From a virus (Duplodnaviria > Caudoviricetes), in the IMG/VR virus record IMGVR_UViG_3300027672_001612, positions 45,776 to 109,775 of that record: a stretch of DNA of 64,000 nt; one strand, written 5' to 3'. The first letter of the stretch is position 1, and the number at the start of each line of letters is the position of its first letter. Below the pieces are notes generated by a model, which saw nothing but the letters and a program-made list of their open reading frames with translations, searched no databases and was not told the origin of the DNA. Positions 1-64,000 of the stretch are shown here, piece by piece. A program made the translations under genes and the position numbers.

Positions 1-1
1 G

Positions 2-1768
2 GTAACAGACGAATTTGAAGTACAAGACATAATATATAAGAGAGAAGCGCCTGAACAACTAGTTGATAGATTACTAGATTGTACAGTAGCGTTTTTCTCT
101 TGTTATATGTGGAATTGGGAATACAACAAATACATAGCCAAAGAACTAAAAAGACGTAACCCAGCGATTGCGATTGTATTCGGTGGACCACAAGTTACAA
201 CACGCCCTAAACAGGAAAAATTCTTCCTAAATCATCCATATGTAGACAGCATTAGCCTTACCGAAGGGGAAGAATCCTTTGTGGCTATACTTGATGCATT
301 AAGGAACGACAATGCTTTACAAGACGTCTACGAGGGTCTAAGGCTAGATGATTTAGAGGTACCTAGCCCTTACTTAACTGGCGTATTCGACAAGATTATG
401 GCAGAGTCAGACCCTAACGAACAATGGAACGGCACACTAGAAACTAATAGAGGCTGTCCGTTTGCATGTACTTTTTGCGATTGGGGTAGTTTAACGTATG
501 CTAAAATTAAGAAGTTTCCTATGCCTAAAGTGTTACAAGAGTTAACATGGATGGCAGAGAACAAGATAGACTATGTTACTATTGCTGACGCAAACTTTGG
601 TGTGTTCACAGACAGAGACTTAGAAGTAACTAACACACTTGTTGACTTACAAAACACATACGGTTATCCAAAAGTTGTAGATGCTACATGGTATAAGAAC
701 AGTAGCGATGAAATATTAGAGATTGTTAAGAAGTTTATTAGCAGTGGATTTAATAGAGGACTAACATTAAGTGTGCAAAGCATGGACATGGATGTTCTAG
801 AAGAGATTAAAAGACGTAACATGGAAATGTCAGACTTAACTATGATTTTTGACAAGTGTAATAGAGAAGGCATACCAAGTTATACAGAACTTATTTTAGG
901 CTTACCACTAGAAACATTTGAATCTTGGAAGTCAGGACTATGTGAAGTTATTAAAGCAGGACAACATAATGCTATTGAAAGTTGGTTAGCACAGATGTTA
1001 GAAAATGCACACATGAACTTACCAGAAGAAATTGAGAAGCATGGTATAACTACAGTTGTTGTGGAAAACTATGTTAGTGGATTCGAAGAAGAAGACAACA
1101 TACCTGAAAAAGTATCATTAGTTACCGGCACAAAATATATGCCTAAACCAAAGTTTATTGACAGTTGGTTATATGCATGGGTAGTTAACAACTTCCATAA
1201 TTATGGTTGGAGTCAAGCACTAGCAAGAGTTATATATAAATTGAATGGTACTGAGTATGAAGAAACATACGATAAAATGTATCAAGCATGTATAGACGAC
1301 ACTGGCTTAGTTGGTGACCTATTCCGTACAGCTAAAGAACAACTTACATATTACTTAGAGACAGGTAGAAGTGATGGCGAAGGAAGAGAAAGCTTCAGTG
1401 GGCACACATTAATGTGGGAAGCTCAAAAAGACTTTCACTTGAATAGCAACGCAGTTAAGTCGTTTGTAAAAGAACACATGACTCCAGAGTATTGTAACAT
1501 GGATCCTGTTATGTACCAATACCTATTAGAATTTCAATCCAACTATACAACTGAAGAAAGCACAGACTATCCATTCCAATCAGCACCCGGTTTTAATTTT
1601 TATGAATACATAAACAACATAGAGCCAGAGCTAGTAATGACACTAGAGCCTTACCAATTTAACATAGCAGAAGATGTTAAAGGTGATGAATATTACAATC
1701 GACTTTACTTTAGACGTAGACAAGGTTGGGGCAAAACAATCATTGGCAAAAAACTCACTATAAGTTAA
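2..1768 (+). CDS. Cobalamin-binding radical SAM protein (5' truncated by window edge)
   Basis: Frame is open from nt 2; B12-binding-like region (SCYMWN, FGGPQ, EGE) then ETNRGCPFACTFCDW with the CxxxCxxC motif. Confidence 0.85.
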   Translation, partial: VTDEFEVQDIIYKREAPEQLVDRLLDCTVAFFSCYMWNWEYNKYIAKELKRRNPAIAIVFGGPQVTTRPKQEKFFLNHPYVDSISLTEGEESFVAILDALRNDNALQDVYEGLRLDDLEVPSPYLTGVFDKIMAESDPNEQWNGTLETNRGCPFACTFCDWGSLTYAKIKKFPMPKVLQELTWMAENKIDYVTIADANFGVFTDRDLEVTNTLVDLQNTYGYPKVVDATWYKNSSDEILEIVKKFISSGFNRGLTLSVQSMDMDVLEEIKRRNMEMSDLTMIFDKCNREGIPSYTELILGLPLETFESWKSGLCEVIKAGQHNAIESWLAQMLENAHMNLPEEIEKHGITTVVVENYVSGFEEEDNIPEKVSLVTGTKYMPKPKFIDSWLYAWVVNNFHNYGWSQALARVIYKLNGTEYEETYDKMYQACIDDTGLVGDLFRTAKEQLTYYLETGRSDGEGRESFSGHTLMWEAQKDFHLNSNAVKSFVKEHMTPEYCNMDPVMYQYLLEFQSNYTTEESTDYPFQSAPGFNFYEYINNIEPELVMTLEPYQFNIAEDVKGDEYYNRLYFRRRQGWGKTIIGKKLTIS

Positions 1769-1785
1769 CACATCTTTTAATATTG

Positions 1786-1793
1786 TATAAATA
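1786..1793 (+). promoter_or_regulatory. T4-like late promoter TATAAATA
   Basis: Exact T4 late consensus; (T/G)ATAAATA recurs before many genes in the window. Confidence 0.65.
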
Positions 1794-1797
1794 CAAC

Positions 1798-1976
1798 GGA
1801 AGTTAAGCAATCCCCCTTCCACAAGAGGACGGTTGATATAGGTGTCGGTTGTTCCGGTGAGTATCCGGTGTAGTTTCGCAATATGACAGACAGCATTACG
1901 AGCCTATGAGTACTATAAAAGTTAAGGAACTTTAACCCCTCAGCATTGTCCGTAAGGAGATGTGAATTTGGGTGCT
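1798..1976 (+). ncRNA. Candidate structured ncRNA or long 5' leader
   Basis: Intergenic tract richer in GC than its flanks, with nested complementary stems (see findings). Confidence 0.5.
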
Positions 1977-2006
1977 AATTAAAATATTAGACTCAAGGAG
2001 AGTAAA

Positions 2007-2183
2007 ATGACAAGTATTATTTTAAATACGAAGTCATTCTTTCAAAATATTGCAAACAGTTGGACCGGATTCAAAGACAATTATTGTCCTGAAGGTCAAA
2101 CTTGCAATGACATTGCTACTATAGGTGGACTTATTTTCACTGTATGGTTTATGTACATTGCTATGGAACCAATACTGAGATAG
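2007..2183 (+). CDS. 58-aa small membrane protein (not in ORF track)
   Basis: AAGGAG RBS; MTSIILNTKSFFQ...CPEGQTC...IGGLIFTVWFMYIAMEPILR with a C-terminal hydrophobic helix; terminator follows. Confidence 0.7.
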   Translation: MTSIILNTKSFFQNIANSWTGFKDNYCPEGQTCNDIATIGGLIFTVWFMYIAMEPILR

Positions 2184-2246
2184 AATTAGACTGAATATAC
2201 TATAACTATAAAACATGAATATCTTTAGGATATTCTCCCAAGTTTT

Positions 2247-2275
2247 AGGGTTCGCGGTTGCGGACCCTTTTTTTT
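2247..2275 (+). terminator. Intrinsic terminator
   Basis: GGGTTCGC-GGTT-GCGGACCC hairpin followed by a T-run. Confidence 0.85.
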
Positions 2276-2287
2276 GGCTAAAATTTG

Positions 2288-2295
2288 TATAAATA
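2288..2295 (+). promoter_or_regulatory. Late promoter TATAAATA
   Basis: Consensus immediately after the terminator, upstream of the lipase. Confidence 0.65.
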
Positions 2296-2365
2296 CTTAC
2301 TCTATAAGGACTCGGAGTCTTTTTGGGAAAACAAACACAGTAGGATGTGTACACAGGAGTAAAGT

Positions 2366-3157
2366 ATGGGATGGTTAGCAAATTGTTCTGAGTCAGAACG
2401 TGCCAGCATTTTGGCAAAACTGGCAGGTAGAGCTTATCTAAATGAAGCGGAATTAAAAGCCACAGAAAAAACATTAAAGATGCAAAGGTCGAAAGCAAAA
2501 TTTATTAAAGACGGAGACGCAGAAGCGTGGGTATTTATTACTCGTGACGATGCTATTATTGTAAGTTGTAGAGGAACAGAGCCAACTAAGTTCAGCGATA
2601 TACTAGCAGACTTAAAAACAATACCAGTTAGGCACCCTAGGGCCGGAAGAGTGCATCAAGGATTCAAAGAGTATTCAGATTTAGTATTCGACGAAATTGT
2701 AACACATGTTAAGAAAATGCGTAAGAAAGACGAAAACGTATTTGTGGTAGGGCATAGTTTAGGTGGAGCGATGGCAGTACTAGTAGCAGAAGGATTATCT
2801 GATGCTGGCGTACCTGTTAAAGAGCTAAGAACATTTGGTCAGCCTAGAGTAGGAAATAGAGCATTCAGAAGACATTTAGAAGGTTGTGATATAGGACGTT
2901 ATATACGTTATGTTAATAATAACGATATAGTACCTAGTGTTCCACCTTCAGCATTTGGCTTTGTACACGGCGGTAACTTGCATTACATAAACAGTTGGGG
3001 TCTTATTAGAGACATGACTGTATGGCAAAGAATGAAAGATGGTTGGAGAGGATTTTGGGCGGCTTGTAAGCAGTTTAAATTCTTTGATTTTGTAGCAGAT
3101 CATGGCATGCCTAATTATGTAGAGAAGTCCGGTAACATTGCTAAGTTGGATAAATAG
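2366..3157 (+). CDS. Class 3 lipase (alpha/beta hydrolase)
   Basis: CRGT, VHQGF, GHSLGG nucleophile elbow, TFGQPRVGN, DIVP, C-terminal DH. Confidence 0.9.
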   Translation: MGWLANCSESERASILAKLAGRAYLNEAELKATEKTLKMQRSKAKFIKDGDAEAWVFITRDDAIIVSCRGTEPTKFSDILADLKTIPVRHPRAGRVHQGFKEYSDLVFDEIVTHVKKMRKKDENVFVVGHSLGGAMAVLVAEGLSDAGVPVKELRTFGQPRVGNRAFRRHLEGCDIGRYIRYVNNNDIVPSVPPSAFGFVHGGNLHYINSWGLIRDMTVWQRMKDGWRGFWAACKQFKFFDFVADHGMPNYVEKSGNIAKLDK

Positions 3158-3185
3158 TATAGTAATATATTACGGAGATATCAAG

Positions 3186-3350
3186 ATGGTAGAGTATATC
3201 AAAAATAGAATTAAAGAAAGAACTAGTTGGGATGGTGGTGTTATAATCGCTATGTCTCTAGCAATAATCTTGTTCGGTGGTCTTGTTAAAATAGCGGCGT
3301 GGGCCGGTTTAGCATATGGCATCTGGGCAATAGTACAAAAAGAGGATTAA
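3186..3350 (+). CDS. Small two-helix membrane protein
   Basis: GGAG RBS before ATG 3186; ERTSWDG then hydrophobic segments; GATAAATA at 3149. Confidence 0.7.
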   Translation: MVEYIKNRIKERTSWDGGVIIAMSLAIILFGGLVKIAAWAGLAYGIWAIVQKED

Positions 3351-3354
3351 TTAA

Positions 3355-3777
3355 ATGGCAAGTTTTGCACAAGAAAAAGAAATGAAGGCACACTTACTAT
3401 TAATAGCAGAAGCAGGAACTTATGCTGGTTACTTCAGTCAAGGAACAAACGCGGACGGAGACGTAAGCACATTTTACCTTACTACTGATAGTGATAAAGC
3501 GGCGGCTGACACATTGTTAGATGCCAAAGTTGCAGAGCTTACAGCTAATGATATAGGTGGAGAAACAGCAGGCGGCGAAGGTCCTAGTGAATTCGACGGT
3601 TTCACTCCTATTCATTATGACGATGATGTGGCTGGCAGTGATTATAGAACATGGTTTGTTAAAGATGCAGACGGTGAATACTATAAAACAGATAACGGAA
3701 ACAGCGACAACCTTGCTCAAATTTCCGATGCTGATGAGATCACAACACTAATTACAGACAGCGGCTATATAGCTTAA
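3355..3777 (+). CDS. Acidic hypothetical protein, possibly virion-associated
   Basis: Intact ORF with phage-like codon use. Confidence 0.6.
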   Translation: MASFAQEKEMKAHLLLIAEAGTYAGYFSQGTNADGDVSTFYLTTDSDKAAADTLLDAKVAELTANDIGGETAGGEGPSEFDGFTPIHYDDDVAGSDYRTWFVKDADGEYYKTDNGNSDNLAQISDADEITTLITDSGYIA

Positions 3778-3882
3778 ATTTTTTCGTAATGGGCAAAAGA
3801 CTCTGCAGGTCCTAGCCCTTTACACCCTTCACTACATACCAGTAATACTACACGATTAGCCTAGTCCTAGGTTAAATACATA

Positions 3883-3911
3883 TTGACAACAGACAATAAA
3901 GGTAGTACAAT
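3883..3911 (+). promoter_or_regulatory. Sigma70-type promoter; predicted +1 at or next to the sufE ATG
   Basis: TTGACA-17-TACAAT, ATG 7 nt after the -10. Confidence 0.7.
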
Positions 3912-3917
3912 AACACC

Positions 3918-4304
3918 ATGCACAAAGAAGAAGACTTACAGTTTCTAAACGAGTTAGAACCTAGCGAACTTTACGATTATATCGTAGAGCGTGGGGACAA
4001 CATAGTTGAGTCCAAAGAGGACCTTACAGCACTATGCACAAACGAACATAGAGTGTATGGCTGTCAAAGCCTTGTGTGGGTTGCAAGAAACGATAACGAC
4101 TGGCAATGGGAAAGTAATGCATATTTTGTGCAAGGCTTAATTAACATTGTTATGACTCATGTAGTTAACATGACAGATGAAGAGATTGCTGAACTAGAGT
4201 TAAGCAAATTTGAATTTATTTGTGGTGAGAAAGTAACATGGGGAAGGGTAAGAGGCATTGAAAGTTTCTTGCAAAAATTAAAAACAATAGTAACGGAGAA
4301 ATAA
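3918..4304 (+). CDS. sufE: SufE-family sulfur acceptor
   Basis: RVYGCQSLVW with acceptor Cys; SNAYFVQGL; RVRG. Confidence 0.8.
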   Translation: MHKEEDLQFLNELEPSELYDYIVERGDNIVESKEDLTALCTNEHRVYGCQSLVWVARNDNDWQWESNAYFVQGLINIVMTHVVNMTDEEIAELELSKFEFICGEKVTWGRVRGIESFLQKLKTIVTEK

Positions 4305-4892
4305 ATGAATTTTGTACCATATGTAATAGAGAAGACATCACAAGGCGAACGTAGTTACGACATCTACAGTAGATTGCTCAAAGAAAGAATAGTATTTTTA
4401 AATGGTGAGGTGAACGATGCAGTATCAAATAGTATTTGTGCTCAGTTCCTATTCCTAGAAGCAGACGATCCTGACGCTGATATTAATTTTTACATTAACT
4501 CTCCTGGTGGAGCAGTAACTAGTGGCATGGCTATATACGATACTATGCAATACATTAAACCCGCTGTAAGCACTATTGTAATGGGACAAGCGGCTAGTAT
4601 GGGTTCATTCCTTGCTAATGCTGGCGCTCCTGGTAAACGTTTTATGTTACCTAATGCTAGGCACATGATACATCAGCCATTAGGCGGTGCAAGTGGACAA
4701 GCAAGTGACATTGAAATCCGTGCTAAAGAGATTGTTCGTATTAAGAAAGAACTTACTGATATATACGTTAAGCATAACAACAAGGGCAAAACTTACGAAA
4801 TATTTGAGAAAGCTATGGATAGAGACAACTTTTTGTCCAGTTCAGAAGCACTCGAAATGGGCCTTGTTGACGAAATTATTGAACAAAGATAG
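4305..4892 (+). CDS. clpP: Clp protease proteolytic subunit
   Basis: [25 protein letters not shown] (Ser), MIHQP (His), DRD (Asp). Confidence 0.97.
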
Positions 4893-4904
4893 ATAAGTAA
4901 TAGT

Positions 4905-5267
4905 ATGGAATTATTAAAAACATTCAATCCAGACAACGTTATTACATTTACAGAATCTGCAACAGAACATCTAGTATCACAGGTAAAAGCCAGTGAAGGC
5001 GCAATTGGTGTAAGTCTTGGGCTAATGCCTAATGGCTGTGCAGGGTTTGAATACAAATGGGATATAGTTACTGAAGTAGAAGACGGTTATAAAGAACACA
5101 TGATAGGTCCTTACTTGTTTCTGTTAGATGAGAAAAGTGAAGACTTCCTTGCAGGCAGTGAAGTAGACTTAGTTAATGAAGGATTAAAAGGGAAGACACT
5201 AGTAGTTAAGTCTCCAAAAGCATCCGGAGAGTGTGGGTGCGGGGAGTCGGTAACATTTGATGTCTGA
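4905..5267 (+). CDS. iscA: A-type Fe-S carrier (IscA/SufA/ErpA family)
   Basis: GCAGFEY and CGCGES motifs. Confidence 0.9.
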   Translation: MELLKTFNPDNVITFTESATEHLVSQVKASEGAIGVSLGLMPNGCAGFEYKWDIVTEVEDGYKEHMIGPYLFLLDEKSEDFLAGSEVDLVNEGLKGKTLVVKSPKASGECGCGESVTFDV

Positions 5268-6138
5268 ACTTAATTTTATTGAATACAATGTCAACAAAGA
5301 AGAGTTTAGCCCATCAGATATAGTTATAGCACTTCGTGGATTAGGCTTTCAACAAATTAGCGAAGCAAACAATGCCTTAGCAACAATGTGGGCTTGTAAT
5401 AGTTGTATCATATTATTAAGTTTAAAAGACGATTTGCCTACAGGGTTAAGTGGATTTGGATTGAACATGCCAAATGCTCCAGACGGTAGTAAGCATTGTG
5501 AAACAACCGGCTTAAACTTATGGAAAGATCCTAACGGCTTAAACGTTTACTCATACCCAGTAGAAGATTTTAGAACAGTATTTGACCAAAAGTTTACTAT
5601 GCGTGGTACTGCTGGAACAGACGATGCTTTGCAATACTTTGCAGGATTTGTTTACAAGTGCAATCAAATAGAAACTAGAAACATTTACATAGATCAATTA
5701 AAACTAAAACCAGTTAAATCTACAGAGAACTATATTACTACAGTTTGCAGTAAGAATAGATTTAATGTGGTATGGGATTTAAACAGTCATGATAACGTAG
5801 TAAGTCAACTTACTATTGTTACTGAAGACATTGCTGATGTAACTGCTAAAATGATTGGCAGAGGCTTTGATAGTAACGGAATTACAACAGAGCGTAAAGA
5901 AGAAATACGAAGCAAATACCAAACACAAGAGCAGGCAGGATTCCCACCAACACATTTTGTTGAAGCATGGGACTTAAATTTAGGCGGCAAAGAAAAGAGT
6001 TTTGTACTCGAGAAAATGTTTGAAAATGCATTGCCTAACTTAAATATAGTAATGCAACAAAGAAACAACCATAACGGGTTTAGTGAAGAAACTTTACTAT
6101 ACTATTCAGAACAGGCATTACCAGAGCTAACAGCATGA
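5260..6138 (+). CDS. HppD-fold (VOC) protein lacking the Fe ligands
   Basis: FIEY..LGF N-terminus, QLTIVTEDI, QQRNNHNGFSEE C-terminus are colinear with HppD. Confidence 0.65.
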   Translation: MSELNFIEYNVNKEEFSPSDIVIALRGLGFQQISEANNALATMWACNSCIILLSLKDDLPTGLSGFGLNMPNAPDGSKHCETTGLNLWKDPNGLNVYSYPVEDFRTVFDQKFTMRGTAGTDDALQYFAGFVYKCNQIETRNIYIDQLKLKPVKSTENYITTVCSKNRFNVVWDLNSHDNVVSQLTIVTEDIADVTAKMIGRGFDSNGITTERKEEIRSKYQTQEQAGFPPTHFVEAWDLNLGGKEKSFVLEKMFENALPNLNIVMQQRNNHNGFSEETLLYYSEQALPELTA

Positions 6139-6470
6139 ACAGTATAATCGAAAAAGCGTTAAATACCAGCCGGTGTGTAGCAGAGTTTGGCAAAGAGTTT
6201 GGCGAAACTAAAGTAGGTGAACGTAGTGAATTGTTTTTAAAGTTATGGGACAAGTGGGGCAACAATGCAGTTATTTTCCCTAAAAACATATTACAACCAG
6301 TTACTATGCCGTACAATAGAGCATCCTGGCATATGATAAAATCTGAGATGGGTGTTAAAGCATTTGCAGAAAAACATAACATAGCAGAATTTTACGAATA
6401 TCAAGTTCGAGGCAGTGAAGTTAGATTTAAATGTGAAGACACAGCATTGTTATACAGGTTACAATTATGA
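6135..6470 (+). CDS. Hypothetical protein
   Basis: ATGA overlap with upstream gene. Confidence 0.6.
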   Translation: MNSIIEKALNTSRCVAEFGKEFGETKVGERSELFLKLWDKWGNNAVIFPKNILQPVTMPYNRASWHMIKSEMGVKAFAEKHNIAEFYEYQVRGSEVRFKCEDTALLYRLQL

Positions 6471-6805
6471 ATCCATTAATAGATTACACAACAAAGACTA
6501 CAGACGAGTTATCAGAACTTAATAAAAAGTACACTAAACAATTATATAGTCTTAGTGGAGACCACCCTTTATACAATCATGTTTTAAGTCTTAGAGAAGA
6601 TGTACAATTTGAATACGGCGAACGTATGCAAATGGCTATGCATAAAGAAACACTAAAGAAAGAACCAGCACAAGTTATAAATATAGGCGAGATAGAATCA
6701 ACCACCTATGGTTATCAACCAGATGATGACTCATTGTTTATCAAAGCAGTCGCCGACACCTACACAAAGAGAAAACCTAATGAAGACGATACATCTAAAA
6801 TCTGA
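6467..6805 (+). CDS. Hypothetical protein
   Basis: ATGA overlap with upstream gene. Confidence 0.6.
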   Translation: MNPLIDYTTKTTDELSELNKKYTKQLYSLSGDHPLYNHVLSLREDVQFEYGERMQMAMHKETLKKEPAQVINIGEIESTTYGYQPDDDSLFIKAVADTYTKRKPNEDDTSKI

Positions 6806-7529
6806 TAAAGATATAAACTTAATAGCGATAACAGAACAACCAGGCACAGACGAGATAGATGCCTTAGATCATTTTAAGTTTACAATAACATACACTATGT
6901 TTGTTTCACAGCACAACGAAGCTAGTATCGAAGAATTAAGTGTTGCACAAAATATCAGCTATCAAAAAATTAATTACTTCTTAGGAAACTATGTAGACAA
7001 CAGCATATGGTATGATAAAATAGGGCAGGATATGATTGATAATCATTTTTCAACTACTAAGAATTTACTATTAGTAACACCTACTATAAATGTTACTTAC
7101 TTAGGCAATTGCTTGTTTAGAAAGTTAAATGCACTATGTAAGGAAAATGTATATGTTGATGGCATAAGTGTTAAGGATTGGGGTACTAACCTAACATACT
7201 CTTACAGAACAGATGAGCCAGAAGAAGGCATACACATACTACCAACCAACGACGAATGGATGGGAGAATTTAGTATTTACGATACTCCATGGTGGGATCG
7301 TGACAGCATTAGTGCATACGATTATGCATGTAGAAGTTCTGAAGACCTAGCAGAAGTTAAAGAAGTACTAAAAGAAGAGGGGCAGATTATGGGTAACGAT
7401 TTTCAATTAATTGAAGACGAAGTTATCAAGCAAATGCGAACAAATGACCCCGCAATGTTTAGTGAGAAGAAAGGCGAAATAATTGAAGTTGACTTTAAAT
7501 CGAGATCCGCACCTAAAAAGGTTGACTAA
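6780..7529 (+). CDS. Hypothetical protein
   Basis: Long ORF; probable start MKTIHLK. Confidence 0.65.
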   Translation: MKTIHLKSDKDINLIAITEQPGTDEIDALDHFKFTITYTMFVSQHNEASIEELSVAQNISYQKINYFLGNYVDNSIWYDKIGQDMIDNHFSTTKNLLLVTPTINVTYLGNCLFRKLNALCKENVYVDGISVKDWGTNLTYSYRTDEPEEGIHILPTNDEWMGEFSIYDTPWWDRDSISAYDYACRSSEDLAEVKEVLKEEGQIMGNDFQLIEDEVIKQMRTNDPAMFSEKKGEIIEVDFKSRSAPKKVD

Positions 7530-7550
7530 TCCACACAACTACTATATACT
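7522..7550 (+). promoter_or_regulatory. Sigma70-type promoter (leaderless transcript)
   Basis: TTGACT-17-TATACT, ATG 7 nt downstream. Confidence 0.6.
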
Positions 7551-7556
7551 ACTTAA

Positions 7557-8066
7557 ATGTTAGACAAACATCAAAGATATCTAAGCGATGAGACTACCGG
7601 CATGGAAATGCTGTATCACAATGCTGATATTAACAAAGTAGAGTTCCTGCATACCGATGATATTACTAAGTTTAACAAGTTTGCTGAAGAACTTGGCATA
7701 AAGAAACTGGAAATTTTAGGTGATGACGACTTCGACAGGATAAATACATACATAATTCCACAACACTATAAAGAGTTAGATGTTGAGAGTTATGTAAGAC
7801 AGCTAATTCCAAACGGAGTGGACCGCACTGATAACGCGGAGACCAGTCAAAGAGTTGAAATGGAACTAGCACTATATAAAGAAAGAGGATTACTTCCTAT
7901 ACTACAAGTGTTAATATATATTGTTGACACATTGCGTAAATTTAATTTAGTATGGGGTGTTGGAAGAGGCAGTAGTGTAGCAAGTTATATACTCTACTTA
8001 ATTGGGATTCATAAAGTTGATTCTCTGAAATATAATTTAGATATAAAGGAATTCCTTAAGAGGTAA
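7557..8066 (+). CDS. Stand-alone DNA polymerase III alpha (DnaE)-like fragment
   Basis: RVEMEL...IVD...VWGVGRGSSVASYILYLIGIHKVDSLKYNLDIKEFL matches the DnaE GRGS region; ends before PDID. Confidence 0.8.
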   Translation: MLDKHQRYLSDETTGMEMLYHNADINKVEFLHTDDITKFNKFAEELGIKKLEILGDDDFDRINTYIIPQHYKELDVESYVRQLIPNGVDRTDNAETSQRVEMELALYKERGLLPILQVLIYIVDTLRKFNLVWGVGRGSSVASYILYLIGIHKVDSLKYNLDIKEFLKR

Positions 8067-8068
8067 TA

Positions 8069-8497
8069 ATGGTACAACGAAAAACAAACAATGGACAAAT
8101 AATTGACTTCGATTCTATGATCGGACAGGGTGATGAGATTGCTATTGGCAATATGAACGTAAATGCTAGAGGCGATGTGCTAGGCAAAGATGGCGAAGTA
8201 GTCACTAAAGCTGAAGACAGAGTAAGAGCATATTACGAAGATAATCCAATGAGCAGTACGGCATCAGTAAGTCCTAAGGGTGCTATGCCAGATGTAGAAC
8301 CTCAAGCAAAGTCAGAAATGGACCCTACACCAAAAACTGCTAAAGCACAGAAAACTGAAGCAGACCAAAGTGTTATGGGACAAACAGCAGAGCCTGTAGA
8401 ACAAGAAAGAGTTATTGCTAGTTACAAAGAAGTAGAACAAGAAAATGGCGATATCGAAATGGTTCCAGTTTACGAAGACGATTGGGAAGACGAATAA
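8069..8497 (+). CDS. Hypothetical phage protein
   Basis: GAGG RBS; AIGNMNVNARGD motif. Confidence 0.65.
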   Translation: MVQRKTNNGQIIDFDSMIGQGDEIAIGNMNVNARGDVLGKDGEVVTKAEDRVRAYYEDNPMSSTASVSPKGAMPDVEPQAKSEMDPTPKTAKAQKTEADQSVMGQTAEPVEQERVIASYKEVEQENGDIEMVPVYEDDWEDE

Positions 8498-8500
8498 ATA

Positions 8501-8902
8501 ATGCCTAAAATTACAGCATACAAAGATAACATTCTATGCATTGACGGAGACTTTGGTAATAAAACTACAGAGTCAGGGATCATTGTAAAATCAACTATTG
8601 GATCAGACGAAGGGATTGCACCTCGTTGGTTTCAAGCATTTGACATAGGTCCAGAGATTGATTGGATTAAACCAGGTCAATGGTTATATGTTTCTTATGG
8701 TAGATGGACAGAAGGATTTAGTGTGCCAGACGATAGATTAGAAGAAGGCGCAAAAATTTGGAAAGTTGATCCTGAAGCATGTATGATGATATCAGATACA
8801 AATCCAACATCCGGTGTTCTAAACATTGGTAAAGTAGAAACATTCAAGCCAGACCAAATGAGTACTGGCTATGTAGATGCAGAGTCAGGACAATTACAAT
8901 AA
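8501..8902 (+). CDS. Divergent GroES-like co-chaperonin
   Basis: DNIL, TESGII mobile loop, IGP, IKPGQW. Confidence 0.6.
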   Translation: MPKITAYKDNILCIDGDFGNKTTESGIIVKSTIGSDEGIAPRWFQAFDIGPEIDWIKPGQWLYVSYGRWTEGFSVPDDRLEEGAKIWKVDPEACMMISDTNPTSGVLNIGKVETFKPDQMSTGYVDAESGQLQ

Positions 8903-8903
8903 A

Positions 8904-9074
8904 ATGAAATTCACAGAACACAAAGAACGCACAGGATTATCCACAGCCGGACTTGCTGGTGTAACAATATTAGCAGGTGTTATTTTTGGTGGCTTAAATC
9001 CGTGGTGGCTAATTGCTAGTATATTACTATTGTTAATGGGTACGGGTTTAGAATCCGGACAGCGTAAAGATTAA
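8904..9074 (+). CDS. Small membrane protein
   Basis: Two hydrophobic helices. Confidence 0.55.
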   Translation: MKFTEHKERTGLSTAGLAGVTILAGVIFGGLNPWWLIASILLLLMGTGLESGQRKD

Positions 9075-10144
9075 CTATACGTTACAGTAACAGTGACTTC
9101 ACCTTGTGAGGCACTATTAACAGTTAAGTAAGCAAGTATATTAGTATCAGCTTCAGCAGTGTACACATAGTTAGGTGTACTTTCATATGGTACTGAAACA
9201 TCTTCTAAATCACTCTCATCAGCAGTCATTAACCTATCAGCATCTCCACCGTCACCAACAGTAACTATTGGAGTTGTACCATCAAATGCAGTTGTGGCAT
9301 TTACTGTAACACTAGTAATTTTACTACCCTTACTAATATTACCTAATACAACACTGCCAGTACCCATTGAATAGTTAAACGTTGCTGTGTATGTACCAGC
9401 ATCAGTAGTGGCACTATCGGCTGTTCCAATTAGTGTAAGATGACTTGCTATACTTGGATCTGCTTGACCGGCTATGTATAATCTATACTCACCGTCACCG
9501 CCATCATCAACTTTAACAAAGTCGCCTGTTTCAATATCACTAGCGGCGTATAAGGCTGTTAGGTTAGCATAGTTTCTATAAACCATACTTGAACCAGTTG
9601 AAGTAACACCAGTGTTACCAACGTACCTTGCGCCTGAAACATAAATTACGTTACCGCTTGAAGTGCCTATAGCACTAGGAAGGTTATCACCAATAAAGTT
9701 TAATATTCCTGATTGGTAATCAAAGAACCATTCATCACTTGAACCTGATCCAGTTTCAAATAATTGTGTTCCGTTTGTTTGGACATCCGCTGTGCTTGTA
9801 GGAGCCGCATATACTTTTAACTGATATGTTGCACCAAACCCAGGTGGTATCCAATTTGTTGTGTTTGTTTTCCAAGTTCTGTTATCACTTGAACTACCAT
9901 CTTCTACTATCTCTAATGCGTCACTAACAGCATCAGTATAAACTACTGCTATGCTACTGTTCGCCGCTGGTATAACTGACGTTATACTTGTACTTTGATT
10001 CCAAATATCGGAATCTTTAATAATTAAACTTGATGCTACTGGTTCGTTAGGTGCCTTTTTACTTGCATTGGTATCAGTCTTTGCTTTACCAAATCCTATC
10101 TTTTTCCAAAGTAAATCAATTTTTTGACTGTCTGAAATTGCCAT
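9071..10144 (-). CDS. Virion structural protein with C-terminal module shared with 29059-31086
   Basis: S/T/G-rich; DGEY..SATTDA..NISKG..LMTADESDL..PNYVY..VTVTY. Confidence 0.65.
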   Translation of the reverse strand: MAISDSQKIDLLWKKIGFGKAKTDTNASKKAPNEPVASSLIIKDSDIWNQSTSITSVIPAANSSIAVVYTDAVSDALEIVEDGSSSDNRTWKTNTTNWIPPGFGATYQLKVYAAPTSTADVQTNGTQLFETGSGSSDEWFFDYQSGILNFIGDNLPSAIGTSSGNVIYVSGARYVGNTGVTSTGSSMVYRNYANLTALYAASDIETGDFVKVDDGGDGEYRLYIAGQADPSIASHLTLIGTADSATTDAGTYTATFNYSMGTGSVVLGNISKGSKITSVTVNATTAFDGTTPIVTVGDGGDADRLMTADESDLEDVSVPYESTPNYVYTAEADTNILAYLTVNSASQGEVTVTVTYS

Positions 10145-12762
10145 TATGCTATACTCAACGAAGTTAGGGAGTCACCAGACTCCAGTTTTATACGCACTAG
10201 TATGTTATTACCAAAACTGTTCGTAGCGTTTTGGTCACCTAGCGTTAGAGTGAATGTATCACTGTTGTAAGTTGTATTGTCTATAATTCTGTCTCCAGAA
10301 GTAAATGCACAACCATCTGATCCGTTACCACCTGCTCCTGTGTTTCCACCTGGAGTACCAGCACCACCATAAGTAGTACCAGCTGATAACCAACCGTTTA
10401 AATTACTTGCGGCATCAATGCTTGTTGCCGGAGCCGCTACAAAGAACCCACTGACCTTACCAGTAAGTGTTACAACAAAGTTAGCCATTGTAGTTCTTCT
10501 GAATGCAAAAGTAAAGTATTGTGCTCCACTTCTACCTGCGTTTAAGTCTGGTCCTGCGGGCAAATATGCTGTGCCACTAAGGTCAGTAACAAAATGCTTA
10601 ATTGTTCCCCACCTATTTACTGCTTCTAGTGTGCCAGCGATTGTTTGTGTTCCTGTCCATGCACTACCTGTGTAATAGTTAGTACTAGAACTAAATGTTG
10701 GATTGTCTGTAGTTGGGAAACCTGTAATACGTTTTCCATCATCATTAAAGCCTGCACCTAAACTGTCTGCAACTGCAATAGCTTCTTCATTAATTCCTGT
10801 ATTGCCGTTCCATGCTTGGATGTATTTTGCATTAAGTTCTGCATAATTTCCGTTACCGTTAACATTAAACATTCTTGTTTTAAGTTGTTCAATACCAATT
10901 CCGCCACCGTTAACATTAATTGTTAAGTTGCCTAATGAATATGCAGTACCAGCCGTTTTACCAGTGTTTACATCTGGAATACCACCTGTTAAGTATGATG
11001 CTCCGCCTTGTATTTGTGCGTATGTTTTATATTGTGTTCCAATTACTGTGCCAGTAGTACCTTCTTGGTTAGTACCGTTTGTAATTTGTAATGGAGTACT
11101 TGATTGAGCGTATGTTTGACCAATCCAATCGTATGCTGTAAGTCCAGCTAATGTTAGTGTAGCATCGTTAGTGTAGTAAGGAACGCCTGATACATATCTT
11201 AATGTGCCGGGAGTTGCTTGAACTAACGTAGCGGCAGATGTATTAACAACTGCTAATGATTCAACATCATCTTTTACAAACTCTAGTGTATTGGTTGATC
11301 CCAATGTATGCTGTAGTTTGTAAGCATGTGATCCTGCTACAATGCCAACTGTACTTTTTGTAATTCTAGCTTTATAACCTTTGTTTAGTCCTGGGCTATA
11401 TATTGAACTATTAAAACTTGTACTAGTTCCGTCTTGTCCAAAAAATTGAAAATCGTCTTCTTCAGTAAGTTGTAATGAAGCATTGGTTCCACTGTCATCA
11501 CTTCCTGTTAGTGTAATAGCTCCGTCTGCCGAACCATCAACTATTGCAGTTAATGTGCCTGCATCACCGTTGTATGTTAATTCTGATAATGTATTTGAAT
11601 TAGTAACAGACCCTGCACTTGCGTTTGTGATTCTTGTTACGCTGTCTCCAGCTGTCAATGTTCCTGATCCAAAGTTATTAGTAAAGCCAGCAGTTAGTCT
11701 AGGTGAACTACCTGAACTGCTCTCACCAAATGATATTGACTTATTACCTAAGTGTTCTGGAGCCGTTGGTGCTGTTGCGTAAACTTTAATTTGGTCTGAA
11801 CTTGTATCTCCAACTTCGCCTGGATCTGCTGTACTATGTGCAGTCTGCGTTAATGTAATTGTATTTCTGCTTGAACCTGTGTCACTACCGTATGTGTGAC
11901 TTGCTCTTGCTTGACCAACATCTCCTGCGGCGCCACTGGCTACTGAATCAGTAGTTCCATCGCCCCAGTTAATTGTGTAAGTACATGTTGCACTAGCTGA
12001 GTTGGTTGTTGTGTTATCTAAGTATAATGTTTCTCCTGCACTAATCTCTCTATTGTTACCACTTAATGCACTACCGCCAGCACTAGTTGTAAATATGTTA
12101 AAGTTTGCATTTGGAGTTGCAGTATATAATGTTATTAAATCTGTTTTAGTTACAGTTGCAAAACTACCTTCGCCTGAACCACTTGTATTTCTTGCTGTGA
12201 TTACTAGGTCATATGGTGAGTTTGAATTATCTGTATAAGTATGACTTGGAGTACTATCTGATGTTGCAGTTGTTGTGTTTCCATCTCCCCAAACTATGTC
12301 ATACTGGTTAGCATTACCAACTACTGAGAGTGTTAGTGTTACTGTTAGTGGATCACCACCTGAACTTACACTAGATGTAGCATCTACACTTTTAACGTAA
12401 GTATTGTTTCTAATGTTTTCCATTGTTTCATTCAATCTATCAATGGATTCTGTAACTGATGTGGAACTAGTTAACGTAGTAACTGCGCCTGGACTAGCCA
12501 AGTCTCCGTCACCGCCTGTTCCTAATGTAATATTATATGCGTTTGTAGTACTAACTGCTAATGCAGTTTCCATCTGTTGTTTACTAACAGCGTCTGTGCC
12601 TATTACACCATCTGCTATTCTAACATTTGCTAGTGTTGTACCATCGTTCGCCATCACCTGCATTGAGCTTGTTGATGCGTTGGCAACCAGTTTAGGTCCT
12701 CTCTTTCCGAATTGTAAGTCTGTGCTTACACCTTTCTGTCCAAATCTATTTTCGTTAGCCAA
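10144..12762 (-). CDS. Large virion protein with PKD/Ig-like domains
   Basis: TTG start with AGGAG; WGDG...SHTY PKD motifs twice; N-terminal FGQKGV..LQFGKRG; late promoter at 12811-12818. Confidence 0.7.
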   Translation of the reverse strand: MANENRFGQKGVSTDLQFGKRGPKLVANASTSSMQVMANDGTTLANVRIADGVIGTDAVSKQQMETALAVSTTNAYNITLGTGGDGDLASPGAVTTLTSSTSVTESIDRLNETMENIRNNTYVKSVDATSSVSSGGDPLTVTLTLSVVGNANQYDIVWGDGNTTTATSDSTPSHTYTDNSNSPYDLVITARNTSGSGEGSFATVTKTDLITLYTATPNANFNIFTTSAGGSALSGNNREISAGETLYLDNTTTNSASATCTYTINWGDGTTDSVASGAAGDVGQARASHTYGSDTGSSRNTITLTQTAHSTADPGEVGDTSSDQIKVYATAPTAPEHLGNKSISFGESSSGSSPRLTAGFTNNFGSGTLTAGDSVTRITNASAGSVTNSNTLSELTYNGDAGTLTAIVDGSADGAITLTGSDDSGTNASLQLTEEDDFQFFGQDGTSTSFNSSIYSPGLNKGYKARITKSTVGIVAGSHAYKLQHTLGSTNTLEFVKDDVESLAVVNTSAATLVQATPGTLRYVSGVPYYTNDATLTLAGLTAYDWIGQTYAQSSTPLQITNGTNQEGTTGTVIGTQYKTYAQIQGGASYLTGGIPDVNTGKTAGTAYSLGNLTINVNGGGIGIEQLKTRMFNVNGNGNYAELNAKYIQAWNGNTGINEEAIAVADSLGAGFNDDGKRITGFPTTDNPTFSSSTNYYTGSAWTGTQTIAGTLEAVNRWGTIKHFVTDLSGTAYLPAGPDLNAGRSGAQYFTFAFRRTTMANFVVTLTGKVSGFFVAAPATSIDAASNLNGWLSAGTTYGGAGTPGGNTGAGGNGSDGCAFTSGDRIIDNTTYNSDTFTLTLGDQNATNSFGNNILVRIKLESGDSLTSLSIA

Positions 12763-12810
12763 TTTAAATAACTCCTACAAGTACGATTTCATATGAATGT
12801 TCGTTAATGT

Positions 12811-12848
12811 TATTTATCACTTGACATTCAAAATCTATGTGCTATAAT
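12811..12848. promoter_or_regulatory. Back-to-back late (-) and sigma70 (+) promoters
   Basis: GATAAATA on minus at 12811-12818; TTGACA 12821 with TATAAT 12843 on plus. Confidence 0.65.
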
Positions 12849-12877
12849 AACAATAAATTGTATTAAAGGAGAACTAT

Positions 12878-13111
12878 ATGCATAACGAGTACAAAACAGC
12901 AGGCACGTTTACAAAGAGTGCTAGAATCATTAGCGACTACGAAAATGATTTGATTTTTGAACAGCCTAGATTAGGTCTAATGAGTCAAGAATTAGTATCA
13001 TATGAGAATATTGAAAGTGGTGTGAAAAGAACTACAGTAACTAGAGTGTTTACCGTTTCTGGCGACTACAACGATCATTCTACAATAACTATATTACCTA
13101 AGAGTATTTAA
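12878..13111 (+). CDS. Hypothetical protein
   Basis: AAGGAG RBS. Confidence 0.65.
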   Translation: MHNEYKTAGTFTKSARIISDYENDLIFEQPRLGLMSQELVSYENIESGVKRTTVTRVFTVSGDYNDHSTITILPKSI

Positions 13112-13125
13112 GAGGCAAAAAGTAC

Positions 13126-14049
13126 ATGAGAGATTTATGGGTAGAAAAGTATCGACCGGATAACATAGCAGACTATGTGTTCAGAGATGCTAATCAGCAA
13201 GGACAAGTTACAGGTTGGATTAAAGACGGAGCATTACCACACTTACTATTCAGCGGAGCACCTGGTACTGGAAAAACTACACTTGCAAAAGTGTTGTTGA
13301 AGGAACTAGATGTGAATAGTATGGACATATTGGAGATAAATGCAAGTAACGAAAACAGCGTAGATACCATTCGAAGCAAGATAACAAACTTTAGTAGCAC
13401 CATGCCGTTTGGTGATATGAAGTATGTATTGCTCGATGAGGCTGATTATATTACCCCTAATGGACAAGCCGCTCTGCGTGGAGTTATGGAAACATACCAC
13501 ACGTCTTGTCGCTTTATCCTAACCTGTAACTATCCACAACGGATAATTCCGGCACTTCATTCGAGGTGCCAGGGTTTCCACATTAACAAACTAGACATAA
13601 CAGAGTTCACAGCCAGGATTGCAACTATTTGCATTACTGAAGGTGTTGAATGCGATTTAGATACTTTAGACACTTATGTCCAAGCAACATATCCAGATTT
13701 GCGTAAAGCTATTAACCTTACACAACAAAACGTAGTAGACGGACATTTACAACGTCCACAAGAAGGCGACAGTGGATCAAGCGATTGGATGATTAGTGCT
13801 ATTGAATTGTTTAAAGCAGGCAATTACAAAGAAGCAAGGAACATGATTGTTAGTCAGGCACGACCAGAAGAGTACGAAGACATTTATAGATTCATGTATC
13901 GTAACTTAGAACTTTGGGGCGATACTGACGGTAAACAAGACCAAGCAATTATTATTATTCGTAATGGTATTGCAAAGTCTATAGCAGTAGCTGACCCAGA
14001 AATCAACTTGTCGGCTACTTTAATTGAATTACAGATAAATAGTATGTGA
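13126..14049 (+). CDS. Clamp loader AAA+ subunit (RFC small / T4 gp44-like)
   Basis: LWVEKYRP, GAPGTGKT, EINASNE, LLDEAD, FILTCN, SRC. Confidence 0.93.
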   Translation: MRDLWVEKYRPDNIADYVFRDANQQGQVTGWIKDGALPHLLFSGAPGTGKTTLAKVLLKELDVNSMDILEINASNENSVDTIRSKITNFSSTMPFGDMKYVLLDEADYITPNGQAALRGVMETYHTSCRFILTCNYPQRIIPALHSRCQGFHINKLDITEFTARIATICITEGVECDLDTLDTYVQATYPDLRKAINLTQQNVVDGHLQRPQEGDSGSSDWMISAIELFKAGNYKEARNMIVSQARPEEYEDIYRFMYRNLELWGDTDGKQDQAIIIIRNGIAKSIAVADPEINLSATLIELQINSM

Positions 14050-14294
14050 TGATAAAGAGAATAATACAGTGGTGGAAAAAGTTAATATACGAAGAGTATG
14101 AAGTTACCATATGGTTCAAAAACGGTAATACGTTTAACATCGGACCTGGTAATGATAAAACTCGTAAGAAGTTTAAACTGAAGTCACTTAAAAAAGTCAG
14201 CAACACTCATATTAAGGGCAAAGACCTTAACTATAACGAGTGGGAGATTAAAACTGTAGAACCTTTTGATTACAATATTGTTAAGATTTATTAA
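14046..14294 (+). CDS. Hypothetical protein
   Basis: Overlaps clamp loader stop. Confidence 0.55.
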   Translation: MMIKRIIQWWKKLIYEEYEVTIWFKNGNTFNIGPGNDKTRKKFKLKSLKKVSNTHIKGKDLNYNEWEIKTVEPFDYNIVKIY

Positions 14295-14296
14295 CA

Positions 14297-14893
14297 ATGC
14301 TTCTACTCAAAGAACACGAGCTCGACAAAAGTCTGAGTGAAGACCATTTTAGCGTACTATTTAATTATGCACAGCATTCCACTACACAGATTCTATTAAA
14401 CGAATTCATGCAAACAAAGTTTGCAACAATCAATGGAGTAAGAAAGCACACGGAAGTGCCTATTCATTTACATGATGTGTTCGATTTACACCCAAGTGGC
14501 ATGTTACATAAAGCTGGACTAGAAATGCAAACTACGGACTTGAGTGATATACATTATCATAGCACAACTCCGTTAGAAGTTGACCAACCAAAAATAGTAG
14601 CAGACGGCCCATACGATTTAGTGTATGTAAATTTACCATACAAGTTACCACAAAGTCCTAATAGTGTAGACCTAGTTGTCGGAGAGACAATTAAGTTATG
14701 GTGGTCAGCAATGGAAGTCGGTGCAGTAATGATTGTCCCAGATTACAACAAACTTGTTATAAGACGTCAAGTAGATTTATTTTTGCGGACTAGAATGTAT
14801 AGCAAACATGAAAAATACTTTGATACTAATTGGGACCAACCAGATTTAGGCGAAGACCATTTTATGATAGCCATACAGAAAAATGAGATTTAA
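14297..14893 (+). CDS. Degenerate SAM-methyltransferase-like protein
   Basis: YDLVYVNLP...MEVGAVMIVPDYN resembles the C-terminal half of 17137-17694. Confidence 0.4.
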   Translation: MLLLKEHELDKSLSEDHFSVLFNYAQHSTTQILLNEFMQTKFATINGVRKHTEVPIHLHDVFDLHPSGMLHKAGLEMQTTDLSDIHYHSTTPLEVDQPKIVADGPYDLVYVNLPYKLPQSPNSVDLVVGETIKLWWSAMEVGAVMIVPDYNKLVIRRQVDLFLRTRMYSKHEKYFDTNWDQPDLGEDHFMIAIQKNEI

Positions 14894-15911
14894 AGAACAA
14901 GCAGTAGACATTATTATTGAAGAGCATAGTTTTGGCCCATGGCTAAAAGAACTAAAGCCTGAACTTCATATGCAGAAAGTAATGGTTATTGCAAGTAGTA
15001 GTATCAATATTGATTTAGTTAAGCAAGAACTTGCAAAGTGTAGGTTTGAGAACGTAGCATATTTAATAGATAGTTTTGTAGATCCTACTACACAAAGTAT
15101 TCAACACGCAAACACCATGTTCAATCAATCACAATGCGATACTATTATTGCTATAGGCGGAGGCAGTGTAATTGATTTAGCAAAAGGTATAATGTACGAA
15201 CAAATAGGAAACCATGTTATTTTTATAGCATGTCCTACAACGTATGCTGGTACAGAACTTACTAAAGGCTTTATGGTTGTTAGAGATGACTTAACCAAAA
15301 AAAGTGTATATGATATAGCAGTACAGCCAGATGTTATTCTAATTGATCCTATATTGGCACATACTTTACCACACAAAGTTAGTGAAGTAGTAGCACTCGA
15401 CGCCTTAACGCATTGCTTAGAAGGAGCGACAAGCAGTCTAGCGAACCCTGTAGCTGATGGTAGTGCATTGTATGGAATACAACTAGCATTGCAACACTTA
15501 CCCGGAACCATAGACGCTGACTGGCGTAAAGATATGGCTATAGTTGGGCTACTGGGCAGTAAAGCAATGGACTGTGGCTTAGGGCATATTCATACTATAA
15601 CGTATGCTATTGCTAATAACACAAACTTATCACACGGAGAGCTTAATTGCTTATTTGCTCCGTTTGTTATTGCTAAGACTATTGAGAAAGGCATAGACGA
15701 GGGCAAGGATGTTTATAAATTTGTGGACTTGGATAAAGTGTTAGCAGTTTATAAACATTACATTATAGAATGGGATCTAATAAAACGTTACACTAAAGAC
15801 CATGAGCCTCGATTTATTGACCAAGCAGTTAGAGACAGCGGATACATTAGTCACCCTGTTACATTCAGACCACAAGACTTCCAAGATATATTCGACAGCA
15901 TAATCGGATAG
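14883..15911 (+). CDS. Iron-containing alcohol dehydrogenase family
   Basis: AIGGGSVIDLAK, PTT.AGTE, DALTHCLE, GHIH, SHG. Confidence 0.9.
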   Translation: MRFKEQAVDIIIEEHSFGPWLKELKPELHMQKVMVIASSSINIDLVKQELAKCRFENVAYLIDSFVDPTTQSIQHANTMFNQSQCDTIIAIGGGSVIDLAKGIMYEQIGNHVIFIACPTTYAGTELTKGFMVVRDDLTKKSVYDIAVQPDVILIDPILAHTLPHKVSEVVALDALTHCLEGATSSLANPVADGSALYGIQLALQHLPGTIDADWRKDMAIVGLLGSKAMDCGLGHIHTITYAIANNTNLSHGELNCLFAPFVIAKTIEKGIDEGKDVYKFVDLDKVLAVYKHYIIEWDLIKRYTKDHEPRFIDQAVRDSGYISHPVTFRPQDFQDIFDSIIG

Positions 15912-15932
15912 CCAACTAGAAAGGAAACATAG

Positions 15933-16745
15933 ATGAGAGTTTTAATATTTGGGTTACCGGGGAGTGGTAAAACATACATAGCAGAACGATTAGCCAAATG
16001 CTTTGGCGATAAAGTAGCCTGGTTCAACGCAGATAAAGTAAGAGAAGAAGCAGACGATTGGGACTTTTCGGACGAAGGTAGACATAGACAAAATCGACGA
16101 ATGATTGATTTATGTAGTAATGCTGAACTAGAAGGTAAAGTTGCTATAGCAGACTTTGTAGCACCGTTTGGAAATGCTAGGAATAGATTCCAGGCAGACT
16201 ACGAAATATTTGTAGACACTATTGACGAAGGTAGATTTGAAGATACTAACAATGTTTTTGAAAGACCTACTCCAAGAAACATTACTAACTGGATTTCCTA
16301 TATTGTAACCGAACAACGTGGCGAGACTGATGTTAACATTATTGCTTATGAAATTGGACAAAGATTTATTTGGAACAATCAAGCACCCACAACTCAGATG
16401 CTAGGAAGATTTCAACCATGGCATCCAGGACACCAAGCACTATTTGATAGAGCAATGGCAAAACATGAACAAGTAGTATTGATGGTTAGGGATATGCCAA
16501 CCGACGAATCTAATCCTTATCCAGCACACGAAGTTGTAGAAAACTTACAACAAAATTTATGCAAATATGCTGGCAAAGTTAAAATTGAAGTTGTACCAAA
16601 TATTTTAAATATTACATATGGTAGAGCAGTAGGATACAAGATTGAACAAGAAGTGTTCGACGATGCTACACACGATATTAGTGCTACTAAAATTCGTAAG
16701 AACAGCACCATCTGGGAATACAAGCCAAAAAGAAAGGAGACCTAA
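15933..16745 (+). CDS. APS-kinase-like P-loop kinase fused to an HxGH nucleotidyltransferase
   Basis: GLPGSGKT, NADKVR, DFSDEGR; C-terminal GRFQPWHPGH and ISATKIR. Confidence 0.8.
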   Translation: MRVLIFGLPGSGKTYIAERLAKCFGDKVAWFNADKVREEADDWDFSDEGRHRQNRRMIDLCSNAELEGKVAIADFVAPFGNARNRFQADYEIFVDTIDEGRFEDTNNVFERPTPRNITNWISYIVTEQRGETDVNIIAYEIGQRFIWNNQAPTTQMLGRFQPWHPGHQALFDRAMAKHEQVVLMVRDMPTDESNPYPAHEVVENLQQNLCKYAGKVKIEVVPNILNITYGRAVGYKIEQEVFDDATHDISATKIRKNSTIWEYKPKRKET

Positions 16746-16756
16746 GTCTCCCTTCT
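16731..16756. terminator. Hairpin between convergent genes
   Basis: AGAAAGGAGAC-CTAA-GTCTCCCTTCT. Confidence 0.5.
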
Positions 16757-16782
16757 CGGTTTACATTTGTAAAAGCAATCCG

Positions 16783-17013
16783 TTACTTTTTAAACAAATG
16801 GTATAACACAAAAGCACCTACGAGACCTAGCAATCCTTCCGCTGATAGTCCTTTCAGTATACCCATAACATTATCTACTACACTTATCTCGGGCCAGAAT
16901 GGAATTCCCACTCCGCCGAATAATACTTCTAGTATAATGCCTAGTGCTAAAACAGATAAACCTGTCTGTGTCAAACTGTGAGCCCAATCACCCACCTTTT
17001 TAATTATATCCAT
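16783..17013 (-). CDS. Small membrane protein
   Basis: GGAGA RBS before ATG 17013; two hydrophobic helices. Confidence 0.7.
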   Translation of the reverse strand: MDIIKKVGDWAHSLTQTGLSVLALGIILEVLFGGVGIPFWPEISVVDNVMGILKGLSAEGLLGLVGAFVLYHLFKK

Positions 17014-17136
17014 ATAATATTCTCCCAATGGCTATTATATAAGCCACTAATATTTACGCCAGTAAGATAAGGATTAACTACTGCTTTAAGTTAAATAAGT
17101 ACTTTAACCCACAAAGCACTAGGATAACTACAAAAA

Positions 17137-17694
17137 ATGTTAATAGATGAAACAGAAATCCCGGATCCAGAGAATATCGCCCTTGAAGGGTACGATGAAG
17201 CTGTTTTGAAAATATTGCATCATTTTGCTTATGACCGAGAAAATATTGCATGTGTGGAATTCGGGAGAGGCAACGGAAAATTAATTGCATGGTTCGACAG
17301 ACATTGTCTAGAAACCGGTGGTAAAACTGTTGCATTAGAAGATTGGAATCAGACTATATTTCAGGCTGATAAACAACTATATGATGATGTAGATGTGCTA
17401 GAGTGGAACGCATTTGGCGGCAATATTCTAGAAAAACAGTTTGATTTTATATACTGTTCTCTACCTAATCAAATTCCTGGACTCAGTAATGAGATGTTCC
17501 AAGACAGACTTAACGAAGCATTTGTGAAGTTAAAAAATATGCTGAGTGAAGGTGGCATATTAGTTACTACAGACTACAATGTAATAACTATTAAAAAAGC
17601 AGTGGCACATATAGACATGCCAAGGTGGCCATACATAAACACATCCACATTAGAAGATCCAGAATACTATTTGTGTGTAATGCATAATGGATAA
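17137..17694 (+). CDS. Class I SAM-dependent methyltransferase-like protein
   Basis: VEFGRGNG motif I; FDFIY; LSEGGILV..DYN. Confidence 0.65.
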   Translation: MLIDETEIPDPENIALEGYDEAVLKILHHFAYDRENIACVEFGRGNGKLIAWFDRHCLETGGKTVALEDWNQTIFQADKQLYDDVDVLEWNAFGGNILEKQFDFIYCSLPNQIPGLSNEMFQDRLNEAFVKLKNMLSEGGILVTTDYNVITIKKAVAHIDMPRWPYINTSTLEDPEYYLCVMHNG

Positions 17695-17899
17695 CTTGGT
17701 AAGTGATTTATTAAGAGAGCCTGAGTTTAAGCCTAGTGGGTTTGTTTATAAACATATTGCTGGAGGAAATCCAGATCCTATAAGAGCAGTACAAAGTGCA
17801 GTAGACCGAATGAGGGAACTTCACGATATAGAAGATCATCAATTCGGCCCACTGTGTGAAAAATTACTAGTTGAGCTTAATAGGCTTTGTAAATCTTAA
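17687..17899 (+). CDS. Hypothetical protein
   Basis: Short coupled ORF. Confidence 0.5.
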   Translation: MDNLVSDLLREPEFKPSGFVYKHIAGGNPDPIRAVQSAVDRMRELHDIEDHQFGPLCEKLLVELNRLCKS

Positions 17900-18623
17900 G
17901 AACTTCTGCCACGGCAGGATGTCTCTCAATTTGTGTATGGTCAAATTCTACTAAACTAATTCTTTCAGACTTAATATCTTTAATCCTTTCTAAAAAGTCT
18001 TTCAATCCATTGTCAGCATAACCTCTATCATATTGATTAAGGTCACCGGTAACAATTAGTTTACTGTTATCACCGATCCTGGTCAATAGCATTTTCATTT
18101 GTTCTTGTGTAGCATTTTGCATCTCGTCTGCAAGTATAATGGCATCTTTAAACGTTCGTCCTCTCATGTATGCCAACGGTGCTACTTCTATTTTATTGTT
18201 CTCTACCAAGTACTCCATCTCCTTAGGATGATAGAACTGGTCAAAAATATCAAAGATTGGTCTGGTCCAAGGAGCCATCTTCTCTACTAATGTGCCTGGG
18301 AGAAAGCCGTGCTGTTCATCTACTGAAACTGCCGGTCTCGTTATTACAATTTTATCAACCCTACCCGCCCTGAACTCTCGTATAGCATATAATGTACTAA
18401 TGAGGGTTTTACCTGTGCCGGCTGGGCCAGTTGTGAATACTATGTTGTTGTCAGGATTTGTTAACGACTCTAGAAGGTCATCCTGTTTGAAGTTTCTGGG
18501 AACTATGTTTACCTGTGTTGATCGTGATATGGTCTCTACCTGACCACCTTTAATTATTTTCAAATTATGACTCTCCCTGATTTGTGTTTTGAATTCTCGT
18601 TCTTTACGTTTCTTTCTAGACAT
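17877..18623 (-). CDS. phoH: PhoH-family ATPase
   Basis: GPAGTGKT, ITRPAV, GFLPG, PLAYMRGRTF, DEMQN, LLTRIG, TGD..Q.D. Confidence 0.96.
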   Translation of the reverse strand: MSRKKRKEREFKTQIRESHNLKIIKGGQVETISRSTQVNIVPRNFKQDDLLESLTNPDNNIVFTTGPAGTGKTLISTLYAIREFRAGRVDKIVITRPAVSVDEQHGFLPGTLVEKMAPWTRPIFDIFDQFYHPKEMEYLVENNKIEVAPLAYMRGRTFKDAIILADEMQNATQEQMKMLLTRIGDNSKLIVTGDLNQYDRGYADNGLKDFLERIKDIKSERISLVEFDHTQIERHPAVAEVLKIYKAY

Positions 18624-18640
18624 GTTATACTCCTAGTTAG

Positions 18641-18699
18641 CCCAGATGGATAGGCGCTTATGGCTGTGAAATTGCCATAGATTTTCCTATATGCCTGGG
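18641..18699 (-). promoter_or_regulatory. Structured 5' leader of phoH
   Basis: Three nested stems CCCAG/CTGGG, ATAGG/CCTAT, TATGGC/GCCATA just upstream of the AGGAG RBS. Confidence 0.6.
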
Positions 18700-18824
18700 G
18701 GTCTGAGACTGCTATGTGTTTGGTTGTTTTTAACATACTCATAATTTACTTATCATGGTGTTCAACAAGAATAACTAATTAGTTAATGATATGATAAATA
18801 CATTTATACTAGGAAAGAGGCATT

Positions 18825-19394
18825 ATGCAAACATTAAAAATTATAAACGACAACATTCGCAAGATATCCGATACAAATACGTTATTAGATATGCTTTTAG
18901 AGTTTGAAGGCGTATTAGATACATTTGATATCTATGCTTATAAAAACTGGCAGTTGGGTGAAGTTGTTAATGGACCTAAATTAGGTAGATACTTTATTGA
19001 AGTACACTTAATGTGGAAGACAGAAGAAATGCCTGATCCAGAAGCTTTACTTAGACTTAAAAAGAATGACTGTGAAGTTAAGATGTATAAAGACAAATTA
19101 ACTAAGAGTAAGAAAATAACAAGCGTTGAAGACACTGAGGTGGTAACAAGAGGTAACGTGCCTAGGCGTGTTGCTAAGAAAGAAACTCACGATATATGGA
19201 TAGTAGAAATTAAAATGCCACGTAGATTCGTAGACGAGTTTAGCACAGAACAAATTGAAGCGGCAGAAGATGCCTATGTAGATATGGAAGCGATTCAAAG
19301 TGGAACGGATCAGAACTTGGAAGAGCCTACTAACATAGTAGATCCAATGGCTGAACCGGCACCTATGGGTCCTGAGGCAGGAGTTGGTCTATAA
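18825..19394 (+). CDS. Hypothetical jumbo-phage protein (late)
   Basis: GATAAATA at 18793; GAGG RBS. Confidence 0.7.
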   Translation: MQTLKIINDNIRKISDTNTLLDMLLEFEGVLDTFDIYAYKNWQLGEVVNGPKLGRYFIEVHLMWKTEEMPDPEALLRLKKNDCEVKMYKDKLTKSKKITSVEDTEVVTRGNVPRRVAKKETHDIWIVEIKMPRRFVDEFSTEQIEAAEDAYVDMEAIQSGTDQNLEEPTNIVDPMAEPAPMGPEAGVGL

Positions 19395-20146
19395 TGAGTT
19401 TACAACCAAAAGATTTAAAAGGCGTAGTAACTAACGAAATCAGCATTGACGAGTTTGAACCTAAGACAGGTGAGAAAGAGAATGTTGCAGTATTTGGTTT
19501 TTATGTAACTGAAAAGCAAGTAGGCGAAGACCTAGCAAACTTTTTAGAGAAAAGTTCATTTGAATTCAGAGACGTTGAAGTAACTCCTAATCCTAATCCA
19601 GATAACATGTACATGGTATTCGTTGAAGTAGATAGAGACCCTGGCATGATTGGCATGTTAAGAGAAGTTGCAAAAGATATATTAAATATTTCAGGAGAGA
19701 TGGATTGGAAGGGTAAGCCACTACTAAGTGATAGCTCTTTTGATTTAGCTGATCCACAACTTGAAGGTATTGTAAAAACTACACCTGAAGAGTACGTCAC
19801 TAAAGACGAGCATGAGGCTAATATGAAACAAGAAAAAGAAACTAGCATAAAAGACTTTGTGTTAGATAATACAATTGCTACAGCAGTTGAACTAACTGAT
19901 AGTATTATTACTATTAGAGATGGAAAGCGAAACAAATTACAGTTTGAAGTTGTTTCATTTGGCGAAGGCAAGCCTACTTTAGAAGAAGCAGGACTTAGCG
20001 ACTTAGCTATTGATTACGATTTCGATAGACACCTTATTAAAACAATGGAAAGCATGAGAGGTAAACTAAATGTTTTACCTATTAATAGAAACGTAGTATT
20101 GCACAATCCACACACAGATCAAGTACTAGTGGTCAAACCATGTTAA
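19394..20146 (+). CDS. Hypothetical jumbo-phage protein
   Basis: TAATG coupling with upstream gene. Confidence 0.7.
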   Translation: MSLQPKDLKGVVTNEISIDEFEPKTGEKENVAVFGFYVTEKQVGEDLANFLEKSSFEFRDVEVTPNPNPDNMYMVFVEVDRDPGMIGMLREVAKDILNISGEMDWKGKPLLSDSSFDLADPQLEGIVKTTPEEYVTKDEHEANMKQEKETSIKDFVLDNTIATAVELTDSIITIRDGKRNKLQFEVVSFGEGKPTLEEAGLSDLAIDYDFDRHLIKTMESMRGKLNVLPINRNVVLHNPHTDQVLVVKPC

Positions 20147-20553
20147 GTTTTCTAAAAGCATTACCGTTTATGGCAATAGTATTACTAATGGCTTACGGAG
20201 CACACACATTTATAGTAGGTGGATTAAACAAACAAGTAGACAAACTTCAACAACAAGTTGAAATGTATGTTGCACAGAACGTAGCATTGCAAACAGCGGC
20301 TGATATGAACGAAAGCACTATTAGAAGTTTAGAAGAAGGTGCCGCGAGACAGATAGAACAAATTGGCAATTTACAAGACCAATTCAACTTAGCAACAGCA
20401 CAAAAGAACGAGGCATTAAGAATATTTAATGACCATGACATAACCAAACTTGCAAAGAACAAGCCAGGCTTGATGCAACCAAGAGCAAACAAAGCCACAA
20501 AATCGGAGTTTCAAGCACTAGAAGAGTTAAGTACTGATACAAATGAAAAATAA
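20140..20553 (+). CDS. Inner-membrane spanin (Rz-like)
   Basis: N-terminal TM helix, long coiled coil, AKNKPGL; overlaps a lipoprotein gene. Confidence 0.7.
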   Translation: MLSFLKALPFMAIVLLMAYGAHTFIVGGLNKQVDKLQQQVEMYVAQNVALQTAADMNESTIRSLEEGAARQIEQIGNLQDQFNLATAQKNEALRIFNDHDITKLAKNKPGLMQPRANKATKSEFQALEELSTDTNEK

Positions 20554-21247
20554 CACATCACTTACAGCATTGTTACTTGCAACAACCTTATTTTTAGGTG
20601 CATGTGCAAGTACACAACAATATCAACCTTTACCTCCAGTTAAAGTTATTACTGAAACTGTTGAAGTAGAAATTTATGCACCACCCCTTCCACCCCAAAT
20701 AGATTTACAAGACGTTGAATGGAAAGTTATTTCCAACTATCCTTGTAGACCAGCAACTGGGCAAGATGAGAAGACTGGCTTATACACATACGATAGATTC
20801 GAACGTGAAGAGTATGTTAACGAAGCAGGTGAGACTAAAACAAGATTAAAACGTGATGCAGAAAACAAACGTATTGAGCTACCAGTTATAAAAGGTCAAG
20901 AAGTGTGTGGTAACTTAGACGAACAAATTTACGAAGTTGAGAAACTACTAGACGGAGAGTTTGTAGTATTTGCATTAACTCCGAGTGGTTACCAAGCAAT
21001 GGCAACTAACTTACAAGAGATTAGAAGATACGTTGCACAACAAAAAGACATTATATATTACTATAGAGAGGCAACCGCCCCTAAAGGTAAAGATGGATGG
21101 TTAGAAGAAAATAAAGAACGTCAACAAAACGACTTGGATGCCGCGGCGGCAGACAATGAACAACCAGCTGGCCCGGCACCTAGTGTAGAAGAAACTAAAA
21201 GTGCATTCAGTTTAAAATCACTTTTACCTGGCTTTGGTAACGACTAA
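20543..21247 (+). CDS. Outer-membrane lipoprotein spanin (Rz1-like), extended
   Basis: Signal peptide with FLGAC lipobox; Pro-rich stretch; GYQAMATNLQEIRRYVAQQKDIIYYY helix. Confidence 0.7.
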   Translation: MKNNTSLTALLLATTLFLGACASTQQYQPLPPVKVITETVEVEIYAPPLPPQIDLQDVEWKVISNYPCRPATGQDEKTGLYTYDRFEREEYVNEAGETKTRLKRDAENKRIELPVIKGQEVCGNLDEQIYEVEKLLDGEFVVFALTPSGYQAMATNLQEIRRYVAQQKDIIYYYREATAPKGKDGWLEENKERQQNDLDAAAADNEQPAGPAPSVEETKSAFSLKSLLPGFGND

Positions 21248-21258
21248 GAGAGACACAC

Positions 21259-21489
21259 ATGACAACATTTGAAAGATTACAGAAAGTGATCAATACAGAA
21301 CTTAGTATTGATGTAGACAAAATCAAAGAAGATTCGCATTTATTTGACGATTTAAACTTTGATAGCCTAGATGCTATTGAAATGATTCTAGCTCTAGAAG
21401 GCGAGTTCGATATCGAAATACCAGACGATGACGTTGACGATCTTAGAACAGTTCAGCAACTAATCACATTCATAAACGAAAATTCCTAA
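21259..21489 (+). CDS. acpP: Acyl carrier protein
   Basis: 76 aa, acidic; DLNFDSLDAIE with the phosphopantetheine Ser; EFDIEIPD. Confidence 0.92.
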   Translation: MTTFERLQKVINTELSIDVDKIKEDSHLFDDLNFDSLDAIEMILALEGEFDIEIPDDDVDDLRTVQQLITFINENS

Positions 21490-21541
21490 AACCCTTATTA
21501 TTAACTTGACTTAGGCGGTTCTTTTAGTGTATAATACCACT

Positions 21542-22333
21542 ATGGACTATTATGAAACTCTTGGCGTTAATCATACGACCCAACCAGATGAGATAAAGAA
21601 AGCCTACAAGAAATTGGCTAGTAAACATCATCCGGATAAAGGTGGTGACGAAGCTGAGTTTAAAAAGATCCAAGCCGCATACGAAGTATTAAGCGACCCA
21701 CAAAAGAAACAACAGTACGACAACCCAGATCCATTCGGTGGACAAAATCCTTTCCAAGGGCAAGGTAATCCATTCGGTGATATATTTGGCGATATCTTTG
21801 GTAATAGAGGACAACAGCGACAAGTCCGTAACCCAGATGGTGTGTGCGATATACACATTGATTTGCAAGAAGCATACTCTGGTGCTGAAAAACTAATAGA
21901 CGTAGGCTATGCAAAGTATAAACTAACTATACCAGCCGGCACACAGCACGGCAGTAAGTTTAAGATGCAAGGAAAAGGCCCACACCAGAATAAACAATTA
22001 CCTGCAGGTGATTTAATATGCAGGACATTTGTTCACATGCCAGGCGATTGGCAGAGAGTAGACGACTCATTGATTGTGAGAGTAGAAGTAGATTTCTTCG
22101 AAGCCATGATTGGTACAGAAGTTAGGTTCCCTCATCTAGATGGAGCAACATTAAGTGTTAAAATTCCAGCTAAAACTAGTCCGGGATCGAGACTAAGACT
22201 TAGCGGTAAGGGTATGCCAAACCCACAAAATGGCAGGAAAGGAGATATGTATGTAAATGTTCATGTCGTTTCACCAATCATTAACGATGAACAATTACGA
22301 AAAATAAAAGAATTTTACGACCAGGAGATGTAA
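21542..22333 (+). CDS. dnaJ: DnaJ/CbpA-type J-domain chaperone
   Basis: [17 protein letters not shown] linker, C-terminal domain, no Zn finger. Confidence 0.92.
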
Positions 22334-22341
22334 ATAGTAGT

Positions 22342-24525
22342 ATGAGTCAATTAGATAATATTATAACATGTGCAGTAAATTACGCATCAGAACGTAACCA
22401 CGAATATGTAACGTTAGAACACCTAATGCTATGTTGCCTGGAAGACGAGGATGTTCTACAAGTACTCGATGAAATTGATGACCAACTCGACATGGAGTTA
22501 GCAAAAACAGATTTAGTTAATTACCTTGCCGATGATGCCATTAATGGATTGAAGGGTGAAATTGTATATGACGGGAAGCCTAAGAAAACAGAAGGCGTGG
22601 AACGTGTAATGCAAAGAGCATTTGCTCAAGTAATTTTTAGTTCTAGAGATCAAGTTAGTAGTATAGATTTGTTTGTTAGTATCCTTTCAGAAAACGATAC
22701 ACATGCCAAATATATTTGTGAGCTCAATGGTATTGATAGACTAAGTGTTGTACAAGTACTTACTGCTATGAATGGCAATGCTGGACTTAAAGAAGCAGAG
22801 GAGTTCCTTATTAACTTAAATGCCAAAGCGGCTGAGATGGAGATTGATCCATTGATTGGCAGGGCTGAGGAAGTAAGTGACGTTGTACATATTTTAGCAA
22901 GACGTAAAAAGAACAACCCATTACTAATTGGAGAGCCTGGTGTTGGTAAGACTGCTATTGCGGAAGGACTAGCATTAAAGATTGTTGAAGGGCAAGTACC
23001 TAATGCACTCAAAGACAAAGTTGTTTACAGTTTAGACATTGGTAGTTTACTTGCTGGCACAAAATATAGAGGAGACTTTGAGGAACGTATTAAAGTTGTC
23101 CTAGATAGTTTAGAAGCAGATAAGAATGTTATTTTGTTTATTGATGAGATACATATGATTATGGGAGCCGGTAGTGCTGGCAGTAGTAACGTAGACGTTG
23201 CTAACTTGTTAAAGCCACTACTAGGTAGAGGTAAACTATTAACAATGGGTGCTACAACTAACGATGAATACAGCACACATTTTGAAAAGGATAAAGCACT
23301 ATTGCGTAGGTTCCAACGTGTGGACATCGAGCCCACAGACGTTCCTACGACTATTGAAATTATGAAAGGGTTAAAGCCTTTCTTTGAAGAGTTTCACGGT
23401 GTTACTTATACTGATGAGTTAGTTGCAAAAAGTGTAGACTTAGCAGACCGTTATATTAAAAACAAATTCTTCCCAGACAAAGCAGTAGATGTAATTGATG
23501 CCGCCGGAGCCACAGTTAAACTTCGTGGAGAAGAGGTTGTTAATACACCAGACATTGTACATGTTATTAGTAAAATGAGTAAGATCGGTGCAGACGTTAT
23601 TGACGTTGATAGTACAGAAGGTTACAAGAGCTTAGACAAACGTATTAAAACTAAAGTGTTTGGACAAGACGAAGCAGTAGACCAAATTGTTGAAGCCATA
23701 CTTGTTGCTAAAGCAGGACTTAGAGAAGAAGGACAGCCAATTGGATCGTTCTTACTTGTAGGTCCAACTGGTACAGGTAAAACTGAAACAGCAAAACAAC
23801 TAGCGGCACAACTAGAAGCAAAACTAATACGTTTTGATATGAGTGAGTATCAAGAACGTCATAGTGTAAGTAAGTTGATTGGTGCTCCTCCGGGATACGT
23901 TGGACATGCTGAAGGAAAGATGGGACAAGGACAACTACTCACATCAGTAGAAGAGAATCCTAATTGTGTACTACTATTAGATGAGGTTGAGAAAGCCGCA
24001 CCTGAAGTACTACAACTATTACTACAAGTTATGGACGATGGTAGACTAACAGGAGCAACTGGTAAGACTACAGACTTCAGTAATGTTATTATGCTAATGA
24101 CTAGTAACTTAGGAGCCGCGGATGGCGAGACTAATAAAATTGGTTTCGGTGACCAAGTTAAAAAAGATACTGACACTAAAGCAATTAAGGCATTCTTTGC
24201 CCCAGAGTTTAGAAACAGATTGGATGCAGTTATCAAGTTTAACAAACTAGGCAAGCCTGTTATTGAAAAGATTGTAGGCAGACTACAAGATGAGATTAAC
24301 TTACAACTCAAGGATAAGAATATTGAAGTTGTACTTGATGCCAAGGCTATTAAATACTTTATGGATAATGGTTACAGTCCGGACATGGGTGCCAGACCGT
24401 TGAAGAGATTATTTGAAAAGGATCTCAAAAAGCCATTAAGTAAAAAAATATTATTTGAAGAATTAAAAGATGTCGTTTTAAATGTAACTGTTAAAGGTGA
24501 AGAAATTGACATCCAGCCTGCTTAA
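22342..24525 (+). CDS. clpA: ClpA AAA+ unfoldase
   Basis: Clp N-domain HEYVTLEHL; GEPGVGKT and GPTGTGKT; [23 protein letters not shown]; IGF ClpP-docking loop; no ClpB middle domain. Confidence 0.92.
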
Positions 24526-25207
24526 TATAGAACAGTTATCACGTGAGGAATACTCTCCTATACTCATAGGCTCTGATAGAATATACTATAAGAAGTATCC
24601 TTACAAAGTCAGCCTCATAGATACAAACGTTTCATACGATGTTACCAGAGCATTAGAAATGTTAGACTGGTGGGAAATAACTGGTAAGGAAAACGTAAAG
24701 TTTGTAAGTAATCTTACTAGGCATTTTTATTTTAGAGAGAAGAAGGTTTTAGATTTCTTTGTTGATTTCTTTGCAGACCAAATAAAAGATATCAAAGGAC
24801 CAGTATCACAAGAACATATCGGGTTCTTACAACAAGTTAATCAGAACATGATCGACAACCAGAACCATTATCACTTCCATGGCAACGTTGAACTTATTAT
24901 TAGAAACAACCTATGGCATAAAGAATTCGATACTAAAGTAGAAGTTAGCGGAATGAAGCACCCTCCAGGACGACAATGGACTCACAACAATGGATACGGA
25001 CGACCTAGCTTACCTCATGAACGACATGAGTTACAACAAGCAATTAAACAGAGTTGTAAAGGGATTGTAGATAAGTATAGAGACAGCCGCTGGAATTATT
25101 TTTATTGCAGTAGCAACCACATAGACGACATAAAGATGTTTGTAAAGCTCAAACACCCTCAAGCGAGGCTTCATATCTCTAAAGCATTAGTAGAGAAAAA
25201 CTTGTAA
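24497..25207 (+). CDS. Hypothetical protein
   Basis: Long ORF. Confidence 0.6.
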   Translation: MKKLTSSLLNIEQLSREEYSPILIGSDRIYYKKYPYKVSLIDTNVSYDVTRALEMLDWWEITGKENVKFVSNLTRHFYFREKKVLDFFVDFFADQIKDIKGPVSQEHIGFLQQVNQNMIDNQNHYHFHGNVELIIRNNLWHKEFDTKVEVSGMKHPPGRQWTHNNGYGRPSLPHERHELQQAIKQSCKGIVDKYRDSRWNYFYCSSNHIDDIKMFVKLKHPQARLHISKALVEKNL

Positions 25208-25223
25208 TTGGATAAATAGTTGT

Positions 25224-25637
25224 ATGGCAATTAATAGAAAATCAGTTTTAGTACAAAGTGCAACAGCATCTACAATGAACGTGACTACTGCTAAAGTAGA
25301 AGGCGACAGTTACTATGGTTACAGCGATGGATTACACACATTTGCTGTGAAGTATAATGCATTTAAAGGTAGAGTGTATGTGCAAGCCACATTATCATTA
25401 ACGCCTACAGAAGCAGACTGGTTTAGTGTACAAGTACCAGGCGGTGTAAGTGTAGCGAATGGCGGTTACAAGCAATTCCCACAAACCGGATCAGCTGGAT
25501 ATACTGCTTCAGAAGGGTATAATATAATTGGTAACTTTGCTTGGCTTAGACTAAAGTTTGATAGATCCTATATAGGCGATGGAACTACATACTCCATGGA
25601 TTATGGTCAAATCGATAGTGTCAGGTTATCAGCTTAA
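25224..25637 (+). CDS. Late hypothetical / virion protein
   Basis: GATAAATA at 25211, immediately upstream. Confidence 0.65.
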   Translation: MAINRKSVLVQSATASTMNVTTAKVEGDSYYGYSDGLHTFAVKYNAFKGRVYVQATLSLTPTEADWFSVQVPGGVSVANGGYKQFPQTGSAGYTASEGYNIIGNFAWLRLKFDRSYIGDGTTYSMDYGQIDSVRLSA

Positions 25638-25715
25638 ACAAGCAGTTCAGCCTTAAATCAAAAAAAACGACTAAAGTGATAAATACTGCTATACATGAAA
25701 GCAGGATAATTTAGT

Positions 25716-28700
25716 ATGGCAATAGGATCAAATGACGGCGTAGAATTTAATTTATCTAACATTCAGGATAATCAAGTACTTGTCTATGATGCGGCACAAG
25801 GTGTTTTCGTTAACGAAACGGCGGCTGTATCGGCAAATGCAAGTATAACTGGACAAGGAAGAAATTTAGGTGCTACCGGAGTCGGCACATTCAAACAAAA
25901 CGATAGTAACTATTTAGAGTTCTATAAGCTAGATGCTGGGCCAAACGTAACTTTATCATTAAATAACAATGTTATTACAATTGATAGTAAAGTTGGAACT
26001 AGTTCAACTACACTTAGCTCAGGATCAGCAACAAGCATAGTAGTATATGATGCGGCTGGTACTACAGTAACAGGTACATCAGCACTAACATTTGATGGTA
26101 CTACATTAACTCATACTGGTGCATCTCAAAATGTTACCACAGCAAACGGTTTAGTTACAGCAAACGGTTTAGTTACAACTAACTTAACAATTGGCACTCA
26201 GGTGTTCCCAACAACAGACGGCGGTGCTAACCAAGTACTTGCAACTGATGGATCTGGAGCATTAGCGTGGACTAACCAAACGTCAACAGCAGGTTTATTA
26301 GCAAGTGCTACATTCAATGCTCACGTGGCGTCAGCAATAACTTCAACGTCAAATCATCAGCCTGCATTAGATGTTACTTACAGTTTAGGTAACTCCACAA
26401 ACAGATATTCACAAGTGTTCTCACAATACTTTAGAGGACAAGCAGACGTTTCTGCAAATGCATTAAACTTAGGATCAGTACCTGCGGCAAATTATAGATT
26501 AGCGGCAGACAGTTATACTATTGCTCAAGTAGATTCAGCAATAGGCAATGTTTCAGTTCCAAGTATTGCAAACTTATTAAGTAACATAACAGTTACTAAC
26601 AACGCAGTATCGTATGTACATGAAAGCGGTAAGGTTGATCTTAGATCATCAGATAGTAGTATTACAATTGCCCCAGACACAGCAGGCAAATATGTAGACT
26701 TAAAATTTAACGATGTTAAATACCAATTTACAAGATTTAGTGCAGATGGTGATGCAAGTAACTATATTATACCTGAAACAACAACTGACATATTAAACAT
26801 TGCAGGTGGTACAGGTATTACTGTTGCGGCAAATCCAGGCACAGATACAATTACAATTACTGCAACAGGTGGAGCTGGTAACCTTACAGGACTAAGCGAT
26901 GTTAGTACTGCAGGCGTAACATCTGGACAAGTATTAAAATATAATGGTTCCAGTTGGGCTCCGGCGAATGACGCAGGTGCCGGTGCAGGTATTTCATTAA
27001 CAGATTTAAGTGTTACTAGTGCAAGTGCTAGTGGCAATGGTAGTTTAAGTTACAACAACGGCACAGGTGTGTTTACACATACACCAGCAGATGTTAGTGC
27101 TGTTACACAAAGTTTAGCTTGGAACAGTGGTACAAGTACATTAAGTATTAGTTCAGGTAACTCAATTGATTTGAGTACATTAGTAAACACTGATACACAA
27201 GATTTAAGTATTAGCGGTAACGTAATTAGTTTAGTTAGTGGTGGCACAGTAGATATTACTAGTGCTATTGCAAGTGGTGGTGGAACAACTACTGTTGCAG
27301 GACTAACTGATACAGCAATAAGCGGTCCAACATCCGGACAAGTATTAAAGTGGAACGGCACCAAGTGGGCCAATGCGGCAGATACTGATACTGATACACA
27401 AGATTTAACCCTAAGTGGTAATGTAATTACATTAACCGATGGCGGCACAGTTGACTTAACGAGTGCTATAGCAACAGGCGGTGGTAACTATAACAACTCT
27501 AATGTTGCAACATACTTATCAGGTGCAGGGTTTGCCACACAGTCAACTATAGTAGCGGCAATAACTGATAGTGCTCCAGGCACATTAGATACACTAAATG
27601 AATTGGCGTCGGCACTAGGTGACGATGCAAACTTTAGTACAACAATAACAAATTCAATAGCCACTAAGGCGGCTATTAGTTCGCTATCCACAGTAGGAAC
27701 AAGCGGACTATTTGCAGATTTAACAAGTAGACCAAGTATAGCAGTAAGTGGAAGCAACTTAACATACGATGGTACTACACTAGATTTAAGTGGCTTAGGA
27801 GCCACAGGTGCTACAGGACCAGCTGGAAGTACAGGAGCCGCAGGCTCAAACGGAACAAACGGAACAGACGGAACAGACGGCAAATTTATATCAAGTGCCG
27901 CTGTAGCAGGTTCTACATTAACACTTACTCATAGTGATTCAAGTACTACAGTAGTTAGTGGTAGTGTTACAGGTGCTACTGGAGCCGTTGGAAACGGAAT
28001 TACAACTGTTGCTCTAAGTGGCGACAACTTAGTATTAACTTACTCAAATGCTTCTGTACAAGATATGGGAAGTGTTAGAGGTGCTACTGGAGCCGCTGGA
28101 GCGGCAGGTGCCGCAGGTTCAGACGGAGCCGCAGGCGCAGTAGACCAAACATTAAGTGCTTCAGGTAATGTTATTACTATTAGTGGTAACAACGACACAG
28201 TAGATTTAACTACTATGTTGGCACCATATACAAAAACAGATACTGATGCACAGACATTATCATTAAGCGGAACAAACTTATCAATTACTGGTGGTAACAC
28301 TATAGACGTAAGTAGCCTAGGCGGTAGTAGTTATACTAACGCATCAGTTGATACGCACCTTAACCAAGCTGGACCAACAACTGGACATGTTCTTTCTTGG
28401 AATGGATCAGACTATGCCTGGGTAGCAAACAGTGGCGGTGGCAGTTATGGAGACTCCGATGTTGATTCTCACATACAAGGAACTGGTTCGCAGATCTCAT
28501 ACGCTTCAGGCGTAATTGGTTTAACCGATACAGCCGTTACAGCAGGTATTTACGGAAGCTCAACAAACAGTCCACGTATTACAGTTGACCAACAAGGTAG
28601 AATAACAAGTGTAACTGAACAAGCAATCTCCGGAGGCGGAGGCGGCAGTGGTACAAGTTACGAATACTTTAAAATATATTATACATCAGCAGGAGCCATT

Positions 28701-29057
28701 GATACAACTCAAGGCACTGGCGGTATTAGTGATAAGAGTAGTAAGATGGGAACAGTTACAGTATCTAATGCGGCAAGTAATGCCTGTGAATTAACATTAC
28801 ATTTTAACAATAACTATAACAGACCTCCATTAGGAATTACTGCTTATGGTTATTCCCAATCAACAAGTGAATATAACATAAAAAGCATGATACAAAACTT
28901 AGTTAACACCACATTAAAAATGGATGGCTCCGGCACTCCACATGGATCATTAGGATCAAACTTAATTACAATGAGTTTGACACGTTCTGAAACAGGCTCG
29001 AGCAGTGGCTTTGGACAATCCAGTCATGCTTGGATTTACTTTACGATGGGAAGTTAA
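25716..29057 (+). CDS. Long tail-fibre-like protein with collagen-like GXY segments
   Basis: GQVLK(Y/W)NG..W repeats, DTQDL.(I/L)SGN repeats, APGTLDTLNELASALGDDANF fibre motif, GATGATGPAG; late promoter at 25678. Confidence 0.8.
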   Translation: MAIGSNDGVEFNLSNIQDNQVLVYDAAQGVFVNETAAVSANASITGQGRNLGATGVGTFKQNDSNYLEFYKLDAGPNVTLSLNNNVITIDSKVGTSSTTLSSGSATSIVVYDAAGTTVTGTSALTFDGTTLTHTGASQNVTTANGLVTANGLVTTNLTIGTQVFPTTDGGANQVLATDGSGALAWTNQTSTAGLLASATFNAHVASAITSTSNHQPALDVTYSLGNSTNRYSQVFSQYFRGQADVSANALNLGSVPAANYRLAADSYTIAQVDSAIGNVSVPSIANLLSNITVTNNAVSYVHESGKVDLRSSDSSITIAPDTAGKYVDLKFNDVKYQFTRFSADGDASNYIIPETTTDILNIAGGTGITVAANPGTDTITITATGGAGNLTGLSDVSTAGVTSGQVLKYNGSSWAPANDAGAGAGISLTDLSVTSASASGNGSLSYNNGTGVFTHTPADVSAVTQSLAWNSGTSTLSISSGNSIDLSTLVNTDTQDLSISGNVISLVSGGTVDITSAIASGGGTTTVAGLTDTAISGPTSGQVLKWNGTKWANAADTDTDTQDLTLSGNVITLTDGGTVDLTSAIATGGGNYNNSNVATYLSGAGFATQSTIVAAITDSAPGTLDTLNELASALGDDANFSTTITNSIATKAAISSLSTVGTSGLFADLTSRPSIAVSGSNLTYDGTTLDLSGLGATGATGPAGSTGAAGSNGTNGTDGTDGKFISSAAVAGSTLTLTHSDSSTTVVSGSVTGATGAVGNGITTVALSGDNLVLTYSNASVQDMGSVRGATGAAGAAGAAGSDGAAGAVDQTLSASGNVITISGNNDTVDLTTMLAPYTKTDTDAQTLSLSGTNLSITGGNTIDVSSLGGSSYTNASVDTHLNQAGPTTGHVLSWNGSDYAWVANSGGGSYGDSDVDSHIQGTGSQISYASGVIGLTDTAVTAGIYGSSTNSPRITVDQQGRITSVTEQAISGGGGGSGTSYEYFKIYYTSAGAIDTTQGTGGISDKSSKMGTVTVSNAASNACELTLHFNNNYNRPPLGITAYGYSQSTSEYNIKSMIQNLVNTTLKMDGSGTPHGSLGSNLITMSLTRSETGSSSGFGQSSHAWIYFTMGS

Positions 29058-29058
29058 G

Positions 29059-31086
29059 ATGGCAGACGTAATTAACAAAAATTCAACTTCAACACTAGAT
29101 ATATACAAACCAGCAAAAGTACTACAACTAAGTGTTACTAGTGCAACTGGTGAAAAGTATTGGCCCCATGATGATGGCGCAGGCGATCCGTGGTGGAGTT
29201 CAAGTGCAAGTCCTAAGTTTTATCAATATGTATTGGTAATGACTGTTACAGAATATGCACATGGTTCACATAAGACTAGAGCACACAAAAAATATAATGG
29301 ACTTGACGTAGCAGTTGGCGATTGGATTGCTGGCTCACAAGACGGCAAGTGTATGCAGATTATCAGTGTAAGTGCCAAGACAGCAACTACCGTTACTTGC
29401 ATTGTAGAAGATGTATTGAGATACAATACATTTAGAAGTTCGGCTGGTAGTCCGATTTTTTCCGTACCAGGTACAGCATTACTATTTACGCTTAATGAAA
29501 ACGGTAAGCCTATTATTGACCCGTTGCCTGCCAGTGTTGTTAGTACAGACTTTTATCCAAACGTAACTAGTAGGTTTGAATACTTTAATCCTGCTGAAAA
29601 CTTTAGATTGGAAAAGACTGCTCATGGGTTCTCTAGAGGCGATGTAATTGTTGTCACTGAAGCTGGAGCCTATGCTAAGGCAAATGCGGTTACTATGTCA
29701 AGAACGATTGGTGTAGTCAGTGTTGTTGGACCTGGCCCGAATCAATTTGCAGTAATGCCACAAAATAGAATTATAGATTTCAATCCTGCATTGCCAGGAA
29801 CAGTTGGTAACTACATATATGCAGACACCGACGGAGACTTAACTACAACCGATACTGGTAAAGTTATATTCTTAAAACTTAAAAACTCTGTTGCATCAAC
29901 AGTTACTAGCACAAATGCATCACCCACTGCTACAGTAGGAGATAAAATTGAGATCAACGGAGCCAACGTAACCTTTACTGGTACAACAGTTGCATCTGTT
30001 GTATCTAACATCAACTCGACGGCTAACACTTATGTAATAGCTAGTACCCAGGCAGAGCCTACAACAGTAACTAGTGATACTAGTACATATAATTACGGAT
30101 TACTAGGTGGATACATTCCTTTTGCAGGTACAATTAGCACAGGAAGTGGCGACCAAACTATAACTCAAAGCACAGCAGTACATGGTGCTGGAGTATACGG
30201 AGCCGGTATTGCAAGTGCTACTGATATTAAAAACACAATTTCCGCATTAGGCATTGCAAACTTATCTGTTACAGTATTAGGTACTGGACAATTAAAATTA
30301 AGCGAAGCCAATGGTAATGCTGTTACTATTACTAACACCACTGCAGATGCTAATGGAAATCCATTTGCTGGAGCAAGTAGTGTTACTGGTTTACCTTTAA
30401 CTACTAGTGCTACAACAGGAAGTTTTATGCTCTTATCTAGAGCAGACGGTGGACCAATTGATATAGAAAATACTGTGGGAACTCCTGCAGAAGACTTAGC
30501 CATTTATAGTACACACAATGGACAATATCCATTAGGACTATACATTGAGCATGGTGTTAGAAGTGGTGGTATTACTATCGTTGCTAACGTGGCGGCTCGC
30601 AACTCATTAACACCACAAGGTGGCGACATGGCTTATGTTACTGATGCTGGTGATGGCGAATGGGGTCTGTTTATATATGATGGCAGTGCATGGACAGAAG
30701 TTGGTAACCAGGATAGTGCGGCAACTGATGCCCAAACTATTAGTTTCAACTATACTGCACCTGGCGGAGGCTTTGGCGGAGTTGAAACTGTAAACTTAGC
30801 AAACATATCTCCTGGTGCTAGAATTGTAGATGTTAGTGTTGAAGTTAATACTGCATTAAGTAATTATACTGGCGCTACTGAACCTACAGTTGATGTTGGT
30901 ACAGCAAGTGACTTAGATCAGTTTATGACTGGTGATGAGAGTGACTTATCATTAGCTGGTACATATACTGCTAATCCAAACTATTTATACCCTTCAACAC
31001 AGACAGTTGACCTTAGTCTTAAGGCTAGAATATCCCATAGAACAAGTACTGCAGGCGACTTTGTAGTAACTGTAACTTACGTCTAA
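29059..31086 (+). CDS. Virion structural protein
   Basis: T/S/G-rich; C-terminal module shared with 9071-10144. Confidence 0.7.
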   Translation: MADVINKNSTSTLDIYKPAKVLQLSVTSATGEKYWPHDDGAGDPWWSSSASPKFYQYVLVMTVTEYAHGSHKTRAHKKYNGLDVAVGDWIAGSQDGKCMQIISVSAKTATTVTCIVEDVLRYNTFRSSAGSPIFSVPGTALLFTLNENGKPIIDPLPASVVSTDFYPNVTSRFEYFNPAENFRLEKTAHGFSRGDVIVVTEAGAYAKANAVTMSRTIGVVSVVGPGPNQFAVMPQNRIIDFNPALPGTVGNYIYADTDGDLTTTDTGKVIFLKLKNSVASTVTSTNASPTATVGDKIEINGANVTFTGTTVASVVSNINSTANTYVIASTQAEPTTVTSDTSTYNYGLLGGYIPFAGTISTGSGDQTITQSTAVHGAGVYGAGIASATDIKNTISALGIANLSVTVLGTGQLKLSEANGNAVTITNTTADANGNPFAGASSVTGLPLTTSATTGSFMLLSRADGGPIDIENTVGTPAEDLAIYSTHNGQYPLGLYIEHGVRSGGITIVANVAARNSLTPQGGDMAYVTDAGDGEWGLFIYDGSAWTEVGNQDSAATDAQTISFNYTAPGGGFGGVETVNLANISPGARIVDVSVEVNTALSNYTGATEPTVDVGTASDLDQFMTGDESDLSLAGTYTANPNYLYPSTQTVDLSLKARISHRTSTAGDFVVTVTYV

Positions 31087-31225
31087 TAATCCTTCCAGTA
31101 ACTCACTAAAAACTTATTTGAACGATAAATACAACTAGTATTGTAATCAGAACTATTATGATTACGGTGCGATCTATAGATAAAAAATGATTTATTAAAC
31201 AAGTCATCCTTAAGGAGTAACACAA

Positions 31226-34200
31226 ATGGCGAACATTAAAAACTTTGGTATCAAAGGTGTAGCCGCAGATATTCAATTTGGTAAGGGCGGAGGGTTCATG
31301 GTATATGACAAATCCAATAACAAATTCCAAGTTAAAGATTCTGGTAGTAGTTTAGAAGATATTGAATTTGCAACCGTACTGGCGGGTACGTGGGCAGGAA
31401 CGGCAATATCAGTTGCTAAAGGCGGAACAGGATTAACAACTGTTGCAACTGGCAAAATTCTTTACACTACAGGCACCGACACATTTGGTCAAACAGATAT
31501 ATCAGCAACAGGTATTTCACTATTAGGTAGTGCAGATGCGGCGGCTGGTAGAACAGCATTGGGATTAGGCAACGTAGCAACCCAGGCAAACACAGCAGTA
31601 GACATCGACGGTGGTGCTATTGACGGAACAGTAATCGGCGCAAACGCGGCGGCGGCAGGTAGTTTCAGTACTATCAATGCATCAGGAAATATTACTGGCG
31701 CATTAGTTGGCAACGCATCAACAGCCACAACATTAGCAACAGCAAGAACAATTGGTGGAGTATCATTTAATGGTTCTGCGGCAATCAACTTGCCAGGCGT
31801 TAACGCAGTTGGTTCTCAGAATACAACAGGATCAGCGGCATCGTTAACAACTGGAAGAACAGTATCCGCAACTGGCGATATTGCATGGACATCAGCGGCG
31901 TTTGATGGTACTGGTGCAGTAACAGGCGCGGCAACTTTAGCAACAGTTAACAGTGACGTAGGAACAGCAGGTAGTACTACTTCTATTCCAGTTATCACAG
32001 TTAATGCTAAGGGATTAGTAACAGCAGTATCAACGGCTTCAATCGCAACATCATTTAATATTGCGGCTGACACTGGAACTGCTAACGCATTAGACGGTGG
32101 AGAAACACTTTCTATATTAGGTACAACAAACGAAATCGACACAATAGTTACAGCAAATCAAATCCAAGTTGGATTGGTTGCTAACCCAACTATTGGCGGT
32201 AACTTAACTGTTTCTGGAAACTTAACTGTTTCTGGTACTAGAACAGACGTTAACGTAACAAACATGGCTGTAGAAGATTCACTAGTTGCTTATGCTACTG
32301 GTAACTCTTCAGACGCAGTTGATATTGGTTTCTTTGGTAAGTTCAACGACGGATCAAATGATTTAGCAACTGGTTTATTCAGAGATGCGAACGATGGTAA
32401 ATACCACTTGTTCACTAGCTCACAGGAAACTATCTCAGGTAACGTAGTAGACAAAGCGGCAACAGGTTATGCTGTAGCTTCTTTGAAAGCAAATACAGAA
32501 GGAACACATACTGGTGCAGTAATTGGTAACGTAACTGGTGATACATCAGGAAGTGCTGGAACTGTAACAAGTATTGCAAGTCACGTAATTGATTCAGATT
32601 CTATGGCAGGTGCTTCGGCAACTAACGTAGCTTCAGCAGAATCAACTAAAGCATACGTCGACGCTACAGTAGGTGCTATTAGTACAGTACTAAGTGTTGG
32701 CGCAGACAGTGGTTCAGATGACGGAGTTACAGTTGGAACAGACACATTAAACTTTAATGGTACAGCAAATGAAATTGAAACAACAGTTAGCGACAACGCT
32801 ATTACTGTTGGATTAGTTAACTCACCAACAGTAAGTGGTACAATGACAGCGGCAACATTCGCTGGTAACTTAACTGGTGACGTAACTGGTACAGCTTCAT
32901 TGGCAACATTAGCCGCTGATGCAACAACATTAGCAACCGCAAGAGCAATAGGTGGAGTATCGTTTGACGGTTCTGCAGATATTAACTTGCCAGGTGTTAA
33001 TGCCGCAGGTAACCAAGCAACAAGTGGTCAAGCAGGAACAGTAGCAACTATTGCCGCTTTCGTACTTGACGAAGATAACTTTGCAACGAACAGTGCAACT
33101 TTAGTACCTTCACAACAATCTGTTAAAGCATATACTGATGCGGCTATAGCCACAGCAGTTTCGGCTTCAGACTTAGACTTCACAGCAGACAGCGGTGGTG
33201 CTTTAAGTATAGACTTAGATAGTGAAACATTAACTATTGCAGGTGGTACAGGTCTTTCAACTGCTGGTGCTGGTAACGGCGTAACAGTTAGTTTAGACGC
33301 TACGGCAGTAACCGCAGGATCATATGGTAGTACAACTGCTATTCCTGTTATTACAGTAGATGCACAAGGTAGATTGACATCGGCTTCAACAGCCGCTATT
33401 AGTACTGCTTGGACACTTACAGGTGATACTGGAACTCAAACTGTTAACGGTGGAGACACAGTTGACATAGCAGGTGGAACTAATATTACTACAGTAGCTA
33501 GTGCAACTGACACATTGACAGTTAATCTAGATTCTAACGTAACTGGTTTAACATCTTTGGGTGCAACAACAGTAACAGGTACAACAGTAACAGATGGCAC
33601 GTTTAGTGTTAATAGTGGTGCTATAACAGGCGCAACTAGTATTGGTGCAGTTGACTTAGTATTATCCGGTAACTTAACTGTTAACGGTACTACAACAAGT
33701 GTTTCATCAACTAACACTACAATCTCAGATACATTGATTGAATTACAATCAGGACTAGCTGGCGGAAACAGTAGTGATATTGGTATTGTACTAGAACGTG
33801 GTAGTACTGGTGATAACGGCTTTATGGGTTGGGACGAGAGCGAAGACAAATTTGCTTTTGCAACAACTACAGCAACAGGTACAGCCACTGGCGACTTAAC
33901 ACTTGCAGATGCAGGTATTAAAGTTAGTGACGTATTAGCTTCTGGAACTGTTACATTCGCAAGTTTAAGCGATGGAGCAATTACAATAGCATCCTTCCAA
34001 ACTACACTTACAGATAGTGACACTATTGTTCCTACCTCAGGTGCTGTTAAGGATTATGTTGATTCACAAGTAGCCGCAGTAGATGATACTGTCTTAAGAG
34101 CTTCCTTTACAGCTAACTCTTCAGCAAGTTCATTCAACATTGGCGTTATGCCTAACACATCTGGTAGAACTTATACTGGATCAAAACTTACTCTTAAAGT

Positions 34201-34444
34201 TGCTACTGGTTTTACTGGTAACGGCGTTGATGGTATTGTTGTTAACGACGGAAGTAATGACTTAATGGCAGTGGTTCAAAATGATCCAACTGTTACTGGT
34301 CTTTATGTTGTTGATTTAGGCGCAGAAACTATAGCCGGCGGAGCAACTATTAGTTGTTCATTCAAGCAGTCAGACGGAACAACAGCTTCCGTACCAACTG
34401 CTGGTGCGGTAACGGCGACTGTTGAATATCAGTTCTTTACATAA
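31226..34444 (+). CDS. Long fibre-like virion protein with internal duplications
   Basis: ATTLATAR.IGGVSF.GSA.INLPGVN twice; GSTT.IPVITV.A.G twice; late promoter at 31124; terminator follows. Confidence 0.8.
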   Translation: MANIKNFGIKGVAADIQFGKGGGFMVYDKSNNKFQVKDSGSSLEDIEFATVLAGTWAGTAISVAKGGTGLTTVATGKILYTTGTDTFGQTDISATGISLLGSADAAAGRTALGLGNVATQANTAVDIDGGAIDGTVIGANAAAAGSFSTINASGNITGALVGNASTATTLATARTIGGVSFNGSAAINLPGVNAVGSQNTTGSAASLTTGRTVSATGDIAWTSAAFDGTGAVTGAATLATVNSDVGTAGSTTSIPVITVNAKGLVTAVSTASIATSFNIAADTGTANALDGGETLSILGTTNEIDTIVTANQIQVGLVANPTIGGNLTVSGNLTVSGTRTDVNVTNMAVEDSLVAYATGNSSDAVDIGFFGKFNDGSNDLATGLFRDANDGKYHLFTSSQETISGNVVDKAATGYAVASLKANTEGTHTGAVIGNVTGDTSGSAGTVTSIASHVIDSDSMAGASATNVASAESTKAYVDATVGAISTVLSVGADSGSDDGVTVGTDTLNFNGTANEIETTVSDNAITVGLVNSPTVSGTMTAATFAGNLTGDVTGTASLATLAADATTLATARAIGGVSFDGSADINLPGVNAAGNQATSGQAGTVATIAAFVLDEDNFATNSATLVPSQQSVKAYTDAAIATAVSASDLDFTADSGGALSIDLDSETLTIAGGTGLSTAGAGNGVTVSLDATAVTAGSYGSTTAIPVITVDAQGRLTSASTAAISTAWTLTGDTGTQTVNGGDTVDIAGGTNITTVASATDTLTVNLDSNVTGLTSLGATTVTGTTVTDGTFSVNSGAITGATSIGAVDLVLSGNLTVNGTTTSVSSTNTTISDTLIELQSGLAGGNSSDIGIVLERGSTGDNGFMGWDESEDKFAFATTTATGTATGDLTLADAGIKVSDVLASGTVTFASLSDGAITIASFQTTLTDSDTIVPTSGAVKDYVDSQVAAVDDTVLRASFTANSSASSFNIGVMPNTSGRTYTGSKLTLKVATGFTGNGVDGIVVNDGSNDLMAVVQNDPTVTGLYVVDLGAETIAGGATISCSFKQSDGTTASVPTAGAVTATVEYQFFT

Positions 34445-34466
34445 GAAGTAGATAGAGAAACAAATT

Positions 34467-34494
34467 AAAAGCACACTTAGGTGTGCTTTTTTTT
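34467..34494 (+). terminator. Intrinsic terminator
   Basis: AAAAGCACAC-TTAG-GTGTGCTTTTTTTT. Confidence 0.9.
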
Positions 34495-34538
34495 GGATAA
34501 AACTTGACATCAAGCAGAAATAGTCGTATACTATACGC

Positions 34539-34841
34539 ATGACTAAAGACAAAGACGGCGACGGTAACGAGCCAATAGACAACGTAGTAAAGTTTCCTTC
34601 AAAACCAAAGAAGGCGGACAACGACACTCATTACGAAATTACTATTGAGAGTTTTAGCCCTGAAGAGTTACACACCAGAATGTCAGATATCGACGATTCA
34701 TACGAAGCATGTTTTCACTATGCGAAAGCAATTGAATACACCATGCATAATTTCACCACAGACCTAGACCTAAACCAGCTTCAGGCCCTAGAAATCAAGT
34801 TAAAAGAGATATTTTTGGAGTTTGCTCCAGAAAAAGGTTGA
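34539..34841 (+). CDS. Hypothetical protein (leaderless)
   Basis: TTGACA 34504-17-TATACT; ATG 7 nt after the -10. Confidence 0.6.
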   Translation: MTKDKDGDGNEPIDNVVKFPSKPKKADNDTHYEITIESFSPEELHTRMSDIDDSYEACFHYAKAIEYTMHNFTTDLDLNQLQALEIKLKEIFLEFAPEKG

Positions 34842-34866
34842 CATTGGTACCGGATTTTAGTATAAT
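34838..34866 (+). promoter_or_regulatory. Consensus sigma70 early promoter
   Basis: AAAGG-TTGACA-17-TATAAT. Confidence 0.85.
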
Positions 34867-34913
34867 ATATGCATAGGTTGAGAAAACAAACATACATTTC
34901 GTAGGAGTAATAT

Positions 34914-36008
34914 ATGGAAACATTAACAGTAAGACCCAGTCAGACAAAGAACATTGTAAACAGAGCCTTTTTGGCGAAGAGACCAATATTCATGTGGGGT
35001 GCACCAGGAATTGGTAAATCTGAACTAATAGAGGGTATTGTAAAGGACATGCCCGGTAACAATTTAATGATTGATATGCGTCTAGCATTAATGGAGCCAA
35101 CTGACCTTAGAGGTTATCCGTTCCGTAATGCAGAAACAAATCAAATGGAGTGGGCGCCACCGGCAGACCTTCCTAGCATGGAGCAGTCAGAACTGTACGA
35201 CACGATTGTATTGTTCTTAGATGAGTTGAACTCAGCTCCTCCAAGTGTACAAGCGGCGGCATACCAGTTAGTCCTTAATGGTCGAATTGGTCAGTACGTT
35301 ATGCCAAGCAATGTAAGAATTGTAGCGGCTGGTAACAGAGAGACTGATAGAGGTGTTACTTATAGAATGCCTAGTCCGTTAGCAAACAGATTCCGTCATA
35401 TTAACATGGACATTAACTTCGAAGATTGGAGTGTTTGGGCTGTTAATAATAAGATACACCAAGATGTTGTTGGGTACTTAACATACAGTAAAGCAGATTT
35501 ATTTGACTTTGATCCTAAGACATCAAGTCAGTCATTTGCTACACCACGTAGTTGGTCTTTCGTAAGCGAAATACTAGAAACTGAAGGGTTTGAGTTTGCT
35601 CCTGACTTTGAGCAGAAGGCAGAAATTGCTGGAGCAGTTGGAGAAGGCATGGCTATTAAGTTTTGTGAACATAGAAAGGTTGCTTCAAAGCTACCTAACC
35701 CAGAAGATGTATTAACTGGTAAAGTTAAGACCCTTAAGGTAAAAGAGAAGTCAGCTCAGTACTCATTCGCAATTGGATTATGCTACGAACTAGCCGCTCT
35801 TAATAAAGCGGACGACGAAGCGGCATTTGACAAAGGTGTTGATTACTTCTTTGACTTTATAATGGAGAACTTTGAACCTGAGTTGGTTATCTTTAGTGCT
35901 AAGAGTGTTCTTAGTGACCACGACATAGATATTAAGCCTAGAAAACTCCAAGGCAAGAAGGAGTTTAAGGAACGGTACTGGAAGTACTTGTTCCCCGCTA
36001 CGGTATAG
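34914..36008 (+). CDS. MoxR-type AAA+ ATPase
   Basis: WGAPGIGKS, DLRGYP, LFLDELN, VAAGN, LANRF, TPRSW. Confidence 0.9.
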   Translation: METLTVRPSQTKNIVNRAFLAKRPIFMWGAPGIGKSELIEGIVKDMPGNNLMIDMRLALMEPTDLRGYPFRNAETNQMEWAPPADLPSMEQSELYDTIVLFLDELNSAPPSVQAAAYQLVLNGRIGQYVMPSNVRIVAAGNRETDRGVTYRMPSPLANRFRHINMDINFEDWSVWAVNNKIHQDVVGYLTYSKADLFDFDPKTSSQSFATPRSWSFVSEILETEGFEFAPDFEQKAEIAGAVGEGMAIKFCEHRKVASKLPNPEDVLTGKVKTLKVKEKSAQYSFAIGLCYELAALNKADDEAAFDKGVDYFFDFIMENFEPELVIFSAKSVLSDHDIDIKPRKLQGKKEFKERYWKYLFPATV

Positions 36009-36015
36009 GACAAAA

Positions 36016-36097
36016 AAAACTGTTGCTGTATCCTACAACGGTACTTGGTTATACTCGTACCGTACGTTACTCCTACAACCTAACAGCAAAAAGTTTT
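36016..36097 (+). ncRNA. Candidate 3'UTR-derived sRNA with two anti-SD motifs
   Basis: Nested stems framing TCCTACAAC at 36031 and 36071. Confidence 0.55.
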
Positions 36098-36125
36098 ACC
36101 CTGCTCACAAGGCGGGGTTTTTTTT
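36098..36125 (+). terminator. Intrinsic terminator
   Basis: CCCTGCT-CACAA-GGCGGGG followed by T8. Confidence 0.8.
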
Positions 36126-36135
36126 GATTAAAAGG

Positions 36136-36164
36136 TTGACTATGGGGTACTTTGGTAGTATAAT
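36136..36164 (+). promoter_or_regulatory. Sigma70 early promoter
   Basis: AAAGG-TTGACT-17-TATAAT-AGTTGTATATTAAG, same extended context as 42003. Confidence 0.85.
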
Positions 36165-36199
36165 AGTTGTATATTAAGTAGAAATTGTAGGAGGTTTTT

Positions 36200-37537
36200 A
36201 TGTCATTTAAAACAGATACATTAGCAGTGAAAGGACCAAAGATAACAGGAACACCAAGCGATACAGCTCACAAGGCTATTGCTACTATTCCTGAATCCAA
36301 GCTCACAGATAAAGAAGTTGAAGATAGACTTATATCAACTCGTATTAACATGTTACTACAATGTCCGTTCTACGGAAACTTAGCATGTCGTTTAGAATTT
36401 AAAGACGCTAGTGAATGGTGTCCAACTGCCGCAACAGACGGCAAGTACTTCTACTACAATAAAGATTTTATATCAGCACTAACTATTCCAAACTTAGTTT
36501 TCCTTTGGGGACACGAAGTAGAGCATTGTGTTTACGATCACTTTGGTAGACGAGGTGACCGTAATCCAATGCTTTGGAACATTGCTAATGACTATGTAGT
36601 AAACATGGATTTAGTAGAAGGTAACATTGGTGAGAGAATTACACTAGTTGAGATACTGTTTGATTACAAGTATCGTAACTGGATGAGTGAAGAAGTATAT
36701 GCTGACTTGTTCAAGCAAATGGAAGAAGACGGCAAAGATTTTGAAGATGGAACTACACTTGATGTTCACTTAGATATGGAAGATGGTGAAGACGAAGGTA
36801 GTGGTCCAGGTATGGAAGGTAACGTTAATGACGGAACCAAAGGTCCAGTAAGATATACAGAAGACGAAAAACGTAGTATTAAAGAAGCATTTAAGAATGC
36901 TACGGTACAGGCGGCACGTTCGGCTGGCGCTGGTAACTTACCTAGTGGCATTAAACGTCTTGTAGATGATCTAATTAATCCACAACTTAGTTGGAAAGAG
37001 TTACTACCACAGCAAATCCAAAGTGTAATGAGAAGTGACTATAGTTACAATCAGTGTTCACGTAAAGGAATGGACAGTGGCATTTGGTTGCCAGGCATGG
37101 ACAGAGAAGAGACTATAGATATCGCAGTTGGTATTGACACATCAGGATCAATGAGCGATGAGATGCTTAGAGATATCCTTAGCGAAACAAAAGGTGTTAT
37201 GGATCAATACAGCGACTTCCGTATACACTTGTTCTGCTTTGATACTGAAGTACATAATCCACAAGTGTTCACTGAGCATAACATGGAAGAGTTTATGGAG
37301 TACGAGCCAGGCGGCGGCGGCGGTACTGACTTTGATTGTTGTTTCGATTGGTTCAAAGAAGAAGGCATAGTGCCTAAGAAGTTCGTAATGTTTACAGATG
37401 GTTACCCTTGGAACAGTTGGGGCGATGAGAACTACTGTGATACATTGTTTATTGTGCATGGCGGAGGCTATGGCGGGCAGACACCTGTTGCACCTTTCGG
37501 CATAACTGTACCTTACAATAGAGATGAAGTAGCATGA
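36200..37537 (+). CDS. Metallopeptidase-like plus vWA protein (DUF2201-type), MoxR partner
   Basis: TAATDG, HEVEH (HExxH), WNIAND, DTSGS MIDAS, GGGGTDF, FTDG. Confidence 0.88.
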   Translation: MSFKTDTLAVKGPKITGTPSDTAHKAIATIPESKLTDKEVEDRLISTRINMLLQCPFYGNLACRLEFKDASEWCPTAATDGKYFYYNKDFISALTIPNLVFLWGHEVEHCVYDHFGRRGDRNPMLWNIANDYVVNMDLVEGNIGERITLVEILFDYKYRNWMSEEVYADLFKQMEEDGKDFEDGTTLDVHLDMEDGEDEGSGPGMEGNVNDGTKGPVRYTEDEKRSIKEAFKNATVQAARSAGAGNLPSGIKRLVDDLINPQLSWKELLPQQIQSVMRSDYSYNQCSRKGMDSGIWLPGMDREETIDIAVGIDTSGSMSDEMLRDILSETKGVMDQYSDFRIHLFCFDTEVHNPQVFTEHNMEEFMEYEPGGGGGTDFDCCFDWFKEEGIVPKKFVMFTDGYPWNSWGDENYCDTLFIVHGGGYGGQTPVAPFGITVPYNRDEVA

Positions 37538-37836
37538 CATCAGTATATAAGTTTACAAAGTTCCATAGGCTAACTCAAGACGAGTTTGTATTATTGAGAG
37601 GCACAGAGTTGGCAGAGAAGATGTTAACTAATAAATGGTTTACTGACTGCAAAGAAGTATTAGATTTATTAGATGCCCACGCCACCGGGACATGGTGTGC
37701 TGTACCTTATCAAGATGGTTACCTATTATACCTATCAAGTGTCGGAGACATCATACTAGCCAAGCAGTATGTGGAACCAGGATCAGACCCTGCTCCAACA
37801 ATACAAGGTATAAATATTGGGTATGAGCATTCCTAA
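37534..37836 (+). CDS. Hypothetical protein
   Basis: ATGA overlap. Confidence 0.55.
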   Translation: MTSVYKFTKFHRLTQDEFVLLRGTELAEKMLTNKWFTDCKEVLDLLDAHATGTWCAVPYQDGYLLYLSSVGDIILAKQYVEPGSDPAPTIQGINIGYEHS

Positions 37837-38890
37837 ACCAATATGGTCCTGCAACGAGTGGGACACCTTAAAAGAAATTATAATCGGAACGGCAATAGAT
37901 GCCAACATACCTGATAATGATTTGAGCCACCATGCTACTAACTATGCTAACTTAACTCCAGAAGAGTATGCACAACTGCCCAAGGGACGATACCCTGAGC
38001 ATGTATACGAAGAGGCAGAAGAGGACTTAGATGCATTAGTTACTGTACTAGAACAAGCAGACGTTAAGGTTCACAGACCTGATACAAGCGTCATAGACTT
38101 CGCTAGTACTGTGAGCAATGGCTTATGGGAATCAACACAATACGAAGCATACTGTCCACGCGATAGTGTAACTGTTATAGGTGATACTATAATAGAAGGT
38201 GCTATGAGTTTACGAGCAAGGTACCATGAGACATTCTTGTTCAACAAACTATTCAAAGAGAAGAGTATGCAAGGTGCTAGATGGCTTCCAATGCCTAAGC
38301 CCATGCTACAAGATGACTTGTATAAGTTACAGCCAGGCAGAGACCCAAGTGTAAATAACAACGAGCCTATCTTAGATCCTGCTAACTTGATTAGATGTGG
38401 GTACGACATACTGTATTTGATATCTAATACAGGTAACGAGCAAGGTGCTAAATGGCTACAGAACACACTCGGAGACGCATTTAAAGTTCATATGATGCAC
38501 GATCTTTATAGCTGGGCTCATGTAGACAGTACTATTATGCCGTTACGTCCTGGGCTTGTAGTGTTAAATGCTAGTAGAGTAGACAAGGATAAAGTCCCTG
38601 AGCTATTCAAAACATGGGATAAGATCTGGTACACAGAAGAGATGTGTGTTGGACAGCCATGCTTAGAAGACTATGCTCCAGCAAGTGAATGGATAGGTAT
38701 GAACACATTAAGCATTGATCCTAACACGGTTATCGTACCAAGCGAAGAAACGCACTTAATGAGTGCAATGGAGAAGCATGGGATAACTCCAGTTCCAGTA
38801 CAGATGCGCCATATGAGGACATTAGCTGGTGGACCGCATTGTGTAAGCACTGATTTAGTGCGAGAAGGCACCCTAGAATCGTATAAATAA
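37823..38890 (+). CDS. Arginine-dependent amidinotransferase (glycine/inosamine-phosphate type)
   Basis: NEWDTLKEIIIG, CPRD, DPAN, HVDST, GGPHC catalytic Cys. Confidence 0.9.
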   Translation: MSIPKPIWSCNEWDTLKEIIIGTAIDANIPDNDLSHHATNYANLTPEEYAQLPKGRYPEHVYEEAEEDLDALVTVLEQADVKVHRPDTSVIDFASTVSNGLWESTQYEAYCPRDSVTVIGDTIIEGAMSLRARYHETFLFNKLFKEKSMQGARWLPMPKPMLQDDLYKLQPGRDPSVNNNEPILDPANLIRCGYDILYLISNTGNEQGAKWLQNTLGDAFKVHMMHDLYSWAHVDSTIMPLRPGLVVLNASRVDKDKVPELFKTWDKIWYTEEMCVGQPCLEDYAPASEWIGMNTLSIDPNTVIVPSEETHLMSAMEKHGITPVPVQMRHMRTLAGGPHCVSTDLVREGTLESYK

Positions 38891-38958
38891 CACTTGACAT
38901 CCACCATGGAATTTGCTATAATAGTTATATAAAGTAAGAGGTTAAGGGGATATATACA

Positions 38959-39684
38959 GTGGGATTTTTAGTCGTAGGAGACATACATAACGAGATCGAG
39001 CAGATGACAGCAGTCGTCGATTTTGCTACGAGTAAGGACTTGGACTTGATATTTGTTGGCGATTTAGTTGACTATGGTTCTAACCCAGCTGAAGTTATCA
39101 AACTTGCTAACTCATTACCCAACGCACAATTCATAGAAGGCAATCACGATAACAAAATACATAGGTACACTAAAGGTAACGATGTAGTTATTGGTGAGAA
39201 CCAGCAAGGTACGGTTGATGCATTAGAAGACCCTGAAGTATTAACTGCCTGGACTGAATTGTATAACAAAATGACTTCTTTCGTTTCAATTGGAGACACT
39301 TTCATTACTCACGCAGGATTTAGTGGAGAGTTTTGGGAAGGTGTTGATAACAAGAAAGTTAGGAAGACATTTATGTTCGGTGAGATAGATAAGAACTTGC
39401 CATTCATAGAAAGATTCGGACAACTATACCCACACAGAAGCTACGGCTGGACTGGATCAATACCTAAAGGCAAAACTGTTATAGTCGGACACGATAGAAG
39501 TCCATTTCAGGAAGAGCCTGCGTTTGATTCAAACATAAACAAAGTTGTAGTTAGTGAAAACGAGCAAGGTGGTACTGTGATATTTACAGACACAGGTGCT
39601 GGTAAGGGTGGATTTGTTAGTGGAGTTGTCATAGACGATAGCGGAGTTGTACAAGACTTCGTATCATTTGAAGATGAAGCTTGA
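38959..39684 (+). CDS. Calcineurin-like metallophosphoesterase (Pnkp/PrpE/ApaH-like)
   Basis: GDIH, GDLVD.G, GNHD, HAG, VGH, DTG; promoter at 38894-38922. Confidence 0.88.
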   Translation: MGFLVVGDIHNEIEQMTAVVDFATSKDLDLIFVGDLVDYGSNPAEVIKLANSLPNAQFIEGNHDNKIHRYTKGNDVVIGENQQGTVDALEDPEVLTAWTELYNKMTSFVSIGDTFITHAGFSGEFWEGVDNKKVRKTFMFGEIDKNLPFIERFGQLYPHRSYGWTGSIPKGKTVIVGHDRSPFQEEPAFDSNINKVVVSENEQGGTVIFTDTGAGKGGFVSGVVIDDSGVVQDFVSFEDEA

Positions 39685-39883
39685 CCTACATGGCGTCCGT
39701 CATGCCGAAGCAGACCTTACGGTCGAAAACTTTATACTAGTAAATCAAACCAACGTACCATTAACAATAGTTTGTGGTAACAGTAACATAATGATAGACA
39801 TTGTGAACAAAGTTATAGAGAGAATTGGGTGCGAACATACTGTAATGGACCGCTATGGTATCATTGTGGTAAGAAAGGTATAA
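39674..39883 (+). CDS. Stand-alone Smr-like domain
   Basis: KLDLHG ... TIVCGNS. Confidence 0.55.
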   Translation: MKLDLHGVRHAEADLTVENFILVNQTNVPLTIVCGNSNIMIDIVNKVIERIGCEHTVMDRYGIIVVRKV

Positions 39884-39973
39884 AAACTAACCAATTAATC
39901 GTAATTAAATACTCACTTATCTATAAATATTGCTGTACAAACATTATTACATACACAAATAGGAGCAGTAAAA

Positions 39974-40288
39974 ATGGCAAAAGCAGAAAGTAAGGTAGCT
40001 GAAGAAGTAGTTGAGCAAACAGCAACAGCTAACCCAGAAGTAAACGCAGGCGATGAAGCAGTAGTGGAAAGTATTTCACTAGTTGACTTAAACAGCTTGG
40101 CACAAATTATTGACCTCGCATCTACAAGAGGTGCATTCAGAGGCGGAGAATTAGAACCAGTCGGCGCATTGTTTAATAAATTAACAAAATTCTTAGGATC
40201 AGTTAAAGATGCTCAAGATGCCGCACAACAGGAAACAGCAGACGGAACTGGCGCAGAAGCACCAGCAGAAGCACCTGCAGGAGAATAA
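39974..40288 (+). CDS. Hypothetical phage protein
   Basis: AGGAG RBS; IIDLASTRGAFRGGEL; TATAAATA at 39922. Confidence 0.7.
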   Translation: MAKAESKVAEEVVEQTATANPEVNAGDEAVVESISLVDLNSLAQIIDLASTRGAFRGGELEPVGALFNKLTKFLGSVKDAQDAAQQETADGTGAEAPAEAPAGE

Positions 40289-40289
40289 C

Positions 40290-40907
40290 ATGGCAACAAT
40301 GATGAAACACGTCGGAGTATACGGCGAGAAACCTTGCGTAGTAGTATTTAGAGCACTACCGGAAGAAACAGAATCAGCACTTATTTGTATAAGTGATGGT
40401 CTAGAAGGATCACTACATGATGACGTTATGTCTGTTGTAGATAGTCCTGAAGGTCAGAACTCAAATGAAATCAGTGAAGTATTCTTTAGACGTAGATTAA
40501 GCGATGGCGAGAACATGCTTGAAGCACTACATGGTAGAAAGAAATTGTTAAAAGTACCAGTCAATATGGTAAAGTTAACTCCACTACCTAACCAACAAGT
40601 TGAACTTGCTGAAATTAATAAGCAGTTAAGTAATATTACAGCAGGTAGTAACCCAGCGTTAAAAACAGAAGCGGCTATGAACCCAATTGCGGAATCGCAA
40701 GTGGCTAATGTAAATGCACCTGTTGAAGCAGACAATAGTCCTGAAGGGATTGCAAAAGGTTTAATTGCACAGTCAGAACTTATTGAAGCAGACGCGAATG
40801 CAATGTTGAGTGATGCTCAAGCCAAATTGGCACAGGCATACGAAATGGCACCAGAACTGAAGCCTAAAAGAGGCCCAGGTCGTCCGCCAAAAACTGATAC
40901 AGTATAG
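40290..40907 (+). CDS. Hypothetical protein with C-terminal AT-hook-like motif
   Basis: AGGAG RBS; KRGPGRPPK. Confidence 0.7.
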   Translation: MATMMKHVGVYGEKPCVVVFRALPEETESALICISDGLEGSLHDDVMSVVDSPEGQNSNEISEVFFRRRLSDGENMLEALHGRKKLLKVPVNMVKLTPLPNQQVELAEINKQLSNITAGSNPALKTEAAMNPIAESQVANVNAPVEADNSPEGIAKGLIAQSELIEADANAMLSDAQAKLAQAYEMAPELKPKRGPGRPPKTDTV

Positions 40908-40948
40908 TACCAGTTCTAAAACATAACTGTAGGGTTAAAGGAGAAAGC

Positions 40949-41275
40949 GTGTCAGCTCACGACATTAAGATATTATTGGTTGCGAAGCATAGTAAGAACA
41001 AGAAATTTGAGTCGTTACTCAAGGAAGTCTTTCCTACGGAGATACCTGTTGAAATGATTGATCAGGTAGTTTTAGAATTTATCGATGGAACACAGGCAAA
41101 GCTGGATCATACGGAACTCAAAGATCCATTACCGACTGCCCCTAACAAAACTTGGGCGACGATGATCCAGGCTTTTACTAATGTTAAACAGATTACTATT
41201 GTAGTCGATGTTAACAACGTAGAACAACTGACTAAAAAGAAAGTAGATGATGTACTAGGAAAACACTTTGACTAA
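40949..41275 (+). CDS. Hypothetical protein
   Basis: AAGGAG RBS, GTG start. Confidence 0.65.
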   Translation: MSAHDIKILLVAKHSKNKKFESLLKEVFPTEIPVEMIDQVVLEFIDGTQAKLDHTELKDPLPTAPNKTWATMIQAFTNVKQITIVVDVNNVEQLTKKKVDDVLGKHFD

Positions 41276-41966
41276 GATAGCAATCACAGGACATACTAGC
41301 GGAATAGGACAGGCAGTCCATGACATGTCTGACCTTACGTTAGATGGTGTTAATGATGTTAGAGGTTACTCTAAGAGTAACGGCTGGAACATTGCTACCA
41401 ATGACGGTGATGATATCATAGCAGAGTTAATTAAGTTTGATCCTGATGTGTTTATAAACAATGCATACTATCCTGGTGTACAAACTAAAATACTGACCAC
41501 ACTATTCGAAGAGTGGAAAGGCAAACCAAAAACAATTATTAATATAGGTTCTATTGCAGGGTACCAACCCAATGTAAATGTAGAGCCACAATGGAGTACT
41601 TACGGAGACGATAAGTTTGAACAAGCTCAGTTCATTATCGTTAACAGTTTCAGAGATGGAATTGAACACCAAATACGAATGTTCAACATCAGCTTTAGTT
41701 TCGTTAACTCTCCCTTACTGACCAGATCAGTAGGCATGGGACTTAATCCAGACCGTATGATAGACACAATGGATGCCGCTGAAATGATCATGGATTGCAT
41801 GGAAGACAACGGTAAAGGCTATGATATAGTAGAGCAAGTAGTCCAATGTAAAGTAATAACAAGCGAAGAATTAGTACAAAACTTCATGACCGGTAGCAGA
41901 AACATGGCAAAACATGTAATCCGAAGCGACCGAGCTATTAAAAAAGCACTCAAATCAAGCACTTAG
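41268..41966 (+). CDS. Short-chain dehydrogenase/reductase-like protein
   Basis: TGHTSGIG, FINNA, INIGS, YGDDK (YxxxK). Confidence 0.8.
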   Translation: MTKIAITGHTSGIGQAVHDMSDLTLDGVNDVRGYSKSNGWNIATNDGDDIIAELIKFDPDVFINNAYYPGVQTKILTTLFEEWKGKPKTIINIGSIAGYQPNVNVEPQWSTYGDDKFEQAQFIIVNSFRDGIEHQIRMFNISFSFVNSPLLTRSVGMGLNPDRMIDTMDAAEMIMDCMEDNGKGYDIVEQVVQCKVITSEELVQNFMTGSRNMAKHVIRSDRAIKKALKSST

Positions 41967-42002
41967 CACCCTAAAATATACCAAAAAAACTGGTAAAAAA
42001 GG

Positions 42003-42031
42003 TTGACTCTGCCCCCGAAACCTAGTATAAT
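42003..42031 (+). promoter_or_regulatory. Sigma70 early promoter
   Basis: TTGACT-17-TATAAT with A-tract upstream. Confidence 0.85.
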
Positions 42032-42062
42032 AGTTGTATATTAAGCAATAAGGGAAAGCAAT

Positions 42063-42533
42063 ATGTACAACATTTACCAAATCAAACTAAGCGAAGAAGT
42101 ATACAACTTTGTTAACGGTCCAGAAGGCGGACACACAAAGACTTCTGAAAAGTACCCAGAGTACAATGCTCATATGGAAGTAATGCATAAAGGTTCAGAA
42201 GGATTTACTACTGATATGTTTGAGCATTACACTAAGGTATGTGAAGTTGCTAACTTTGAAGGTCCAGTTAATAGCGAATTAGAAGAAGTATTCAAAATCC
42301 TAAATGGTTACTACTACAACGAAGACACTGACACAGACGAAACGTTTGATGCTTTTGTTAGTGGTTTTACTATGAAGACAGTTACTCGTAAGAGCGGTGA
42401 GGTTGTAACTTTTAGAGACATGCATTCACTATCAGTAGGCGACATTGTTGAAGACACTTCAACTGGTGAGTTCAACATTGTAGATGGTATGGGCTTTGCA
42501 CAAATTCAAACTAAATCATTAGAGGTAGCATAA
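42063..42533 (+). CDS. YodL-like protein
   Basis: IYQI ... LEEVF ... HSLSVGDIV ... VDGMGF. Confidence 0.6.
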   Translation: MYNIYQIKLSEEVYNFVNGPEGGHTKTSEKYPEYNAHMEVMHKGSEGFTTDMFEHYTKVCEVANFEGPVNSELEEVFKILNGYYYNEDTDTDETFDAFVSGFTMKTVTRKSGEVVTFRDMHSLSVGDIVEDTSTGEFNIVDGMGFAQIQTKSLEVA

Positions 42534-42856
42534 TGTTAACTACAGAAATTCATAACGAAGCGGTAGCGAATGCTCAATTGGCAACTCAGCAGTACATTTT
42601 AATTCACGGAGAACATCCTATGAATTGTGGATTTGCTTGGGTTGATGCAAGAGTTAAAGGCAATACTAAAATTGGTAAGAGTTTTATTGCTCAAGGCTTT
42701 GATAAAAGTTACAACGGTGGTTACAGTCTTTGGAACCCATCGGGTAATTACACTCAGGACATGAGTGCTAAGGAGTGTGGTGTCAATGCGTATGTGGCTA
42801 CTGTTATAAAGTATCTTCCAGATACTCCAATTTATTCAGGATCGAGGTTAGACTAA
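42533..42856 (+). CDS. Hypothetical early protein
   Basis: GAGG RBS; CGFAWV; ends SRLD. Confidence 0.65.
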   Translation: MLTTEIHNEAVANAQLATQQYILIHGEHPMNCGFAWVDARVKGNTKIGKSFIAQGFDKSYNGGYSLWNPSGNYTQDMSAKECGVNAYVATVIKYLPDTPIYSGSRLD

Positions 42857-43059
42857 TGGTTATTTTTGTAGGTGATTACATTAGATTGCACGGAGCAAAT
42901 GATTATTATCGTGTGGTAAAGGTAGTTGATAATTATTCTGTGAAGTTGGATAACGGATTTACCGTTGAAGCCAGCGACAAGTATATAGCAACTGTTCAAA
43001 GCGAATTAGAATTTTTAGAAGAGGGTGGAATTATTCCAGAGGTAGTAGATGGGAACTAA
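42856..43059 (+). CDS. Small hypothetical protein
   Basis: TAATG coupling. Confidence 0.55.
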   Translation: MVIFVGDYIRLHGANDYYRVVKVVDNYSVKLDNGFTVEASDKYIATVQSELEFLEEGGIIPEVVDGN

Positions 43060-43675
43060 GTATATTATAACAGACATCGATGGCGTTGTCTTAGATTGGG
43101 AAGAAGGCTTCAGCATTTGGATGGAGCATCATGGACACGAGAAAGTAGAAGGAGCTCAGTTCATTTACAGCATCGGAGACAGGTACGGCATGAGCAGAAA
43201 TGCTGGACATAAACTTATTAAGCAATTTAATGAGAGTGCCGCAATAGGCTTTTTGCCTCCATTAAGAGATGCCCAATGGTATATTAATTTACTCCATGAG
43301 AAACATCGTTACAAGTTTATTGCTTTAACAAGCCTGAGCCTAGATCCTTATGCGAAATACCTAAGGGAAAGAAACCTCAAGAAGTTAATGGGCGATGCAT
43401 TTGAAAGAGTTATTTGTTTAGACACTGGTGCTGATAAAGATGATGCATTGACAGAGTTGGCAGGATATGCCAAGTACAAAGACTGCTATTGGATTGAAGA
43501 CAAGCCACTGAATGCAGATGCTGGTACTAAAGTAGGCTTTAAATCTATTTTAATGGAACATGGTCATAACATGGATAGCGAAGTATTGAATGCTATCGTT
43601 GTTAAAAATTGGGAACATATTTACAATATCCTAATTAACGAGACTCAAAACAAACCTATTCAATATATTAGATAA
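43049..43675 (+). CDS. HAD-family phosphatase (5'-deoxyribonucleotidase-like)
   Basis: DIDGV, LTS, K, WIED. Confidence 0.8.
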   Translation: MGTKYIITDIDGVVLDWEEGFSIWMEHHGHEKVEGAQFIYSIGDRYGMSRNAGHKLIKQFNESAAIGFLPPLRDAQWYINLLHEKHRYKFIALTSLSLDPYAKYLRERNLKKLMGDAFERVICLDTGADKDDALTELAGYAKYKDCYWIEDKPLNADAGTKVGFKSILMEHGHNMDSEVLNAIVVKNWEHIYNILINETQNKPIQYIR

Positions 43676-43685
43676 GGAAACTACT

Positions 43686-44393
43686 ATGCGATTATACACA
43701 GGAAAAGAAGTTATTGCTCATGCCGTTGCTGTTGACAGATACCAAGGGTATAAGTACATCAAATCGCATGAAGCAACAGGCTCTATAAAACCCAACTTCA
43801 GCCTATTAATCCATTCGTTAAAGGACCCTAAGACTTCAGTAGTTGGTTCCGTTACGGACCAGGACTATGTTACAGCAGACTTAATCGTTGAATACTTCGA
43901 AGGATTAGTGTTTAAGGCTATGCAACGTGAACTGAGTGAGTATGAGAAGAAGATTACTGATCTTATTAAAGCAGTTGACATCAATCTACGAGGTAGAGAT
44001 GATAGGCTTCCTATTGTTGGATCGTTACCTAACGTGTATAGAAACAATACCAAGCATGATGTTTGGGCAGAGGAAGAACAAAGTTTGCGTAAGACATCTG
44101 AATATGAAGGTGAGATAAAGACCAGGTCAGAGTTCAGTGGTGTTGTTAAAATGTCACGTTTTATGAATCGAACTAATAGTTTATTGGTTGCAGTACTCAC
44201 AGACAAAGGTAACATAGTTAAGTTCTTTTATGACTTATACAGACGTTCACCTGAATTTGAGCCAAGGACTGCACTAGCAGAAGGCAACACTATAAACTTC
44301 GTAGGACATGTTAAAGGACATGACGTGTCTAAGTACTCTAAATGCAAAGAGACATTTATTAATAGAGTTAATGTTCATACAGATGATAAATAG
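43686..44393 (+). CDS. Hypothetical protein, possible C-terminal OB-fold
   Basis: AAGGA RBS; VKGH...ETFINRV. Confidence 0.55.
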   Translation: MRLYTGKEVIAHAVAVDRYQGYKYIKSHEATGSIKPNFSLLIHSLKDPKTSVVGSVTDQDYVTADLIVEYFEGLVFKAMQRELSEYEKKITDLIKAVDINLRGRDDRLPIVGSLPNVYRNNTKHDVWAEEEQSLRKTSEYEGEIKTRSEFSGVVKMSRFMNRTNSLLVAVLTDKGNIVKFFYDLYRRSPEFEPRTALAEGNTINFVGHVKGHDVSKYSKCKETFINRVNVHTDDK

Positions 44394-44463
44394 TATTATA
44401 ACTTAGAACTAGAAACTTTAGGGTTTCTAGACTGTTAACAATAACAGATCGGAGTATAATATA

Positions 44464-45639
44464 ATGGCAGTCTTTATGAATGCCAAAGGTACTACTAATA
44501 CAAATTACCAAATAGGTAAGCGTGGTGGTAAAATCTTTGGTGGAGTAGCAACACCAGTTGCAAATGAAGTTAGTACAGGCGATATTTGGCTAGATAAGTC
44601 AAACGAACTTACTAAGATAGCAACCAAAACTGGTGGTTCAGTTACATGGAACGAAATCCTTACTACAGATGTTGGTGACTTAACGGTCTCCGGTAATCTA
44701 ACAGTTGAAGGTACGACTACTACTATAGATTCTACTACGATAAATGTACAAGAGAGTTTAGTATTTGAAGGCAGTTCAGCTGACGACTATGAAACTACTC
44801 TAACAGCAACAAACCCAACAGCAGACAGAACTATTACTATGCCAAATGCAAGTGGTACATTACTACTTGGTGGTGCAGTAGCAGTTGATGACTTTGGCGC
44901 GGCGGCATACGTTACTCAAGGTGAAACTTGGAACAGTGACGACAGCGAATTTGCTACAACAGGTCGAATAGATCAAATGATTACTACTGAAATTGCTAAT
45001 GCAAGTATTATGCATAGCAGTGGAGTTGAATCATTTGCTGGTCAAAAGACATTTACAACTGGTATCACAGTAACTGATGCAACTGTAACTGGACTTAAGA
45101 GTTCAAGTGTTACAGAAGAAACTAACTTGTATTACACTGACGCTAGAGTAGACACTAGAGTTGGTAACCTTAGCACAGATAGTTTACCAGAAGGATCAGG
45201 TAAGTTATACTATACTAATCCAAGAGCAAGAGCGGCAATTAGTGTAACTGATAACTCAACTGCTGGTAACGAACTTTCATACAATAGTTCAACTGGTATT
45301 CTTGTTTGGCAAGGCTCTGCTTCAAGTACTACTAACGTAGACAAAGTTACAGCATTATCATTTGGAGCATTAACAGACTACGGACTGATAAGTGGTAGCA
45401 CAACACTCACTAGCGATTGGGGTAATGTTGCAACAGCAAACGTTACATTTAGTGACTCAGGCTATCTACAAGTCAGCAGTGGCTTACCACAACTACCTAA
45501 CTATGTAGTATCAAGTTTACCTAGCTCAGTAAGTGCAGGAGACCTTGCATTGTGTACTGACGAAACGGGTGGAGCTTCTGTTGTATTTAATGATGGAACT
45601 AATTGGCGTAGAATGTCTGACAGAGCTATTGCTAGTTAA
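44464..45639 (+). CDS. Virion fibre-like protein
   Basis: GATAAATA at 44385; GDLTVSGNLTVEG, PTADRTITMP, (N/K)LYYT..R repeats; N-terminal KG...QIGKRG. Confidence 0.75.
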   Translation: MAVFMNAKGTTNTNYQIGKRGGKIFGGVATPVANEVSTGDIWLDKSNELTKIATKTGGSVTWNEILTTDVGDLTVSGNLTVEGTTTTIDSTTINVQESLVFEGSSADDYETTLTATNPTADRTITMPNASGTLLLGGAVAVDDFGAAAYVTQGETWNSDDSEFATTGRIDQMITTEIANASIMHSSGVESFAGQKTFTTGITVTDATVTGLKSSSVTEETNLYYTDARVDTRVGNLSTDSLPEGSGKLYYTNPRARAAISVTDNSTAGNELSYNSSTGILVWQGSASSTTNVDKVTALSFGALTDYGLISGSTTLTSDWGNVATANVTFSDSGYLQVSSGLPQLPNYVVSSLPSSVSAGDLALCTDETGGASVVFNDGTNWRRMSDRAIAS

Positions 45640-45657
45640 AACTCGTATTAACGGTAG

Positions 45658-46353
45658 TTAATACTCGCACTTCCAACGAATCATAACACTTTCCCTTACA
45701 TCACCTGGAGCGATATTAGTCGGAGCCTGATGCCATGAGCCTTGTGCGTTGGTTGTTATAAACATTGTGTTAGGCATGAAAGGTACAGTAACTTCGTGTT
45801 TCCAATTATGTTCTTTGTCTTTATGTGCCATGTGGGGTTGAGTCATGCCTTCATCTTGCATAGCATCTGTATGAATATCATCGCCTATGTAAGTAAACAG
45901 TTTAGTACCATAACGTCTTTGACTGTCATCTTTAGGCAGGTAGATCATAGCACTGATAGTATAGTATGTAGGATCGAAGAACTGATCTGTATGTATATCG
46001 TTTATTAATAACTTGTCTGTATCTTTCCAAAACGTGACACAAGGCACTGGAGCTTCTGATACTTCGTCGCCAAACTTCTTAGCAATAGCAAAAAATAGTT
46101 TTTCCATTAACTTGTTGAATTGTCTTACGTCTGATGTAGAAATATCTAATGCAGTTAATACATATTCATCTCTGCAACCGTAAACATCATGTTCATGCAC
46201 TATATTAACAGAATCTGCATACTCTAGAAACGTGCGATAGTTTTGGTTGATAGGTTCGGCAACAAACATATGGGGCCAGGGTGCTGTAAGTAGTTCGGAC
46301 TGTTCTACTTTATATATTGTATTATTTAGATTCTGAATAAAATCCGTATACAT
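45658..46353 (-). CDS. 2OG-Fe(II) oxygenase
   Basis: DIHTD (HxD), YLP, GT.LF, SWH, R.S. Confidence 0.75.
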   Translation of the reverse strand: MYTDFIQNLNNTIYKVEQSELLTAPWPHMFVAEPINQNYRTFLEYADSVNIVHEHDVYGCRDEYVLTALDISTSDVRQFNKLMEKLFFAIAKKFGDEVSEAPVPCVTFWKDTDKLLINDIHTDQFFDPTYYTISAMIYLPKDDSQRRYGTKLFTYIGDDIHTDAMQDEGMTQPHMAHKDKEHNWKHEVTVPFMPNTMFITTNAQGSWHQAPTNIAPGDVRESVMIRWKCEY

Positions 46354-47116
46354 GCTTCCTCCTGATGTCTTTATTAATTATAGGACTGCTATGCCATGCT
46401 TTTGCAGATCTAGGTATAAAGTATGCTGTACCATTAGTGAATGGTAGTTGGTCTATGAGTGTGCAGTTCTCTCTTATTAAACTTGTAGTTAAGTCAGTTT
46501 CAAATACGTTTGGTTGCCAAAACTGTGTACCAAACTCTGTTACTCGATCCTCTCCTGGCAAGTACATGCCAAACGTAATACCAAACTCATCGCTATCAAC
46601 ATGTACATCATTAACTGTGAATTGATTAGTATCTTGCCACAGCCAAACATTGCAATCATGCTCTTGATGTATTGCAAACTTATCTGCTATAGCCATTCTA
46701 ATGTACTCATGATTGAATACTAAGTCATGTAGCTCCTGGAATGCAGGATTGCAGTCTATGTTTGCTTGTAGTCTTCCTTTAACTTCTGGCGGTAAAAACT
46801 CTGTGGGCCAGTTAGCATTAAGACTTTCTAATAGTGCTGGAGCAATAAAGTTTTCTATAACTATCTTGCTTTGAGATATTTTAGATTTAGCTATTGCATT
46901 TAGCGAATGTATTGTGTAAGGATGAAATTGTATCTCTCCTATGCTTTGAACACTACCACCTTCAAGTAAGATAGGTAGCCTAGGGTACCAAGGTTCAGCA
47001 TCCATAGGTAAATGTGTGCAACTATTCATTAGTCCACATTCTATACATTTTATTCTGGGATAGTCTGGATCGTACTCCGCAGGGTGAAACGGAATTCCGT
47101 GCTTGTCTTTAGCCAA
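46322..47116 (-). CDS. 2OG-Fe(II) oxygenase with N-terminal Cys/His cluster
   Basis: CIECGLMNSCTH; DVHVD, YLP, GT.FW, AWHS, RR. Confidence 0.75.
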   Translation of the reverse strand: MAKDKHGIPFHPAEYDPDYPRIKCIECGLMNSCTHLPMDAEPWYPRLPILLEGGSVQSIGEIQFHPYTIHSLNAIAKSKISQSKIVIENFIAPALLESLNANWPTEFLPPEVKGRLQANIDCNPAFQELHDLVFNHEYIRMAIADKFAIHQEHDCNVWLWQDTNQFTVNDVHVDSDEFGITFGMYLPGEDRVTEFGTQFWQPNVFETDLTTSLIRENCTLIDQLPFTNGTAYFIPRSAKAWHSSPIINKDIRRKHVYGFYSESK

Positions 47117-47118
47117 TG

Positions 47119-47430
47119 TTAAATCTCTATGCTGGCTTCGAAGCTAAAGGTGATGTCTTCAAACTCTTCAAATAAGATAGTACTAATCTCATCACCTTCT
47201 GTAGGGAGGATCATTTCATCTAATACTATTTCGTATATGAATAACTCTCCTTCCTTGTCTTCGTCTGTGTATGATATAACTTCAATGCCTACTTGTTCTT
47301 TCTCTTGGTCATACGCAGTTAATAATTTGGTGGCAACAACACTCTGCACGATATCAAAGTATTCGATAACGTCTTCGTCGGATAACTCTTCTCGAGTAAT
47401 CATTCTTGTAAAGTGTTTTATAAATGCCAT
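47119..47430 (-). CDS. Acidic hypothetical protein
   Basis: Intact ORF in the minus-strand operon. Confidence 0.6.
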   Translation of the reverse strand: MAFIKHFTRMITREELSDEDVIEYFDIVQSVVATKLLTAYDQEKEQVGIEVISYTDEDKEGELFIYEIVLDEMILPTEGDEISTILFEEFEDITFSFEASIEI

Positions 47431-47435
47431 TATGA

Positions 47436-47867
47436 TTATTTACCTTTGCTAAACGCCTGAGCACCAAAGAATGCGGCAACAATACCGGCAACTGCAACAA
47501 AGTATGTTGGTGCCATTGATCCTAGTGTTGACTGTGCTTCACTTAGTCCTGCCAAGCTGGCAAAAACTACTGCGAATGGGTATAGTAACATGCCAAATAA
47601 TGAGAACCAAGCCATCTTACGTTGAGCATCTCTCATTGCATCTGCATCTTCTAATTCTTTTCTCTTGAATTCTAAGTGCATATCCATTTCACCTTTAGAG
47701 ATATGTCCATCTCCGTTAGTGTCTATATCTTCCATTCCTTCGACTGTTTTAAATCCACGATTATCAACTGTCGGACCATCACCAGCTGGAGCATCGCCTG
47801 CCGCTTTTGCCTTCAATGCATCATACTCTTTACGGGTCATGCTTACTTCTGCTTTATCTTCTGCCAT
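47436..47867 (-). CDS. EF-hand plus two-TM membrane protein (holin-like)
   Basis: DTNGDGHISKGE EF loop; two hydrophobic helices; late promoter at 47918-47925. Confidence 0.7.
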   Translation of the reverse strand: MAEDKAEVSMTRKEYDALKAKAAGDAPAGDGPTVDNRGFKTVEGMEDIDTNGDGHISKGEMDMHLEFKRKELEDADAMRDAQRKMAWFSLFGMLLYPFAVVFASLAGLSEAQSTLGSMAPTYFVAVAGIVAAFFGAQAFSKGK

Positions 47868-48024
47868 TTTCGTTTCTCCTACAAAACTTCTGTTTACTGT
47901 ATGTATTCTACTATTAGTATTTATCTAAAAGATAGTTCTTGACATAACCAGCTTTTAGTGTATAATAAGAGCATAAGTAATAAATATTACTACATTCAAC
48001 ACACACAGTAACAAAGAGGTAGAA

Positions 48025-48288
48025 ATGGCATTTAACAAAACATTCAACGCAGAAGAACAAGCAAGACTAAAGAAACTTATCCAAGAGGGCGATCAAGTCC
48101 TATACGAAGTAGACGCACTGAGCGAAGGGTTACGAGAAACTGTAAAAGCAATTGCAGAAGAAATGGACCTTAAAGCTGGAGTACTTATGAAAGCAGTTAA
48201 AGTTGCTCATAAGGCTAAGTTTACAGATGAAAGAGATAAGTTCGATGAACTCGAAACAATCCTGGAAACTGTCGGCAAAACACTTTAA
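48025..48288 (+). CDS. DsbA/GapR-like dsDNA-binding protein
   Basis: 87-aa helical protein with a GapR/DsbA-like pattern, just before polB; promoter at 47939-47966. Confidence 0.6.
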   Translation: MAFNKTFNAEEQARLKKLIQEGDQVLYEVDALSEGLRETVKAIAEEMDLKAGVLMKAVKVAHKAKFTDERDKFDELETILETVGKTL

Positions 48289-48307
48289 TTTCTAGGATAG
48301 AACAAAT

Positions 48308-51001
48308 ATGAGTTACGTCGATGCATTCCACGACACAGCCAAAGATAAAATTTATGTAGCCGAACGAGTGAACGGCGAACGTAAGATTATCACACATCAG
48401 CCTGAGTACAACTTTTATTTTAGTGATCCTAAAGGCAAGAAGCGTAGTATTCATGATGAGCCAGTCACAGAGATTAGATGCAAAAGTCTCAAAGAGTTCA
48501 GGAAGAACATTGCTATTAATAGAGCAACTGGTAAGTTATATGAGACTGATGTTAAGCCTGTTAACAAAACACTAGAGAAGAACTATCTCAATATTGATCC
48601 ACCTAAACTACATACATGTTTCTTTGACATCGAGGTAGACTTTGATCCTGTTAACGGATTTAGTACGCCTGAAGATGCCCTCATGCCTATCACAGCAATT
48701 GGCTTTTATATGGACTGGATGGATACTATGGTATGTCTTGCAGTTCCACCGAAGACATTGACATGGGAACAGGCAGAGAACATTGCTAGTGCATACAAAG
48801 AAGTAATACTATTTAAAGACGAAGCAGAGATGCTTAGAACATTCCTACATTTGATTGATGATGCAGACATATTGTCCGGTTGGAACAGCGAGGGTTATGA
48901 TATCCCTTACACTATTAATAGGATCGTTAAGATACTAGGACGTAGTGCTACTAGGCAGATGTGTTTGTTTAATCAGTTACCCAAGGAGAGAATGTATGAG
49001 AACTTTGGTACAGAGAGACAGAGCTATGACCTAATTGGTCGTGTACACTTGGACTACTTACAACTATATCGTAAGTACAACTATGAGGAACGACACAGTT
49101 ATAGGCTAGATGCTATCGGAGAGATTGAACTAGGTGAGAAGAAAGTTGTCTATGATGGATCGCTTGACAGACTATACAATCATGACTTTGGTAGATTCTT
49201 AGAGTATAACATACAAGACGTTATGCTTATTGCTCGTATGGATAAGAAACTACAGTTCATTGACTTAGCTAATACTATTGCACATGACAACACCGTGCTA
49301 CTGTATACTACAATGGGTGCTGTGGCAACTACTGAACAAGCAATTATTAATGAAGCACACAGACGTGACATGGTAGTGCCAGATAGAAAGCGAGGTGGTA
49401 GTAAGAAAGGATCAGCGGCGGCTGGTGCCTTTGTGGCAACACCTAAGAAAGGCTTTCACGAATGGATTGGCAGTATGGATATTAACAGTCTGTACCCAAG
49501 TGTATTCCGTGCATTGAATATGGCTAACGAAACTATCGTTGGACAGTTGCGTCCTGACTTTACTGATGAAGAAGTTGAAGCAAAGATTAGATTAGAGAAG
49601 AGTTCATTTGCAGATGCTTGGCTAGGTAAGTTCGGATCAAACGAATACGAACTAGTTATGGAGCAAGACAATGCTCGTACAATGACATTGGATATGGAAG
49701 ACGGCACAACTGCAGAAGTAACAGGCAGTGATGTGTACAACTTAATATTCAACAGTGGTCAACCTTGGAGCATTAGTGCTAACGGAACTATATTTAAAAC
49801 AGACGTACTAGGCATTGTACCAGGCTTACTAGAGCGTTGGTATACTGAACGTCAAGTATTACAAGCAAAGAAGAAAGAAGCAACTACAGAGGCGGAGAAG
49901 GCATTCTATGACAAGCGACAGTTAGTTAAGAAGATTAACTTGAACAGTTTGTATGGTGCGATCCTAAACCCAGGCTGTAGATTCTTTGATAAACGTATTG
50001 GTCAGAGTACTACTTTGACCGGAAGGCGTATCACACGCCACATGGGAGCAAAAGTGAATGAGTTGCTCACAGGAAGTTACGATCATACAGGCGACACAAT
50101 CATTTATGGAGACACTGACTCAGTGTACTTCACGGCAACGCCTGCCTTACCTGATGATATGCATTTAGATATGGATAGTGCTGTCAGCTTGTATGATCGT
50201 ATCAGTGACCAGGTTAGTGATACCTTCCCAGACTTTATGAAGCAAGACTTTAATAGTCCAACAGAGATGGGTAGCGTTATTAAAGCAGGTAGAGAGGTAG
50301 TTGGTAAGTCAGGTATCTTTATTACTAAGAAGCGGTATGCAATCAAGTGTTTAGATATTGAAGGGTGGCAACCAGAAGGTGGCTATCTTAAAATTATGGG
50401 TATGGACATTAAGCGTTCAGACACACCTGAGTTCATACAAGACTTCCTAGAAGAGATACTAGACGATACACTTGAAGGAAAGCAAGAGCCAGAAGTTATA
50501 CAAATGATTAAAGACTTTAAAGAATCATTTGGTGAGTTAGATGCTTGGAGGAAAGGAATGCCTAAACGTGTTAACAACTTAACCAAGTACACTGACAAAC
50601 TTCGTAAGCAACAAAACAGTATGCCAACTGGCAGTACTATGTTTGGTATGACTGGAGCCGCCGATGATGGCGAGAACAAGATGATACCCGGACATGTTAG
50701 AGCTAGTATTAATTACAATGCTATGCGATTTGCTAACGGAGACAACTATAGTTTACAGATTATGGACGGTAGTAAAGTTGTAGTGTGCAGACTAAAGCCA
50801 AACCCAATGGGCTATACTAGTATGGCTTATCCTACAGATGAAATGCAGATTCCACAATGGTTTAAAGATATGCCGTTCGACGAAGACGCAATGGAAGAAG
50901 CAGTATTGGATAAGAAGATACAAAACGTACTAGGTGTAATGAATTGGGATCTTAAGAGTGCTAACGATAGTGCGGCATTCCAACAGTATTTTGAATTTTA
51001 A
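48308..51001 (+). CDS. polB: Family B DNA polymerase with proofreading exonuclease
   Basis: DIEV, WNSEGYD, YNIQD; DINSLYPS, KINLNSLYG, YGDTDS, KKRY. Confidence 0.97.
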   Translation: MSYVDAFHDTAKDKIYVAERVNGERKIITHQPEYNFYFSDPKGKKRSIHDEPVTEIRCKSLKEFRKNIAINRATGKLYETDVKPVNKTLEKNYLNIDPPKLHTCFFDIEVDFDPVNGFSTPEDALMPITAIGFYMDWMDTMVCLAVPPKTLTWEQAENIASAYKEVILFKDEAEMLRTFLHLIDDADILSGWNSEGYDIPYTINRIVKILGRSATRQMCLFNQLPKERMYENFGTERQSYDLIGRVHLDYLQLYRKYNYEERHSYRLDAIGEIELGEKKVVYDGSLDRLYNHDFGRFLEYNIQDVMLIARMDKKLQFIDLANTIAHDNTVLLYTTMGAVATTEQAIINEAHRRDMVVPDRKRGGSKKGSAAAGAFVATPKKGFHEWIGSMDINSLYPSVFRALNMANETIVGQLRPDFTDEEVEAKIRLEKSSFADAWLGKFGSNEYELVMEQDNARTMTLDMEDGTTAEVTGSDVYNLIFNSGQPWSISANGTIFKTDVLGIVPGLLERWYTERQVLQAKKKEATTEAEKAFYDKRQLVKKINLNSLYGAILNPGCRFFDKRIGQSTTLTGRRITRHMGAKVNELLTGSYDHTGDTIIYGDTDSVYFTATPALPDDMHLDMDSAVSLYDRISDQVSDTFPDFMKQDFNSPTEMGSVIKAGREVVGKSGIFITKKRYAIKCLDIEGWQPEGGYLKIMGMDIKRSDTPEFIQDFLEEILDDTLEGKQEPEVIQMIKDFKESFGELDAWRKGMPKRVNNLTKYTDKLRKQQNSMPTGSTMFGMTGAADDGENKMIPGHVRASINYNAMRFANGDNYSLQIMDGSKVVVCRLKPNPMGYTSMAYPTDEMQIPQWFKDMPFDEDAMEEAVLDKKIQNVLGVMNWDLKSANDSAAFQQYFEF

Positions 51002-51011
51002 GGCGAGATAG

Positions 51012-51404
51012 ATGAACCAAAAATGGAACACACAACCACTAACATCAGGCAGTGTAGTTATTAACACAGGGCTCGGTGGACCAGTAACAGTTAGTCCTAT
51101 GTCTAGTTGTACTCCCGCTCCTACGTTCACTACATCAGGAACAGCAATAAATCAAGGCACCATTACAGTAAGTGGCTCGGCAAACAGTAGCCCGACTGTT
51201 TATGCTGGAATGACTGGGAACAACAAGTGGAACACACTCATGGACCCGCCAGCAATTAATATAGGCGAACACGAACTCAGTGAAGAAACAGTTGGAGACT
51301 TACTAATTATGTTAGAGGTCGTCAAGAATCTGGATGATAGTAATCCAGTTAAAGATATGTTTAATACAATTAAAATGTTAAACAAGATTAAGGGCAAGAA
51401 ATAA
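51012..51404 (+). CDS. Hypothetical protein with low-complexity N-terminus
   Basis: ORF between polB and clamp. Confidence 0.55.
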   Translation: MNQKWNTQPLTSGSVVINTGLGGPVTVSPMSSCTPAPTFTTSGTAINQGTITVSGSANSSPTVYAGMTGNNKWNTLMDPPAINIGEHELSEETVGDLLIMLEVVKNLDDSNPVKDMFNTIKMLNKIKGKK

Positions 51405-51464
51405 CTTGACTTGCCTAAATAAAAGTAGTATAATGTTGAAACGAATTCATTTACCGGAGAAAAT

Positions 51465-52217
51465 ATGAATAATTATGTAAAAGACTTTTTTAAAGACGTA
51501 CTAAGACATACACATGGTCTAGGCATCTTTGAAATGGCAAAAATTAGAGGAACAACTGAGCTTACTGAGATTGAAACAGTTGATGCAGATAAGACAGTTA
51601 TTGTTAAAGGATTTAGTATTAATCCTGTAGTAGACTTTGCAGATGCAACTATTGGTCTAAGCAGAATGGGTGTACTACAAGGCTTTATTAACTATCCAGG
51701 CTTTGATGCCGACGATGCTACAGTTGAAGTAGTTACACAAGACAGGAACGGAACTGAAACTCCTGTTGAAGTTAAGTTTAAAGACACAACTGGAACAGAT
51801 GCACATTATAGATTTATGTTAGCAGATGTTATTAACCAACAACTTAAAGACATTAAGTTTAAAGGTGCAGAGTTTGACGTAAACATTTTACCAAGTGTTA
51901 AAGCGTTAAAGGATTTAGCATACTTTAATGGCGTACAAGCAGGCTATGAAGCAAACTTTACACCTAAGACAGAGAACGGTGCATTGTACTTCCTAGTTGG
52001 CGGTGATGCAAGTGACAGGACTAAGATCCTAATTGATAACAATGTTGAAGGCGACCTTACTTCCGAATGGAACTGGCCCTTAGATATCGTGTTAAAGATT
52101 CTTAGACTTGGAGACAATAGCAACTTAGTATTAAGTATTAACAATCAAGGCTTACTACAAATTAAAGTAGACAGTGGCTTAGGCATTTATACTTACTTAC
52201 TACCAGCGAGAAGATAA
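51465..52217 (+). CDS. Sliding clamp (T4 gp45-like)
   Basis: 250 aa, beta-rich, ends YTYLLPA, next to polB; clamp loader present in the window. Confidence 0.65.
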   Translation: MNNYVKDFFKDVLRHTHGLGIFEMAKIRGTTELTEIETVDADKTVIVKGFSINPVVDFADATIGLSRMGVLQGFINYPGFDADDATVEVVTQDRNGTETPVEVKFKDTTGTDAHYRFMLADVINQQLKDIKFKGAEFDVNILPSVKALKDLAYFNGVQAGYEANFTPKTENGALYFLVGGDASDRTKILIDNNVEGDLTSEWNWPLDIVLKILRLGDNSNLVLSINNQGLLQIKVDSGLGIYTYLLPARR

Positions 52218-52219
52218 GC

Positions 52220-53755
52220 ATGAGAGATTTATCCAAGACGCATAGTGACTATGCAACATTTTTACCTGCGGTAAGCGGCTTTATGACAGAGTTGTTAGGC
52301 AGATGTAAGAGTGTGCCTGGATATATCCCTGAAGGCAGAGTCCCGAATGGATTTGAGCATGGCTTCGAAGGCATGAACTTCCTGGATAAAGAGAAAGGCT
52401 ACTACTATTATAACAAAGCACTTTATAGTGCCGGTCATGCTTACTTGGACATAGAGAAGAGTAAGGTAATGGAACACATTATACAAAACAGAGACAGAAC
52501 TAACACAACTATTGTAGGCGACTCCGGTGGTTTCCAGATTGGTAAAGGTGTTATTAAGTTTGACTGGGAAAACTTCTTCGAGAAGCCTGGTGATGTTGGA
52601 TACAAAGGTGATGCTGATAGAGTTAGAGGTAAGATCCTCAACTGGTTAGAACATACAGCAGACTGGAGTATGACATTTGATGTTCCGAGTTGGGCATGTA
52701 AGCCTGGCTTTAAAGAGAAGACTGGACTACAGAACTTCGACGAATGCTTGAAGTGTACTGCATACAACCTAGATTGGTTTATGGATCACAGACAAGGCAA
52801 CACAAAGTTCCTTAATGTATTACAAGGAACATACTGGGACGATGCTGAAGAATGGTATCAGAAGGTAAAAGACTACGACACAGAAGGTTGGGGCATGGGT
52901 GGTAACAATATCCGCGACATGCACATGGCACTGAAACGTATCATTACTTTGCGTGATGATGAGAAGTTACAAGACAGAGATTGGATTCACTTCTTGGGTA
53001 CTAGTAAACTTGAATGGGGTGTAATGCTTACAAGCATACAGCGACAGTTAAGAGAACATGTTAACCCTAACATCACAGTTAGTTTTGATTGTGCTAGTCC
53101 ATACATTAGTAGTGCAAACGGTTTAGTATACACAAGAAACAAAGTTACTAGTAATCAGATGAGTTACATTATGGAGAAGTGTTTTGATAACAAAGCATTT
53201 AGTCATCACTCACCTGGCAACTTGTCTAACAATCCTTTCCCTTGGGAGAGTGAGATTGGTAGCAGACTAGTTACTGGTGATGTTAATTGGTATGCTCCGG
53301 GTATGCTGAACAAGATCCACAAGGAAGGTAAGACTTCATGGGATAGTTTCACATACGGCTTACTGATGTCACACAATGTATACATGCATATTAGAGCAGT
53401 ACAAGAAGCAAACAGCCTAGCAACATTAGAATGCGAGAACTACCAACTAGATTGGAGAAACTGGCAGAAGAAAGGTAAGAAACTTAATCAAGAAAGTTTA
53501 TACACGCCTAGAAATATGTTGATGTTTGATACATTTGTTAAAGAACTATTCACTAGTGATGATCCTCACAAACTATTAGACGATGCTAAACTGTTCTTAG
53601 ATGATGTTAGTAATAACAAACACAAAGATGCAGACACGGCATTCAACTCCTCACCTACTAGTTCTTTCTTCGATGAAGAAGTAGAGCAACAAGTAGAAGG
53701 AGAGTTTGATCAAATGATGGAAGACTCACTAACAAACTTGGCGGCGGAGTTATAG
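52220..53755 (+). CDS. dpdA: TGT-fold transglycosylase, DpdA-like (7-deazaguanine insertion into DNA)
   Basis: DSGGFQ, MTFDVP, NVLQG, GWGMGG, IHFLG, SFDCASP, HN; clustered with folE and queE. Confidence 0.8.
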   Translation: MRDLSKTHSDYATFLPAVSGFMTELLGRCKSVPGYIPEGRVPNGFEHGFEGMNFLDKEKGYYYYNKALYSAGHAYLDIEKSKVMEHIIQNRDRTNTTIVGDSGGFQIGKGVIKFDWENFFEKPGDVGYKGDADRVRGKILNWLEHTADWSMTFDVPSWACKPGFKEKTGLQNFDECLKCTAYNLDWFMDHRQGNTKFLNVLQGTYWDDAEEWYQKVKDYDTEGWGMGGNNIRDMHMALKRIITLRDDEKLQDRDWIHFLGTSKLEWGVMLTSIQRQLREHVNPNITVSFDCASPYISSANGLVYTRNKVTSNQMSYIMEKCFDNKAFSHHSPGNLSNNPFPWESEIGSRLVTGDVNWYAPGMLNKIHKEGKTSWDSFTYGLLMSHNVYMHIRAVQEANSLATLECENYQLDWRNWQKKGKKLNQESLYTPRNMLMFDTFVKELFTSDDPHKLLDDAKLFLDDVSNNKHKDADTAFNSSPTSSFFDEEVEQQVEGEFDQMMEDSLTNLAAEL

Positions 53756-53756
53756 A

Positions 53757-54638
53757 ATGAATGCACTACTTGTTGGGTTAGGAGGCATAGGCAGTAATGT
53801 TTATCTCCCTGAACTTATTAAACTAGGCTATACTGTAGACACAGTAGATCCTTTAGTAGGTGGTGCAACATTCGAAGATACAAAACAAGTGACTGACCAA
53901 TATGATGTGGCAGTCATTTGTACACCTAACTTCACACACGATTCAATTGCTAGACTATTAGCAGACAAAGTAGAAACTATATTCATTGAGAAGCCTGGCT
54001 TGCCAAGTTCATCACAATGGAATAACCTTTGCGAAGACCACCCACACACTAAGTTTATCCTATGTAAGAATAACTTATATAGAAATAATTATGGTGCTGT
54101 AGATGACTTTTTAAAAGGAGATGAGGAACTCACTGGTATAGACATTACTTGGTTTAGTGCTGATAGAATACCAAATCCTGGTGGCTGGAGTACACAAAGA
54201 CGTAAAGCATGGGGAGGAGTTGCATTAGATTTGTTCCCACATTTGTATTGTCAGCTGATTAAGATATTCGGTGGTGTTCCAAGCATGGAACGTAGTAGCC
54301 ACAGCATGGCACAACAACATGTATTAGATGACCTAACTGGTAGTGACTATGGCACATTAACTAACAACGGTATATACAACGTATGTGACTATGCTCAAGA
54401 GACATGGTACATCGACGACAAGTATCCTATTAATGTTAGAGCTAGTTGGAAACAAGGTTACGATAACCAAAGTGTTAAGATATATACTGAGAGTAGTATG
54501 TACCAATGGAACTTTGGCTTATGTCCTGCAGACGCATACGGCAGTATGATAGCTGTAGGTGTAACAGAACCATATGAATTACACAGACATATTGATACGT
54601 GGATACATAAGAACCTAGAGGCATACCATGAAGGTTAA
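53757..54638 (+). CDS. Gfo/Idh/MocA-family oxidoreductase
   Basis: GLGGIG, CTPNFTH, IEKP, GGVALDLFPH. Confidence 0.88.
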   Translation: MNALLVGLGGIGSNVYLPELIKLGYTVDTVDPLVGGATFEDTKQVTDQYDVAVICTPNFTHDSIARLLADKVETIFIEKPGLPSSSQWNNLCEDHPHTKFILCKNNLYRNNYGAVDDFLKGDEELTGIDITWFSADRIPNPGGWSTQRRKAWGGVALDLFPHLYCQLIKIFGGVPSMERSSHSMAQQHVLDDLTGSDYGTLTNNGIYNVCDYAQETWYIDDKYPINVRASWKQGYDNQSVKIYTESSMYQWNFGLCPADAYGSMIAVGVTEPYELHRHIDTWIHKNLEAYHEG

Positions 54639-55524
54639 ACAATACTATACAACTGGTATGATGGATATTATCAAGCAAGAATATGATGTGCCTACATTAG
54701 AAGTCAATGAGATAGCCGTAAAGAGTGTTTACACTGGTGTTTGTAGTAGTGATGTAGCAATGTATAAGGGAGAGTTTCCTTTACTACCTACTCACATGCA
54801 TGGACACGAATCACTTGGTAAGGTTTTAGAGATTGGATCAGGTATATTTAATGTAGAAGTCGGCGACTATGTTGCCACAAGAGGCGAACCAGCCTACGCA
54901 GAGCGTTACAATGCGCCACAAGGCACGTTTGTTAAGGTTCCTGAAGCAAGTCCTAAGTATATAATTGAGCCTGTTGCATGTGCTATTAACATTGCACAAA
55001 GCGTTGGAAATATAGGAAAGAACAAGCAAGTATGTATTATTGGCACAGGCTTTTTAGCGAGAGTTTTGTATCAGTACATCAAGTTTAGCCTAAATACTAA
55101 TATAGATGTAGTAGGTAGAAGTGGAATGGACTTCTGGGAAGAACAAACTAATGTAATAGTTAAGGACAGACCTTCAAAGGAATACGATATAGTATTTGAT
55201 TTAAGTTCTAGTCCATCTCATTTTGAGAACATTGACGTTAGACCTAACGGACATTATGTTGTTGGTGCAGAGAAATCTACGCCAGTCAGCACAGACTTTA
55301 GTAAGTTCCTTTGGAACAATATTAAAATACATTGTCCTAGTCCAAGAGACGATAAGTTTATAGAGTGTATGAGAATTGGTGTTGTAATGGTGCGTGAAGG
55401 CAGTATAGAAGTTGCTGACATGTGGACACACTCGTACAATAGTTTTAATCAAGTGCCAATAGCATTTGCTGAGAACATAACAAAGAAGCCTGGAATGGGT
55501 AGGAGTTATATAGAATGGACATGA
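54628..55524 (+). CDS. Zn-dependent medium-chain dehydrogenase
   Basis: GVCSSD, GHESLG, VGDYV, IEPVAC, IGTGFL. Confidence 0.85.
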   Translation: MKVKQYYTTGMMDIIKQEYDVPTLEVNEIAVKSVYTGVCSSDVAMYKGEFPLLPTHMHGHESLGKVLEIGSGIFNVEVGDYVATRGEPAYAERYNAPQGTFVKVPEASPKYIIEPVACAINIAQSVGNIGKNKQVCIIGTGFLARVLYQYIKFSLNTNIDVVGRSGMDFWEEQTNVIVKDRPSKEYDIVFDLSSSPSHFENIDVRPNGHYVVGAEKSTPVSTDFSKFLWNNIKIHCPSPRDDKFIECMRIGVVMVREGSIEVADMWTHSYNSFNQVPIAFAENITKKPGMGRSYIEWT

Positions 55525-55694
55525 TGGATATTAACATGATTATCTTTATGTCGGTACTATTCATAGTAACATTGTATGCCGTATATAAAGTGTTCACCGG
55601 AGAAGGTGGTACGAAAGGTATAAAAGAAGAGTACACTAGTCCATCGGGTAAGAAGAGAACAGCGACAAAAGACAGAGGAGATTACATAGTATGA
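55521..55694 (+). CDS. 57-aa single-TM protein (not in ORF track)
   Basis: ATGA overlaps at both ends; hydrophobic N-terminus. Confidence 0.55.
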   Translation: MMDINMIIFMSVLFIVTLYAVYKVFTGEGGTKGIKEEYTSPSGKKRTATKDRGDYIV

Positions 55695-56221
55695 CGACAG
55701 TAGAAGGCAGAGATAACTTTGGAGAAGATCCTAAGTTTTTTATAGGTATTGAAGTAGAGCGTACTCCGTTGTATGGTAAGAAAACATTGTTTGTTATTGG
55801 CAAACAGAACTCTAAAGAGATATTACAGCGGTGCTTAGACAACGGCATTGACCATGCGTACTTAGGTTGTGCTAACTCTTTCCAACCCGGCGAGGATGCA
55901 GACCAATGGGATCAGTGGGATCATATAATTTCAGAGCTAATAAAAGCAGACATTTGGATAACACTGGACTTTGATAGTGCTTACGCAAATCACCAATGGT
56001 TTCATGACAACGGCTGGAATGACTATAATAAGTTTGTGCCTATGATTGCTGTTAGGTTACCTGCTATAAAACTGTTTAACTATAACACAACTGTTAAGTT
56101 AGACGACAGTTCCTTTAAAGGAACTAACACAGGTGTTTGGTGTCATCAGTTGCATGACTTGATGGATAGATCCAAATACACCGATTGGTCCGACTATGTT
56201 GGAGACGAAGTAATTGATTAA
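55691..56221 (+). CDS. Hypothetical protein in the modification cluster
   Basis: GAGG RBS; FFIGIEVERTP, KLDD..F..TN.GVWCH. Confidence 0.7.
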   Translation: MTTVEGRDNFGEDPKFFIGIEVERTPLYGKKTLFVIGKQNSKEILQRCLDNGIDHAYLGCANSFQPGEDADQWDQWDHIISELIKADIWITLDFDSAYANHQWFHDNGWNDYNKFVPMIAVRLPAIKLFNYNTTVKLDDSSFKGTNTGVWCHQLHDLMDRSKYTDWSDYVGDEVID

Positions 56222-56287
56222 TTACCAAAAAAAATGGTTGACATGTGCCAGTAAAGAACATATAATATATATTAATGTGAAGAACTT

Positions 56288-56500
56288 ATGAAGATAAAAT
56301 TTGAAATAGAACTAGATACGAATGACGATGCTGACATTGGACATGAACTCATGGACCTTGTTACTGCATTTAAGGCAAAGCTAGAAGACTTTAACCAACA
56401 AGACTTGGACGAAGAGATGGAAGAATACGAAGAAGAAATCGTAGCAGAGAATCCTAAGCCCAAGAGAAGTAGATATAAAGGAAGGAGACGAAACAGTTGA
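56288..56500 (+). CDS. Hypothetical protein
   Basis: After TTGACA-17-TATAAT (56238-56266); acidic then basic tail. Confidence 0.6.
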   Translation: MKIKFEIELDTNDDADIGHELMDLVTAFKAKLEDFNQQDLDEEMEEYEEEIVAENPKPKRSRYKGRRRNS

Positions 56501-56703
56501 TATTAGATTTTGTAATAATTGTTATAGGTATATCAGTAGGTTTAGCCTCTGGTTATATGCTATGGGAATCAAGTGTAATGTTAACAGAGCGTAATAAATT
56601 GAGAAAGTTTACAGGCAAGTATTACGACTTTGAGATTACAGAAGCATTGGACAAAATGAACATCACTAGACAACAGGCTCTGGACGAGCTAAAGGACAAG
56701 TAA
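56497..56703 (+). CDS. Small membrane-anchored protein
   Basis: AGGAG RBS, N-terminal TM helix. Confidence 0.55.
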   Translation: MILDFVIIVIGISVGLASGYMLWESSVMLTERNKLRKFTGKYYDFEITEALDKMNITRQQALDELKDK

Positions 56704-57389
56704 TGACTAAATTCGATAAAAACTTCCACATCAACTTTAGCCCACTATATATTGTAGCGGCTATTATGGTGTTTATGCTATGGGCTCAAGAAGCCAATGC
56801 AGACACTAGCATTAGTGGAGGCGGAGACTTTTTTAATGTAGATGAAGATGTACAGATTAACTTAGACTTCGACCATAGAAAAGATTTAGAGAACGGTTGG
56901 CAGTACACAATTGAAGCAGACTTTTATACAAGTTATGCAGACAGTGACAAGCGTCAACAAAGTTTGTATACTAACTGGAAGCTCAACAAAGACATCAACG
57001 AAAAGATGTATGTACTTGCAGTATTACAAACAGATGCTGATAAGTTTAGAGACTACTCACTAAGAACAGTAGCAGGACTTGGGTACGGATACAAATTATT
57101 TAAGAACGACAAGTGGAAGATTAGTACAGAGTCATCATTGGCATATTTGAAAGCTATGGATACTGAACTGATTCTACGAACTAGTGTGTGGATAGAATGG
57201 AAGCCCACAGCAAATTTAACATTAACTAATAAAATACTACACGAAAACAGTGATGAGTATTACTTGAGAATGGAACAAGAACTTAGTTATGCGATTACAG
57301 AAAGATTTAGTATTGGTTTAGCAAACGAATACACACAGGATTACGAAGATGAAAGCATCTTCATGTTTAACTTTAAGGTGAAACTTTGA
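56703..57389 (+). CDS. Outer-membrane beta-barrel protein (DUF481-like)
   Basis: Signal peptide ending ANA; alternating beta strands; D.F....R..AGLGYGY. Confidence 0.7.
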   Translation: MTKFDKNFHINFSPLYIVAAIMVFMLWAQEANADTSISGGGDFFNVDEDVQINLDFDHRKDLENGWQYTIEADFYTSYADSDKRQQSLYTNWKLNKDINEKMYVLAVLQTDADKFRDYSLRTVAGLGYGYKLFKNDKWKISTESSLAYLKAMDTELILRTSVWIEWKPTANLTLTNKILHENSDEYYLRMEQELSYAITERFSIGLANEYTQDYEDESIFMFNFKVKL

Positions 57390-57467
57390 GTAAGGCAAGT
57401 AATATTTTGAAGGAATTACCTTTAGAATTAATAACCGAAGGTAAGACTTCACAAAGAGAGAAATAAA

Positions 57468-57665
57468 ATGGCAAATGGAACAGTAAAATGGTTTAATACA
57501 TCTAAAGGTTTTGGATTTATTACGCCTGACGACGGTGGAAAAGATGTGTTCGCACATTTTTCAGCTATAAAAACAGACGGGTATGCTTCACTTGATGAGA
57601 ATCAAAAAGTATCATACGATGTCGAAGATGGACCGAAAGGCCCACAAGCAACTAATATTGTATAA
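57468..57665 (+). CDS. cspA: Cold-shock protein
   Basis: GTVKWFN..KGFGFI, DVFAHFS, KGPQA.N. Confidence 0.97.
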
Positions 57666-57671
57666 GGAATA

Positions 57672-58145
57672 TTGATGAGAAGTATTTGGGTAACATTTAC
57701 GAAGGAAGGAATTCACAAGTATCCTGGAGCAGACACGGATCCTAAACTCGCTACTGGCGGTTGGGACGATGTATCTTTTCTAGGTTATCCTCACAGACAT
57801 ACTTTTTACTTTAGAGTTTGGATAGAAATATTCCATAACGATAGAGACATTGAATTTATACAGTTTAAACGCTGGCTAGAAAGGTTGTATAGCGGAGACG
57901 TTATACAACTGGACTTTAAGTCATGCGAAATGATTGCAGATGAATTAGCGACAGAGATACAAGTAAAGTATCCTAATCGTGATATAAAGATTTCAGTAGC
58001 CGAAGATAATGAAAACGGGTGCGAGATAGATTATCCATACAGTGATGTTCCGGTAACGGATAGAGCTGAGGGTAGTTGGTATGAGGGTGGTAACCCTTAT
58101 AAGGACGACAGTCAAGCAACTTATGTTAAGGGACTTGATGATTAA
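57672..58145 (+). CDS. QueD-like T-fold protein with LxxxHRHxF motif (DpdL-type, putative CDG decarboxylase)
   Basis: EGIH, LGYPHRHTF in place of CxxxHGH, SCEMIA, VAED. Confidence 0.7.
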   Translation: MMRSIWVTFTKEGIHKYPGADTDPKLATGGWDDVSFLGYPHRHTFYFRVWIEIFHNDRDIEFIQFKRWLERLYSGDVIQLDFKSCEMIADELATEIQVKYPNRDIKISVAEDNENGCEIDYPYSDVPVTDRAEGSWYEGGNPYKDDSQATYVKGLDD

Positions 58146-58169
58146 TAAACAATTCTTAAGGAGAATATT

Positions 58170-58343
58170 ATGGAAGCACATTTAAAAATGAAAGCGGCAT
58201 TCGAGACATACATCGAAGAAAGCGAGAAGTTCGAAGGTGGCAACAAAGCCGCAGGTACTAGAGCTAGAAAGGCATTGATGGATATCAAAAACCTTGCTGG
58301 TGATAGAAGAAAAGAAATCCAAGAAAGCAAAAACGCTGGATAA
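58170..58343 (+). CDS. Histone H1-like (Hc1-type) small protein (not in ORF track)
   Basis: AAGGAG RBS; KFEGGNKAAGTRARKAL...RKEIQ. Confidence 0.8.
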   Translation: MEAHLKMKAAFETYIEESEKFEGGNKAAGTRARKALMDIKNLAGDRRKEIQESKNAG

Positions 58344-58346
58344 ATT

Positions 58347-59552
58347 ATGATTTATATTGTTGAGCTAGAACCTGTTGAAACACGCTACACCGCTCAGTGG
58401 AAGACGTGGTTGCCTAGGCAAATGAAAGACTCAGGACTGGAAGTTAAAGTTATACAAGGGCCGAGTGATGCACCGCAGGATACAACTCCTGGGGCATTCT
58501 TAAACTTTAGCGGAACTAACTATTGGAAGAGCGAACAGTTAAAGACTATTAGTCAAATGTTTGCGGATGGTACAGTACAAGATGGAGATTACTTCCTCTA
58601 TACTGATGCTTGGAATCCAACTGTGTTACAACTAAAATATATGTCAGAGTTATTAGGTGTTAAAGTTAAAATTGGTGGCATGTGGCATGCAGGATCTTAT
58701 GACCCAGCGGACTTTTTAGGTAGACTAATTGGTGATGCGCCTTGGGTAAGGCTTGCGGAAGAAAGTATGTTCAATGTATTTGATCATAACTTCTTTGCTA
58801 CAGATTTCCATATCGACTTATTCATGCAGTCATTCCCGAATGTGGATACTAATAAGATTCACAGGGTGGGATGGCCCATGGAGTACTTGGAGCATTTACT
58901 TGCTGAGTACAATATACCTACAAGTAAAAACGATATAGTATTATTTCCACACAGGGTAGCACCTGAAAAGCAAGTGGAGATATTTAAAGATTTAGGCAAA
59001 GCATTTGAAGATGTAGACTTTATAGTTGCACAAGAACAAAACCTTAGTAAGGATGAGTATCATAGTTTACTCATGCGTAGTAAGATAGTGTTCAGTGCTA
59101 ACACACAAGAAACATTAGGTATCAGTTGCTTTGAAGGAGCATTGGTTGGTGCGACACCATTGGTCCCGGACAGATTAAGTTATACAGAAATGTATGACGA
59201 CAAGTTTAAGTACCCAAGCGAATGGACAGAGAGTTGGGATAGTTACTTAACGCACAAGGACAAGTTGATTGATAAGATTCGAGGCATGTTAGCATTTAAT
59301 TGGCTTATGTCAGACGATAACGAACAGTTAGCAGAACAGTTAAAAAACGACTTCTTCAGTGGTAAAGCATTGTATGAAGTAATTGGCGATAGTAAATCTA
59401 AGAGCCTTTCAAGAAGAGATCAAAAGTTAGAACTTGAGTACGCTGAAGTTAATCAATCTAAGGGTCTTTCAAGGAGAGAGCAAGTTTTACTAGACCCGCT
59501 TAGTGCGAGTTTAAGAAGTGATGGCGGTTTCGATCGCTCAGAAACGGAATAA
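58347..59552 (+). CDS. GT-B fold glycosyltransferase
   Basis: FPHRVAPEK, QETLGISCFEG, PLVPDRLSY.E (GT4-like ExxG motif). Confidence 0.8.
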   Translation: MIYIVELEPVETRYTAQWKTWLPRQMKDSGLEVKVIQGPSDAPQDTTPGAFLNFSGTNYWKSEQLKTISQMFADGTVQDGDYFLYTDAWNPTVLQLKYMSELLGVKVKIGGMWHAGSYDPADFLGRLIGDAPWVRLAEESMFNVFDHNFFATDFHIDLFMQSFPNVDTNKIHRVGWPMEYLEHLLAEYNIPTSKNDIVLFPHRVAPEKQVEIFKDLGKAFEDVDFIVAQEQNLSKDEYHSLLMRSKIVFSANTQETLGISCFEGALVGATPLVPDRLSYTEMYDDKFKYPSEWTESWDSYLTHKDKLIDKIRGMLAFNWLMSDDNEQLAEQLKNDFFSGKALYEVIGDSKSKSLSRRDQKLELEYAEVNQSKGLSRREQVLLDPLSASLRSDGGFDRSETE

Positions 59553-59565
59553 GAAGGAGATAGCA

Positions 59566-60552
59566 ATGAATAATGATGAGAAAGCAATTGTAGTAACAGG
59601 TGGCAGTGGATTTATAGGCAGTAATGTCTGCGAACTGCTAGTTGCTAGTGGATATAATGTATTTAATATTGATAGACGTAAACGTGATATACCAGGCGTA
59701 GTCCAGTATCCGTTCGAGATTAATACAAAACAAGTTAAAGGTGTAATAGATATTATTCAGCCTGAATGTGTTATCCATATTGCGGCAAACAACAGCGTAC
59801 CTAACAGTGTAATTAATCCTAAGGATACATATCACGACAACGTAGAGCAGACTATTAGTTTACTAAACGTATGTGTTGAAGCTGGCGTAAAGAACTTTAT
59901 GTTTGCATCAAGCAGTAGTGTATATGGACACAGCATTCATGAAGACGGGTCCTATAAAGAAACAGACCCAATGTTTCCAATCAATCCATATGGAAGAACA
60001 AAGCAGATATGTGAACAAATAATTAAAGACTACTGTGATGTTTATGATATGAACTACAGCATTCTAAGATTGTTTAACGTAGCTGGAAGTAATGCAGGCA
60101 AGAACGGATATCAAAAGACTCCGTATGTACATGTACTACCTATCATAGTAGAGAAGGCATTAACAAACGAAGTGTTTGATATATGTGGTGACGACTATGA
60201 CACACCAGATGGAACATGTTTAAGAGACTATACTCACATCAACGATATTGCTAGAGGTTTCCTTTTAGCACTACATCAAATGTTTGATAATGGTATTAAC
60301 AACACATACAACTTAGGTAACAGCACACCAGTTAGTGTACTAGAGCTAATTAAAGCAGTAGAAACTGAACTAGGCGAAGACATTAACACCAATTTAGTTG
60401 CTCCACGATCAGGCGACATGGTTAAGACTTATGCAGATGTAACATTTGCTAAGGACAACTTGGGTTGGGAGCCTACAAAAACAATCAACGATATCATTGT
60501 TGATGAACTGGCTTGGCAGAAGCCAAAGCTGAAACGTAAACATAATTTATAA
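59566..60552 (+). CDS. galE: UDP-glucose 4-epimerase-like
   Basis: TGGSGFIG, HIAA, SSSSVYG, PYGRTK, RLFNVAG, TPDGTCLRDY.H. Confidence 0.9.
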   Translation: MNNDEKAIVVTGGSGFIGSNVCELLVASGYNVFNIDRRKRDIPGVVQYPFEINTKQVKGVIDIIQPECVIHIAANNSVPNSVINPKDTYHDNVEQTISLLNVCVEAGVKNFMFASSSSVYGHSIHEDGSYKETDPMFPINPYGRTKQICEQIIKDYCDVYDMNYSILRLFNVAGSNAGKNGYQKTPYVHVLPIIVEKALTNEVFDICGDDYDTPDGTCLRDYTHINDIARGFLLALHQMFDNGINNTYNLGNSTPVSVLELIKAVETELGEDINTNLVAPRSGDMVKTYADVTFAKDNLGWEPTKTINDIIVDELAWQKPKLKRKHNL

Positions 60553-60561
60553 GGAACCATT

Positions 60562-60843
60562 ATGCAACCATTACACGATAAACTATTAGTGAAGCGTAAA
60601 ACTAGCATGACTAAAACGTCAGGCGGTATTATCTTAACTAGTGTTGCTAAAGACAAGCCAGCAGAAGGCGAAGTCATAGCAGTAGGTCCAGGAAAGAAAA
60701 GTAAGTTAGATATTGTTATCCCACTTGAATGTCAAGTCGGTGACTATATTATGTTTGGCCCAAACAACGGCGACAAGATTGAAATTGATGGAGAGGAGTT
60801 TATTATCCTATCCGAGTCTGATGTGTTTGGTATAGTTGAGTAA
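60562..60843 (+). CDS. groES: Co-chaperonin GroES
   Basis: PLHDKLLV, TSGGII, GEVIAVGPG, VGD, ESDV. Confidence 0.93.
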   Translation: MQPLHDKLLVKRKTSMTKTSGGIILTSVAKDKPAEGEVIAVGPGKKSKLDIVIPLECQVGDYIMFGPNNGDKIEIDGEEFIILSESDVFGIVE

Positions 60844-60844
60844 C

Positions 60845-61303
60845 ATGAAGTACTACCACACCTGGGAAGAATTTAACAGCAACGTTGCAACAATATGCCG
60901 GGCAATGGCAGTAGATAAGTATAAGCCCGATGTTATATTAGGACCTGGAAGAGGCGGTTACCCAATGGGAGTAATGCTCAGTCATTACTGGAATATACCG
61001 TTTGAAGGCTTCCAATTAAGTCTAAGAGATCATACAGTCGAGGATAATGGCGCACTTGAACAACTTTTGTCTAAATACAATGGTAAGAACATATTAATAT
61101 GCGATGACATTAACGATAGTGGATCAACACTCAATATAATTGATGAAAGTTGCGAAAAACTGTTGACAATGGCTCCCAGATACTGTACAATATATGATAA
61201 GTTGTCCAGTAATTTTGGTAAGAAAGTTGACTATACTGCAAAGGAAGTTACACCAGATGAAGAACAATGGATAGTATTCCCTTACGAGGAGTGGTGGAAA
61301 TGA
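60845..61303 (+). CDS. Type I phosphoribosyltransferase (xanthine/guanine PRT-like)
   Basis: RGG, ILICDDINDSGST PRPP loop, WIVFPYE. Confidence 0.88.
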   Translation: MKYYHTWEEFNSNVATICRAMAVDKYKPDVILGPGRGGYPMGVMLSHYWNIPFEGFQLSLRDHTVEDNGALEQLLSKYNGKNILICDDINDSGSTLNIIDESCEKLLTMAPRYCTIYDKLSSNFGKKVDYTAKEVTPDEEQWIVFPYEEWWK

Positions 61304-61404
61304 TTGAATTATTAGTATGGTTTGTTTTCACATTTGCATGGGCGGCATATGGTACGCATGTAATAAGAGAGTTTATAAAGCATAACTGGAACATATTAAA
61401 ATGA
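61300..61404 (+). CDS. 34-aa membrane peptide
   Basis: ATGA overlaps at both ends; MIELLVWFVFTFAWAAYG. Confidence 0.45.
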   Translation: MIELLVWFVFTFAWAAYGTHVIREFIKHNWNILK

Positions 61405-61607
61405 AAAGAACAGCAGAAATAGTAAATGACAATGGCTTTGTTGTACATTTATTTAAAGAATATTTATGTGAAATAGGAATGGAAAAGGACCTGTTTGGTA
61501 CAATAGATATTAGAGACAAAAGCATACACTATGCAAATGACATAGTAGAGAACTGGGCTAACGGCATATTAGGAGAGGATAATGAGTTCATTAGTAAGCC
61601 TTCGTAA
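61401..61607 (+). CDS. Hypothetical protein
   Basis: Short coupled ORF. Confidence 0.55.
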   Translation: MKRTAEIVNDNGFVVHLFKEYLCEIGMEKDLFGTIDIRDKSIHYANDIVENWANGILGEDNEFISKPS

Positions 61608-61800
61608 CCACTTAGTTACCCTAAAAACTAAACATAGGGTAATGGATAAACAAATATCCGATGATTACGACTTACATGTTGATGACTTTATTGTTCATGC
61701 AGAGAAGTTAGAAAAACTAGAACTTAAAAGAGAGATAGACACTCTAGAAGAAATGATTATATTATTATCCAAAGAAGAGGAACAACAAGAGAATGATTAG
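61582..61800 (+). CDS. DUF465-like coiled-coil protein
   Basis: L..KH..MD.QI ... KL.LK.EI. Confidence 0.55.
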   Translation: MSSLVSLRNHLVTLKTKHRVMDKQISDDYDLHVDDFIVHAEKLEKLELKREIDTLEEMIILLSKEEEQQEND

Positions 61801-62482
61801 TGATACAATAAAACAACGTATCTTACAAGCTGGCGGCAAGTTTTGGGCTGGTAGTAACATTAGTGAGTACATGGAAGAAGGCGACAAACAAGCACTTATC
61901 GAAGAGCTTACACCTAAGTTTGAATCAGTACTAGAGAGTCTAGTTATTGATATTGAAAACGATCCTAACAGTATGGAAACTGGTAGACGTCTTGCTAAAA
62001 TGTATATCAAAGAACTAATGGCAGGTAGGTACGAACCTATGCCTAATGCAACAGCGTTTCCTAATGTAACAGAAGATAGATACGAAGGCATGTTGGTTGT
62101 GCGTAGCGAACTTAAAAGTGTTTGCTCACATCATCACCAGCCAGTAACAGGCGTAGCATACATTGGTATCATTGCCGCTGACACACTAATTGGTCTAAGC
62201 AAGTACACAAGGATTGCACAATGGTGTGCAAGACGTGGAACGTTACAAGAAGAACTATGTAACGACATTGCTAGAGAGATTATGGAAGCCACTGGTAGTA
62301 ATGACGTAGGCGTTTATATACAAGCCACACACGGTTGTTGTGAGAATAGAGGCATTATGGCACATAGTAGTCTTACACAGACTACAGTACTTAAAGGTTC
62401 TTTCAAAGAAGAAGCAAAGGTACAACAAGAGTTTATGGATAATATTAAACTACAGCAGTCGTTTGCTAATGGTAGAGGTTAA
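61793..62482 (+). CDS. folE: GTP cyclohydrolase I
   Basis: ET..RLAKMY, SVCSHH, IGLSK..RI, LQE, ATHGC..RG. Confidence 0.95.
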   Translation: MISDTIKQRILQAGGKFWAGSNISEYMEEGDKQALIEELTPKFESVLESLVIDIENDPNSMETGRRLAKMYIKELMAGRYEPMPNATAFPNVTEDRYEGMLVVRSELKSVCSHHHQPVTGVAYIGIIAADTLIGLSKYTRIAQWCARRGTLQEELCNDIAREIMEATGSNDVGVYIQATHGCCENRGIMAHSSLTQTTVLKGSFKEEAKVQQEFMDNIKLQQSFANGRG

Positions 62483-62484
62483 GT

Positions 62485-63027
62485 ATGATAGAACGTAGGA
62501 AGAAAGGTTTTATAGTTTCAAAAGGACTCGTGCCTGTAAATGCTATATGCGAAAGTGTTGGCACAGGTAAGAGCGTAGCTGACGTATTAAAATTATATCC
62601 TACCCTTGCTATGGAAGATGTGTTTGAAGCATTAGAGTTTTATGCTCTTAATACTTCTATACCTACCAATCAAGCATTAGAACAGTTACTTACATTAGTT
62701 AATGTAGGTGGAGAAGAGATTGTATTAGAAGTAAGCAACATTAATCAAGTAGTGTTCATTAAACTTGTAGAGCTAGGCAGACGTTATTACAGACGTACTA
62801 GCAACTTTGCTACATGTATGAACAACGGACTAAGGATTAGTTGCCTAGAGATTCTAATGCACAAAGAAGCAGACTTAGATTTAGAAAACGATTTGTTTGA
62901 GTTAGTTGAGATTGCACTAACAGATAGTGTGCCAGCAATATTTGAACAGAACGAACAGACAAAAGAAGATTTAGATTACGACGAATATATAGTAACGAAG
63001 GAAAAACATGACTCTAAAATACAGTGA
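62485..63027 (+). CDS. DUF433-like HTH domain protein
   Basis: PV..I.....G.SV.DVL..YP.L..EDV.EAL.FY. Confidence 0.6.
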   Translation: MIERRKKGFIVSKGLVPVNAICESVGTGKSVADVLKLYPTLAMEDVFEALEFYALNTSIPTNQALEQLLTLVNVGGEEIVLEVSNINQVVFIKLVELGRRYYRRTSNFATCMNNGLRISCLEILMHKEADLDLENDLFELVEIALTDSVPAIFEQNEQTKEDLDYDEYIVTKEKHDSKIQ

Positions 63028-63928
63028 AACGTTTTACTCAGCCCAAGGCGAAGGCTCCTATGTAGGCATTCCTAGTTTATGGATGCGATTCTTCTTGTGT
63101 AATCTTCAGTGCAATGGCTTTGGACAAACAGATCCAACTGACCCTAGCACCTATGAGTTACCGTACGAAACAATTGATTTAACAAACATCGACAACGTGT
63201 TTGATTTGCCAGTTTTTGATAAGGGTTGTGACAGTAGTTACACTTGGAGCAAACGCTTCAAGCACCTTATTGCCGATAAGACGGTAGAGGAGGCTGTAGA
63301 CGAACTACAGGCTCACCTACCGCACGGTAACTTTATACATCCTGTAACACTAAACAGAACACACATGGTATTTACAGGAGGCGAGCCTATGATTAAGAAG
63401 TCGCAACCTGGTATGATTAGTGTGTTAGAAGAGTTTGCTAAACGTAAGATGAACAACACTCACGTTACAGTAGAAACAAATGGTACTAGAGCAGTAACAC
63501 CAGACTTAGAAGAGTTTATAGATAAAAGATTTTATGCTACAGACGAGTACGGTGGAATTATTCCAGACGCATTAGGTACGCCAGAGTGGTTCTGGAGTGT
63601 AAGTCCTAAGTTATGGAGTACTGCTGGAGAGAAACATAGTAAAGCAATATGCCCAGAGATAGTAGGCAAGTATGCAGAAGTTAGTAATCACGGACAACTA
63701 AAGTTCGTAGTAAATGGCTCTGAAGAGAGTTGGAGAGAAGTAGAAGAGAATACTAAATTATTTAGAGATGCAGGATGTAATTTTCCTGTGTGGATTATGG
63801 GCGTAGGTGGAACGTTCGAAGGTCTGATCCAAACAGAAGCCACCATAGCCGATGAAGCAATACAACGTGGCTATAACTATACAAGCAGAGTTCATGTACA
63901 CATATATGGAAATGCAATAGGAAAATAA
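63008..63928 (+). CDS. queE: 7-carboxy-7-deazaguanine synthase (radical SAM)
   Basis: SETFYSAQGEG, CNLQC...CDS with long insert, TGGEP, ETNG, SPK, LKFVV, RVH. Confidence 0.92.
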   Translation: MTLKYSETFYSAQGEGSYVGIPSLWMRFFLCNLQCNGFGQTDPTDPSTYELPYETIDLTNIDNVFDLPVFDKGCDSSYTWSKRFKHLIADKTVEEAVDELQAHLPHGNFIHPVTLNRTHMVFTGGEPMIKKSQPGMISVLEEFAKRKMNNTHVTVETNGTRAVTPDLEEFIDKRFYATDEYGGIIPDALGTPEWFWSVSPKLWSTAGEKHSKAICPEIVGKYAEVSNHGQLKFVVNGSEESWREVEENTKLFRDAGCNFPVWIMGVGGTFEGLIQTEATIADEAIQRGYNYTSRVHVHIYGNAIGK

Positions 63929-63929
63929 T

Positions 63930-64000
63930 ATGAATATTATTAAAAAGATTAAAGCAGAACGTCCTTGGTCAAGTACCAGTGAATACTTTACTTGGTTTCA
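63930..64000 (+). CDS. Partial ORF running off the window
   Basis: ATG right after the queE stop; open to the end. Confidence 0.4.
   Translation, partial: MNIIKKIKAERPWSSTSEYFTWF

Follow-up and report, generated by a model that had tools for sequence, protein, structure and literature searches.

A Conserved, Covarying RNA Hairpin at the 3′ End of a MoxR-Like ATPase Gene of Marine Jumbo Phages, with Predicted Pairing to the Ribosome-Binding Sites of the ATPase and Its vWA Partner

The ATPase–vWA Locus and Its Transcription Units

The window, as we call the whole 64,000-nt stretch of DNA analyzed here, comes from an IMG/VR virus record of 110 kb, and the stretch of interest within it (36016–36125) occurs in many marine metagenomes. 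On its plus strand, an ORF of 364 aa (34914–36008) encodes a MoxR-like AAA+ ATPase (Pfam AAA_5, E = 2.5e-5) and is followed by the 445-aa ORF of a vWA-like partner protein (36200–37537; Pfam DUF2201_N, E = 7.5e-38, and DUF2201, VWA-like domain). The ATPase unit is monocistronic, with its own sigma-70-type promoter (34838–34866, TTGACA-17-TATAAT, 12/12 consensus matches), an equivalent of which also lies upstream of the ATPase in relatives, and its own intrinsic terminator (36098–36126), in which an 8-bp stem (36098–36118) with five G-C pairs is followed by a T-run. The promoter of the vWA-partner gene (36136–36164, TTGACT-17-TATAAT, 11/12 consensus matches) begins ten bases past this terminator, making the vWA gene the first of the next unit. 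The ATPase leader, about 45 nt long, carries a Shine–Dalgarno (SD) region, GTAGGAGTAA (34901–34910), and near its 5′ end the site TAGGTTG (34874–34880), which, for a transcription start 7 nt downstream of the −10 hexamer, would occupy transcript positions of about +2 to +8. For the vWA partner, the SD region is TTGTAGGAG (36185–36193). Gene calls and start codons come from a simple custom caller and transcript starts were placed from −10 hexamers; transcript starts, gene starts, and all energies given here are predictions.

Contigs that carry relatives of the ATPase reach ~340 kb, hence the family includes jumbo phages. The closest cultured relative of the ATPase is that of PA5oct (49.6% identity), and in the PA5oct-like Pseudomonas phages we found neither the RNA element described below nor the matching ribosome-binding site (RBS). 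Marine metatranscriptome assemblies contain contigs of the ATPase gene in which the ORF is covered. One of these, identical to the window over 34901–35163, starts exactly at the SD region (34901), and another, from a ~97%-identical relative and corresponding to 35588–36070, extends from the ORF beyond the stop codon to an end within the loop of the element; contig ends are not RNA ends, however, and uncovered parts and the absent short-RNA signal weigh neither way. A promoter scan returned no promoter-like site within the 3′ end of the ATPase ORF. Farther upstream, between a 1072-aa ORF and a small ORF (34539–34841), lies a symmetric A4-stem-T4+ hairpin (34467–34490) that scores as a terminator on both strands; the small ORF has its own promoter (34504–34532) and a nearly leaderless ATG.

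Architecture of the Hairpin in the Window

Immediately before the ATPase terminator, the plus strand forms a large hairpin whose outer stem pairs AAAACTGTTGCTGT (5′ arm, 36016–36029) with ACAGCAAAAAGTTTT (3′ arm, 36083–36097), as indicated both by the fold and by stem covariation in relatives. Within it, the first part of the loop (36030–36039) contains the first CCUAC motif, AUCCUACAAC, whose best partner is the SD region of the vWA gene (8 bp, −10.6 kcal/mol) and of which UAUCCUACA is kept across the window's clade. An inner hairpin (36038–36063), formed by pairing of 36038–36044 with 36057–36063, is a lineage-specific insertion in the loop. The second part (36064–36082) holds the conserved anti-SD core, in which UUACUCCUAC is complementary to the ATPase SD region, CUCCUACAA to that of the vWA gene, and CAACCUA to the 5′ end of the ATPase leader; GTTACTCC of this segment is invariant in alignment A1. 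The element was first pointed out in an annotation made from the letters of the window alone (herein the first-pass annotation), and the stems, motif copies, and terminator described there are all present. So is the exact 10-bp complementarity that it reported between TTACTCCTAC (36067–36076) and the ATPase RBS GTAGGAGTAA, and TTGTAGGAG, which it had listed at the RBS of the vWA gene and at those of the minus-strand genes starting at 12762 and 47867, occurs at all three. The twin copies of TCCTACAAC (36031 and 36071) are indeed spaced 40 nt apart in the window, which has three copies of this 9-mer in all (0.59 expected), but this spacing and the exact 9-mer twin are confined to the window and its nearest relative.

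The plus-strand fold has a free energy of −33.6 kcal/mol (z = −3.6) that was equaled by none of 200 shuffled sequences, and the fold of the minus strand is weaker (z = −2.25). The element has an A-rich single-stranded segment ahead of its stem and a U-tailed terminator behind it, in agreement with the usual anatomy of small RNAs derived from 3′UTRs. A scan of the window and five relatives against Rfam 15 returned no family at the gathering threshold, the best sub-threshold matches being terminator-like only (for instance Trp_leader, 21 bits against a threshold of 41), and ARAGORN detected no tRNA or tmRNA genes in the window. Scanning the 110-kb genome for other hairpins with large, G-poor loops yielded only antisense stretches of coding regions, none with a terminator, under a filter that missed the window's own element owing to its inner hairpin.

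Conservation, Covariation, and the Strand of the RNA

Loci with relatives of the ATPase were gathered in sets of 12 and then 80, and 23 more were added through a 17-nt word of the loop. Across contigs of related marine phages, ~45 distinct variants of the sequence have the element behind the stop codon of the ATPase gene. It is found with every ATPase of one clade (40 distinct proteins, 54–99% identical to that of the window; support 98/91) and in a second element-bearing clade (L123–L142) at 54% identity, which was left out of the ATPase tree. All share a stem of 9–16 bp, a G-poor loop of 22–29 nt, and a GC-rich terminator; relatives of the ATPase outside the clade have a plain terminator only, or none. 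Each genome fragment has a single copy, always at the ATPase. The first-pass annotation had described an element of the spacer between the ATPase and vWA genes, and in the window that is its position; elsewhere it is linked to the 3′ end of the ATPase gene, staying directly downstream where other genes intervene before the vWA gene.

Because MAFFT misaligned the 3′ arms of the element, we worked instead with an alignment fitted to a covariance model, which was built from seven sequences; the aligned set comprises 25 distinct sequences from the larger clade only. In each of 27 loci the model had a single match, and loci lacking the element gave none. All ten stem pairs have changed on both sides among the 25 distinct sequences, 90.4% of cells pair compared with 34–46% when the partners are slid by 1–3 columns, and the covariation score is 0.669 compared with 0.05–0.16 in the slid controls. 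An alignment fitted in this way favors the structure of its model, and the slid controls and a by-eye table of the stem arms agree with it; the stems of the window's own clade were compared by eye, outside the model-fitted alignment. Between variants, the stem sequence is wholly different with pairing retained. Together with the fold statistics of the window, the covariation bears out the structured RNA of the first-pass annotation.

The loop is conserved as well. It is G-poor, with an invariant UACUCC core, usually as GUUACUCC(C/U)UAC, that is flanked by CCUAC-type repeats. The inner hairpin after the first CCUAC is restricted to the window, L014, and L015; L017 and L021 have a different hairpin at another position, where it splits the first CCUAC, and most relatives have none. 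In other relatives the CCUAC motifs stand ~14 nt apart, since the inner hairpin is a lineage-specific insertion. As judged by these comparisons, marine jumbo phages possess a plus-strand RNA motif that is conserved, covaries, and is absent from current catalogs.

The assignment to the plus strand follows from the stem cells, among which G·U pairs outnumber A·C combinations by 13 to 2. This count bears directly on a reading raised in the first-pass annotation, that a minus-strand RNA with GUAGGA sites sequesters a GGA-binding repressor such as CsrA/RsmA. The window does offer GUAGGAG and GUAGGAU on that strand, within a big hairpin followed by U8. A minus-strand RNA would, however, contain 13 A·C mismatch cells and only two G·U pairs, its fold is the weaker one, and its U-run shrinks in relatives to 4–5 nt that are part of the stem, whereas a strong U-tract terminator stands on the plus strand in every relative. 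The sole minus-strand promoter match across 34400–36400 (9/12) is no better than those in shuffled sequence, and the loop of the largest clade, read on the minus strand, retains at most one GGA. We therefore regard a CsrA decoy as extremely improbable. A sequestering RNA of the CsrB/RsmZ type was likewise rejected: GGA occurs on the minus strand only, and the main clade does not preserve the twin GGA.

Much the same evidence speaks against the element at the level of DNA. Exact 10-bp inverted repeats (GTAGGAGTAA and TTACTCCTAC) bracket the ATPase ORF, and could in principle serve a gene-flipping invertase or a DNA-binding protein; invertible switches with short repeats are known, those of the fim switch being 9 bp. 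Yet the orientation is the same in all ~60 contigs, with no inversion joints seen, and the downstream repeat forms part of a hairpin in which stem covariation includes G·U pairs, as is typical of RNA. The hairpin insertions at differing positions of the loop, moreover, freely alter DNA spacing, as would be tolerable for a structured RNA but not for a spaced DNA site. A DNA-level function consequently strikes us as barely credible.

A structural module at the 3′ end of the transcript, acting with the terminator either as a stabilizer that withstands 3′ exonucleases or as an element of termination efficiency or insulation between two strong transcription units, could do without a sequence-specific target altogether. 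Such a role would suit an element that always directly precedes a strong terminator between convergent or tandem units, and stable 3′ hairpins do stabilize mRNAs. A stabilizer, however, needs a stem, not a near-invariant loop on a stem whose sequence has fully turned over, and the complementarity of that loop to the RBS of both the ATPase and the vWA gene would go unexplained. On balance, we judge a purely structural role to be quite unlikely.

Complementarity of the Loop to the ATPase Leader

In the window, loop UUACUCCUAC could form ten contiguous base pairs with GUAGGAGUAA in the SD region of its own ATPase, and UAGGUUG, at the predicted 5′ end of the leader, is the complement of the adjoining loop CAACCUA (36076–36082); RNAduplex predicts a single duplex through both sites, at −18.5 to −18.8 kcal/mol. 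Among 82 genes of the window, the ATPase start region ranks first as a target of the loop. In 36 related loci, it took the top local rank 24 times (3.4 expected) and always fell among the first three. In five genome fragments with 78–156 genes, the ATPase comes second in four by raw duplex energy, and its accessibility-corrected ranks are 1/156, 3/96, 1/78, 5/102, and 44/132, the last belonging to the L037 to L039 lineage. CU-rich loops score well against any strong SD sequence, and unrelated genes equal or better the ATPase in each larger fragment; whenever the ATPase is outranked there, the winning gene is a different one.

These ranks refer to translation start regions, to which the tests were limited because a scan of the whole window with RNAduplex in 40-nt tiles was nondiscriminating, many coding sites reaching about −19 kcal/mol. 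Ranks from RNAcofold were erratic since pairing of the loop is a pseudoknot, which this program cannot represent, and the stem must open.

Averaged over phages, the duplex energy of a loop with its own ATPase leader is −17.5 kcal/mol and that with the leader of another element-bearing phage −16.0 kcal/mol, compared with −7.0 kcal/mol for leaders of element-lacking ATPases and −8.0 kcal/mol for shuffled leaders. The gap between own and cross pairings is modest (1.5–1.7 kcal/mol), with permutation counts inflated by relatedness. The ATPase relatives that lack the element thus also lack complementarity to the loop, their leaders scoring at random level. GGAGTAA is present in the RBS of 26 of the 37 element-bearing ATPases as opposed to 14 of 418 other genes. 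The flank UAA(C/U) of this RBS lengthens the pairing with the loop to 8–10 bp and, as judged by eye against what we take to be the canonical 3′ end of 16S rRNA, adds nothing to pairing with the ribosome. L055 displays a compensatory change, in which loop UACUACUCCU and RBS AGGAGUAGUA replace the usual GUUACUCC and GGAGUAAC by two double changes. The site at the 5′ end of the leader has been reworded by clade, leader and loop together (UAGGUUG/CAACCUA, GUAGGUU/AACCUAC, ACAUAGGU/ACCUAUGU, AGUUAGG/CCUAACU, and UGUAGGU/ACCUACA), and is absent from the L123–L142 clade. In the ATPase tree, which excludes L123–L142, the element-bearing ATPases form one clade, so that the association of the element with a complementary RBS represents a single evolutionary event.

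These comparisons also bear on the possibility that the loop is a protein platform controlling the decay or localization of the ATPase mRNA, bound by a phage or host RNA-binding protein, ribosomal protein S1, or a KH- or CSD-type pyrimidine binder, with the SD complementarity a by-product of CU-richness. A strongly conserved, G-poor loop with repeated CCUAC and CUCC words could well be a repeated single-strand site, and several unrelated start regions do match the score of the ATPase in the larger genome fragments. Left unexplained, however, would be the UAA(C/U) flank, which is not part of the SD sequence and still extends the pairing, the joint change of loop and RBS in L055, and the random-level scores of the leaders of element-lacking ATPases. 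We consider a protein platform unlikely for these reasons.

The vWA Partner as a Second Predicted Target

With the ATPase set aside, the start region of the vWA gene leads the predicted targets in 13 of 29 loci (3.1 expected) and is first or second in 22 of 29 (6.2 expected), counts that take in loci with other genes between the ATPase and vWA genes. In the window, the two parts of the loop divide these partners, part 1 pairing best with the vWA SD region and part 2 with the ATPase leader. The L123–L142 clade has a loop with a single motif, and there the vWA start region (UUGUAGGAG against CUCCUACAA) ranks first in 10 of 11 loci, the ATPase being second in eight, first in one, and third in two. 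Since a strong terminator precedes the vWA gene's own promoter, targeting this gene requires either pairing in trans or read-through of the terminator.

The first-pass annotation had also envisaged repression of GTAGGAG-type RBSs at large. The bare 7-mer GTAGGAG shows no enrichment across the window, with 10 occurrences found and 5.7 expected; the case for a broad "GTAGGAG regulon" is weak, the consistent predicted targets of the loop being the ATPase and vWA genes only. Its other proposal was a 3′UTR-derived small RNA that balances ATPase and vWA levels; a covarying plus-strand RNA whose complementarity to these RBSs extends across deep clades fits a 3′UTR element that would repress or balance the two genes, whether or not a separate small RNA is released.

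A Proposed Model for Anti-SD Control from the 3′UTR

We hypothesize that the element most likely exerts anti-SD control over the MoxR-like ATPase and its vWA partner, and it is with moderate confidence that we propose, from the comparative evidence above, a 3′UTR regulator that would present its anti-SD sequence in a loop and act on the translation of both genes. The stable hairpin would hold a G-poor loop of ~25 nt open, directly before the Rho-independent terminator, and the loop core, (G)UUACUCC(U)AC, would pair with the SD region in the leader of its own ATPase message, joined in several clades by neighboring loop nucleotides that could pair with the first nucleotides of the leader. The overlapping CUCCUACAA and the first copy of CCUAC would pair with the SD region of the mRNA of the vWA partner. 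By occupying these sites, the loop would keep 30S subunits from binding, and the duplex might be a substrate for nucleases. As the element is made last, the ATPase message could be translatable during transcription and be shut down upon its completion or upon the accumulation of stable 3′ fragments, which would limit ATPase output and tie together the outputs of the two partner proteins. We infer that the pairing takes place in the cell and leads to repression rather than stabilization, and that it acts either in cis, by 5′–3′ pairing within one molecule, or in trans, through a 3′UTR fragment or the whole mRNA.

A more far-reaching version of this model, and one that we put forward as a long shot, is that the ATPase 3′UTR might form an mRNA–mRNA bridge, its two seeds holding the vWA mRNA and the ATPase leader simultaneously. 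The first CCUAC copy or CUCCUACAA would serve as the seed for the vWA mRNA, and UUACUCCUAC with CAACCUA as that for the ATPase leader. Were this the case, the messages of a MoxR–vWA chaperone pair would be repressed, released, or translated together, and the bridge would be a dedicated viral RNA device for the stoichiometry or colocalized synthesis of a two-protein machine.

Comparison with Known Regulatory RNAs

The closest parallel to anti-SD control of the ATPase is the icaR mRNA of Staphylococcus aureus, in which the 3′UTR motif UCCCCUG pairs with the mRNA's own SD sequence, blocking formation of the initiation complex and yielding a substrate for RNase III (PMC3868564). Both have a pyrimidine-rich anti-SD motif in the mRNA's own 3′UTR (here at 36064–36082, between the stop codon at 36008 and the terminator at 36098) that is complementary to the SD sequence of that mRNA, a complementarity which in the phages exceeds that to other genes (10 bp in the window and the top local rank in two-thirds of the loci, as given above). 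However, icaR is a bacterial gene with a 3′UTR of more than 100 nt, whereas the element described here belongs to lytic marine jumbo phages. Unlike in icaR, a covarying hairpin directly upstream of the terminator presents the motif in its large loop, and some clades add a second site against the 5′ end of the mRNA, along with a conserved target in the partner gene. The sequences are unrelated, and the icaR pairing is experimental whereas that of the phage element is predicted.

CpxQ, SroC, and DapZ are examples of small RNAs derived from 3′UTRs. Those of Gram-negative bacteria, which share the terminator of their parental mRNA, have been reviewed together with a mention of RNAIII of S. aureus (PMC7821165). 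The phage element resembles them in having a conserved seed just upstream of the parental intrinsic terminator and U-tail, an A/U-rich single strand before the hairpin that could be a processing site, and predicted targets that are translation start regions, including that of the vWA gene on another transcript. It differs in that such small RNAs generally target the mRNAs of other genes, whereas the best conserved predicted targets here are the parental mRNA and its functional partner.

In the hok mRNA of plasmid R1, fbi–tac pairing between the 5′ and 3′ ends keeps the full-length message translationally inert. Pairing of the 3′ end of a full-length mRNA with its 5′ end is likewise predicted here, but hok belongs to a toxin–antitoxin system in which 3′ processing releases the pairing, and it has neither a loop-presented anti-SD sequence nor a target in a partner gene. 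The C-rich or UCCC-loop regulators of S. aureus use pyrimidine-rich motifs in hairpin loops to pair with SD sequences; unlike the phage element, they are dedicated or dual-function RNAs with many targets, occur in other hosts, and share no sequence or structural homology with it. In phage lambda, the sib hairpin downstream of int is cleaved by RNase III and triggers 3′–5′ decay. It is comparable as a phage 3′ element exerting post-transcriptional control of the upstream gene (predicted in our case), but lacks an anti-SD loop and leader pairing. As analogies, then, fbi–tac of hok, RNAIII-type loops, and lambda sib are more distant than icaR.

Very few worked examples of pairing between a 3′UTR and its own RBS exist in bacteria, icaR being the paradigm, and our literature search on anti-SD elements in phage 3′UTRs found only bacterial precedents; as far as the Rfam and literature searches reached, none has been described for a lytic phage. 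Comparative support for the phage element is unusually good, coming from a deep family of marine jumbo phages in which the stem has turned over with pairing kept, the loop is near-frozen, and the RBS flank matches it. With an element of 110 nt and a leader of 45 nt, the system is a compact and easily testable model that could show self-limited translation of a message and coupling of a MoxR ATPase with a vWA protein at the level of RNA. It also provides a new RNA motif for the annotation of marine viral metagenomes.

Further Sites Complementary to the Loop

Several other sites at these loci are complementary to the loop. In L024 (4105–4125), L025, L031, L035, L036, L040, and L050, an SD-like GGGAG(T/A) word (TAAGGGAG...) lies right after the ATPase stop codon, within the next ~15 nt, and complements the loop core (−12 to −16 kcal/mol), an energy equaled in L025, L031, and L035/36 by no more than 2 of 100 shuffles. 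The site is not universal, and the window has a weak counterpart, TAGGA (36006–36010). It could be a decoy that masks the loop until the terminating ribosome has passed, or the remnant of a lost downstream RBS.

The promoters of these phages have an extended −35 element of the form (A)GGTTGAC, seen in the window at 36132–36141 and past the terminator in L125 and L128. The −35 word, TAGGTTG or GTAGGTTG, is complementary to loop CAACCTA(C) and would be present in RNA only upon read-through of the terminator.

Upstream of the ATPase, the RBS (31214–31221) of the 1072-aa ORF (31226–34444), for which Pfam gave no match, contains TTAAGGAGTAAC, a 9-nt complement of loop GUUACUCCU, and is among the top five accessibility-corrected targets predicted in the genome fragment. 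In L055 (1125–1173 and 4215–4262) and L056 (1855–1903), other promoter-proximal genes have leaders nearly like that of the ATPase (GTGTAGGTTAACAAAAC...GGAGTAG), which score equally to the ATPase leader against the loop; the targets of the loop there may be a small group of messages with a common leader cassette. Finally, a gene of 256 aa, located ~2.7 kb downstream of the ATPase, recurs as the third-best predicted target in the L123–L142 clade, with GAGTAGGAGTT or TAGGTAGGAGTA as its RBS (L125, 10830–10880; equivalents in L123, L126, L127, L133, L139, and L140).
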